Positions 1 to 64,000 of a stretch of 64,000 nucleotides of DNA are shown one piece after another. Positions within the stretch are counted from its first letter, which is position 1. Each line of letters begins with the position of its first letter. The notes below the pieces were generated by a model. It was not told the DNA's origin, did not search any database, and saw only the letters and a program-made list of their open reading frames with translations. The DNA lies in contig CM102286.1 of assembly GCA_046563655.1 (NCBI GenBank), positions 12,586,001 through 12,650,000 of the forward strand, read 5' to 3'. This DNA is from Yuukianura sp. NJ FZ-2021. Its lineage: Eukaryota. The translations under genes were made by a program, and so were the position numbers.

Positions 1-9
1 AAAAAAATA

Positions 10-40
10 CACTCATGACTTTCACCACTCATGACTTTCA
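10..40. repeat. Short direct repeat CACTCATGACTTTCA x2
   Basis: Exact copies at 10-24 and 26-40. Confidence 0.8.
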
Positions 41-2078
41 TGACGGTGCCGTAAATCATGCAGTTTTTGCTTCCATTATGCTTAGACCCACTTTTCCGCA
101 ATTTCAAAAAATTTCACAAAAATTCGCAAAAGCCTACTCTGTCAGTCGAAGGCCAAAACGAACGTCCAAAAAGTCCTGCGAAATGGCGCATGCGCCAGTG
201 ATAAGTCAGGCCGCTGAACTAATTAATGCACAGGGGAAGAGAAAGTACAACTTCAAAATAATTATTGTTCATGTTCTAGTGGCATTTTCGAAATGTTCTG
301 ATTTTAGATTTCCTTTAGTCAGCTTTTGCTTTGTCGTACGACTGTTTTTTGAATCAAAGCCAGAGAAAATAGTTTAGTGTAGATTTAATTTAAAAATAAC
401 TGTAGGATTAGTGTACGTACTAAGGTAATCTTAACTTTACATGCTCCCTGATTAATGAACAAGGAAAGTCAAACTCAGAAATTTAGACATTAAAGTCCTC
501 TGAGCACGAAAACTTATACTTAATTTGGAGTTCAGTTTATTTAATAAGGTCCGATTGCAACCAGCGGAAGTCTCGAGATTATTCAAACTTTCCCTTGTAA
601 TAGGACAATCAACCCCCAGAACCAAGAGAAAGTCGCATGTCTATCTTTTACCTCACCCAGAAAATATAGAATAAGTCCGTTCATGTTTATTTAAGAAAAA
701 TGCGGTTTTATCAAAACCAAAACGTATGTAAACTTCCAAAGTTTGTCATCGAGTATTATTCAAGTAAATAATACGGCACGCCATTTTCTGTTTTTGGCAA
801 ACTAAAAAAATACTTGCATGCACTTTCTCATCGTCTGGAAATAATTTTCCCCTCATACTTCAATAACTAAATCCAGTTTTGCCCTTTTTTTGGTTCAATT
901 CACATGAAACCTCAAGACTTTTTACGTACTAAACCCTAGGATTTGTAATCAAGAGATTTCATGTTAATTCCTATGCGTGCTTGTTCAAAATTTCTACTAC
1001 AGTTCTGCCTCACTGCATTTTGCCAGGAATTACTGCTTTTCATTCCAAAAAAGAGAGATTTAGCACGAAAGATTGAAGAAGAGCCCGTTTCGAGAGTACT
1101 CGAGCCATGTAGCTCAAAACTTCCATCCTACTTAATATTTAGGTTGAGCTCCAAAGGTTAATTCTACATTCGTTAACATTCAATTTGTTCCTGAACCTTA
1201 CGGGGCTTGATTTCGGTACATTAATTTCTTCAATATCGAACTCTATAGCAAAGCGAGGCACCAAAAACACCCTCCATGGAAGTCTCTCACAATTACAATC
1301 ACGGGAAGCTCTAAAGTGCGAGTCAGGAGGCGTGAAATGTTAATTTCGTGTCTCTTAATTGCGTTTTATGAATCAGGAAAAGTGAAAGTCTCCCAGAATA
1401 AAATAAGGTGATGAATCAAATTATCGACGCGACACTAAAAACAGGCTTTCTCCCGCTTCGCTCAAACTAAAAGCAGGAAACTTTAAGGCCTTCAGAAGCA
1501 GAATTATAAAGTGAAGTTTAAATATAATTTTAGAGGAAAGGATTATTGACATTTGGCTTGGATTTAATTTAAATTCACTTAGAAATCATTCCAAAGTTTA
1601 GTAAAGAGATTGCCATCTTCCCAGCAACAGACACTGAGAGTTCAGATTCAACCGGCATCAAAACTGCTTTCCTTGCGTGAATCTGAACTCGGAATTGCAG
1701 AAAGAGCGAGAGCAGAGTTCCTATTAGGCTCCTAATCAGATTAGAGATCTCGCAGTTAATCATATTAGACAGGTAGGAGGATCTCTTCTACTTAATAAAT
1801 GAACAGATCCTGTACCTCTCCCTCTGCCATTTATTACTTCCTTCCTTTTTTCACCGAGGAAACAAGAACGGCAAGCCGTGGTCGTTCGGAGGCGTGCCTA
1901 AACCACGTTTAGCAGTACCTAAACGTAGCTAACCTTTTACGTTAGGAAGGAAAGACTAAACCACGAAGACCACACAGAACTTAACCAAAACCTCATGCTC
2001 AAATGCTTTCACTTTGCCCATACTCTGAAAAAGCTTTCGTTTTGCCCAACTCTGAAAAGACAGTATCAAAAAACTTAC

Positions 2079-2166
2079 ATAGCACCGATGTAGAGAATCC
2101 CTCGTTTCGCATCTTGGTAGAACGTTCGGTAGTAACGCTTTCCACATGAAAACTCTCGTATGTGAT
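2079..2166 (-). CDS. Sema2a: Class-2 semaphorin, internal coding exon (N-terminus of Sema domain); 88 nt, phase 1 to phase 2
   Basis: Minus strand reads TTTTTTGTTTCTTTGCAG|ATCACATACGAGAG...ATCGGTGCTAT|GTAAGT (strong acceptor and donor). Phase-1 translation is (D)HIREFSCGKRYYRTFYQDAKRGILYIGA(M), closely matching insect Sema-2a as I recall it (DHVREFNCGKLYYRTFHMNEDRDTLYVGAM). This frame is absent from the ORF track. Sema2a versus Sema2b cannot be resolved from 30 aa. Confidence 0.92.
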
Positions 2167-5100
2167 CTGCAAAGAAACAAAAAACGGGTTGTCAGTTTTC
2201 AAAAACATTTTCCAAAAATTGAATTTTCCAGTTGGGTGAAGAAGCAAGGAGCAATATATTTTGAGTAAATTAGAATTGAAATCCAGAGGAGGTCGACAAA
2301 ATTGATGAATTGAGAAAGGAATTGACCGGAAGTGCTTTCACTTTACCCTAATGGACTATCCCCTCCACAAAAAACTTTCCCTACACTAACGCATGTTCTC
2401 CCCTTCCACGTAGCTCCAAAAAAATCAAAATGGCGCATTAGTAAAAAAAAATACAACTTTAGTGTTCTCTATTTCTTCCAAAAATCGAACGTTACTACCA
2501 AAAAATACGCAAGCGTAATACGAAAACCCAAAGCGAGTCGATTTCGAGCACCGAATGTCTAATTTTTTGAATTAGGACAGGAAAAGGGGGAAAGTCCGAG
2601 AAGAATAAGAGGGAGAAGAGTCAACTGATAGAAGAAGACGAATGTCTTCCCCTATGCTGTTGCTGTAAAAAAGAAAAAGCCAAGTCAACATTTCCATCCA
2701 TCAATTTCCGATTCACAAAAAGACCGGAGTTCGAGACTTCGACTTCAACCTGACGTTGAGTTATATTAACATGCATCAAGTTCACTTCAACTGAATCACT
2801 TTTTTTCTTATCCCTTAAGCACAACACTGAATAAGCCCTTGTTATCCTCTCTCCCCCGTTGACGTCCTTAGTCACAATCCAACTGGACTTTTGACTTTTA
2901 GAGCTCCACAAAAAAACCGAAAACGCTCAACTGTCATATCATAACAAATTCGATTCGTAGATTCCTCCGAGAAGATGTTAAGCGCCGTCGGAATCTTCCC
3001 GCCATGTAAAAGCTATTTGCGCGCCTCTCCCCCTACGTGCCCCCTTCTTTCGAAAAGTGACAGCTTCTGCCGGGGTGCATCAAATTGATTAATTGTGTCC
3101 GAGCTTAGAAGTTTAAGGGAAGTAGAAACCAGGCGCTAATTTGTCATCTGCCACTCAGGATCTTAGAACTTTCGGAGAGCAATGAATCTTGGTAGGGACT
3201 TAATGTAAAGCAAGGTTAATCCTTCGTCTCTAAACTTACAACCAAGGTTAGACAATTTACACCAAATTAAAGTAGAGACGAGTTGACACAACGACTATAA
3301 AACACTGAAAACAAAAAACTATTTTCAAAAAACTTTTTAGAAGACTGCACCCCAGTTGGAATTCAAAAGCGGCCACTTTTGTACAAGTTTACAAGCATTT
3401 TTGACCTTTCGAACTCCACAATTTTTAATTTATAATTGAACTTGACGGGAGAAGTTTTCCAAAATTTTTCTCACCCTCCCTCTCTCACTCTTAAAAAATC
3501 CAAGGGTGCCATTTTTCAAAATTTTGAAACCCTTGGAGCTGAGGAGCCGTATATCAAGTTTAGAAGTTGAAATGGAATTGGACTTGGCCTTAAAAGGGGT
3601 GAAGAAGGAACAAGAGAAGAGCAGCAGGATATTTACGGATCCTGTAGTGCCAGGGAGACTTGAGGTGATCTTCGGAGGGGGCCTTGGCAATTTATTTCCC
3701 TTGAAACAATTCTAACCCCTGTAGGCACCCTACCAACCAATTTTATTTTTCCTGGGCTAATAACTTCCACGTCCACTTGGGCACACACGGAACATTTACA
3801 TTATCAAATATATTTTACTAGCCAATCAATACACACAACTTGGTCCACAAATGGGCTCTCGTTTCTGACTCGCCTGTCAACAGCTCTTCAATTTCCATTA
3901 CCATGGTCTCCGGGAAGTATTAAACTCCCAGGGACTGCATGCACATGAACATAATTACATCTTAGGAGAGCATAAACAATTGAAATTACCAGCAGGAACT
4001 ATCAGCACATGCTCAAAAAATGAGATTCCAAATTTGATCGCCCTAGTCCGATTATTTGACCTTTGACCGTGAGAGTTTTCCAACTAAAATTAAACTTCAG
4101 ATCATAGTTTTAGATTAGAAATAAAAAATTCTCAAATCAACTTTAGTATCAAATTATTTTACTAAAATATTCCGAGTTCTGGCAATTTCCATGCTGAAAA
4201 ATTTCTTTATCTCAAAGCCATTTCCTGCTAATATTTTCCAAGTTTTTGTCAAAGGACATCTGAAGAGCATCTGACGTTCGTGTCATCCAGAACTTTGCAT
4301 GTTTAGGTTAGTAGCTTTCACTGCAATTATCGAAATGCCCAAATGCAAAATTTATGCCAAAAAAGAAAGTTTCCTCGAAAACTACAGAAAAAAAATAACA
4401 AAAACTGAACTAAACCCACCATAAAAACCGCACTTTCTCTGACGGGGAAAACCGCAATTTTTGGTAAAAATGTTTAGCGTTATAGCACTAGTTTTCTTTC
4501 TCGATGTTCTGTATTTTTTGGCACGACTTCACCAATAAGATACTTATGGAATGCAAAGGGCAAGGTAACACCTCATAGGAACTCCAATGATTTACTACAT
4601 ATGGATCGACTACACGAGAAAAAACATAGAAAAAGTTCTAATATTATGTCAGCCGAATTGAGAATTAAGTGAATTTGTGCCAGAGTCCATGGAAGAACCC
4701 ATTTCTCATGTTGTTCTTCGCCCTAGAAAGTACATTTCCCAGCATCATAGCATTTCCTTATGATAACTAACTCTAACTCTTTTCTCATTATTTATGTAAC
4801 CCAAAAAATTCCAGCAAGTCCCGGACTTAGAAGGCACCTACGGTCCAAAAGTCCTTAAGTTTGAGCCATAAATCACACTCCATGACTCTTCCACTTCAGA
4901 TCCAGAGAGAGCCAGAGAAAGCCACAACTCAGGGAAGTGGGACGTCTTATAACTACAAACTGTAAGAAACCTATTAGAACCTACACAGGACTTCTAAATA
5001 CCTTCCAAGAACAAAACATGATGAAGGACAGCAGTAAGGGCCCAAATGCTAATGCTAGGACAGAAACATGTCAAGTCCTGGTGTGACGACGAGCGACATG

Positions 5101-8100
5101 ACTTGCGCAGGAGACACTAGAGAGCTTCCTGGTGTCTCTTTCTAAAAAACACAAGGACACTTTTCAAAAACCTACACATTATACAGGAACAATCAAATTT
5201 TATGAGTCACATTTTGTACAACTTTTAGGACAAATCCTCTGGACTTTTTAGTTTCCAAATCCCCCGCTGGTAGTGCAACTACTCACAACTTTTTTTAAAC
5301 TGCGGGATCCAGTCCAGTTACATTAAAATTCCAATTTATTCTCTTGGCATTAGGCGCTTCCAATTGTACAAATTTTGAACATGAAGTTGCAGTCATTAGA
5401 CAAAAGCTGCAGTTTTTTGTTACGCATAACGAGAGCAATGAACTTGTTCGGCGTACCACTTTGGTGTGATTATAATTTAATTTTGTTAGAGCGCAGTCGT
5501 GGGTTGTATGGCGGAAGTTGCGTCGTTTTCCAAAATGGAACTGCATCCAGATCCTGATGCAAGATAGTGTTGGACTCAAGCCTAAACGCCACCTTCTTCC
5601 TTACTTATTCTAATTTAAAAAACTCTGCTCATGTTCTGATGCTTAGTTTTCCGCAGTTCCAGTATAATTTCGAGCGAGACTTAATGTTTATGTCAGCTCA
5701 AGCTCTTTCCATGTACAGAACTCCAAAGCCTCAAAAACATCAGTCCAAAAAGTTCTGATCATAAAACAACGGTGAAAGTGGTAATCCAACTCCTCATTAA
5801 TTAATTTCAACTCCCCTGACAAACCGGCTTTCCAGCCCAGAAAAAGTTGGACAAACTTACACAAAAAAAAAACTAAGTTTTAGGGTTGTAACGATCCAGA
5901 AAATGATTCACTTTTTCATGGTTCGGTATGATACGTATCTGCTCCGCTGGACTTAACCTTCCTCTCCCCTGCTCATACACGTTTCTGCCCAAAATATAAT
6001 TTTTGGTAAAAGGAAAACATGAACATAATGGATCATTTTTTCCAAGTATGAACTTTAGTCCCTAACTTTATGACCGAGCACCCACACCCAACTCTAATTG
6101 GAAAGTATTAGTGACACTCGTGAATATTACTCTCGACCTTACTTTTGAAAGGGCTCCTCAGTTACAATGTTAACCCAGCCATAGATCCTTCCAAAACTTA
6201 TTAATTTCCATTACTCTATCAGCCTCCAGAATCTGGATCTATGGAAACGATAAGTAGATTAACTCGACATAACCTTTTCCCAGCCAAGGCTTCAGTTTCA
6301 CTTTTTTCAGCTCCAAAACCATCTCCAAATTGGGTCTGAACATAGGCTCAAGCACTCTCAAATTAGTTGAAAAGCCTTCCCAAAATGACCAACTCCAAAA
6401 ACAATGACAGAAGCCAAAAGCTGCTTCCCCTGCACTCTGAATAGGGTCACATCCAAAGACCTGCTAAGCGGCTTTAGCCTTTAGCTTGAAAAAAATCCAA
6501 ATCTCTACTTTCCCTTAGGCTCAATTGGAACAACTTTTAGGAGAAAAAGAGAAAATTCCAAGGACTCAGAACTCCAACTTTTCAAATTGGAACAAAATAG
6601 GGAAGATCAACAAGACATAGTAGGGAGACAGCTTCTAAGTTTCTTTAGCACAAAAATCCTTGCTTTCCCTCTACTTTCTTTCCAAGATCCTTAAATTGTA
6701 AAGTTACGAGTATGATGTACCAGAAAAGAAAGTTGTGTATCCTGGATAAGAAGCTTTGGGTTCAAGCCAAGCTACGGGTAGAAAGTGAGCCTTTCTCCCT
6801 GTGGACAAAATAACCTTCCAAGTCTCCTTTGTAGGAAAATCCAACCAAAAGAAAGTAGCTTCTCATCTTCACCAATTCATAAGATCCGCTCATCCGTACT
6901 TTTGAAAAGCTTAAAGGTGTGAGAACATACAATACAATCCGAAATGTTAAAAAAAAGGCTTTTCATGAACCTTGGTTCAAAATCCGCAACATTCTGAGCT
7001 CATTTTTTTTGTCAAATACATAAATAAGGGGGGCACCTTAATAAGACGACGGAATTGGAGCTTAGACTCTAGTTTCTTTTTTAGTTTAGCTATGTCCTAC
7101 TATTTTTTACTTTCTAAAAAGTCTCCAAACGACATTTTCCAATCCTATTTTACTCCCTAAGCAGTCAGTCTCAAAATTTTCTTTACTCCTTTTACGTTAA
7201 CTTTCACCCTAGCTTGGTGAAAACGAGAACTCTTTTCTCCAAAATCCTTTCCAGCGTCTCCCTTCTAATCAATTTCAAAAGAGAAAGTGTAAAAGGGTCC
7301 AAGGGAGACTTCGCAGAAGTGTTAGGCCTCTGCTGTTTGTAACTGTGTAGGATGTGGGAGCGATGATGTGAACTCTGAAAGGCATTAGGTTCTTAGGGAA
7401 GTGTACGTCGAGTGCATGTGGGAGCTTCCGAGGGAGAGAAAGTTAGGTTTCCGCTTTCCCCGTTGCCTTAGCACACACAAGACGCAAGAATGCAATATCT
7501 GTCTTCCGTTTATAGAAATATATGTGACTAGAGAAAACATGGATGTGTCTCCTGTGAATATTCCAATCCATTTCTAGCTCCCCGCTCTTACCAGTACTGG
7601 TAGGGCTTTGCCCTTAGCACAAACATCCATCTTCCAAATTATAACTGGGTATCCCTAGTTTTCCCGCATTTTCCGTTTTTACACTTTCCCATACGTATGC
7701 ATCAACATCATAAGTGAAAAATATGTTTTCTCTTTAACTTCAACTTGTCATTTCTCCTCGTGAAACTTTCTAGCGCTTCTTTCTCTCCTGATTCCTATGT
7801 CACTAAAAAGTTTTCGAAATGAAATTCAACCCAAAAGCGGGAAAACCCATAGGATTTCAAACTGTTTTAACACCATCACTGCTCATATTCCAAAGAGATT
7901 TCCAGTTTGAAAAGTTAGGCGAACTTTCCTACGTTAAAGATCCTTTTGTCTAAAAAGAGAATGTTGATTGAACGCCGAGGAAACTGAAAGTTGGAAAAAC
8001 CGAAACAAGGCCACCAAAAACTATACAAAAACAAATTTTTGAAAATCTTTCCTATCCTACTAGTTTGTTCAAACTAGAAAGTGCGAGAGCTCAGGTAAAG

Positions 8101-11100
8101 TTTTTTAGTAAAAGTAGAACAAAGCTTTTGCCAAAAAACAGCTCAATCAAACGTTAGCAAAATTTCGCCACTTTTGAGCGCCAAAGTTTTACTTTCAGTT
8201 CAGTCTAAAAACTTAACCTTGTGGGACTTTTCTCACTAACTTTTCAAAAAACTTTCCAGTAACTATGAGCATTCTACGGTTAGTGCCAAGGGAAAAAAGG
8301 CAGTGGGAATTTTACTTTTAATGTTTAGCCTTCCACTCTTTGTATCACTTCTGAGCATCAAAGCTAATAAAACTCCTTGGTCGGTTTTAACGATGTAATC
8401 ACGCGAAAGAGCAATATAGCACGGCATTCGAGACAGAAAACAGCAACTAGCGTACAAAAGTATTCTCCAGGAACAATCAGCAAAAGTCCAAATCCAGGAA
8501 AATGTTACAAAAAGGAACAAACAGAGAACTCGTGGGCTTCATTTTCTCTAAGTGGCCATTTCAACAAGAAACTAAAATTTTAGTTATTTTCTCCAGCGGA
8601 AGGTGCACAGAGCAGAGGTCGTACCAGTGTTAATGGTGGACCTCAAAATGCAAAAGGGGAAAAGGGCGGAGGGAAAGTGGCCGTTATGGCTCTGCTAATG
8701 GCACTTTTAGAATCATAGTTAAACAGAGAGAAAGTACCATAGGAAAAACTGAAGGCTAGTGGCCTCCATGATATTCATAGACTCTAACCTAACCTCCGCA
8801 ACATGAGATTTTATGTCCCACGTCCCACTACCACAAAATTAGAATTGGAAACCACAGGACGGATGTCCGCAGAAATTAGTCATTCCAATTTTCCCGCTTA
8901 AACTTACCGCTCTCTGTCCTCATCACAAACCAAACCTCACAAAGTTTCCCCTCGTCTCCAATTATACCATTACCTCATTTCCTCAAAGGTGGCAAACTAG
9001 TAATTAGAAATTACGGGTTGAATTGGAACTAAACAAGGCAAAACTCCATCAAAATTAACAAGTCACCTCTGACCTCAATCAGTTTCCAACGACAAAGTAA
9101 ATGTTAAACGTAATGATGCAAAAAAAATCGAAAAAAAGGGGGAAATTTTAAATTAAGGTAAAATTCGAAGTCAAAATTACCGTTTTTTGAATTGTGTGTT
9201 AATAAGCATGTGCGTGTAGCCGAGTACTTTCGCTTCCCCTGCTTTTAGTTTCTCCATTTTCAAAGCAAAACGAGAACAAAGGGGGAAGTCAACAGGGTGA
9301 AAGTGGAGGGGAGACACTTTCTCCCTGCGTCTCCACATGTCTTGGACTTTTGAAATTTTAGAACTCGGAATTGCATTTTAAAAGAACACGCAAATACTAT
9401 CAAAGTGGACAGTCACCCAACCCCAACCAAAGGGCGACAAGCTGCTAGTTCTAATGGAAGGACGAAATAACATAGTTGCTTGCACAAAACTGCAGGCACT
9501 CAAGCTCAATTTTCAAGTTGAGAAGAAACAGCGCGGAGGGAGAATTCTAATAAATGTGACAGAGACAAAACGTCAATCGGACCGAGGTAAACGCAGCGTA
9601 ACATGAACAAGAAAATGCAAATAAACTTTCCCCTGCACTTTTCCACTAAATAGTAGCCTTCGTTCCAAAACTTTTGGTTGCTACTGCAGCGGTTGCTGGT
9701 TTCCACCATGCGGTGTCTACAAAAAACACGTCTGCGCAGGTCAACGTTCTCTTTTACAAAACAATGGATTAACTTCTATACAAATTCGGTGGAAAAATCG
9801 TTAAAAGATACAGCAGGAACTCTGAACAAAATAACATTTGTGTAGTCGAAACAGAAGGAAAGTCTGGCACTGATCCATGTCCATTTTGGATCCAATTTCC
9901 ATTTTATCCAAACTTCAAATTTTCCCTCCCTCTCCCTTCCATGTCATGTCATCTCGACAAAACGATTGACGCATAACTACCTAATATTGAGAGCTACGGA
10001 AATCGATACAATAACCTTCAAGTTCAACATAGACTTTTCAATTTTTTACGTTGCAACAAAAAATTAAAACACTCAAACTGCAAAAAACTTTCGCACGCAA
10101 CACAAGTTTTTTGATTTTTTTTTGTCAATTCAAAAATTTACCGCTTAAAAGCTTCTAATGCTTCAATGCCACTCAAACAAACGTGTGGCAGACGAATCAA
10201 TTGGAAAGCTTTTGAGTTTTGGCAGATTTGGATCAACATTTCAAAAAAGTTTGAAAGTTTTTTTTTGAAACCCTGTTTTGTTAAATAATAATTTTTAGAA
10301 CTCAAACAGCATGCTAACGTTTCTCTCTCACAGTAAAAGTTACCCTTAAAAATGAATCCGTCTAGAATTATCTTGTCATTTGTATTCACTGAATCTAACT
10401 CACTAAAAAAACTAATGACTACCAGTACACTTTCTACTTTTTTGAATTTCATTTAAACTTTCAAAAAAATCCCGCTCTATTGTTTTCCTTTTGACTATCT
10501 GACAGTTCCTGTTAAAGTTATAAGTCAAAACAACTAAACTTTTTATTTCCCTTGCTCAAATAAATTTTTCTGGTTTTGATCTCTGACAGTATTTTTGACA
10601 GGTTTAGAAAAGATTGGTGCGTGGAGAAGCCTTAACGCATTTTATCCAAACTACTTCTGAAATATTACACTTTTTCTAGATTTCCTTTTTTTAAAAAAAA
10701 CGTAGAATAGAGACGGAAAGTGTTGCATTAGCTATGCAAAGCATGTCTCACTCCTTACACTCAAGTATGAAAACACTGAAAACCCTCTACTTTTATAAAC
10801 TTAAGTCTTGAGGAAATATACAAGGAATCAATAAAGAAGTTTTACAGAAAATGGAGAAACACGCACGCGAAGCCAACGTTGGAATATATTGTTCTAGCAG
10901 TTAACTTTTGAGTGGCGGTGGTCGCCGGGAGTGCACACACGTCTTGGCTTCCGCATAACCTCAAAGTTTAAGTTTAAAGTACGAAGGGGTGCATCTTGAT
11001 GCACTTTGGGAGTGAAAGTTCAAGTCTCTTTATGAGAAAAATGAAAAACTTGAGGAATTGCTTTGGCACGCGGAATACCAAGTAGCTTTGCCTTTAGTTT

Positions 11101-13449
11101 CTTTTCCAAAAAAAGAGAAAGATTTTTTTTCTATAAACGAAGAAAAGACATTTTTATCATTGCCCTCCGCTCCCTGCCAAAGACCCCCACTTTCCCCCTT
11201 TTCAATTTGTTACAAGATGAAACCGACGTCGTGTCAAACCCCTTTTTCCAGAGATGATGTCATATAACACACGCTTTCTGTTTACTCCCAGCCACTTTCC
11301 AGTAACAAAAGACTTTCCACTTTACTGCCTAACCTAGGTCACCCTAGGGTCAAACAACCCAAAAACTTTCAAAACTTAGTTATTACACTCGCCCAACACA
11401 CAATAACACACCGCGTGTACCCTAACATGCTTCTAAAAGAGAAAGCACTACAGTTAATCTTAGGTTAGTTTTGGACTTTAGAAACCTTCGAAACTTCAAA
11501 TTCGGCCCCAAATTACTTTCTCCGCCTTTTCCAATTCCAATTATTTTGTAGCTGTAGCAGTAACAAGGGAAAGGTGAGTCATTTTCCCTTTGAAGTGACT
11601 CTGAAGGTTAGCTCAGCTTAAATGAACATAATCTTGGTTCAATTTACTAAGGGCTAAGAGTGCATAGGATTTCACTTTCTCCTAACGAATGTAACGCCTT
11701 AATTATGCAGTCCATAAATATTTAATAACGTGTTCCAGCGCCTCACCTAAAGACACAAGGTCACCATTAGAGCCATGCCTTTTCTTCTCCCTCAAAATGA
11801 AATTTCCAATGTGACCTTCCCAAAATCCAATGACAATGACAGAAACTCAAATTGAATGCTAAGCTTCAGCCTAATTGTCACTGTTTAGGTTCAGTTGACT
11901 TCAACATAGGCAGAAGGTTAAGGTTAAAAGCGCCCTTTAAAACTGTTTTGAAAATCATCTTTACTGCCTTATCCTTCTTCTTTTCCTTTAAACTCTGTCC
12001 AAGCTCTACTTACGCTTCTGCGTATAAGGAATTCACACTTTAGGATTTCGGAGAAAAAAAGAGCTTGGGAAAGGTGACAGGAGAATATTAGTAGTGAAAT
12101 ACGACATAGTAAAGCAATTCAATGGACCTGAACCATGCTCGGTTCACTTCCCCCTTCATAGCTGTTTTTTTCTTCAAAAAAAAATTTCAAAAAAGAAAAA
12201 AAATAGGAAAGATCTTGGAGACTAGATGTAGTTGCGGCAGTTGCTTTTCGGATCTTCGACAGGCCAAAACCATGTCTTTTCTTTATATTTACCTTTTTCA
12301 ATGGGTCCTTGTCCTGCCTCTTGTCAAGGCTAAAGTTATGGGAAAAGACTTTACTCTTTTTTAAGTTATTGTACACAGAGGCATATGTCTCCAAACCGAA
12401 AAGCGACATTGTGACGCTAGCTGACGAAGGAAGGGGGACTCGAACCCAAAGACTTTACCCTCTAACAGAACCCACAACAAAGACCTTTGAAATCGTCACG
12501 GTACTTAACACAGATATAAATTATGCTTTAAATTGAATGAAATAGAGAAGCCGGCCTTCTGGATTTTTTCAAATCTTCAACAATGAAAGCACGTTTGAGG
12601 CTCCTTTGTTACTTTGAAAGGCAACAGGGGAAAGGAATGCTTTAGACAGACTTGCTATAGAACAAGATGCAGCTTCAACCGCAAGGAACTTTGAAAAAAG
12701 GGATTTTCTAATACTCGCCTATTGTTAGAATTTGTTCAAAAATTTGCGCGTAAAGTAAGAAGATGAAGAAATTTACCTCTATGATGTCGAATTTTATGAG
12801 CACAGCAAGGTGTTCCCTCAATTTCATTTTCCCAGGCGAGGACCACAAGGGGAGCCATTGAGAATGGGCAAAGTAAGGCCAAGAACATCACCACCACAAT
12901 GCGAAACCAAAGTCGAAACATTTCGTTGCAAATTTTCAAAACCGATTTCAAAAATTCCTTAAATTGGTTCACAAGTCGAACCGCAACGTCAAAAAATTTG
13001 ACCGGGAGAAGTCAAAGGCTGGGAGGCAATTCGTCTTATTTTTCAGAAGTTTCAGAAACAAACCGAAAAGGTCACCATTCCACAGAAACCACCAAGAAAA
13101 GTGAGATTAATGAAGAGTCCAGCAGTTGACAAGTCATTTCTTTTCCTGCAGCACGATGTATCTCACAGTTCCAGTCCTAACTTTCCCCCTAAAGCTTCAC
13201 TAATGATTGGATTTATCGAAATCTCATATTGTTCCTTCCGTGTGGTCAATTTCCCCTTCGGAAGTTAGAAAAAAACCGAAAAAGCTTTTCTCGGTTTTTT
13301 CCCTTCAAAGCTTCTGCTTCCTGATTCCTATCTGAAGATTCTCCAAAAAACTTAGGATCTTGATTAAATTCTCCTAGGAAATGTGGTGTATAACTTTGCG
13401 TTTTGTGTCGTCATCTGCTAGTAGTATGTCCCCAATACTTCTTCTTGTC

Positions 13450-15100
13450 TTGACTTTGGCTGTTGTTAGGTTATGGCAAATTGGAAAGTCTGCAGAGAAA
13501 GTCTCAGCCTCCCTTTGTCTTTTGTTCTAATCGTTCTGGAAGAAGAGAAAGACTCAACGGCTTTGATGAAATACTTCAAGATCTTTCATCTAAAGTCTTT
13601 CTCCAGTAGTTCCAGCACAACGTTCCAAAGATGAAGTGCTTGCCGACATTCCAGAAGCATGTCCTCAACTTCCGTCTTCATCTCTCACCATGATCTGATT
13701 ATTCTCTTACAGACGCACGTTCCTAGTTAGTTCACTCGAGTTCTAAAAAAACCTAACCTTTCAGTCAATAGTCCAACCTAACACAGTACATGTCAGCAGT
13801 AGCTCCTCTTTTTTATTCTCTCCAGCTACTGTATTTTCTTTTTCCGGTTCCCCAGTGTCCCAAAGTCCACTTTCACCAAGTTCTAAAGGCTTCGACACGT
13901 AGAGCTCAGCAGCGTCAACTTTGAACGATGCCTATCACACGAAAACTTCAACTTCTGCGTCTCTTCTGTCTTCGTGTCCGTCTCAATTAAGACTCTTTTC
14001 TCAAAATGACTCAAAGGAGAGAGAGTGGAACAAGATGAAGACGTTACTGGGTCCGACGAGGGTTCGAATCCAAGTCAATGTGTTAAACTGAGAAAATTTT
14101 TAAAGGGAAGACAGCTGGAATCCGGGCGGATGGTGTGGTGTTGTGAGGGTGAATATGATGGAAAGGTGAAGAAAAAAACGTAGGGTATGAAGCGAAGAAA
14201 ATTGAGGTGTAAAGTTCTTCGATGTTCAAACGTGTACAGTTCACATGCTCATCTTCATTTTTCAAATTCAAAAAATGGGTAGGGCAACCACCATTAAATA
14301 CTTCCTCTGGCACTAGTGCTGTTAAGCTTCAGCTAACCAAAAAATGTCTTAACTTTTTGAAGAAATTATTAAACCACAGGCTTTAGCACTTAGGCGGTGT
14401 ACTTTACTTGCTTATTGTTGTAACGCACCGCCGCACCGTTCCAAAAAATTATTAGTCTTCACGCCTAACTGCCTGGACTTCTCCCTCTCTCACACTTGTA
14501 AAATTATTCCTATTATCACTTTCTTTTAAAGCTGCAAAGCAAATGCTTGCTCACAAGACGGAATTAAAGAGTTGTTCCCGGGTCAAAATTATTTACGACT
14601 CTCAAATTTTGAACAAAAAAAAGTTCCACGGTGAGACTTGTGAACGAACGGCCACGCTCTTTGGCACTGTTGAAAAGACTGCGGCGGAGATACGCGTCGT
14701 CACAATTTAACAAGTTTTCAAAATGTACTATAAGAAAAACCACTTCTGTCGTCGTAAATTTCAAAAGTCAACAATAGAAGCCACTCCGTGCGTAATCTCT
14801 GTCATCGAGATGCCCAGAAAACGAAACAAAGTCTCCTGTCTAAAATTCTTGACATCCAACTTCCTCTTCTTGACTCTAATTACTGGGTTCAATTTGTTGG
14901 TGAAGTAGGGAGACTTAAGGGGTCCAACTGTGCCAGCCCAAGCAGTTTCCTTTGTTTATGCTGCCTCAAGGAACCGTAAAACATGAAGAAGATGGGGGTA
15001 CTTAATGATAGGGATAATTTGCTTTTTGAATGTCTCAATTTGAGGCTAAAGTTCTTCACGTTCAAACCGTTTCTGGCAACAATCAAGGTTGGAAGAGTGA
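13450..15100 (-). mobile_element. Possible highly decayed non-LTR retrotransposon ORF2 relic
   Basis: Minus frames give ...KRKLDVKNFRQETLFRFLGISMT (~14800-14870, KYLG-like RT motif). About 1.1 kb downstream is CVC...EVEDMLLECRQALHLWNVVL (~13620-13717), resembling the C-terminal CCHC region ETxxHLFxxCxxAxxxW. No YADD motif found. Confidence 0.22.
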
Positions 15101-18100
15101 CAGAACAACCTGGCAGGTTTTCAGCTTACTGAAGTGGAAACCCTAAACTTTTTTTTCAGTACAAAAGTGTAACTTTATGTTCTTGTAAATGACAGTAATG
15201 TTCGGAACGTTAAGAACTGTTGAGAATGTACACCTTCACCACTGAGGTCCTGACGTGCAACTGATTGGAGAAATTTTTTACTCCAGAACTTTTGACTGTG
15301 AGGGAGCCGCGGAGAGCTGAGCCTGCTCTGCTCAAAACTTCGCTAGAAGTTCCCTGAAGGGAGCCAGAAGAAGAAAAGCTCCGTTCGAATTTCCCCGCTC
15401 TCCCGATCCCCAAGTGTTCTTAGCTGGGCCATCATGGAGTGGATTTCGTTTGGAGCCACAGCAGTCTGCCTTGGGCTTCAGCAACAGCCACACACATCAG
15501 CTAGGCCCTTCAAGGGCCCTTACCCTAACATTCACAAAATAACCTAATCATTCCAGCCTGTTTTCTGAATCCCTTGTCCTTCACAGGAAATGCATGTAAA
15601 AACCGAAAGTCAATGCACAAAACCTACGCTTTCTCTTTCCAGGGTCCCCTTCTTCTTTTTAAACCATTCTAAGGGCTCCCGCTGCACCGATTTATTTTTA
15701 CAGCATCTGCTTTTCTCAAATCCAAAAAATACAACATTTAAAAAGAGAGGAGACGACGACAGCAAATGCCAAAGGCCAGACTCCTCAAGTTTCTTGTGTG
15801 AAATGAAGTTTATTACTTCCTACCGTGTCAAGTAATAACTCGTTCTTCCAGATTTTCCACAAGAGCCCTGTAAGTTGTAAACTCCTGAGAAAATCTCTAA
15901 GGTTATAGGTCCACTTAAAACCGGACTTTTAACCAAATCCAAGGCCTAAGGACCCTGTTCAAAATCATTTCCAAAGTAAGAGCCCTTCAAGTACCCACCT
16001 CCTTCCAAAGATGGAGAACCGGATAATTTTAAATGGGTTCACAATTGACACCATGGAAGCCCCTGACGAAAAAGTTTACATCTTCCTTGTCATCATTATC
16101 TTTTTACTACAGAAGACTAGGCAGCTTTCGTCCACCGTCCTAAAACAATCAGTCCGTCCTAAAAACATTCCGTTCATCCCAAAGTCCTCCGTCCATTTCT
16201 TCACACACCGTCACTTTAAATTTCAAAATTGAGTTGGAAATGATTCAACTAACAACCGAAGGAGCTACTTGATTGAACTATCACGGTGTAAAGTAATCCA
16301 AATTTCTTGAAATTCAATTCAATCCCTTAACAATATTCTGGATCCCTTAAGGTACTACTTAATTTCAACCCTTCACTCAACACGTACAAACTAACTTTTG
16401 CATCTAAATCTAACGTAACAAAAGCCTAACGTATAACCTAACCGCAAGAAGATTATCCTTAATTAAGAAATTCAAGTTTTTGAAGACGCCAGGGAGGAAG
16501 GGCTGGCAAGCCCTTATTATTATCTCTGCCACACCCACTTCTTTTCTTCTACGCTTAAGAGCACCTAAGTCCAAGTAACAATGCCCTGGTATTTTGTAAT
16601 TGGAATTGGAGGATCATGTTATTCAGAGGATATACTCGCAACCTAACTTAAAGCACACAATGCCCTGGAACAGAAGACTTACTCTGAGGTTTAGCATTAC
16701 TTTTTTAAACGGTCAAGGCCCCAGAGAGAACTGAACCTTTGCCTAGTCACCATGCTAACAAATGGGGCCAACGCCAAGAAAGACTTTCCTGAGCCAAAAT
16801 ACACGCCCTTTCCTCATCTCCTTTCTAAAAACGATTAAGAGAGCAAAAAGAGGATGTGGAGCATCTTTCCAGCAGATTATATTGGCATTCTCATCTTCTA
16901 AATCCTTTTTCCATTCACTCCCTGTTTGTCCTCCACAAAATTAAGTCTGGAACGAAAATTTTAAGTTTTTGAGACATTGGACATCCGGTTTTTGAACTTT
17001 CAAAGTTTCCAAATTGACCTCAATCTTTTTCGGATCCAAAAAGTTTTACCTTGGTGAAGTGGTTGAGTGAGTGGGGAGGATGATTCAAGAGAGGGGGGAT
17101 GGCTGATGAGAATTTGATGAACAATGGTTAGGTCTTTGCAACATAATCTCATATTACGTTCTCCAGCCAAAGGTCAAAGGTCACAAAAGTCATCTGACTA
17201 AGGTAACCCTTAAGGGCTTTAGATTTAAATCCAAGATCTTCTCACACAACATTAATCTCCAACCTGCAGAAGACACCAAGGGCAAAGTCCCTTCCAGCAA
17301 AGAATTTCTAGCTGAAGGGCCTGAACGTTAGAACAATCAAGCGGATTTAAATCAAGAAAATCTCATACTACAAAAAAAACTTTGATCTCAAGCGCCAAAA
17401 TTTTAAAAAAAGTACATTTTTTAAACAACTCCCAGCTTAAAACTAAATTCCAAAATATAATTCTATGTTCACTTTTAGAACATCCCGCGTCTCATCATCA
17501 TCTTATCCTTTTTAGAATCCTTGACAAAGTAATCTCCCCTCCTTCCCTCTAACCCATTGTTTCCTTCACTACTTAAGTGTAAGTCCTCGTGATGAGAAAG
17601 GCCAAAGGACCTCAAAAGGACTTATTTCCCCGAACTTCTCCAGGGTTCGTCAAGTTCGTGTATTAAAATCCAAAGTCCTCTCCCCTCTGCACTGTGTAGT
17701 CTGTTCGTGAAACTGTGGGATTTGAGCACATAATTTGATATCCAACCTCATCTTCTTCCCTAATTTGCTTTTCCAAGTGCACTCTCTTACATCTTCCCTC
17801 AAAAGTGCTCTTACCAAAACCTCTCCTCTTCTCTCCCCGCAGAAATGTATCAATTTTTCCACTTTCCTTTGAAATAACTTTCTTCTTTGAAATGACTTTG
17901 GGGGAAAAATCTTCTTTAAAAAAAATTCCACCACATCTTTTTCAGTTTACGAAATCAAATCAGTAAACGTGTTACGCTACGACCAAAACGAAGAGATGCT
18001 TTCTCAAAATTTAGTTCATTTTCATCTTTGGTCTAAAAACAAAATTGCTTCAAAATCTAACAAACTTCAAAATAAAATTGCTCTGCTTTTACAAAAATAA

Positions 18101-18639
18101 AAAAGCAAAAAAGAAACGCAGCGTAAAATTTGGAAACAAAATTCTATCCCGTTGAACTTAACATTTGAAACACTTGCCTCTACCTTGCCCACTTATCCTG
18201 GCCTTTACCTTGAAATTTCCTCACGAAAAATCGACCGTTTTGTATTGAATGGAGAAAGCGGAGAAAGTAGGAAATAGTTGCAACTCTCAAAAGTAATTTG
18301 GGTTTCGGTAGCTTTGATTAGTAAAAACGCTTAGAATTCCCCAGCGATCGACCGGGTAAGAATAAACGCTTCTCCAAAAAGTATCCTTCCTACCTTCAGG
18401 ATACCTCGAAATACCGTTAGATATAGCCTATTCCCCTCACTACATCAAATCTCTCCTCCCTTTGACGAAGTGCGTAACTTTCTTTTCCATTTTACTTTCA
18501 CTCGAGGCTCTTCTCTCTTTTAGACAGAAAGCGGATTTGAGATTGCATTTAAGCTCTGCCGCCGTTCCCAGCCGACCACGAAGGCCCCACCACCACCTAA
18601 ACCTAACCACTATCATATCAAACCAACTCCACTTCGGAT

Positions 18640-19380
18640 AGGAAACAGAACATCAATCCATCCTCCTCGCTCGAGTTACGACAAGTATTAGGGAAGTAGT
18701 GGGGAATGAGAGGGCGGATGTTAGTCGGATGATAGAAGACTCCCAGTACTTCCCATCCAGCATCAGCATCTTCCTTAACCACCTCATCAAAAGAAGTCTA
18801 TTGCCATTAGGAACCAGTACGTGGACCCAAACACTGCTACTTCTGAGCTTGGCAGTACTTTGGTAATACTGCCAACCTCACTCCATTATGATTTGAAGGG
18901 AGAGGAAGTCGGATGGGTTCAGAACCTTCCAATTCATCACTCCACCCTCATCTCCCCTGTCTTGTCTCAGATCTTCTTCTGTCAAAACAGCATCCGTCAA
19001 CCAAAGATCCTTCATAAATGCATCTCTTTCCAAACATTCTCTCAAAAGATCACACTATTGACATTCTGTCAACCTCAAAACATCTAAAAGCGAAGGATAG
19101 TGGGGAAATTAGGAACAATTTGTACACCCCAAACGACAGGGTCGTTCACAAACGCAAGAAACCAGGTTAAGTTTTGGGTTTAGCTCAAGATTTGTAAAGC
19201 TTCCGGCCCCAAATGCTCACTGATGTGTTGACACAACGTCGTAAGATGACCCTAATCTCTTTACCTTCCATTCGTTTTCTGAGGTAGAAGTGGACCGTAA
19301 TGGAATAGAGTCCTTCAAGGGCACTGCAGCCTAACCCAAACGTAGCCGGTCATTCCAAAAATCCATTTCCCATAAACCAA
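18640..19380 (-). mobile_element. Decayed coding relic, possibly Mutator-like (MULE) transposase C-terminus with SWIM-type Cys cluster
   Basis: Stop-interrupted frame ...SENEWKVKRLGSSYDVV...LVSCVCERPCRLGCTNCS*FPHY... resembles the W-x-V...Y-x-V...C-x-C-x3-C-x-L-x-C-x2-C-x4-H pattern I associate with SWIM regions of animal MULE transposases. Confidence 0.35.
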
Positions 19381-22300
19381 TTCTGACCGAAAAGTTGATT
19401 GAGCTTGAAGAGTCGCTCGCTCATGCGCGGGAAGCTTTCCAGAATCGGAAATAATGTTTTAGTTGCTCCATTTCATGTACTCATTCATTATTAAAAAAAT
19501 AAATATAATCTAACTAAAATACAATCAAATTGCGACCATCTTCATAAGCTCAAAAAAAAAAAAAGAAAACAAAAAAAAACTGTTCAGATCCTCCGAATTT
19601 TCTGGATTTAGGTTAGGCGAACTTTAGTTTAAAAAAAAAGTTTCGTTGAAAAACAGGCTTTTTCGGTCACCTCTCGGGCAACGACGTCCCGATTTCTAAG
19701 TTTCGCAAGTTTAAGCTTGAAACTTGGAGTTCTAGGCGACAACCATCATGGACAGAAAGCCCAGCTCACCATGGCAGCCCCAGAGGACAATGGATTTGAG
19801 CCGAAACTTCAAGATCCATTGTCAAGGCCTCCTCCTCGAACTCTGACTTGTTTATGAACATCTTTCAACTTTCTTTCATATCACACTACAACCATACACG
19901 CACGACTCTTCTGAGTCATGTCGCTCTCCAACGACAGAACAACTCAAAAAAAAACCATTCTGCCAAAAAATAAGAATCACCATTGAGTTTCCAGCGACAC
20001 AAACAATGAAGAAACCCCTTTGAAGACCTCCCTGGACAGTTTAGACAATGAAACTTTAATTACAATTATCAGTTACCACAAACTGAGCCGAATGTCACAG
20101 CCACCATGTCACTTGTCTCTCACACGCCAACTTTTTTTTGCAGTCTCGAAACTTCCAAAACGTCTTGACAGCCCAAAAAACTTTTTTTTTCGCAGGAATT
20201 CATTACGGATAGAACAGTGCGAACAGAACAAACCAGAAAAATGCGAACCAGACCAATTTCTCACATTATTTTCTTGTCGTGTATTTAGCATAAAAATGAA
20301 AATTACTCCTTACTGTTAAGTTGGTTTCAACTTTTCACGTGGTAAATAGTGTGAGAACGTTTTTCGTTTCTTGCTACAAAAACGAAAGGAAAACAGTTTA
20401 AATGGCGAAAAATGGGAACAGGAAGGCGTCTGTTTAGAAATAATTACACGTTCAACTCTAACTACACCACAAACAGATCCCTGCCACTCCATAATTTGGC
20501 ATAACGCAAAAAACCACTCAAATTCAATTAGACGCTCCACTATTTCAATCAATCATCGCTTCCAGTTCATAACAAGAAACCAAATACGCACTGTTTACAC
20601 AACTTTCATTGATTTCCGTGCCAAACAATTTTCACTCCAGCTCAAAATCCAAACTAAAATACTTGTTTGAAACGTACCTAATGACCCCTAACATTTACAA
20701 AACAAGCCACAAACTACTTCTTTCTGCCCCACCACAAACTTTGAACAACCACACTGGCGAAGCTGTTTCGGTCAATTTGTTACTGGAAACTGTTGCGGAA
20801 GCCACCGCCGCTTCTCCGAATGCTATCATGTGTCATTCTCTACAAACTTGGTCTTAACCCATAATCAAAACATAATTCATCAACTTCCGACTCCAATCAT
20901 ACCAGAAAGGCTGTAATTTTGGGTGAGATTCAACTGCCAGATAAATCGAGCTGCTTCTCCTCTCATTTCAAAAAAACTTGACATGCTACGACAGCTTTCG
21001 TAGTTTCATACAACTTCTAAAAGTCCAGTTCTAAAACTAATGGACATACATTTACCCTAATTCAAAAATCTAAAGTTCGGGCTTTCTAACGCTCAAAAAA
21101 TTGATGACAGCGGAAGAATCCTTGGCAGTACCCTCGTAAGCACGAATTTCATTAATCTACAAAAAGGACAAAAAGCAGGGACGGAAGGAGACTTTATTTG
21201 GCAAACCTGACGATTGATAAAAGTTAATAATTCCCTCTCTCCCTTGGAAAAAATCCAATAGTCCAACGTCTACAATCCATAATTCGACCAAGGATCCACG
21301 TTCCGCTTGATGTCAAACAAGCGAACTCTGCTGGACTTTCATTAATTGCATCCAGAAAATCCAGATTCTTCCCTTCTTTTCTAACTATATCGGGGTTTTG
21401 CCCAACTCTAAAAGCTTCTCTTCCCCATTCGGGAATGTCATCTTCTCAAGTAAGATTTCCAGTCAACGAGGCATTGGGGAAAAGTTTAGCTGCCCATAAA
21501 AAGTGGACGTTCACTTACAGCCCTCTGCCTCCAGTTTTTCCAAAAATTAATTTGAAAAACTTGTAAAGATTTCCAAACTTTCCCTCTTCCAAAGCAAGAT
21601 ATTTAGGGCTCAATTATATGGTTCGTTGCCAGAACCAGTCTTAAAGAGCGCATCTTCCCTCTTAAGAAGAAATCGAAGAAAAAAACGTAGGAGAAGATTA
21701 AGTCCAAAACTTTATGCTTCTTTGGGTTCAGACTTCTTAAAAGCAACAGATTCAAAAAGAAGCGGAAAAGTGCTTTACTCCAGTCCCTGTTTATGAGTTT
21801 AAGAAGTAATAATTTTATTTTAAGTGACATAAACACTGAATTTTAGTTCCGCTCTCACGCCAGGGTGTGAAGGATAAATAGCCCACTAATTGAGAAAATT
21901 AAGGAAACACTCTCGAGTTAATTACTATCTTCGCTTGGAAAGTCGCCGTAGTTACTCCCTCCATCCTTTGAAGAACTTTTTACATTCGGAGATCTAAGAA
22001 TAAGAAGGAGCAGGAAATCTAAGAAGTTTCTTCCGGAAGTCTTCCTCCCTGATTTACTCATCGAGAAGTCTTTCATCTTCCGCTTTTCTCCAACACCACT
22101 GCCTTTCTCGCTTTCCAAAAACCTTAAATGAAAATGTGAACTTTCACTTTTCACGGAATTCATTCCATTTCCTCCCTACTTTATCCATTGCTGCTCAAAG
22201 CACTCCGTTGCAGCAATCCAAAAAATCCAGAAACTCTAACCTTATAAGCAAGAACCCGTTTGCTGGAGTGGTAAGCCGAGAGTATGAGGAACAATGGCGC

Positions 22301-25300
22301 CTAGGACCAAGTTCAAACAAAGTTTGATATACAACCGCAATAAAAATCCACTTGCGTTATGGCCCTCAGACAAAATATGGAGAGACTAAGAATCTGTTTC
22401 CATTGTTACTCCAAAAGGTCATTCCACAAAATGATTCACAATAAGTCAAACCGAACTTTCAAAAGTGCAGGGAACCTTTAAAAGGTCAAGCCAAACCAAG
22501 GGCACTATGAAACTTCCCTTAGTTGCTCCCCAGATACAAAGCTTTTGTGCTGTTTCCGTTCCGAAATTCTAAGAATTCCAAGAAAAAACATTCCAACTTT
22601 CTCCAATTTTTTTTCCAAGAAAAAAACACAGTAAAAGCCTTACTTCCTGAGTCTCCATGTGGGTGGAGCTTTTCTCCAAATTTGAATAAAAATTTAATAC
22701 CCGGAGCTCTTCAAATCAAACAGAGAAAATTTCTTTTCAAAAATTTTCAAGAGAAATTTTTAAGACTTTCTTCACTTTAAGTGGATTTGAGTCACTCAGA
22801 GACAGGGACCAGAGGAGCCCTTTTCAAATCGTGGAGGTTAGTATTCTAATCTCATTAGTTTAGGAGTGAAAGGCCTCGTTGATTCATCCATTAGTGAAAG
22901 TTCAAAGTTTGCTAATTCCTAAAGTGCACTTTCTTTCTTTTTTCCCGCCATCGCCCTAACATCATAGTAAGTTAGGTTAACAAACCCATAGTTTCTCTTG
23001 TTCATGCCTCCAAAAAGAAAGAATTGAATAGATTGAATGATAGGGCACGGGACTTTAGAAATAAAAACTCTTAAATTCAATCCCATCAAGATTTCGCACC
23101 CTGACAAAAAAAAAGTTTCGAAAAAAAAACTTTGCCCTTTGCCCTCTCCGCTCCACCAACTTTTTGTCTCTACCCCAATGAACTTTAAGCTCCTAACATT
23201 TACTATGTTTGTTTTTAGAGCAGGTTGAAATGGTGGACATAAATTTAAGTGTTGCCGCCACAGCTAGTGCAGCTTATAGCACCCTAGTTATCAGCCGAGC
23301 ATTTTCCTTTGGCAAACACTTTACTTTCTAATTTATCCTCCTTCCTCTAAATTCTCTAATCTGTATTTATATCCAATAAAAAAGAAGCTCAAGTCAAATG
23401 GCAAATACTCACACCCTAGGTTCCCTTTCAGAAAAAAAGAAGAGGAAAATTTGAAAGCGGGTCACACAAGAGCTGAAAAACCGGGAAAGTTGACTTCCTA
23501 TCTTTCTTTTCTTTTTTGTATAAAACCCGATTTTCGGTGTGCCAGCTCAGCAAAAAAGCTTCGAGGCAGAAGTTATGACTCTACAAATCTATTGATCCGT
23601 GTCAGGAGAATAGAACGGAAAAAAAGGGGAAAAAGTTTCCAAAAATAGGTTAATGCTCTCACATCCGATTTAGTCAAAAATGTCAAAAAAGAAAAAAAAA
23701 TGTTTAAATACTCTATTCTTCCTTAATTTTTTCCCAAAACTTAAACTTAATGCAGGTGTGAACAAAATCCTAAAAAAATCAATTGCATGTATCAAATTTT
23801 GTGAAATTTTCACACACAAGTGACACCTCAAACCTGTGAAAAAAAAAATCAAACATTTCATCCATTTTTTTTTCTTTTTGTGGTCGGTCACAAACTTCAG
23901 CAAGAACGTTTTTTTTAAATTTGCTAGCCTTATCGTGATAATTTTTTTTTTCGCGTTTTGTAAATATTTTCAGAGAATTATTAGTAACTACGCTTTCTGG
24001 TGGATCACATCCAGACACAAATATTTTCTGCTTTCACCAAGAATTTACACAAAACCGACATCTTGGACAAGATAAATGTAAATCCTCACGCTATTAAATT
24101 CCACCAGCTTAATCGTTTGAAAACTACAAAGGAAAAGGAGGGGAAGACTAAGATATCCGAAATGGACCAAAAATAGATCAAAAAGATCTAAGAATGAAAT
24201 CGTCTCATAGTATACCCCTTCCAATTGAAAATCCAGCATCGAAATGACCACTTTCTTCGCTTCGATTAGCACTGTTTGTCCCACAACCACCCAAAAAGTT
24301 TCTTTGAAGATTCAATCTCATTTTAGTGCTTTCATCCATTCAAAATCGGTATAAGTTTCGGTTACGCAATTGTTCCACTACCAAAAACCATACCACCATA
24401 CCCTAACAATTCCGAAAACTATGCGCCCACTTCCACCTTTTGCCCATCCCTCCCTACTTTTCCATTTTCAATAGCATGCAAACTGCCTTTCCAAATCGTT
24501 TCACCAAGATTTGAGCCCATCCTGCTCCATAAACAACGTCCGTCCAATGTCCCTGCGTTTCCAAATACTTTCCACTGCTCCAGAAACAGTTTCAAGAGGC
24601 AAGTTGCAAGCTTCAAAGTAGCAAATAAGAAAACTGGAGTAGCAATTTGAGCCAAGACAGAGAGCAATACACTCACGGGAGAATGTCGCCATTTCAACTT
24701 TTGCCAAAATTCAGGACATAAACTTAAGCAGCAAAATGCTCTTCTGCCCCACTAGATTCGCTCGTCTCTGCACTTTGGCGATATTGGCTCCTTCTCAATC
24801 TGTTGGCATCTTCGCAAGTCCGAAAAGAAAAGATATGCGATTGTATTCAAATTGAATTCTCCATGTCACATTTTTCAACTTATGGTGTATAAGTTATCAT
24901 TAGCAAAGTGTCCTCATCTATCCCAATCTCAAAGATCCTCGGCCAACTACAGTCTGTGACAAGAAGATGAAAGTGGTCGATTAGGCTGATTTTAAGAAAA
25001 TTGAATTCAGTTGTCAGTCGTCTTCACTTGGTCAATTGATCTTGGCACAAGAAGAAGCGCAGACACATTGGACATGCGACTATCCTAGGGACATTGAGCC
25101 TCACTTTCCAAAAGTCCTGTCCATGTGGACAGTCTCCCACGGACAGGCTAAGCCCTGTCAATTAGCTCAATTAAATCCAAGGATCCATGGCTTCGAAACT
25201 TGGACACCAAAATAGTATAGCCTAACCTTACACAGCATACCGACACTTCGTATGCCTTCCAAAACCAAAATGGATCCGTGCTAATGAAACTTTGCTGCTT

Positions 25301-28209
25301 AGCAGAAGTGACGCTTCGATCCGAAAAACATTCTTTGAAGGAAACAGGAAGTAGAGGGGAAAGTTTTCCCGCCTAAAAGCAAAAGCAGCACTCCAGTGCA
25401 TAAATGTAAAATGTATAAAGGAGATTTTTCATTAAGTGGGTTCAAAATGGTGATGGTGAATCATGTGGTTGAATGCAGAAGATCTCACTTTTCTCAAGCG
25501 TAAAATCCCTTGACTGACGTGTTCCTCCTTCCTAAAACGAAGCTTTTCGAATGACTCAGATTTTGTCTTGTCGAAGAACTCTGCTGCATTCGATTGGAGC
25601 AAACTCCGAATCGAAGCACGAGAGAGAGTGCAAAAGGTTAAATTTAAAGAACTTCCCAAAGTCTTCTATTCCAATTGAATTCAAATTCTCCCGCCACAAA
25701 ATGTAAGCAAAGCGTTCCCATTTTCTGACAAGACTTCCCACGTCTGTCTGATTTCCTTCCAATTGTGAATATTGGCAACTTTACCGCCTTTCACTTCGAG
25801 TTTCGAGCTTTCACTCTTACTAAGTCTCCCTCTAATCTCCAACGGAGAAACTGACATCTCCATTCCATCTCTAAATCCAAACGTCGTGGAAATGCATAAA
25901 AGCACTGCAGAATCATTTTCCAATGTAACTCTCACAATCCACATTAGACTTCGGACGAACGAACCTACGCTAACGGAGGTTTCAAAATCCCAGCGCTTTC
26001 CCCTTATTGGTCGATACCGCTCGAACAAATTCGATTTTTGGTTTTCTGGAACCGCTTCAGAGAAAAACAATGGCGAGAGGTCAAACCAGGCAAAAATAGA
26101 AGCTAAACGCTCCGTCCCCTTGCAGAAACCAGGAAAAAGAAGAAAAGGAAAATGATTCTTTGATATCCATTAGGAAATCCATGTGTCCAACTCAATTCCA
26201 AAGTTAATTTAGGACATAACAGCATAAAATAAAAATGAGGTTCCAGGGCTTTCTTATTTCCCACCATTTTCTAGCTGCTTTCCCAGAAGGACACTAGACA
26301 AGAAGACAAGAAAGGAAAAGCGACATTGTCGCTTTTCTACGACTGACGTCTCCTCAATGTCAATTCCACAGAGGGAATAATTGATTAAATGACTTTCTCT
26401 CCCCGTTCCCTCCGACCAGTCTCATCAATATCTTAAGGAGATTAGACACACAAAAGTCCCCGACTCCCCGAACCGGGGTACCTTCAAAAACTGCGTCCAA
26501 AGCTCAGTGAAAGTTTCTCGGAAAGGCGATTTTGAGGGGACGACGATTCAAAAAGCAAGTCTAAACGATCCACTGAAAAGCCATTTCCCCCTTTTAGCTT
26601 TACACTTTCCAATATTCAATTTTCTTTTAGAATTGGTTCTGCAGATGGCAAAAGTGAAAGGGGAGAGGGAGTAACTATTAGAGTACTCAGAAATAGAAAG
26701 TTGCGTAGTATTTCATCTCCTTTTGGGCTAATAAAAAGGGGGATGGAGAAAAGCCAAGGAGTGAAAGGGGTTCGGATTTCAATGGAATTGGAATACTATC
26801 AGATCACACCAAACTGATACCACCACCCTTCTTAAATTCGTAAATTCTCACTTTCAATTTTTCCGGCGGTACATAAACCTTGTTACTTACTTTTTTAAAC
26901 ATAGGGACTTGGAGTTAACATAGGGACGGAGCAAAAGTGCTATTTCCAGCAGGAACAGAATAGAAAGGCGATCTCACCCGATGGACCACTTTCTCCTCAT
27001 TATAGAAAACCTACACCCTGTGCATAAAAGCCCTTTGATGGTCAAATTTACATAGGAAGTGAATTCGAGGCATTGCAGAAAGTGTAAGTTCATGGTTTCT
27101 CTCGACTAGTCCCAATTGGCGAACCACATCGAAACAGCTTCTCGCATTACAAAGTTTCGCGCTCTCTGATCTTACCAACTCAGCACACTACATGAAATGG
27201 ATAGTTGAGAGGGGAATTCGAAGGATAAATTTAAATCTCCCGCTTCCAGAAAAAAACGGGTTCGGGTCAAAGAGCATTTGCCAAGGTTGCAAGGTCTCAG
27301 CTAAGGGTGCGGGGTGAGCCCTATACACTTCATTTCACGGAAGACTTCAAAGTTATAACTCATTTCTGCTCATTGGTCCCAATGTGCTTGAACTTAACAA
27401 GAAAGTACTAAAATTTCTTAAGACATAAACGATAGACTAGTAATTAACTTCGGTGACGTATCTCTTTCATACCGTAAGCCGGAAAATTACTTCTGTTTTT
27501 AGCCTAATTTGTAACTTGACCGTAAACTTCGTAAAAGCCAGCAGTTCGCTCAGTTTTCTGGTATCGGTTTACAAAGAAATTATGAGCCAAATACACTAAA
27601 AATAGAAAAGTTGTTTACCCGTTTACAGACCATTACAAAAGTATGAGCAAAAACGACAAAAATAGACTAAACAAAATGGACGGCAATCTCGTATCAGGTT
27701 TAACCAGCATTAACAACCGTCAGTCAGTCAATAATGTCACCCAATTGTCACATTTTCTATTCCACAAGAAACATAATATAAAATTAATGTTCGATTTCTA
27801 TTCAGGGATGCAGTGACCACTAAATTGCCTTCGGAATTATTCGCAATTTACCCCATTCTCTCCAACCTGTCTCAAACTCTACTTGACAAAAGCTCACAAA
27901 AACCGAAAAACTTAATAATAAAAAAGACAAAAGGAATTAAAATCCTGACATTTTCAATTAGACTTTCTACAGAGTGAATGAACTTCTTTGAACTCCATGC
28001 CTTGTTAGTACTTTGATTGACGCCAAATCCACTTTCACCGTCTTCCGAACCCTTAAAAACGTTCTCATATGACAAAGGAGAGCCAATTTCCTTTTTCTAA
28101 GAAAAGCGTCAAGCCTCGTCTTTTCAATTTACAAATGCGTAACCTAGGTAATTGAAAATAAAGTGGCCTAGTCCTACAGCACTACATACTCTTTGAACAT
28201 ACGAAATAA

Positions 28210-28263
28210 AAGTACAGCGAAAACTCATCACGTTATGTACGTGATGAGTTTTCGCATGTACTT
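28210..28263. repeat. Inverted repeat / hairpin: 17-bp perfect stem, 5-nt loop, 7 further bp after a 1-nt bulge
   Basis: AAGTACA-GCGAAAACTCATCACGT TATGT ACGTGATGAGTTTTCGC-A-TGTACTT. Confidence 0.9.
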
Positions 28264-31200
28264 GAACGTTATGTATGCTAACAACACGCACGCGCGTCTG
28301 CCTTAATAACTTTTCTCTCCACTACTTTTGAATTTCATGCTTTCTCTTTCTTGCATCAAAAACTATCCTATTCCTTATGCAAAACAGATAGTATAAAAGT
28401 AAATTCAGTTGTTATTTTCTTTTGGGTAGAAAAATACACTAAAATTGTATAGAAAATCAAAAGTTTAAGATTAAATTGGACGCAGCGGAGGAAAGAAAAA
28501 GAAAGTAAAACGGGAGAGAAGAGAGAAAGTTTATAATTTTAAAAGGAACTTGAAAAGGGCTTTGAACTTGGCAACAGGAAGGAAACGGAAAAGGATAAAA
28601 AATATCCAATCGTTCTCTTCTCCTCCAAATTTCTTACTTTTTGTGATACTTTGAAATGAGATTTCTTTTTTCAGACTTTCGAGAAAAAGAGATAGTATAT
28701 TTTTTCTTCTTCTTTTTCACTATGTTAACAATTGCTTTTTCTTCCTTTCCCTCCGGCGGGCTTTGCAAAAAAAAAACTTAAATGTGGCAACTGGATGAGT
28801 ACCGTGGAGCCTCCTACGCTCTAGCATCTCCTACGCTTCTGAAAGTTCCAAATGGCTTTCAGAGTATAAAGTCCAGAATGGGAAATTGCATGGTAATCAC
28901 GTTAGAAGACTATTTTCACTCTCGTATCTTTAATTCAATCATCCCTTGGTGAAATTACAAACTTTCTCCCGTGGCGACGCCTCCCAGAGAGAACTCAGAG
29001 ACTATACTGCCAAAGCACATCGGAATCCAACCACTGGAAAGTGCCGAGTCCTGACTCCTAATCCACTAAAATTACCTTAAATCTCCACTAAATGAAATGT
29101 GGCCATGAGGATTTGGGATTTGAGGCCATAGACTCCCAAACAGTGCGCGGGAAAGATTCAAATCCAAATTGTTTTTCCCAAGGTCTTAGTCATTTTAAAA
29201 TGCAATTGTCGTTCAGTAGACCAGCAGAGCCAGAAAACCTAGAATTAATTTCACTAACCTAACTTAACCTATGCTTTCACTTTATGTTAACGTAAATTTA
29301 CATTAGGTTATGTTCCGTTAGGCTAGGCTGCTTTCCTTCCTACAATTAAGATAAGGGTCTGAATAAATCATTGGCTCCGGGAAGAGTTAAACGAACCACG
29401 GAGAGAAAGTCTTCATATTTTGATGACTTTTGAAAATTCCGACTTTCTCCTACGAAAATAACTTTTTATCAGAAACCCTGGTGGTTAAATTGAGCTTGCC
29501 AAGAAACGTAACTTCCTCCCATGAAAAATTCCTTGGCAGCCCAGTATGTTAGTTCTTCTCGCCTTTCATTTTACATCCATTTTAAGTAAAATAAATTTTA
29601 TATGAGTCTATGAGCAAAAGAAAAGAAAATGAAAGAAGGGGAAGAAGATTGAGTTGATAAAGTTTGCATGAACGAGGGGTGAAAAATAGAGATCAAGTCA
29701 AAGTCAACTAACTTTTCATTCAGTTTCTGGCTTCTGCTTTTGGCTCTAGAGAATTCTGGATCCCAGCAGATTGACTACCGAATTTCCAGGAAAAGCCACA
29801 CAAGAGCAGATGAGTCTTTAGAAATTACTGTCATAAGAACCACCACCTAGTCGAACATCTCTCTAGCTTAGTGCATTCCTGAGGGGAAATGAAACCGCGT
29901 TTCCATAAAATATAAAGCCCAGAGAAAGCAAACCGAGTGACATCAGGACATTCCCTTTCTGGTCCAACAATTTAGTCAATATTTGGACAGTGTCTCTTGT
30001 CTCCTACCTTCCAGCCATGAATGCCTCTCACAATCAACTTCCCTTGTCTAGTGATTCAGAACACCTCACAATTGCAAATACGAAAACACAAAGACACTAT
30101 CCGTATCTTTCAATATTCAACAGAATGTAAAGCTGGTGGGAAAGATTTCCGTGACCTCCAAACTTTAAAATTTCAAGCACAGGAAACTTAACAAAAACCA
30201 CGAAAACCAAAAAGCCTTTATCCTTTAGATTTAAAAACTTTCTCTTCTAAAACCTAAAAACTTTTAGAGGGGAACATTGTGGTGAAAACTTAGGCCCCGA
30301 ACATTCAGATTCAGACTCTTTAAGAAACTGAAAAGTACGTGAAAAATTGAACACTCCCGCTCAAACTGGCCCTCCAGAAAAACCGAAAACTTCACTTCCT
30401 GTGTTCCCTTAGGCTTCTTCCTTCGACCAGGGAGCAATAAGAATGTAATTGAGACTTTCAGTGTGCCCCGCAAACAGAAAGAAAAAGACCAAAGCGGAAG
30501 GGAGAAAGAAGAAATTGGAGGCTTTTTCTCAATGAAAAAATAATGAGAATTCTCCCTTCTTTTTAGGTTCGTAACTAGCAGTAGCACCAAGGTTTCTCTT
30601 GGCTTCTAGTCAATGTGTTGTGGGGTGTGCTAAGAAATTAAGACCCGTAAAATCTCATCATAAGATGGATCAATGCTTTTCAACCAAGAACGTTTCAAAG
30701 GCAAAGGCTCCGCTCCAAACCCGGGGAGGACGCACGAGCGTGTTGTTGGGGCGGCATGTTGGTTTTGCAGCTCTGGCGCAACTGTTTACTTTTTGACGAC
30801 ACCTAAATTTACTACCTCCCGCCAAAAAGTGAGAGAAAGTCCAAAGTCTTGGAAAATAATAATAAAAAGTAAAGGGGCTCCTCCGCAGAACTTTCAAAAG
30901 GCAAAACCTTGCAAAAGGGCTACACTTTTCCAGGGACTCGGCGGAAATGATGGCCCAGTGAAAGTGAAGTGAAAGTAACTATCAAGGTAATATCTGCCAC
31001 TTTATAAAATTGTATAACTGAAATACAACTTTAGTTATTACACCCACTTTTACTGCTTAGCTAAAAACAACGCAATTTCAACAGAAGCTTACTTGCACAA
31101 GAAGTCCAAAAGCAAAACCTAAAACACTGTGTCTGTTTCTGTACCCCAAAAAGCCTTACAAAAGGAATAAAAGTTCCAAAATCCATGGAAATCCGTCTTT

Positions 31201-34200
31201 ACGTTCGTATTTTTTGAATCCAGAAAAAGCGCGGGAGAACCATTAATGGATCGAGTCCTGCCATTAAAAGTTTCTTTTTCCTTGCTGATCTTGCTCGTTC
31301 GGAATGAGATTTTTTTGGGGGAGTGGAAAAGATTGAAAGTCGAGCGAATTAATTTTTCAGTTTCAAGGTTTCTTTTCTCTTTTGATTGAAAAAGTAAAGG
31401 AAAAAGGACTTTCTCTAATTTGTAGTACTTTCTCCCCTCCATTCCCTCAGACTTCGAAGCTAACAGTTCTAAAAATGAAGAATCATAAAGTACATCCCCT
31501 TCCCCTTCTGTCAGAAATTATTTCTTTTGAGAATCATTATTATTGAATTGAGGCAGTCTCTAAGTCATAACTCTCGCTCCAGTTTGAAGATTCCCGCTAA
31601 AAACTAAAAATACGTTCCTCCTTCTTACAGCCTACCAAGAAGCTACAAACACAAGTTTATGTGAAAAGCAGTTAAAGTGAAATTCCTTTTTACTTTGAAC
31701 TAAACCCACCTGCTCTTCCTTTACTTTTTGAAGTTCAAGAAGACTTCTGAAGAAGCTTAAAATTTCCCGCGTTTAATTTACGAACAAGACTAAAATTCCT
31801 TCTTTCCCGCCAACTTTTAAAAGTAACTTTGAACTAATTTTACGCTCTTCGTACACAATTCCCTTCCATCTTCATCCTCAAACTTTTCTTCGATAAGTCA
31901 TATATCTGCTTATGAGAAAAGTCTAAGCATAGGGTTACAGTGCTACTGGGGAGTAGTAAAGTCAAGGATTAGGCGGGAATTATTAATTTCTCTTAGAATT
32001 CATATTTTTAGTGTCAAAAGAGAAAGTTTTTAGACAAAAGTGACAAGAAAATGCCCTCCAAAATTAGTAATGCACATAGTAACTAACAACTTTTAATCTG
32101 ATTTAATTCCACTCTTCCTAAACTTTAAATTTTAAAAGTTCTTCAAAAACTCGTGCCATTTTTATACTTCCCTCATTTTCCGGAAATGTGAGAAAAACTA
32201 ATAAAAACTCTGCTCCGAATTGAGCTTCAGCGTGCATATTTAAGCCATTTGCCTCATAGTCGTAAATTTTTGCGAATCCGCCCACTACGTTATATGGGGT
32301 TTACTCTAAGAAGATTTTTGCGCGCAAATTCTACCAAAACAAGAACAAAAGCCATAAAGAAGCCTTACAAGGGAAATCCCAAGAGCGCAAAAATTCTATT
32401 ACCAAAACTATAAGTTCGCAAGAAAGCAGCTCAAAGTTTCCCCGAACGCAGAAGAAGGAAAAAAGTGCGGGAGTTTTAAGTCCTTCCTAATACAATGGAC
32501 GTGTATCCAACATCTTCCGCCTCCCTTTTTCCTTCCGTTATGAGCTTCCAGACGACACTTTTGTTGGAAAAGACAAAAGAAACAATAGGACGTTGCCGGC
32601 GGGAAAGTTCAAATGTCTTTCCATTCTCCCGTTCAATTCCATTTCAATTCTCAATTCATGAGAGAATTCAATGACACGTAGGGAGAAGAAAGAAGAAAAC
32701 CTACTTTCTCCTTCCGAAATAACCTTACTTGTCTCCGTCTCCGTTTCCCAAATCACAGAACAGAGGCAAGTTGTAACACTTCTTAAACAGATCTTACTTC
32801 CTTTGAACTCGTATCTTAGAATTCTAGAGATCTAGTGCTCCAATGGCCAACTCTTCTTGGATTCCTATTTTATTAGTTCAACCCACCTACGCTTTAACTT
32901 CAATCTCATTTTTCAAGGATTCAATCTCAAATTCAATTCAGAGAAAAATTTAATATTTGAATACCCAACGAAACGCGCTCATTCTCAATTTTTTCAAAAA
33001 CGAATGACGTTCACACTCTCTTATTTTTTCCAAGTCGAACGAAGCTCGTACTCTTTTTCTCTTCAAAAATGGAGCGAAACTCGCGAGCTCTAAGATTTTT
33101 TTTTTAAATTTCGATTCATCTATCTCCAATAAACGCTGCGCCCCGGAAAATGATTCTGAAATAAGGAAATTTTTACTTCCTCTAATCTCGGTTGTCGCTT
33201 CACGGGTAAATTGAGCCGGTAAATTCAAAATTGGATTTCAAATTTAAATAGTTTTTTAAATACATTTTGAAAAAAGCTATATTAAAATCTGTACAAATTT
33301 CCTTTTAAGAAGCATCTTTTCTTCCATAAAGTTTACTCTGCATCCCACCGGAGTCAGAAATCCGCCTGAATTTTATTTTATTAGACGCGCCAGGAAGAGA
33401 AGAAAAGGAAATTCAGACATTTCATAGTTTTTACTTTGGTTTATGGAATGGCTTAAACATTTGTAAAAAGAGCGCAGCTTATAAGATGAAAGAAAGAGTA
33501 AATTTATGAGTATGGCCCAATAATTCAGAGTGTCATTTAGTGCCAAGGTTGGGCCCGTTAGCAGAACAGAGGAAGACATTGGAGGAACAGATTGCATTTT
33601 ACTTTTCCCTTTGTTGTTTTTCTATCGTTCTGCCCTGCTTAACTTTCTCACAACTCTTTCTTATGCTCTGGCACAAAGGAGTTCTTGTGTTCCCTAAATG
33701 GCCAACAAACCCAACACCAACACGTATTTATGAATTTTGCAAAAATAGAAAGTATACGTAAGGCGCGTGAATTCAAACTGAACGGTTAGGTTAAAAGCCT
33801 TTTCCCAACAAACTGTTTCGAACATTTCTTTATCCTTGCAGCCTAGGAAAAGAGGCTTCCAATTTTATTTTTTGTACAAAAGAACACACATGGGTGTTGT
33901 ATCATTTTTAATGGCTCGCCCAGCCTTGCCCTTTCTTTCTTCAGTTTATTCCAAAACACGGAGAAAGTTTGCTTTCCCAGGCCTCTTAAGGCTTCAAAAT
34001 TATTAGTAGCGGGAGACCTCCAGCAGCCTCTCTGGTAATTACTCTCTCCTGAGCCCGGGAACTTTCAAATTATGCCTCTTACAACCTTTACAAGTTTCCT
34101 TAACACAACTAAAGTCTACGCATAGGTAAAGTGCACCACTATTTTCAAATGGCCAAAGTAAAGCATCGCTCCCTCCTAAATATTGTACAAAGTCACTCAA

Positions 34201-35557
34201 ATTTTCTACGGCTTAGCTTTCCCGCCTTTTCAAAAAACTCCAAAAATAGTTTTTCCACCCCTAAAAATTTCTCTTGTAATACAAAAAAGTGAAAGTTATG
34301 CTCCAAAAACGTTATCTTCCATTGTACAAAGTGTCACAGGAGGAAGTTAAGTGAATGAGGGCAGGTTTGGGTCGGATCCATTTTATGAAGACGAAGTGTC
34401 CCATCCCCTTCCGCTCTCTCTCCTTGTAATCTGTACATAAAACTTTACCGATATAATTTTAAATTACGGAAACAAGGAAAAGTGTTCGATGCGGTTGAGT
34501 TAAGTCTCGTACGTCCTTAATAACGGTCCTTCCCCTCCAAAATGAACCAAAAGAGCAGTCTTAAATTTTGTTCCCATAAGGATGAGGTGATCTCTCAGGA
34601 AACGAGACAAAAGCTACACCATTTTAAGAATTACTTTTGAAATATTTTGGATATTTTATGAGATCCACGTTCTCCCCCTTTCCTCCTCTTAACTTTATTT
34701 GGTGCAGAAGCGTAGTAATAGGGAACTAGCAGAAACAAATGGAATGGTTCTCCATACTTCCTAATGGGTCTCAAAGACAATTAAATGGAGGTCTTACGCA
34801 TCGTCCCCAGGGGGAAAGCGAATTACCGTAACAATAACAATGGGCCTTCCGTCTAAGGCCTTAAGGCTCGCTCCAAGAAAGTTCTTAGAAAATGGTCTGT
34901 GTGCTGCTCGGCTGCATTATAATAAATATTCAGATGGCAATGGCACCAGGTTAAGCCTTAGAAAAAGACTTCGGTCGTTGGCATATCTCCTTTGGAATTT
35001 CAAACTCACCCTCTCTCAAAATGTCCCCGCATTTCGCGATCTTTGAAAATCATTAACTTCCAGAAACTTTCCCTCTTTCGAAATTCCCGCTTTTTGGGAG
35101 AAAAGTCAAGTTCCCCCGCCGAATTCTCATTTCCATCACGACTTTCTCCCTTTTGTTCCCCATCAAGGAGGGATTCTGGGTTCCACTGACTTTTGACAGG
35201 GCAGAAAGTAAGTTCCAAAGCCAAAGGGAAATTAGGGTTCCTGCACCTACCTCAAGCCCATTTCCGAGCTTCGAGCCACAATTCCTTCTCCATTATCCTC
35301 CATCAACCTTCCCTAACCTAAACCATCCTATTATCAGCCACACATTTTCAAAATAGGTAGACCCGAAATGGGGGTGGAAGAGGAGCTTTTCCGTAATACG
35401 AATTTCCAAAAACCTTAAGCTTTCTCCGTCTGCTTCGTTTCGACAGACAAAAGACAAATGTTTCCTTCAATTGAAAAGGACTCCCTACGCACACACTGAA
35501 ACCGGAGATGAGATGCGGTGACTTAGGGAGAGGGTGGATTTTACAAACGAGCCTAAC

Positions 35558-35578
35558 TTAGCCTAACAGTTAGGCTAA
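35558..35578. repeat. TTAGG/CCTAA-based palindrome
   Basis: TTAGCCTAAC A GTTAGGCTAA, 10-bp arms, within a cluster of (A)ACCTAAC units at 35551-35600. Confidence 0.8.
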
Positions 35579-38466
35579 CCTAACGTGCAATAACCTAACT
35601 GCACCCCGCACGCTGCAAGCTTTCTCTTTCCAACCCAATGCTTTCTCCGCCACACTAATAAGAAAGGGGGGTCCAATGAACTTGACTTGAAAAAATTGGA
35701 TACTTAAAGGTTGTGACATTTTGAAAACTAGCGCTTTCACCCCCACACGCAAACCACTAAAATTTAAGCCAATACCAACAGCTCTTCTTCGCCTTGACTG
35801 ATCGAAGTTGCAACGTTCAAATTAGTCTCTAAATAATTCAAATCCAGCAATTCAAGAGGATTTTCCCGCCTTTTCAAGAAACGACGCCTTAAGCTTGCGC
35901 AGTACATAAAAAAAAACCGAAACGAATTTAGTCTCAAAAAGAAAGCCTCATTAAAACCACGCCAAATTATTTACTCCGCCTGACAAATGCCCTTTGCCCT
36001 ACTTTCTTCCCAACGTCCTAATGCGGTTTTGTGCCGTCTTTCTTTATTGCCCCTGTTCTGCTCCTTGAACTGAGAAATGGTTTACTCCAGCAGGAGTTGA
36101 TTCCCGCCAAGGAATAATTAATCGTGTTGCTCCAGTTTTTAGGTTAACTCTGTAACATCAGAGTTGGACCCTAAAGTAAGGTTAAGGTAAGTAGAAGTTG
36201 GTGTAAGTATGAAACTAACGGATATACACTAACATCTCACCATTAATTGCCCTTTGGAGTCTAATAAACAGACAGAAAAACAATGAACATTTGTTTTGGC
36301 CTTCCCATTTTCATCTGAAACTGGATTTCCATAAGGCTTTCTCCTAATACGCCCCGTCTTCCTGATGACACTGAGAAAGATTCATGTGCTCAGGATCCAA
36401 GAAAAGCCATTTCCTTTTTTCAAATCCCTCCCGCCGTAACAGTTAGGTCTTTATACATACAAAAATGAAGTCTCCAGATAGGAGACAATGGAAGAAGAGA
36501 GAAAGTGAATAAAGTCAAAAGTAACTGGAGAATGAATCAGTGGAGATTCATCCCCAACTTTCTCTGCCTTTTCTATTATGTCATCCATCCGTCCCCCATC
36601 AGTTCATATTTCAGCCTTTATCCCTCTAGAAAACTCCGAAAAACGAACTCTCATGCTTTCTAGCTCTCGCTTGTACTATTTTTCCCATTCCTTTGACAAA
36701 TGAGACCAACAGACGACAAAATCAAAGGCACAGAGACCAATTGGATAACTTTTCAGAAATCGGGAATTGAAGAGAGAAACGTCGAGTACAAAAAAACTCA
36801 GATTCACCCGCTTTTTCCCCCACTCATCTTCCCATTTCCATCCACTTCTTCACTCTTCCATTCCACCCTACGCCCAATATTGCACTTTGGAAAGCAAATA
36901 TTAACTTTTAAGAACCGCCTTTGCCAAGCAAAGTTCTTTCTCTTTCCTAAACCATAATTTCATCTTCCATCAGCGAAAACAAATAAAATTGAAGTAAAAA
37001 GTGTAATCTCTTTTTTGGAAGATAGCTTTTTCAAAAAATAAAATCCATAGTTTCAAGAAAATTTTAACCCATGTAATTTTCAATTTTAGAAAAAGAAAAG
37101 AGAAAGTACAGTTTAGCGTCGAGTCCAGCAAAATTCAATCTAGTTCTTGCTCTAGCCCTGTGCAACTTCCTTCCTTTGTACCTTGAGGGGTGTGGCTCCT
37201 CCGTTCCTTCATTCCAACCGATTTTCATTTCGTTTTTGTACAAATATCATTTAAAGATTGGATGGGCAGGGGAAAAGCAATCTTCCAGGAAATAGAAAAC
37301 AGGGAAACTAAAAAAAACCTAAACTCTCCCCCACATTTTCCTGTTATTATCGTCCAAACGGTGGGGCAGTAGCTGGTGGCTCGCTTTACCTTCTCACTGC
37401 GCCAATCAGAAGCGGACTGAAGGCACCAAGAAATACACCGACGGCCAAACATACCGTACTTTCGCAGGTTCCAAAGCAAGACTATCTAGGAGATTAGAAA
37501 GCCGCGGAATGCAACTTTGTTTCTAGAAAAGTTTCATTTCCCGTCCAAATTCCTTTGGTCAAATTTTGAGTTTTTCTTTCCCCTAGTATTTTACCTCCAA
37601 AGAGTAAAAACTAAAAAGCTAAAAAGTAGGCAATACGGAAAACCAGAACAAAGTGAGTAAAGTGCGTACCGCAAAGAATGAATAAAAACCCGAAATGCGT
37701 TCGAAGCACGTCATGCATACAGAGGAGCTTCAATTTCCTTTCTTTTGTCTTTAACTTTCTTCGTAAGGATTGGGATGAGATTTAACCTAAGTTTTTTGAG
37801 GTTTTTACTTTGTGGGGTGAGAGCAGCATAAAATAATCGCCAAGTAACGACTTTGTAAGACGATTGCCCCTGCCTCTAATAAATGCTCTCTTGCTCCCAC
37901 TTTCTCCGTGCCAAGAAGACAATGAATGCCCATAGAAAAAAAAAGCGTTTTAGCTCAGAAATTCTTACAGACAAGGGGCATACGCCGGGACTGCTTCTTT
38001 CCAGCACATCCCGCTTTCCCCTCGACAGAATTAGAAGAAAGAAAAAGTCTGACTTTCACCTTCGCTCGCCCCGAATTTCCTTCACTTAACTACTTTTCTC
38101 CCCAAAAGATCGTAAATTAACTTTCCCTCCACCGGGGTCATGGCGGGGCCTTTTGAATTGAGAACAGAAAAGAATCGTTGGTATGCATCAGACTACCTTC
38201 GCCTTTTCTTACCCAATAATCCAATAAATTCTGTCTTTTCAAATAACTAAATCTCTACAGGGATTTGAGGAAGAAAAAAAGCACTAAAATTATTAGTTTC
38301 AAGGGAGCTTGTAGCGCCGCAAGTAGAAAACTTTGGTTAACCTAACCACCGCTCACTTTCAGTAAAAGCTTGAAAATGAGCTGCTGCTTTGCTTAGGTTA
38401 GTTTTTGAGTTTTGAAAAAAGCAAAAGCAAAATATTTAATGAACCGAGAAGGCTCCAATTGCTTAC

Positions 38467-38557
38467 CGTCTGTGTTGAGGAGGGCATCTGAAGAGGAGAT
38501 GATCCAGGAAGTGATGAGAGCCAAAAGGAGGCTGGTGACAGGCATGGACATTTTCAT
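38467..38557 (-). CDS. Sema2a: Class-2 semaphorin, first coding exon (signal peptide)
   Basis: MKMSMPVTSLLLALITSWIISSSDA-LLNTD has a hydrophobic core and a plausible S-D-A cleavage site. It ends GAC G|GTAAGC (phase-1 donor), which joins in frame to the 2079-2166 exon giving ...SSDALLNTDDHIREFSCGK. In-frame upstream ATGs at 38614 and 38647 are also possible starts. A likely acceptor TTTCTCTCCATTAG|G puts the exon's 5' boundary at 38923. Confidence 0.75.
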
Positions 38558-41500
38558 CTTACGGGAACAAGGTTGTCTCCTGCTTCCTCCAGCGTTTGAA
38601 CATGAATCTTCCATCAGCTCTGCCTTCTTCTCCACCACCACCCTCATCTGGTTTCAATGACTATTTGATTGGGTTTTGGTTTTTGGTAAGAGATTTACTG
38701 GGACCAGATGTTGACAGAAGTGGAAGCTAGTGACTGGTGACAAGGGCGTCTCTACCAGTTTCGGCTTCCTTCTCCAAAGCTTTGGTTTCTCCTTGTATAC
38801 TTTAGCGTTTCCCGCTTTTACCACGAAATTCCTGATCCAATTGACGGCTCTTCCGTGACTTCACTTCCTACTCCCGTCAACTTCCAGAAGTGGTCCAGAC
38901 TCCTTTCAGGCTCTCTTGCCCACCTAATGGAGAGAAATACCAACACTGTCATCACATGGACCTTTTTCGCCTAAATGACATTGAAATATTGAGTGTCTTG
39001 GAGGAAAAGGGCGACTCAGATTTCCAAAGCTTTTAAGAACTCCAGAAATCCTGCTTCTCGGAGCAATTTGAGAGTCCACAGGACATTGTTCCCAATTGGA
39101 CCATAGCAAAAACTCTGAGCCTTCTTTCCAAAATATGCTTTTTCCTTCCGTTTCACACCATTAAGATTTGTTACCTCCGCCCCCTTCCTGGGCTCCTCTG
39201 GACTACATTCCTAGACACTTCCCAGCAGCATGCTTTCTCAAAATCAAAGAGCATATTAAGCTGCCATCCAATTTTGCACCCTTTTATATTTTACTATCCA
39301 ATTTGGAGTCGTAAAATATGAGTAATAGGCGCTTAGGAAGATGAAAAAGAGAGAAACAAATGTTAGACTAGTGTGGAGGGATGGTAGTGTTGTGTTAGCA
39401 TGGGGTTTAAGATGACTAGGGATAATCCACTAGGAATTCATATTCAAAGGAGTCACAAACTCCCCAGCAGTTCTCTTCCGGAGAAAGTGAAATAAATGCA
39501 CCCCACAAAGAAATAATCTTCAATCTCCTATTGTTTCCTGCCCTTTGGACCGTTCCGCCTCCGCCTCTACGTTCATTAAATTCCACCCTCTGCAACGTTC
39601 AGACTTTCTCACAAAATCATCCCCCTTGTGTGTTTCTTTCTCTCCAGCTTCTGCTAACGACTTCAAAGAAAAGAACATGAGCAGGGAAAGAGAGAAAAAC
39701 GGAGGGAAGTTTTGAAAAAGAAATTACTTTCGAAAAGAAGTTACGAAAATTCTTTGTTTTTCAGTTCAGTGACTGAAGCAATCAACCGTCAAAAACTTGT
39801 ATATGAAAAACCTACCACCCTCTAACTTTTAAAACTAACTTCTTTTTTTCAAACCCATGCAAAATGTTACTAGAGACTTTAAGAAAAATCTGACCACCAT
39901 TTGTATCGTTTGAAGACGTCTGATACGAAAAACCGAAAATCGGTCTCTGCTTCACCGGAAAATCAAAACTGACTTTTCACTTTATGCAAAACCAAAGTGG
40001 TTATGAATTGAAGTGTCACTTTTAGCAACTCTAACGCACTTCACGTAATAAATCAATGGAGGAATTGATTTTGGTTGACCTAATTGTGTCATGTTGAAGG
40101 AAAACGGATGACAAGTTGTTAGCTGCACTAAATAGATTTGAGCGCGGGAAATGTCGACATTTGTAAATCCGTCTTTCACAAGTCAAACAAACAGGGCTTG
40201 GCTGTTCAAGATTCGACATGAGCAAGAAGTCAACATTAGTGTTGGGAAGGGGAGTTAACCTAGTGGTTGACATTTGTGAGGACTTGGCATGCCAACGGCC
40301 ATTCATCACCAACTCCATTCCAAGTCATTAATCCAAAGCTAAACTTGATCGTTTTTAGTTCCTGTTTTCCAACCAACTTATCCCATACGCTAACACACGC
40401 AATTTTCTATGGGTTTGCATAAGCTTTCCCTTCCAGTCCAGCGCCGCTGGAAGAGCTTTTGGAAACAACGGGCGGGAAAAAGTTACAATTCAAAATGCCG
40501 GAAAAGAGCGGCTTCGCATAACGACTTTTTGGCTTACCTCAAATTCCGGCCTGGAGGCTTCTTTTCTGCACTGGAATTCCCGCAATGCTTCTCAGCCGGT
40601 TGAATTTTTGTTTGCTTCTTACGATTAGAGCAGCAGCGTAAACTTTGTTTCAGATTATGGGATTTGTTCAAACAGAAATTTGCTCAAAATCAAAGATTTC
40701 TCCTTTTCTCTTCCGCTTAATGATCCGCCTTCAGACGAGATTTTTTTTTGTTCCAGGATTCAGAGAATAATGATTCTTGATCTTCGAGGCAGGCAGCAGA
40801 CGGTTGCTGTTTTTTTCTATTCCACCAAACGTCCAAACCGAATTTCGGAGCAATTGATCACGTTATTCCAACCCAAAAAGTATATCCATTAAGCGAGGGG
40901 AAATGCTTCTTTTCCGATTTCCAAAACTTTTTTTTTACCTCCAATTCCGTCCAAAACTTTTCCTCTAACCCAGAAAGTTCTGCAAACAAAAGAGAAAGAC
41001 AAAACCATCAATTAAATTTTTGGCAAATATTGGCTCTGCTTTTGTTTTCGTTCTCAGCGTCTGCATGCAATTTACAAGACTGTTTTACATTAAAAGGCCA
41101 TTAAGAGAATTCATATTCAAACAGGGAGTTCTCCCTCATTTTTCACAAAATTAACCCGCTGTTTGTTCCGTAGATCAAGAATGTTGTCTGAAAAACATGA
41201 AGCAGAGCCCAACAAAAAACACTTTGCAAAAATTCTGTTAACAAAATTAAAAAATTCATCAACTAATTTGGCAAGAAGACAAGAGTTCTTTGATGAACTG
41301 AATATTAAATTTCTTACTAAAAAGTAAAGGAAAGTTGTCTGACAAAGAAACCCCAGTCAAACAAAATTAAAAAATCCTTCAGCAGCCATCCAAATAAAAA
41401 GAATGAGACGCCACATAGCCCACACACTTTCGGCAAATTTGCGCCCAAAACTACTTTCTGCTTTCCATTTCAAAAACTACAAAACCTGAAAGCTCAAATT

Positions 41501-43823
41501 TCCAAGTGAATTCTTTGCAATTACACTTTCCAGTATTCCACGACCCAATTCTTCCTAAGGTTTTCACTTTAACTTTTGCGTTGTTATTCGCCTTCCAGGA
41601 AGTTCGTCCAGAAAAGCATAAAGTTAAGGACAAGCAGCGTTTTCTTATCGGTGTTGGACATGAGTCATTTTCACTTTCTCCTTAAAAAGCTGACGAGATG
41701 AGGAAAGTTTGAATGGAGAGATACAGAAAAAAGAAAAACGGAAGCTGGTTTGCTTCCCAGCGTTCAAGCGATTCCATCTGAACAGGATAGTGTCATATCC
41801 CAGAGATTTCCTGAACTTTGGGAGGGTGCTACGGGGCAAAACAGGAAGTAGAGCTTGAGCGAAAGGACAAACCATTCCAGTGCAATTCCATTAAGGAAAG
41901 AACGAACTCCGTTTTTGGCTGGATCATTTCCTTCAAGTACTAACGTTGTCTGAGGCGGGAGTGCTCATTGACATGAATCCCCCATTCTCTTTTTTCCCGC
42001 CCTTACTTTCTCCAAGTACTTCTTCACTCCAATCTTACATCCAGATCCTAACAGAGATCTTATGATTTGCAGTAAGACCATTTCAAAGGAAGATGCGAGG
42101 GAGAACGTTCGAATCGTCCATGTTTCCGGATTTCACCCTCTACGTTTTTTTACTGGCCTGACTGCCTGTGTTTTTGTTTATTCAATCTTACCCAACTCAA
42201 CTCGTAAAACAGCAAATAATGCTTCATACTAAAAAGATGTCCAACAAAACCAAAACAAGATTTCGATTCAAAACTGTTGACACATAAACTCCATTTGTCT
42301 TGTATGTATCTCCCTTGAAACCTCTCCAAAATTAGCAGCAAACGCCAAATCATCACAAACCAAAGATTTCCACTTTGTTGAAAACAACGCTACGATGAAA
42401 ACATCGAAGAAGTTGCAAAATATAAAACCTCCAAAAGGATTTAAAAGTACAGGCTATGATTAGCACGCAAATTACTAAAAGCATTTTGGGACAGACCGAC
42501 ACACACCGAAGGAAAAGAGGTTGGTCGTTTTCCAACTTGTGACTTCTGTAAGTTGAAGTTTTCTTCTGCTATTTAGGGAAAGAAAATACGTTTAGTAATA
42601 ATCATTTCTTTAAACTAACTTAAGTAAAACCTATCCCAAGTCAAAGTAAAGTCCAACTTATTTCCATCATTAGAATTTCATACTTCCAGCTGTGCATTAC
42701 AGCGTCATCTAAACAAAAGTAGAGATGAGGGTGCATGTCGCCAAAATGAACTTTTAAGCTTTATTACTCAACGGCAGCTTTCTTCATTCCTTTCTCCTAA
42801 AAGACGACTTTCTCTTTCCCGACCTATTGTTTTCCCCGTCTTAACTGAATTTCCACATCTTTTGAATATGAGGCAGTAGAGTAAACCGCAACTAATGGCC
42901 ACCGAACCCTTTCCTTTTCTTGCCTAATGCTCCTGCACAGGAAGTTAACATTACAACTTGGCATAGAGCCCTACTGCCTTGATTACTAAACAGGAGTAAA
43001 ACATTGGGTCTTGACAGCTTGCGAAATCCATCTCAAAAACTTTCTCGAAACGGCTCTGCTCATTTCGAATTCCAGGCGCCAAACCGAAATTCGCAAAACG
43101 TTTTACCACATAAAGACGTTTCCCGTTAATTAACTTCTACGCTTTTCGCTACTTTTGGAATATAAAAAAAATCAAGTGTGTTTAACCGTAGAAATTATTC
43201 AGAGCAGAGCCCAATCATTACTGAACTGCAAGTTGAATGGAGTTTTAAATTTACGACTAAAACTCCGATTCCAAAATTAAGTTGTCCCAGAGTTAAAGTG
43301 TCCTGCAGACAAACAGGCAGACGGACTCGGGAAAGAACATAAAGTAACAAACTAACTTTCTCTACTTAATAATAAATAATGAAACGAAGTCACTACTGTA
43401 ATGTGGTAACTTTGAAATAATCCAAAACCAAACAAACGCCAATTCCTTAAACTTATTTTGCACAGTCTTTGGACTGGCTTCGAGTTGCCAGAGACTCATA
43501 AAGTCCATATAAAATAATAATTTGCTTATACACAGCTTAACGTTAAGTAAATTGTGCCCACTCTTACGTTTTACTCAAAAACAATTGACAATTATTAGTA
43601 TGAACGTAATTCATTGGAAAAAACTACGACATAAGTTACAAACACACTTCTAATACCAATTTAGAACCCATTTAAAAGACATTTGCTTCAATCAAAAATA
43701 TCTTTACGACTAATTAACTCTAAACTCTCTAGATTAAAAATGAGCAATATAGCTTGCCTAAAACTGAGCAAAAGCCATTACTATAACAAAAAGATAAGTT
43801 CATTGCAACTTTTAAGTGAAAAG

Positions 43824-43954
43824 GTAAAAACTTTTTTCTTTTAACTATTTTCAAAATTGTTTTTAAAAATAGTATTTGTCAAATTCCAAACACTGAAAAT
43901 CAAACTTTCAGATTAGAGGAAGGTTGTGCCCGTAATTTTTTTTCTTGAATTCAG
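43824..43954 (+). other. Candidate 5'-UTR intron (131 nt) of the AetD-like gene
   Basis: AAG|GTAAAA donor at 43824 and TTTTTTTTCTTGAATTCAG| acceptor ending 43954, 20 nt before the ATG. Confidence 0.45.
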
Positions 43955-43974
43955 TTACTACATTTTCTGGCAAC

Positions 43975-44822
43975 ATGAACCGCGTCCTACATTTCATTGA
44001 GAAACAAGCTGAAATAGCATCAAACCATGAATTCATCCTTTGGTTAAAAAACGCCGAAGAAAGTCCACAACAAAAGTTGAAAGCGTTCATTCCCGGCATA
44101 ATTTACTTTGCATTTGGATTTCGTGATTGGATTGTCCACAGTGTCAGAGTAATTCGCAATTGACTCTCCCTTTTAAAACTTTTGTTGAAAGAGTGATTTC
44201 AACAAAAGCAGAGTACGAATGGAACTTTTTATTTATTTTTTTTTTGTTTAAGTATCCATCAGAAGATGCCAAAGCTGATGAATTAAAAGCAGCCATCAAT
44301 GAACACTGCATGGAAGACAGCAATCACTGGCCATGGCTACTCCAGGACATCAAAACTCTAGAATCCAATGGCCTGCTAAACTGGACAACTGCCCTTAAAT
44401 TTTTGTTTGGGCGTGCAAACGAAAGCCAACGAATTGGTCACTACGATTTGATCAAACTAACCGAAAGAACTACCGACCCCGTCCATCGCTACTGCCTCAT
44501 TTCTGCTTTCGAAAGCATCAGTCACAAACTTTTCTCAACTTTAACAGACTTGAGCAACCAATTCGAAGCGGAAACTGGGGAAAAATTGTTATACTTGGGA
44601 CAAACACATCTGGATAGAGAAGAAGGTCACCTCGAATGTAATCCCACGGAATCCGAATTGGAACAAATGATTTGGAAAAGAGACATTCCGGAAGATCAGG
44701 TCAATGAAATTTTGGAAATTGTCCAAAACGTAGCTCATATAATGAACAACTTATGGACTGGTTGTCTTCAGCTCGCAAAAGACTCTGATAAATTCGCAAA
44801 ACTTAGTAACTCAATGGAATGA
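43975..44822 (+). CDS. AetD-like heme-oxygenase-like diiron oxidase (HDO superfamily), 247 aa; join(43975..44148,44253..44822)
   Basis: ATG at 43975, donor AGA|GTAATT at 44149, acceptor TTTATTTTTTTTTTGTTTAAG|TAT at 44252, TGA at 44820-44822. The spliced protein reads MNRVLHFIEKQ...FAFGFRDWIVHSVR/YPSED...INEHCMEDSNHWPWLLQDIKTL...ALKFLF...ISAFES...LLYLGQTHLDREEGH. It aligns end to end with AetD as recalled (FALNFRD; INIHTQEDAKHWEWFLNDL; ALRFVW; IEAMET; YLYVADSHVEVETGH). Putative ligands are D80, H83, E145, H177, E181, H184. Confidence 0.9.
44149..44252 (+). other. 104-nt phase-0 spliceosomal intron of the AetD-like gene
   Basis: GT...AG with a long T tract before the AG. Its length is not a multiple of 3, which explains why the two halves appear as separate ORFs (43945..44163 and 44127..44822) in different frames. 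Confidence 0.85.
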
Positions 44823-44913
44823 ACCAAACTAAAAATTTGCAACTAGATCTTAAAGTGTTCTTAAAAATTTAAAATCAAAAAGCAAAAACTACTGAAAAGA
44901 AAACTACTCGCCA

Positions 44914-44919
44914 AATAAA
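44914..44919 (+). promoter_or_regulatory. Polyadenylation signal AATAAA of the AetD-like gene
   Basis: AATAAA about 90 nt downstream of the stop codon, followed by T-rich sequence. Confidence 0.55.
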
Positions 44920-47900
44920 AACCTGAAATCTGCTAGCCAAATCATAGTTTTTTTAAGTCGAAATTTGAAAAAAAAATTTAATTTTATCTCCTCCAGTCTC
45001 AACTCTCGCTGTGTTCTATAACTTAACGAAAAACTAATTAAAAAACTACGGGAAATGTATTTAAGTAATTCGAAAATCCAATCGACAATCCTAACGTTTT
45101 CCTTTTTTTTTGTTTTACTTTGACGAAAAATAAGAATAAACTGTGTACTTTTCCATCTCCTGGCGCTTCCTCCACACTTTCTTTTGTTCTCTATCGCTAA
45201 CGTTCCTTTGTTTGCAAATCCTAATTTAGGAATTTCTAAATACTTGCGAACAAGTCATTTGCGACAGTCTTTGACAAAGGGAGCGAGACGCCGTTCCGAC
45301 AACTAAACTTATTTGACTCACAGTTTGTTTGCTCATCTACCTTTCATCATCTAAAGATGAGATTCAAGGGAAGAAGATGAAACTCAGGAGGCAAATATCC
45401 AAATGGCTCCCACTAAAGTCAACACAGAGACGAAACCAAACCAACAACGGTGGATTTCCTGCATTTCCTAGAGCGGAAACGACTTTGTCTTTTGCATTTC
45501 TTTACACAAGCTCACTGCCAAATTCATGGTTCCAAATGTACAAATTTAGAAGGAAACTTCTCTTCTGGAAACCAATTCTTACGAGTCAATGACACCCAGA
45601 GTCCTTCCAAATGACTCGCAATGGTCAATCGCCCCTACACCGTATTGTATAACTTCCGAATGGCTCAAGTCATAAAAGCACATCATCCAATCCATGGATA
45701 CAAAGTAAACCATCTCCCAGTGCTAGTTCTAAGCAAAGCAAATTTCAGCGCTACACTGGAAGTACATGTTTCGATTTCAAAATAGCATAGAAAAACAAAT
45801 CTTGGCCCTAGCAGTAGTCGTAAAATCCGACTGTTGCCACTACCGTATTCAAACAATTCCGAATTCAGATGAACAGCGTTTTTACACGTAAAATCAATCC
45901 GTCTTCTGCTAAATTTCATTTCAAAATGAACATCTCCAGATTTCCCAAGTCCCCTAAACAAAAATTCCACCATTCGCATTTCACCTGCTTTGTTTTTTCA
46001 CTTACTTTCCATGTTTCAAATTTACAAATCAAAAACAAAATCCAAAATCAATATAAATTTTGTTCCTGACATAAACTTTTACGAATTTTTAAAGACTTTT
46101 TCGATATGAAAATTAGGTCTAAAACTTAATGGTGTAAAGTTTCTTTAAAATTCCGTAAACTGAACTTTCGGAAGTGAATGAGGCTGAAAACTCCGAAAAT
46201 CGGGGAAACTGAATAAGACGAGAAAAGCGGCGCGTGTGACTGAAAGAAAGTGGATCATCTCCAAATCCTAGGGATTCACTATCTCAACACGTACTTTGGT
46301 TCCTGCCACTTCCCTTTTTCCCTAAATTAAAAGCAATACATCAGGCAAATGCTGCTGCAGCATCCAACATTTCACATCTTCATCCGCTTCCGTCGATAGA
46401 ATCTCTCTCCCTGTCCTATTCCATATCCATCCCACTTTGTAATTAAGTACGCCAAACAATCCCAAACCTCATCTAGAACAGTCCAATCCCTCTGCGTTAC
46501 GACAGTTGAAGGCGCGTGTACGTGCTTTCCCTTTCAAAATTTTCTCACCCAACGCTTAACTTATTCCGTGGGTCGACCACTTTCACTTTCCAAATTATGC
46601 TTTCTTCCGCCCTCCAGGAAATAAGCCTCCAGAACTAATAACCAAATTGAAAGCGGTTCTGATACAATTACGCAATTTTTCAGCGGCGTTCTTGGCCCTT
46701 AGCGGCCATGCGCCTGCCGAGAACCTTTTGTCCACTTTTATATTGAAATGACGCCTGCGCATTTGCCGAGGCATAAACATCCTGCCACACAACCTCCCGA
46801 GATTTATTGTCCTCGTTAATTGAATATCATATGAATGGAAGAATCAGTAATGGACATAAATCAGAGGCCAAATAGAACGAAAGCCAGACCCTCCTCCTCT
46901 TTCTCCCTGGACCACGGACAAAATGTCTCTATAGACCTAAGCAGTTCATGTACAGTAAGCAGCAGTCAGAGCCCTTTTTTCAAAAACTGTTTTTCAAAAT
47001 GTACTCCCGCGCTTATTCAAACTTCGGAGGCTTAGCCCGCTTCAGTCAAAACTCAAAAGTGGTTGTTGGGGGTGCATCGGACACCGTTCAATAAAATCCA
47101 TATGTGTGCTCTATTATTATCCTTCGGCTGTTCTTAATAAAGCAACAAGAGAAATCTCTGGATGGGATTATCTGGGATGCTTGCCTTCAATACTGTCAGA
47201 TCACAGAGTTAGGTTAAACCGAACCGGGTTTTGTGTACTCTGGACCATTTACCTTTAAGCTTTTCCTTGTTCAGGGGGCCCTTAAAGTGCTGTCGACAGC
47301 TGCCCTACTTGCACCCTTGGTCCTTAAACTCCCCAAAGGGATCCCTGGTTCAACAATGCCAAATAGGGAACAATGAAACGATCTTCTCTGCCATAATTTG
47401 AGGAGTGTTGAAAGGAGATATAACATTTAAATAGAAACCCGGGAAAAAAGGTTTCCAACAAAAGTGGGACTTAAAACCCTCAAATTCTCCGTAAATGACA
47501 AGGAAGCATCACTTCCACTAACCTAAATTTGGTTCGAAAATCTCCTACCTAGTGCGTAAGCTTTACTCGTACAACTTTTGTGAAGCGGGAAGGCGGAGAC
47601 AGGAAACCAATTCAAAAATTATCCCAAATTTTTGAACAACAATGGCTTCAACTCATCAAGCTTCGTTGATTCCCTAACATCTCAATGAAGGTGCATACTT
47701 GTCCAGCATGTACCGCCTGCAACACAAAACACAATGCCATCCGACCCATCAACAAAACGTAGTGCTTCGGTGCGTTTGTGAATATTTACGCATCAGCGCA
47801 TGAGCAGCGCCTTTTTCAAACCCCTGGTCCCCACGGACTTAATTTAGACATTAGTTCTCATTATGTTTCGTCCCAAGTGAAAAAGGAAAGGCCTAATGGA

Positions 47901-50900
47901 AAAATTGTCCAAAATTTTGAATAATAATTTTTTGGAAAACCGCAGTGTGTTCTCGCCTCCTTCATCACTACATGCTGGAGGGGATGAAAACGGTTTCATC
48001 TCTAGAGAAAAAGAATTGTTCAGAACGAACTAGGAATTGAATTTTCCCGCTCCCTATCTCCTTCCATTTTACAATTTCTCGGATTCAAAACTTTCGGAAT
48101 CCAGAAAACACCCTTCCAGAAACTATCTGTATCGCTCGTGAACATTAAATGTCTCCCAAAAGTTGTAACTCGCTGAGCAGTTTCACCCTCCAGCAAAACT
48201 TATCATTCTCACCGCTTTCTTCAATAGTTACTCCCTCCACTTCCAAAATCCTTTACTCTCTCCCTCCCAAAAATAACTTCCAATTGCTGTTTCTCCTTTT
48301 TCTTTTAACAATTCAATCATAGAGATCCAGGATAAACTCCCACCAAAAAAACTTCAGTATCCACATATCCCTCTCTCAAAACTTTCTCCACCATAAAAAA
48401 CACTTTCCCCAACCCCTGGAGATCTCTGTCCGCAGTTCCAACTTTTGATTCTTTCCAACACTTTCCAAAGAACTACTTTTTATTCTAATTTAAATTGTTC
48501 AAAAAACTACGAAAATCCACTTTCAAAAAACGAAAATCCACTTCTATCAAAAATCCTCCTTCCTGTTCCTGGTCAAAATGCCCAAAAGGAATTGGATTGG
48601 AATCAAGCATAGATAGATTTTTAAACATTCACTTCCAGATGAAACGAAAATCTAAATCCGCTGCGTCATGATTTTGTTCTTTGATTTCATCCTCATCCTA
48701 ACTCTGGTTTCTGGCCACTCCTTTGTCATTTGTCAAAAATTGAATTGTCACTCCGCTTCCGAATTACAAAGCACAAAATCAAGTGGATGGAAACTAAAAA
48801 GTATTTAACAAGCAGAAAATTACAGTATAGTATACCACCTTAGCCTCCAGACCTGAAATTAGAATAAGGGCCCCCTAACTATCTTTAAAATAACAAAGGA
48901 ATAAGGATCCAAAATTCCAATCCGGATTCCACCAACAATCAAAGCTTTTCCTCCATTTCGCCCCGAGAGTTCCATCTCGTTAAAACATATAGATAGTTAC
49001 TCCCTTCATCCAAAATTTCTGTCATTTCGAATTCAAAACACATTCAATTCTCTTAGATTGGATTGACAAAGGATCTGTTACTACAACAACATTCACAGAA
49101 TTGAACAAAATCTCAAAATCATCTTCTGGATGCTGAGGGTGGCGGGTGAGAGTGACACGTCTGATATCCTTTTCAAAAGAGCCTGAAAGTGTCATCTTTC
49201 CTCCCTCATAATGACATTATCTTGAGAAAGTCAAAGTGCAGTGTTTTCTCTTCTTCTGTTTTCAAATGTTTCTAAATCCAATTTTAACATGCTAAAAACA
49301 GTTCTGACGAGAGTGCTGACTTTGCCAAGCCACTTTTGACTTTTGAAATCAAATCATTTCATCTAGACTCGTCTCCTACAAGAAGAAAGAAGGCAGAGTG
49401 TTGGTTCATTTCAAGTGAAAGCGCCCATTTTCAATTATAATGCAAATTCAGAACTACTCCTCTCTCTCGTCCTGGGTACGAATCGTTTCAAAGTGTGTAC
49501 AGGAGGAAAAGGCAGCAGGAAATTGAAGAAAGGAATTGAATAGGAGAGAAACCACAGAAATACAAAAGAAAATTTAAACCGAAGAGTAGATTCCCCTCCT
49601 TCCGCAGTACTCTGTTGAGAGCTTATCAATATTCCGCATCACATCGTCCGTCATCTTCTAACACGACGAGGACGAGGAAGCGACGAGTCAACTTTGCATG
49701 TTCGCGCCGTCCAAAAAAATGTCAGAATTCAAAAAGAAACGCACCAACTCATACTCAGATCGTTTTTCCCTTCAGCGCTGCTCACGCTTAAAAATTACGT
49801 TTAGAAAACGAGGAGAGACAGCAGAATAGGATAGTGTAGTAAAAGTTTTATGCATTTTTGCGCTTTACAAACACAAAAACACAATGCATTTTACTTCGTA
49901 TTCAATTCATCTGAGGAACCTACAACTTTTCCAACGCTTACTCGTATGTCAAATCGCTTCTAAAAAGTTAGAACTTTCAGGAAGCCAACTCATCATCTTC
50001 CCCCGACAGCAAATCGTGTTTGGCAAAGCAAAAGAAAGCTACGGAGGGAGCAATGAAAATTTCCCGGCTTTTTTAGAACTTAACATTTTCTTCCTTTCCT
50101 CGTTTCCACTTGGGAGTCTTTCAATTATAGTGAAAAGCACAAGGAGACTTCTTCTTTTTAGCATCAACTGAATATTTTTCACTCTCCAGAGAACTCGAGT
50201 AGGAACCAAATGTATGAAAAGGAGAACAAAGTGAACGGATTCAGGCGATGGCATAATTGAAAATGAATAGAGATATCTTCAAGTTTAGAAATTGGAATTG
50301 CATATTGTCTACTCCGCTGCTCCTCCAGTACTCGAGAATGCAAAATTCAAACAATAGTTAGCTTTGTCATCATCATTTGGAAGCATCTTCCCACTCCTCC
50401 TAGTACAACTTCCTGTTTAAAATACTGAAAAAGAACAATAGGTCTATCAGTCCAGTACAAGAGTGTCAAACTACCCAGCAGCAGCACAACTCAACTGTCA
50501 GAACCAAACGGAACAACGAAAGAGACAAAAGAAAATTAGGATTCCCATCAGCACAGGACCAAATAATAGGGAAAAAAGAAAAACAAAAGAAATTATTCGA
50601 CTGGGAGTTGTGTTTTGTTTGCGTTTTTGAACAGACAAGAGATTGTTCGTTTTTAGCTAAAACATCAATCTATCGTATTTGCTTTTCACTTAACAAGCAT
50701 GAAGAGGGAGAAAAGCTAAAAACAATATGAAAAAACAATGGAAACTGGAAAATACAAAGTTGTTGCAGAGCGAAAAGTGATATTTGCAATTATCTGTTAC
50801 ACACGAAATTCTTATTTTTCGATAGAAATACTACATTTAATTGTTTGCTGTAACAGAGCAGAACTTTTCACCCTCAATTTCGTCATATTTTATTTAAAAT

Positions 50901-53900
50901 TTAATTACACACAGAACTCACTGCCTTTATCATTGCAAAATCAATTCGCAGATCCGAATTTTGGGATTTGGAAAAAACCCGTACAGCAAAAACTGGCAGA
51001 ATTTTGAAAAATCTAAAATCACGCGACCTTTTCAACATAGCTTGAACTTCTGGAGAAAGTTTGAAACTGGGTTCGCGAGGGGTCATGACATGCGTTTAAA
51101 GCCTAACAGCATTCACAACTTTCACTCTGCAGAAAGTGAAAGCAGTTCCCCCTATTTTCCCTCGGCAGAAACACTTTCACCCTAACATCATTTGATTCCT
51201 AAGTGACTCAAGCACTAAAAGCTGTCGCTGCTGTGAAAAACAAAACCACCCTGCTTCACCGCACTTCCACCAAAACAATTCAAAATTACGAAACCGACAA
51301 ACATGAAAATGTCGAATTTTACATCTCAGCACCAGAAATATGTTCAACTAAATAACACGCAAAGGAGAGGCAAATTCCGATGTTTTATTCTGACGCTTCA
51401 TTATTTCCCTGCTTTCAAATTGTTGTTCGGATTTTCCGCCTCTGAGCTTTGAGTTCAACTCAATCTTACTTTCAATCATATGGGTTCCATATGAAAACTT
51501 CACATAAATGAAATCTTTGAAAAGCGGGAGACTGATGTGGTTCAAAGGGCTAGGAATGTTCATTTCGTTCACTTGTTCCCTCCGAATGAAAGTAGTAAAT
51601 ACCCGAATCATAGCAGGATGACGCTTCTCATTTAACTCTCTTCACCGAATCCCATTCGTAGATCACAATTTCAATTCAATACAAATTCCAGTATGGCTTG
51701 TTCGAAGTATCAACAAAAACTCTCAGCTTACAGCACCATAACTTTCCAACCTAGCATTAAAGAAGCAACTCCGTTGAACCCTTCTTGTTCCGCTAAATAA
51801 GCTCATGGTATGACAAATTGGTTCTGCCAAGTAAAATGCACCATTTAACATTTTCATTTCGAATTACTCAATCCGCCTGCGCCATCGAGTCCACCATCAC
51901 CATTCGCCACCACACCTATTATACAAAAATCTTAATTTGGTGCAAGCGATTTTAATTTAGTAACTCTTTCTCGATTGCAAAAACACGTGTTGTCAATTTA
52001 AAACAATGATCCGTAAAAATGATTCAATATTTTAGTAAAAAGTAATGTCCAAGAAAAGAGGCTTGAGATATCGATTGTTCTTTGACCTCAAAGGACTTAT
52101 AACACGATCAGAGGTCAAGGTCATCCAAATTTTGCGCTAGAATCTACAAAAAATCATCTTACGAAACTTGCATATATCGCCTTTGGGAGAAGTTTTTTTC
52201 TAAAGTGTTTATACAGTTTACGTTATTAAGTTTTAACCCAAAGTGCATGGAATCTCCAGCGGTTAGAAGAGTTGTCTTCCCGCAGCAGCGCCCAGGAAAG
52301 AAAATGAAAAAGATAATTAAATGTCATATTGATTCGCTTCGTTCCCAACTGAGACCTCTACGTAAAAAACTTTAGAACGAAAAGCACGACGCATATAAAG
52401 TACGAAATGGTGTGCATATATTTTAATCTCAAAGCCCCTCCAACCACCCTTCCTGTCAAGGGAATTAAAACTTTCTCTGCGGTAACGATATTAAACTTTT
52501 CACTTTTCATTCACCCCCTGCAGCTCCAGCTCCCAAAAACTAGGTTACCGATCCCCATACTTTAATCAAATCGACGTTCAGTTTTAGGTCCAGCTTGAAC
52601 ACAACATTGTGCCAAAATATTTAAAAATTCAAATCTCTACCAACAAAAACACAGTCCAAATCCGAAACAGCTTTCCTTCCAAAACATCAAACTCTGTACA
52701 CTCTTTGTCGAAACTTTTGAAATAATCCCCCCAACATTAATTTCACACACAACACTCCATTACTTTTATTTCCAAAAGTTAATCTAATGTAAAGAAATTT
52801 TAGTTTATGACGATTTCGACCAAGTTTCAAATGGTTTTTGGCTCTTATAAACCCATTTTAATATTTGTCGCATCATAAGTTACAATTTCAATGTTACGGT
52901 TCCCTTCACTTTCCTCAAAAGCGACAAAAACCAAGTTATTTCCAAAAACCAAGATTTGGTCAAGGAAAAAGTTAACAATTCCATAAGTTCCAAAAATTAT
53001 TTTCCGCTGTGTAACTCTCTTTCCAGCGGAGTTACTTCATCACGATTTATTCGACATTTTAGCTTTCTCTTTCTCTCTCCTTCCAAAAAACCCTTGACTT
53101 TAAGAACATGCTCTCCACTTTGTCTGAATTGAAGAAATGGAATGTCGCAAAAGGCAATGTTTCCCCATAACCTGCTTAATGTTCCGAAACTAACACACCA
53201 ATTTTTAGCTCTGCTTGACAGGACATTAAGTCTCTGGTGTTGAGTTCTTCTGTTGGAGAGTCGCCATCCATGAAACTACATCTTAGATTCCAATCTGTCT
53301 CACCGAGCACCCGCTTTTCTACACAATCTACAAAATCTGGAACCTCCAACAACTAAAAAAAAAGTGACTGGCGGCGGAAGTGAGGATATTAGGACCCCGT
53401 GGCCGAATCAAGAAAATGTCATTCGGAAAAGCTTCTGCTGCGCTCTCTGAGCTGCTATAGATGAAGTCGGTTAGTAATTAGACGCAGTCGGACGTAAAAA
53501 GGCAAACGGCTCACACAGTCTTTGACAAGTCAAAGAAAGCGTTTCATTTGCTTTCAGTTTTTGTATTGCTTCAACCCTTTGAATGTGGAACAATAGAACA
53601 TACTAGGAACAATGCCAAGGGAACAGCAGAAAGCGAAGTGAAACCGAAAGCTCAGCCAATGTAAGCAACTCTGAACCTATTTGATTTGCCTCGCAGCTAT
53701 TTTCGGTTTGTTCCGAGACTTAGTCAGCAACTAATTAACTTCCCGCTTGCTGACAGCTTTGATAAATGTACAATTTTCAAATGGCCTCCATCCTCTTTCC
53801 TGTTCAAACTCAAAAGGCACTCAAGGAACGCGTAATTGGAGCTTCGTTTGGAGGGCTTTTGGAAAATGGAGGTCACTTCTATTCTTAATAAACAAAAAGT

Positions 53901-55199
53901 ACCACCACCAGGCAGCCACAAGGAGACTTCCCTCCAAGGTCTTTTAAAATATTAAAACCCTGTTATTACTCTAAAATGTTCGCCATTTGTTAAGTGTTCT
54001 CTCCGAGTTTTAGTAACTACACAAAATTAAAATGAAACTTTTACTAGAACCGCCTTAAAAAAGTTTTAGTTACAGAATGAGATGAATGACCCCATGAAAG
54101 GTGACCCAGAAATCACCTCTGGAGCTCCCCTTTAATTAAAAACTGAGGAGAATAATGAAGAGGGAGGAGGAAGGAAACTTTGTTTGTACTTTTTCAGAGA
54201 GAGACAAAAGATAAGAGCGGGAAGAGCAAGTCAAGGACTTTCTCCTGTGCTGAAACTACTTCTGGGAAAGGCAGAGTCGCAGGAGGAGTAAGTTTCCTTA
54301 ATGGAACTACCACACAATTTCTGTGTACACCTATAAAACTTCCAGGAACTTCATCCAGAGTGACACTTTTCATCAGCAGCGTCGCAGCGGAGGAAGCGTA
54401 GGGTAACACAGGAACCTAGCTAACTTCCAAACGTTAATTAGAACAAACGCCATCTTGAATCATGATTCCCGCCAAAATGAAACCTTGTTATTTCTATTTT
54501 ACTGTAGTGTATCAATGTCTCAATTTCCAGTCAGCTCATTTCCCTTGACAAGTTCTCAGAATCTGACACACGGCAAAAGTACCACAATCCTATCCAAAAT
54601 TTCCAAGAAAATGAAAACTGAGACATGGAAAGTGTCAGTTCATTATGTTCTAACACACATAACAAAACCTAACCAAGCGTAACACACTTCCAGTTGGTTA
54701 ATTATCTTCCAGCTCTAGTTTGTGTTGAAGTAAGCAACCGCACATCTATACCTCACTCTTCCAGGTCACGACTTCCAAGTTGTCCAAAGTTGTCAAAATA
54801 CAACCAATGAACCAAGCACAACCCGAGGAACTTCACAATAAACAGCAGCACACGCAGATAATTGGACTGAAACATGTCTCTCATACAGATCAAAGTAAGT
54901 GGACTTTCACTCCTGGTCACAAAACTTGATCTCTCACACTTCCTTACTTCAACCAACCCTGCACAGAACGCAGGAAAGTGAAACCTTCTCAAACAATGCT
55001 TAATTTCCCAGCGTCGAAAGTCACAAAAATTCCATTTTTATAACCTCCAGGAACAAAAAACTTAAAAACTTCTCTACCCTATGGGAAAAAGCCCAAGACT
55101 TTCGGAGCGGTTCCAATTAACGGAGCCGGGAAATAAATGTGTCGAGAGGGGATATTTTCTGGATATCTTACGACGGTGGCCCATCCCAATATTGTCATT

Positions 55200-55400
55200 A
55201 GAGACACGTTCGCAGCGTATTTCATTCTGGATACTACAATCGCTGGGCCCATGGACCAAGAGAAACGCTGAAACCAAAGGAAAATGGAGCAAGCACAACT
55301 CGTGAGAGTGTCCAATCCAAGACTTCGAGCTCCACTTGAGCTACCATTCCGTGGTTTTTGTAAGGCCTGGAAAACAGCACAGCCTACAACCATGCAGAGA
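55200..55400 (+). mobile_element. Decayed Ty3/Gypsy-like RNase H C-terminal relic
   Basis: One frame with a stop: LQSLGPWTKRNAETKGKWSKHNS*ECPIQDFELHLSYHSVVFVRPGKQHS, similar to the consensus DHxSLxWL...xGRxARW...LQEFDF.I.YRPGKxHxNAD. Confidence 0.35.
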
Positions 55401-58400
55401 AAGTTTAGACGTCGGCACGTCATCATTCCTAGGCATATGTTACCATAAAATCAGTTTATCCCACTTGAACAGCCAGCACCACCACCAAGCACTTAAAGTG
55501 TGTCGTTTTCTTTATCTTCAATTTCCTATCGACGGAATAAGGAAACCATAATAGAAACAACAATCCAAAACTGAAGTTAAACCTATCCCTGCCTAACGTA
55601 CAGAAAAACCATTATGCTTTCAATCCTTTTCCTTCAATAAAATTTCAAAGTTAAATTCCAGTTTGAAGGGGGAAAGTGCAGTTTGGTCCCTCATAAAAGT
55701 GACAGTGGTGAAAGGAGGTGAGATTATTTACAGCCGTTGTAAACCTTGCACTTTTTTCTGTAACAAAACATAGTTACTGCTTATGGCCAATACATTTTTC
55801 GACAACAAAACTTTTCCAAAACAGAAAAAAAAACATGTTCAATTGAGTAAGGTATAATGCTGACGGAAGGACTTTCGCCTCCTTTCCGTATTTCACACGA
55901 CATTGGGCATTCCGTCGCAAGGCAACATCCTTCCTTTCAAGTTCAATTTGAAGTAGACGAAGCAAAAGAGAACCAAATTTCAAAGAAAAACGCGGGAAAA
56001 ATACGGCGAGAGAGCAGCAGAAGAACGGAAGAAGGTTTTGGAAACAGGGAAAATATTATTTTATCATTTCACTTTTTTCTGTGAAATGTTCCATGAGATA
56101 AAGGCTTATTGAATAATATTTTGACTAATACTTTCTCCCACCAAAACGCCTCATATTAACTTTCACTTTCAGCTTTCTACAAAAACTTCCTAAAATTGAT
56201 TCCCACTTTCTCAAATTTCCAAAGTTCTCCCCCAGAAAACGAAGAAGAAAAAGCAGCAAATTGCAGTCCTTGCGACCATCATTTTTCCAATTTCGGGGTT
56301 TCTTCCAAAGTTGACTCTCGTCCTAATTATGTTTGTTCCTAAGGGTAGAAAGTAAGTGGAAGTTATTAGACGACAAACACGCGGAAGCAGCGCCTGGGCT
56401 CATTCTAGCTTCCAACCTAACAATCTTGGTCTCCGAACGTTACTTTTGCTTCCTAGCTAAAACTCCAAGCACGACACACGAAACCAAGCGATGGAAAATA
56501 AGAACTCATGGCAATTCACCCCAGCAGCGTAACATAACCATAATGAGGTTTTCCGTAACCAGTGGGACGCAAGATCAGAGGGAACGGGGAATTTGGCAAA
56601 TGCCCTAAACCCTCCATTGTATCAGGTAGAACAAACGAATTTTTCCCCTTTCCCTAGGAGCATTATTATTACTAAACTTGCCTCCTTCAGAACCAGACAC
56701 AATACAAAATCATCTTCATGTAACTAATATCCTCTCCCCAAGGTGATCTTCCCTTTCCCCCTTCACCTTCATTATTCTCCAGCATCGGACGAAAAAAAGT
56801 GGGGGAAAATTCAATAAACGAAACATGCAGGACCAATATTCCGAATCTAACGAGAGGATTTGAGCCAGAACCAGGCACAAGTGGATGACTAACAGAACAA
56901 TTCATCGTCAGCGACACAGAACAGAAAAACCTACGCAACCCAAGAAAAAAAGTACCTGCAAAATCTCTTAATTAAAAGCACGCCAACTTCAATTTTCAAA
57001 AAAAAAAATCAAAAGAAGCAATTGAGCAAAAACAAAAGTCAACTTTGAGTAACAAAATCACACTGACGAGTAACAAAAGTGAAAATTTCCCTGAAAATCC
57101 CTCCTCATGACTCACATTTCACAAAAACTCAAAAGTCTTTCAGCCGAAACACCATGACTTATGAACTCTTTTCAAAAAAAGCCGCCTATCCTTCTGCTAA
57201 AATTGGAAATCAGTCACACAAAACCTAAAACTAATTCAAAATATCAAAAAACGAATTCCTACAGCATCCCAAGCAGGACACGGCCCAGATTTCACAAGTC
57301 ATCAACAAAAAATCAAAAATTTCCTGAAAATTCAATTGAAAATTGAAAAGCAAATTCCTACTCGATCTGCGACTGCCAAAGCATGGAGGTCACAGGTCAC
57401 TGCGTAACCCGCCTTTTCCTGACATTGACGACCTACGGACAGTATTTGTCCCACGTTGTTTGGTCTCTTGTGAGAGCCTTTTAAGTTGACAAAAGGATTT
57501 CATTTTCTTATTATTCCAGTCAACTCACGTCACGACTCGGGACATTCCGTCTGATTGACATTTTGATTGTACCAAGAAGAATTGCCTTTATTAAAACAGA
57601 GAACTTGTCCTTAGGTTTAAGCTAGTAAAGGCCGACAGGGAATTTTTGAAATAGACAATGGAGCAGAGGGGAGATGTTTCATTTCCATTTTTCCTTTGTT
57701 CCTCTCTTGTTCTGTGAGTACAACATAAACACGTACGAGTTCTATTTGGACACCTGCCTACCTATGTTCAGTGATACGTTTCACATCATTCCCACTCAGG
57801 AACACAGAGGAGCTTGACCTTTCAATTAACTTTTTACGTCGAGGTCAAAATATTGTTTAGAGGTCAATATCTGCGCAGTAGATCTGGAATCTAGTCCAAA
57901 AACATGGTCCAATCACGTCAATTCCTGACACTTATTCATTCATTTTAACTTCACCATCTCTCAACTCCGAAAATTACAAATGAACTGGTTTCCTTTTTTT
58001 TAAATTGAAAATCTACATTTAAAAGCACTTTTGAGTTCACTCAACTTCAAATCCTAAGAAATAAGAGTGAGAAACTCCATAAAATTCTTCCAACAACAAA
58101 ATAAATTATCGAGCAGTTCGATTTTTCAAGTCTAATCAATCGATCTCCTCCGAGTGGCGTTTGACAAGTACAAAGTATTGAATAAGACATTTCCATCCTA
58201 CAATTTCCTACGATCGCGTACATCTTAGAACCACTTCACCTTCTAACAAGCCAATTGGTCACACGGGAAAACCAAGTTCCCAGCAGTTGCTAGGCAACAA
58301 GATCCATGATACTTGTCAAGTCAAAGCTTATACCCAATTCTGTCTCTCGAGTTAAGACAGGATCATTAGTTCAAGTCCAACTCAATTGTCTTGCCACTTC

Positions 58401-59873
58401 ATCAAAGCAAAGAACATAAGCATAAGCACTTCAAATAGCCTAACAATGGGCACTTCAGGCCAAGTACTTACCCAAAATATCTGGATCCTTGTTCACACTT
58501 TCAGAAATTTGTCACTCTATCTTGTCCAGTCCGTTTTTCTTCCATGACAAAAGTTACCTCTATTTTAACTCAATTTTCAAAATCCTCCTGAGACTTTGGC
58601 TCGCTCTGCAAGAAACAGATAAAATATACCATTAGTTTTAGACATTCAAGTCCAAAAGATTCAACTTTCCAAAAAAAGAAAAAAAAAAGAATCAAAAAAG
58701 AGGAAAATTCTAGAAAAAGAAAAATTCTTTCAACAACTCCGAAATCTGTGCCCAACGGTAAAAAAAAAACTCAAAAACATGCAAGAATCCGAATCAAAAG
58801 CGACACACGAAAATTTTGTTTCTCTTCAAATATATCCTGCACAAGTTTTCCATTCTCTGAAAAAACACTTTTTACTTTCTCTATTGCTTACAAAAAGCAA
58901 TTCTTTCCACTGCTAAAAACCTTTTCTACCATCGGGAAAAAAGACGTGATATAATGACAAAGCCCTGCTCATTGGGCATGAAAGAAAGACATCTTAGGGA
59001 AAGACGTCTCGACAGACGGAAGAAATAAAGAGACAAGGCTACCCGCAGTTTCCTGGACTTGGACTCTGTTTCACCAGCATTCACAGGAATACTGCCAGTA
59101 CTCCCAGTCTCCGTCCCATTTCAAAGTAAAATGGTAAAATTCTGAATTCAATATAAAGATACAAACAGAAACCTTACTGCGTCCTACCTCCCCAGCAATC
59201 TTTCTTCTCAATTCCCCTAAATTTCTCCTAAAAAGTGAAACAGTGAAAGCAGCATCCAAGTCTCCAAAAAAGAGAAAGGACATAAAGGAAAGGCACAAAA
59301 AAAAACGTTGGCTTTGGCACCGAGAGAACCAAAAAGTTTCCAGACGATATTCCACGGAACGGTGGAAAATGCCGTTTTTGCTTTGCTTTTGTTTTATTCA
59401 ACTGGTCCCTAGTTTATCCAGTTTTTGAAGAGAGATTTCCCGTGGTATAATCCTTATCTTCCCTCCTTCCAAAAAGTTCTATTAAGTTTTAGACTGGAAG
59501 CATCGTTTTATTCATCCCAAGTCACTGCGGAACCTCTCCTCTGGAAACACAACGATCAAAGCAACATTTCAAACTCCCTTTCTCTCCCATTAACCACCGC
59601 CAGTACACTTTTCAGTTTTCCACAAAATTTCTCGTGATGGAAACTCACCGATCCAGAAGTACCTAGAAGCTAAGAGTATCCGCAGGATTAAAACGTAAAG
59701 TTACCGCTGTGAACTTCAAAAACTTTTCCCTTGAGACCAGACAATGTCAAAGAAAGGAGACAATTAAGGTCTCTTCGTTTCACCCTTCGCCTTCTAAATG
59801 ACCCCGTGTCACTTCTCCCCTACTTCAAAAAACCAACCTCAACAACCCTCCGCTTCCTCAACATCAATTTAAA

Positions 59874-60150
59874 CTAAAGTGTTTAAAATATCCTCGCTTC
59901 ATTCGTAGTTTCTTGCAAAGTGCAGTGCAGTTATGCAGTCGGAGGGAGTAACTATTCTATTCTAAAGTGTGTAAAATATTCCCACTTCCTTCCTAGTTTC
60001 TTAAAGTGCAGCGTGGTTGGAGGGAGTAACTATTCTAAAATGATTGAAATATTCCCACTTTCATTCTAGTCTCTCACAAAGTGCAGTGCAGTTATGCAGT
60101 TGGAGGGAGTAACTATTCCAATTTCAAATCTTCCCTTCTCCGTAGTTTAA
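59874..60150. repeat. Degenerate tandem repeat, ~80-bp unit, 3 copies plus a partial fourth
   Basis: Unit is approximately CTAAAGTG..TAAAATATTCCCACTT..TAGTTTC..AAAGTGCAG(TGCAGTTATGCAG)TTGGAGGGAGTAACTATTC. The invariant GGAGGGAGTAACTATTC lies at 59941, 60019 and 60102. Confidence 0.9.
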
Positions 60151-61526
60151 GTTTTTGAACGCATCTTCTAGATTACTTTCCGCCCTTTGACAATTTCCAT
60201 TATTTCGAATCCTCCTCGTTAAGGAACAAGCAAGGAGGTTTCACCAGAACATAGACTGTCTGTTCCAATTGACAATTTAGCACGTTCATTGAAAATGATA
60301 GGGAGAGGCACATGGTACAAAAAACAAGAGTTGGTTGAAAAAAAGAAGAAAAAGTTGTTTTAAAAAAAGCGAAAACGTTGTGCTGTATTTGCCTGGTTTG
60401 ATGGATTGCTAACAAAGACGAAGAACATCACCCAGCCAAAGTCAATACGTGCCTCCGCACTTCTTTCAAAAACGAAAAAAAAAACATGTGACTTTATTTC
60501 GTTTTTCAGCTCTTCTCTAGTTTCCATTTCCAAAATTGGATGCTTGATTCTTACAACTTTAACTTTTAGATTCACCAAATTCCAAGTTTCCCACAATTTC
60601 AAAATCGTTTATGCTTTCTAATGCATACAAATGTACTTCTTTTCTCTTTTTTGTTTTGAAATTCAAAGAATATTTGAACTCCAAGTAAGAAATCGTTTGA
60701 AATTTAAAGTTTCTGTGGTACAAATGAGCGTGTCCATTACATTCACCGTTTATCTCAGAACTATTATTATCCTCATCATCTTCCAAAAAGACGCTTGTAA
60801 CAGTTTCTATTTCAAGTTCTACTCTTAAGTCTGAGTCCGAGAGAATAAAATTATTAGTTTAATGGCTCAATCATATTACTCTCCTCCCCAGAGCCCTCTT
60901 TCCCCACTTCCCCTGTTCAAGTCAACCAACCCTACACAAATGTACCCATGAATTAAAACGCTAATGAACCCGCATTCCGGTGCTCCTCGCTACACAACTA
61001 CTCTCAACAAAATGAAATATTGGAATCACTTGGACTACTCCAGAGAGACACACAGTTTTAGTATGTGGGTTAGCAGGAATAGGAGGGCCAGAACAGACTC
61101 CATTTTGAGACATCTCACACATTTCCTGCCATTAAAACTTCATTTCGCTTGGTTTCATTTCCATTGTCTTGTTAATGTTCGTTCAATTTCTACCTTCAGC
61201 CTAATACTTTCCTCTGTACTTTTCCCTGTGCGTCCAAGTTAGGTTAGGTTCTGAGCTAAGCTTAAAGTTGCGTGAAAGGTTCGAGACAGATTTTCATGAC
61301 ACTGCTCAACGCCACCACAAACCTCAAGAACATCCACTTCCACCTTAATTAACTCCATTTCCAAAGAGTAGCAACATAACAAGATCTGAGCCACCAGACG
61401 ATGACTCCTAGAAAGCACGCTTTCACTTTTCTGGAAACATTCAAGTGCCATGCGGTTACATTTAAACTTCCAAAGACCAAACAACTGCCAAAATCCTCTC
61501 AAAATACATACAAAAACTGTTTGTTT

Positions 61527-61643
61527 ATCAAAAACTCGGATCTAAGCTTCAAATTCATAACCAAAATCGGCTTCTTTGAAATTTGTAATCAAACTCGGCT
61601 TCTTTTCAACTTTAAGACCAATCAGCTCCTAATCTTCTAAATC
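61527..61643. repeat. Degenerate minisatellite, ~28-33-bp unit, about 4 copies
   Basis: ATCAAAAACTCGGATCT.. / ACCAAAATCGGCTTCTTTGAAATT.. / ATCAAACTCGGCTTCTTTTCAACTT.. / ACCAATCAGCTCCT.. Confidence 0.6.
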
Positions 61644-62491
61644 TTTTACAGCAAAAGGAAGAGTTTCACTCGTCAATATTAATGTTTCAGCCTTTTAATG
61701 TGCTAAACACAAAGAGAAAGTAAAAAGACAACTTAGAAAGCCCAACTCTTGTGAAGTCCAAGAGAAATTGGTAAAGCCAGATCATTAAAGCAGAGAGCTC
61801 TTGAGGCTCATCTTCATTTTGAAAATCTTCACAAAAAGACCGCGGCAGTTCCCTGCCAGAAAATCTGTTACGCACTTTTTCTTTATAACCGACTCAAATT
61901 ACTCCAACTTTCTCCCGTTCCATTTCCACTCCGAAAAAGAAAGAACTTCAAGTCAGTTTCGGAAGAACTAAAGTCAGTTTCCTCAGTCTCGCTAGACAAA
62001 AAAAAGCCATTGCAAAAGTCTTCCCGCCCGACTTTCTCTTTAAAAAAGAAAAACCGTAACAGTGCCTCTTTTGTGGCTCTTTTGAGAGAAAAAAGCACAA
62101 GTGAAGTGCGTCAGTTGGTTCCGTATTAGTCTCCAACAGGGTTCAAGTTGTATAAAACATTTTATCGGAGATCAATTACGGACCGCAGCAGTTTTCTAGA
62201 GGAAAAAGTAGAAAAGCAGAAGCCACACACCAGAGGATCTAGTCAAGTCGGAAGTTACATCCCAATCCATATGGATACATGGACACTCTAGGGATTTGAC
62301 CTCAAGCAGATTGCTTCCTCTTCCTTTTCTCTCTAGTCTCTAATCCGGGTAACACCGAAAACTGGAAAACAAAAGACTCCGAAGCAGCCTCCACTGGATT
62401 TTAACGAGGCTTTGCTAGTTCTCTCATCGTTTTCCCTGAGAATTCTATCAGAGAATTCCAGAGAGAAAACAGCTATAATTTCACTCTTTAG

Positions 62492-62512
62492 TTTAGGTTA
62501 GCCTAACCTAAA
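62492..62512. repeat. TTAGG/CCTAA-based palindrome
   Basis: TTTAGGTTAG C CTAACCTAAA, 10-bp arms. Confidence 0.8.
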
Positions 62513-64000
62513 ACTATAGTCGCTGGTGAACCAGATGGAAATTCTAATCGCTCTGAAGTGTTTATGCCCATCCATTTACGAACTGCTGATTTACTCTGGC
62601 AATTTAACCAACTCTCCACTTTCGGTGCTTATCTCCCAATGCCAGGGAAAATTAATTTCTAGGGGGATTAGGGAAAACTAAGCACAAGTAATTAGCACAT
62701 TGCGTGAGGGGGTGCTTGGGGTCCTGTCCTGGAGGGCCCTTATGTACAAAGTAAGTGCTCTCCAAGTGCCCACCACCTGGAATACACCACTTCGTCCTTA
62801 TTTAGCACCACCGCTGCCACCTCATAAATTTAGCACGATTTGCAACACTTCCAAGCTGACACCGCACATACTCAGAGTGTGAAAAATTCGCACAATGTGC
62901 AAAAAAGTTTTTATAGTAACACCTTTGCCTACCCCGATTCCTCCCAAACCCAAACCCTATGTACTCTAGCAAAAAAAAAACAACTTAGATCCACCTTTTC
63001 ATTCTAAAAATGCGAAGAAATATAGAACAGAAATTCCGCATTACTACAAATAGAATCCAGCACATTTTCGCAGTATTTCGCAAATTCCATCCTCGTAGTT
63101 AAAAGGTTCTTGGCCTTTGGATTTTAGTGACACGTTCCTTTGTGTCGGAAGATGAATGAGGGAAGTGGAAATGAAGAAATATCGGGACACTTGATGAAAA
63201 ATATGAGGACTTCGGATGATATAGGGAGACATTCCCGTTGTTTAGAACGCTGGAAGCGGCAAAAGCCTTGTTGCCTCTCAAATCTCTAAGAAAACCAATA
63301 AGAAAGGGCTTCAGGAGCAACGGAGTTTAGAACATAATATTGAAATATTGCCACCAGTGTCAGTTCTGCATATTTCTGCCGCCTTTAACACTTCTAAAGA
63401 AAATGTCGAGGGCACGAAAAGTTTCAAAAATTCTAAATATATTCCTGATCAACTTAAATTCAGCAACAGAAAAACACAAAAGGCACGGCTGCTTTCTCCA
63501 AGAAAAAAAATATAGCGCTCAAAATGCTTATGTTTTTTCGACTGAAAAATATCACTTGGAACTTTTGATTTTCAAATGCTCAAGAGAGCAAAGGTGAAAG
63601 CAAGAGAAGAAGGCCAACTTTTTTCGTTCAAAATTTCAAAGAAAGCGGGGGAATATTTGAAAAGTAAAATTAGATGAACCAAATAAGAAAAGAGATGGAT
63701 TTCGTTTCATCAAGAGCAGAAGAAAAATCAATTTGAGTGGCACAGATGATGTCGTTTTCAAAATTTCTCTACTTTCCCCCTCAAAATGAAAAGTTCTTTG
63801 ATTAACTCCCTGTCACCAGAAGGTGTTGGAAGATTTTCGTATTTCTAAAAGTGAAAAGTTTTGGTAATAAAAGAATTTCAGTGAAAAAAAGTGTGTACAT
63901 AAGGGTTCAAAGCAATTATAAGCTCTGAATATTTATGATTTCGAAACAGACAAGAAGAGCTCTATCTCAGCTCTTTCCCGCTTTTCAATTTAGCAAGTAA

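Follow-up and report, generated by a model that had tools for sequence, protein, structure and literature searches.

A single-intron gene for a predicted AetD/SktA-type diiron oxidase in eukaryote-type DNA

A two-exon gene and its surroundings

The locus described here is a two-exon gene on the forward strand of a 64-kb stretch of DNA, the whole of which we call the window. Its features, with positions counted in the window, are as follows:

43685-43971, no strand assigned: 287-nt indel in the 5' flank, just upstream of the ATG, skipped by other contigs of both organisms discussed below
43975-44148, forward strand: exon 1, 58 codons (M1-R58), with the ATG at 43975
44149-44252, forward strand: intron of 104 nt, GT..AG (GTAATT...TTTAAG), with a T-rich tract ahead of the AG
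44253-44822, forward strand: exon 2, 189 codons (Y59-E247) plus the stop codon TGA
44914-44919, forward strand: AATAAA, 92 nt past the stop codon, a possible polyadenylation signal

The spliced product of both exons has 247 amino acids and an intact frame. The N-terminal auxiliary helices come from exon 1, and their residues F45 and F49 match F44 and F48 of the nitrile synthase AetD in the register of the profile alignment; core helices 1-3, which carry the six metal ligands, come from exon 2. Read on in the frame of exon 1, the intron meets a TGA after 4 codons, and its 104 nt are not a multiple of 3, so the protein can be read only through splicing. The GC content is 40.9% in the exons, against 27.9% in the intron and 38.7% in the flanks. 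The protein P0003 and many other full-length relatives, which are intronless, are colinear with the spliced product: they align Met 1 with exon 1 and about residues 59-62 with exon 2, without a gap at the junction. Exon 2 also lies in a frame that stays free of stops for 231 aa, more than any other in the window; 40 composition-matched simulations reached at most 221 aa. A preliminary description of this DNA had proposed an intact, spliced gene for 247 residues, and this gene model was recovered exactly.

The window stretch was found in sequencing runs of two studies and two organisms. In the second organism (organism B; run X4, record 11) both exons are covered, with 74 nt between them versus 104 nt here, and organism B therefore has an intron at the same site but of different length. 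Read contigs span the gene edges into the flanks (records 10, 11 and 14), and the joint from 43684 to 43972 across the 5' indel was seen in X1 (depth 76.5) as well as in X4.

ORFs cover 4.4% of the window, compared with 66-100% in most named bacterial loci. A Pfam scan of 433 other window ORFs gave 0 matches, hence no halogenase or other recognisable gene, consistent with the earlier observation that neither a halogenase nor other aet genes lie in the window. The scanned set comprised 138 stop-to-stop ORFs of at least 75 aa from the whole window, 145 of 50-74 aa from 30.5-56.6 kb and 150 of 50-74 aa from 0.4-30.5 kb; 37 of 379 ORFs were dropped beforehand for low entropy, and the 42 ORFs in the 50-74 aa range at 56.5-64 kb, along with 5 overlapping the gene, were left out. 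Rfam gave 0 matches over the window, whether gathering scores or a limit of E<=0.1 were applied. No tRNA genes and no second copy of the gene were found within the window, alternative genetic codes disclosed no hidden long genes beyond the effect of fewer stops, and the flanks of the gene had no similarity to loci L001 or L002.

The family is otherwise mostly bacterial, which would speak for bacterial contamination or a chimeric assembly. However, the frame is broken by a GT..AG intron, and in this form the gene could not be expressed in bacteria; another organism, sequenced in a separate study, has the intron at the same site; tens of kilobases of AT-rich, non-coding DNA flank the gene; and contigs from the runs connect the gene with these flanks. 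We regard contamination or chimerism as extremely improbable. With an intron of the spliceosomal type and flanks like those of eukaryotes, the gene lies physically within eukaryotic DNA, and we take the two-exon locus for a real gene, intact and with one intron, in DNA of eukaryote type.

The eukaryote in question could be other than an animal. It is quite conceivable, at somewhat below an even chance, that the gene is that of a microbial eukaryote (an amoeba, a ciliate or similar): either the whole window would come from such an organism, or the contig would come from an associate of an animal, assembled together with it. In its favour, the window shows no animal-identifying feature, with 0 Pfam, Rfam and tRNA matches. 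On the other hand, read depth is even along the 2 kb analysed, and the whole window has one recognisable gene in 64 kb, 39% GC and a CpG o/e of 0.74, a combination that would be unusual for most small protist genomes.

Family, predicted fold and iron site

By its sequence and its predicted fold, the protein belongs with AetD and SktA in one branch of the haem-oxygenase-like diiron oxidases (HDOs), which bears out the AetD-family assignment made earlier. A phmmer search of the PDB with exon 2 retrieved AetD at E 4e-12 over AetD residues 58-216, and a profile of 16 clade sequences matched AetD among the solved structures at E 1e-51 over its full length (AetD 1-233). AetD, the nitrile synthase of aetokthonotoxin biosynthesis in Aetokthonos hydrillicola (PDB 8ji2-8ji7, 8twn, 8twt and 8tww), is the sole solved relative by sequence; no other oxidase of the superfamily appeared at E<=1. 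The two proteins are colinear (about 239 aa for AetD, from chain lengths, versus 247 aa) and about 22-25% identical. No Pfam or NCBIfam model matched the protein, even at E<=10, and word-index protein searches returned few relatives.

An AlphaFold model of exon 2 only (residues 59-247; pLDDT 91.3, pTM 0.85) has a predicted haem-oxygenase-like helical bundle. With this model, Foldseek returned 21 matches at E<=0.001, every one an AetD chain (TM 0.76-0.80, rmsd 1.6-2.5 A, about 169 columns), and the next match stood at E 0.59. VIA-align against 48,161 chains likewise put AetD first by a wide margin (Z 15.2, rmsd 2.2 A, 168 residues), ahead of HamA, UndA, BesC, TenA, RohS, HrmI and CADD (Z 8.1-8.7). 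The structure search thus had the outcome that had been anticipated for it, with AetD on top and a predicted fold of the haem-oxygenase type. The helical bundle is common to UndA, BesC, HamA, RohS, HrmI, SznF, CADD and TenA (Z 7.1-8.7) and to haem oxygenases (Z about 6), but the other haem-oxygenase-like dimetal oxidases are not recovered by sequence at E<=1 and act on different substrates.

Three elements of the coding sequence hold the putative iron ligands:

44304-44348, forward strand: core helix 1 motif H76-xx-E79-D80-xx-H83-W84-x-W86-xxx-D90, from the AetD alignments
44511-44513, forward strand: codon of E145 on core helix 2, equivalent to the Fe2 ligand E140 of AetD
44592-44630, forward strand: core helix 3 motif Y172-xxxx-H177-xxx-E181-xx-H184, from the AetD alignments

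The motifs named in the preliminary description (HxxED-xx-HW-x-W-xxx-D, a central Glu and Y-xxxx-H-xxx-E-xx-H) are all present. Its proposed ligands D80/H83/E145/H177/E181/H184 align with D76/H79/E140/H172/E176/H179 of AetD, the published Fe1/Fe2 ligands (PMC11611611; PMC10654658), where the index of 8ji2_A equals the native number plus 10. In both sequence and profile alignments, D80 corresponds to D76 (Fe2) and H83 to H79 (Fe1), while Y172, H177, E181 and H184 correspond to Y167 (substrate carboxylate), H172, E176 and H179. The protein has the putative 3-His/3-carboxylate set D/E-xx-H, E and H-xxx-E-xx-H on core helices 1-3. Among 100 aligned relatives, the D80 column has D in 87 and E in 11, the H83 column H in 98 and the E145 column E in 97; H177 is kept in 99 and H184 in 88, E181 is E in 92 and D in 6, and Y172 is Y in 80 and F in 19.

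Alongside the six iron ligands, three substrate contacts of AetD are kept, namely F45, F49 and Y172 (indole clamp/stack and carboxylate contact). F49 aligns with AetD F48, in a column that is almost always Phe in the relatives; the roles of F44 and F48 in AetD are described in PMC11611611. The fourth carboxylate on auxiliary helix 2 is absent, with Phe (F49) in its place as in AetD, a likeness that goes with the substrate-triggered type.

Coding differences of organism B were available as 13 listed ones of a longer set (71 further rows), 6 of them synonymous and 7 non-synonymous. Over 146 synonymous and 595 non-synonymous sites these 13 give a pN/pS of about 0.29, from organism B contigs with a depth of about 5 to 9. 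Between the two organisms, exons diverge by about 2-5% and flanks by about 4%, so that exons are not clearly lower, and only the gap-free state of the exon pieces in organism B sets exons apart from flanks. The dN/dS comparison suggested earlier, made here with one other organism, came out mixed: the ratio and the intact frame would suit a constrained gene, but the list is partial and divergence in the exons is not clearly below that in the flanks.

These data also bear on whether the gene is a decaying, functionless relic or encodes a protein without catalysis. One of the 13 listed differences, F49L, falls on the almost invariant F49, and the 7 non-synonymous changes among the 13, the lack of a partner gene nearby and the indel difference directly upstream of the ATG all point the same way. 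Yet the contig behind F49L has a depth below 5, a range prone to errors; the 247-codon frame is intact; the six ligands and the near-invariant residues of the family are kept; and the gap-free exon pieces and the ratio from the 13 listed differences argue for a maintained protein. A relic or a catalytically inactive protein is, in our judgement, improbable.

Relatives and descent

The preliminary description had expected AetD and bacterial HDOs as the top matches. AetD is indeed the top solved relative, but the nearest relatives, at 40-43% identity, are metagenome proteins, and for two of these proteins the contigs are eukaryote-like. Where DNA is available, the two nearest relatives come from short contigs of environmental metagenomes, which have an ORF cover of 0.40 and 0.56; no Shine-Dalgarno-like sequence precedes the ATG, and one of the contigs (L002) carries an EF-hand gene, which itself matched two metagenome proteins only. 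Each of these features would suit a microbial eukaryote as the source of the window gene.

The named members of the family are overwhelmingly bacterial, from six phyla, in line with the earlier statement that relatives are mainly bacterial, and AetD-type enzymes have so far been described from bacteria. According to PMC11869266, cyanobacteria predominate in the network of homologues of the skatole synthase SktA. Within bacteria the family is rare: in the phylum of genome G001, 401 genomes were sampled and 1 has a match. Two pattern sets found no relatives on viral contigs. Literature searches that paired AetD with horizontal gene transfer returned no papers, those that paired AetD or SktA with eukaryotes gave nothing relevant among the matches listed, and the terms "eukaryot" and "animal" are absent from a 2026 mini-review of the superfamily. 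No named animal protein and no named eukaryotic genome protein occurred among the 30 sourced proteins of the best 150 of 454 matches, and the missing animal proteins again favour a microbial eukaryote. So does the amoebozoan Vermistella antarctica, whose EukProt transcriptome holds one family member.

In an unrooted tree, the window protein belongs to a 6-row clade (98/96) nested in a 27-row clade (100/99), which also takes in genomes labelled Acidobacteriota, Planctomycetota and Actinomycetota. Every named row of the outer clades is bacterial, and most rows, there and near the window protein, carry no taxon. The AetD-like sequences of cyanobacteria (L012) belong to another clade of the tree than the window protein. 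The nearest named relatives, at 33-37% identity to exon 2, are paired with tryptophan halogenases in uncultured Acidobacteriota and Planctomycetota and share the 27-row clade with it: in four of five loci examined from the nearest named bacterial clade (L005, L006, L008 and L009, not L007), the gene is directly followed, on its own strand, by a PF04820 Trp halogenase. These pairs are bacterial, intronless and set in dense, operon-like surroundings, with both enzymes predicted.

The earlier interpretation, a horizontally acquired enzyme in an animal, is partly sustained. Acquisition from bacteria would agree with the nested clades and with the bacterial identity of all named outer rows. Given the amoebozoan family member and the relatives on eukaryote-like contigs, however, we consider it just as probable that the gene has been present longer and more widely among microbial eukaryotes as that a single animal acquired it recently. 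A more far-reaching view, in which the family is old in eukaryotes through vertical inheritance or one ancient transfer and owes nothing to recent transfer from a bacterium to an animal, seems to us rather unlikely. The branches of the window clade are long (about 0.6-0.9 changes/site) and its members only 40-43% identical, so the clade is old, and a joint clade of the window group and the Vermistella pair, a group chosen post hoc, was not rejected (AU p 0.244). Against it stand the overwhelmingly bacterial named members from six phyla, the lack of a named eukaryotic genome protein among the 30 sourced matches, and the fact that the Vermistella transcriptome match can be bacterial carry-over.

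Predicted chemistry and substrate

AetD-type chemistry is a one-step oxidative cleavage or rearrangement of tryptophan, which yields a nitrile with AetD and skatole plus cyanide with SktA. SktA, the skatole synthase of Nostoc punctiforme, belongs to the same AetD-related family and has the same predicted ligand set and a tryptophan-type substrate, as described in PMC11869266 and PMC13108848. Its products are given as 5-bromoskatole, cyanide and bicarbonate in PMC11869266, according to which it accepts tryptophan besides its bromotryptophan substrate; AetD, too, takes bromotryptophan and accepts tryptophan. The gene of SktA sits beside a brominase gene, whereas the window gene stands alone; unlike the gene of AetD, it has an intron and no aet neighbours. 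A neighbouring tryptophan halogenase characterises the aet and skt clusters, however, and does not define the enzyme family.

We consider it probable that the locus is an intact, single-intron eukaryotic gene for an AetD/SktA-type oxidase of bacterial descent, with tryptophan as the most likely amino-acid substrate. As far as the sequence indicates, the most likely reading is an amino-acid oxidase of the tryptophan type, bacterial in ancestry but now encoded by a eukaryotic gene; substrate, product and expression, like the direction and age of the transfer, are what we infer. Two Fe(II) would be loosely bound by D80, H83, E145, H177, E181 and H184, by homology to AetD. On the auxiliary helix, F49 would occupy the position where oxidases that are not substrate-triggered have a Glu ligand, and therefore the substrate itself, an L-amino acid and most likely tryptophan or a ring-substituted tryptophan, would complete the Fe1 site with its amine and its carboxylate group. 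Substrate binding would trigger O2 activation to a peroxo-diferric species, after which the 2-aminopropionate side chain would be cleaved or rearranged. The product would be an indole derivative (a nitrile, 3-methylindole or another) together with small C1 products. The enzyme would descend from bacteria, in which the nearest named relatives form two-gene units with a flavin-dependent tryptophan halogenase.

An intron-bearing copy, together with relatives on eukaryote-like contigs, would carry AetD-type chemistry into eukaryotes, and if the host is an animal, the gene would be another case of specialised metabolism obtained by animals from bacteria. A bolder and rather doubtful extension is that an animal or another large-genome eukaryote has adopted a bacterial tryptophan-cleaving diiron oxidase, keeps its gene spliced and nuclear, and with this one enzyme and no P450 makes an indole nitrile, or skatole and free cyanide, from tryptophan for defence or signalling; the clade of the window protein would then be a eukaryotic branch of the AetD family not seen before. 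The window gene offers a concrete candidate for expression and assay.

The substrate pocket differs at several positions from those of both AetD and SktA. Compared with AetD, F44 and Y167 are kept as F45 and Y172 and the change of I146 to L151 is conservative, but S214, which contacts the 7-bromine, is replaced by Met (M222), M139 by Phe (F144) and A142 by Ile (I147). Positions 139, 142 and 214 distinguish AetD from SktA, and F144, I147 and M222 match neither enzyme; the SktA residues are T139, T142 and F214 (PMC13108848).

An active diiron oxidase with a substrate other than tryptophan, e.g. another aromatic or an aliphatic amino acid, is a possibility that we rate as rather unlikely. It would fit the residues F144, I147, L151 and M222, which are unlike those of AetD and SktA, the absence of a halogenase nearby, and the crystal structures of AetD with bound Phe and Tyr (PDB 8zvh and 8zvg). 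Tryptophan is favoured over such substrates by the retained F45, F49 and Y172, by the Trp halogenases that adjoin the nearest named bacterial relatives, and by a prenyltransferase fusion in Archangium, which joins the domain to a tryptophan dimethylallyltransferase. Together with the substrates of AetD and SktA, the halogenases and the fusion form what appears to be a tryptophan context of the family.

Gene model and family assignment

The preliminary description had reported an intact two-exon gene at 43975-44822 encoding an AetD-like protein. All of its elements were present, namely an ATG, a GT..AG intron and an exon 2 frame running to a TGA.

Features of the oxidase gene
43975-44148, + strand: exon 1; ATG at 43975; 58 codons
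44149-44252, + strand: intron of 104 nt; starts GTAATT; T-rich tract then AAG at the 3' end
44253-44822, + strand: exon 2; 189 codons; TGA at 44820-44822

Read without splicing, exon 1 reaches a TGA after four intron codons. The GC content was 27.9% in the intron, 40.9% in the exons and 38.7% in 10 kb of flanks. No stop-free frame in the window is longer than the 231-aa one that contains exon 2, and the longest in 40 simulated sequences reached 221 aa. The splice junction is supported because homologues run across both exons. The nearest relative, P0003, matched exon 1 at E 2e-10 and was 42% identical to exon 2 in the alignment (43% by BLASTP). Seven residues separate the conserved FKD/FRD and YP motifs both in P0003 and across the exon junction of the window. 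In many full-length relatives, the match to exon 1 begins at Met 1 of the relative and that to exon 2 at residue 59-62.

The AetD-like relationship likewise held up, with AetD as the main PDB sequence match and the top match in both Foldseek and VIA-align. No Pfam or NCBIfam model matched the protein even at E<=10. When all PDB sequences were searched with exon 2, AetD was the only noteworthy match (E 4e-12). A profile built from the 16 closest relatives matched AetD from Met 1 to residue 233 (E 1e-51) and no other haem-oxygenase-like dimetal oxidase at E<=1. AlphaFold2, given exon 2 only with 100 aligned relatives, returned an all-helical model (mean pLDDT 91.3, pTM 0.85). All 21 Foldseek matches of this model at E<=0.001 were AetD chains, aligned over about 169 columns with a query TM of 0.76-0.80 and an rmsd of 1.6-2.5 A, and the next match stood at E 0.59. 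In VIA-align, over 48,161 representative chains, AetD scored Z 15.2; HamA, UndA, BesC, TenA homologues, RohS, HrmI and CADD came next (Z 8.1-8.7), and PolF, FlcD, SznF and haem oxygenases scored lower still. For helical bundles a Z under about 13, as in all of these except AetD, may reflect a common arrangement. Membership of AetD in the haem-oxygenase-like superfamily is taken from the published AetD papers (one being PMC11611611). This gene for an AetD-family diiron oxidase is real and intact, carries an intron and lies in eukaryote-type DNA.

Active site

In AetD, Fe1 is held by H79, H172 and E176, and Fe2 by D76, E140, E176 and H179 (PMC11611611, PMC10654658). Equivalent residues were taken from sequence and profile alignments, the AetD PDB chain index being the native number plus 10 (Met 1 at index 11). 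All six putative ligands named in the preliminary description proved correct by alignment.

Equivalent residues in the window protein and AetD
D80, AetD D76: Fe2 ligand
H83, AetD H79: Fe1 ligand
E145, AetD E140: Fe2 ligand
H177, AetD H172: Fe1 ligand
E181, AetD E176: bridges Fe1 and Fe2
H184, AetD H179: Fe2 ligand
F45, AetD F44: indole clamp
F49, AetD F48: replaces a Glu ligand, and Fe1 thereby stays free for the amine and carboxylate of the substrate
Y172, AetD Y167: substrate carboxylate

Across 100 relatives, the column of D80 held D in 87 and E in 11, that of E181 held E in 92 and D in 6, and the remaining ligands recurred in 98 (H83), 97 (E145), 99 (H177) and 88 (H184). By analogy, the substrate would most likely be tryptophan or an amino acid like it. 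An excerpt of the 2026 mini-review of the superfamily (PMC13108848) singles out AetD positions 139, 142 and 214 as differing between AetD and the skatole synthase SktA. Position 139 is M in AetD, T in SktA and F144 in the window; position 142 is A, T and I147; position 214 is S, F and M222. The window residues agree with neither enzyme.

In the exon 2 model, pLDDT drops to 72-80 after H184, which coincides with the end of core helix 3, a flexible part of AetD (PMC11611611). The last ligand His is absent from 6 of the 16 nearest relatives (P0004, P0007, P0008, P0009, P0014 and P0015). Judged from the alignment, part of this clade of 16 may bind metal differently.

Relatives and descent

The SktA paper, as excerpted, describes AetD homologues as chiefly from cyanobacteria, none with a known function (PMC11869266). 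Our search found no literature linking AetD with horizontal gene transfer and, by title and abstract, no paper on eukaryotic AetD/SktA homologues among the matches listed; "eukaryot" and "animal" each occur 0 times in the 2026 mini-review. Among 1.84 billion representative proteins, a profile search gave 454 relatives at E<=0.001 (265 at E<=1e-10), with at most 43% identity to the window protein among the matches listed. Sources were checked for 30 of the best 150 of the 454 matches. Informative names were lacking for 24 of these 30, mostly singletons from metagenomes or run assemblies. The checked sources included four named "hypothetical protein" only, two uncultured-genome proteins labelled Planctomycetota and Pseudomonadota, P0017 from the amoebozoan Vermistella antarctica (a EukProt transcriptome), and an Archangium tryptophan dimethylallyltransferase fused to an AetD-like domain. 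In this fusion (P0101/P0165/P0166) the AetD-like domain is C-terminal, at residues 359-589, an arrangement that suggests a prenyl-tryptophan-processing pathway in myxobacteria. P0020-P0027 and other matches of 500-545 aa have about twice the usual length and matched the profile in two stretches; they are tandem-duplicated two-domain oxidase forms.

Scanning prokaryotes by sequence pattern, with a single genome for each species, yielded 25 loci, whose labels include Planctomycetota, Acidobacteriota, Actinomycetota, Bacteroidota, Cyanobacteria and Pseudomonadota. The family is rare: of the 401 genomes sampled in the phylum to which the prokaryote genome G001 belongs, only G001 itself matched at E<=1e-10. 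At four of the five loci examined among the nearest bacterial ones (L005, L006, L008 and L009; not L007), a flavin-dependent tryptophan halogenase lies directly downstream on the same strand, an order resembling the aet and skt clusters. On the 5' side of this pair are an ECF sigma factor and a Ser/Thr kinase in L005 and L006, and a Ser/Thr kinase only in L008 and L009; the kinase carries TPR repeats in L006 and L009, not in L005 or L008. These surroundings are a recurring regulatory neighbourhood. In a cyanobacterial genome bin (L012, 8482-10092), the gene after the AetD-like one encodes a FAD_binding_4/cytokinin dehydrogenase-like protein, not a halogenase.

The gene most likely descends from bacteria. 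A first, unrooted tree of 83 rows, built by a quick method, omitted 35 proteins outside 170-350 aa, one duplicate locus and matches beyond about rank 75. It placed the window in a 7-row clade of members without names (SH-aLRT 96), nested in a 32-row clade (100) with Acidobacteriota, Planctomycetota and Actinomycetota rows. A second, also unrooted, used a careful method on 40 rows picked after the first was seen. Its window clade had six rows (the window, L001, L002, P0005, P0006 and P0007; support 98/96) inside a 27-row clade (100/99) whose backbone stays unresolved, and the Cyanobacterial, Bacteroidota and Pseudomonadota rows fell outside the latter. Forcing the window clade and the Vermistella pair together, a grouping named post hoc, was not rejected (AU p 0.244).

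L001 and L002, two short contigs of one metagenome, are the only nearest relatives with DNA to compare. ORFs cover 0.40 of L001 and 0.56 of L002, against 0.66-1.0 of most named bacterial loci (0.49 of one short contig). In both, GC is 44-45% in coding sequence versus 36-37% outside the gene, no Shine-Dalgarno-like sequence precedes the ATG, and the oxidase gene has no intron; L002 also encodes a 160-aa EF-hand protein on the opposite strand. The two contigs are eukaryote-like, not proven eukaryotic. Transfer of the gene into an animal is plausible, not shown.

Surroundings in the window and variation in a second organism

In agreement with the preliminary description, no halogenase or aet gene was found in the window: the 433 other ORFs scanned gave 0 Pfam matches. 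Neither Rfam families nor tRNAs were found in it, and internal repeats were almost absent, and there were eight small tandem repeats. ORFs of at least 100 aa cover 4.4% of the window. Those of at least 75 aa numbered 138, against 107.6 +/- 10.6 in simulations, and therefore unrecognised coding sequence is possible. The window comprises 20698 A, 18312 T, 14239 C and 10751 G. Each of the 32 bins of 2 kb had more C than G and more A than T on the plus strand, with GC skew between -0.04 and -0.25 and AT skew between +0.002 and +0.15. This skew could reflect one very long minus-strand transcription unit with the oxidase gene nested within it.

Two public runs, which come from two studies and two organisms, have contigs that contain the stretch. 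In the second organism, one contig of 802 nt spans 43972-44152 and 44257-44411, and 74 nt lie between these blocks where the window has 104; the intron of this organism therefore has the same position and another length. The listed exon differences comprised 6 synonymous changes at 146 sites and 7 non-synonymous changes at 595 sites, a pN/pS of about 0.29 from a partial list at a contig depth of about 5 to 9. One of them is F49L, in a column nearly invariant in the family. The exon pieces had no gaps, and the flank pieces had 11-31 gapped positions. These data lend weak support to purifying selection on the coding sequence.

Contigs of both organisms join 43684 straight to 43972, skipping 287 nt (43685-43971) just 5' of the ATG, and one run (X1) has both long and short forms, the short at depth 76.5. 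This makes the 287 nt an insertion/deletion that differs between haplotypes or between species. The same run includes an 807-nt contig (record 5), whose depth is roughly a twentieth of the main one, with only 82% identity over 176 nt of exon 2 (44550-44725). Beyond this piece it joins to about 43455 after 13 intervening letters of other sequence. This contig represents either a second copy that has diverged or a relative present in that sample.
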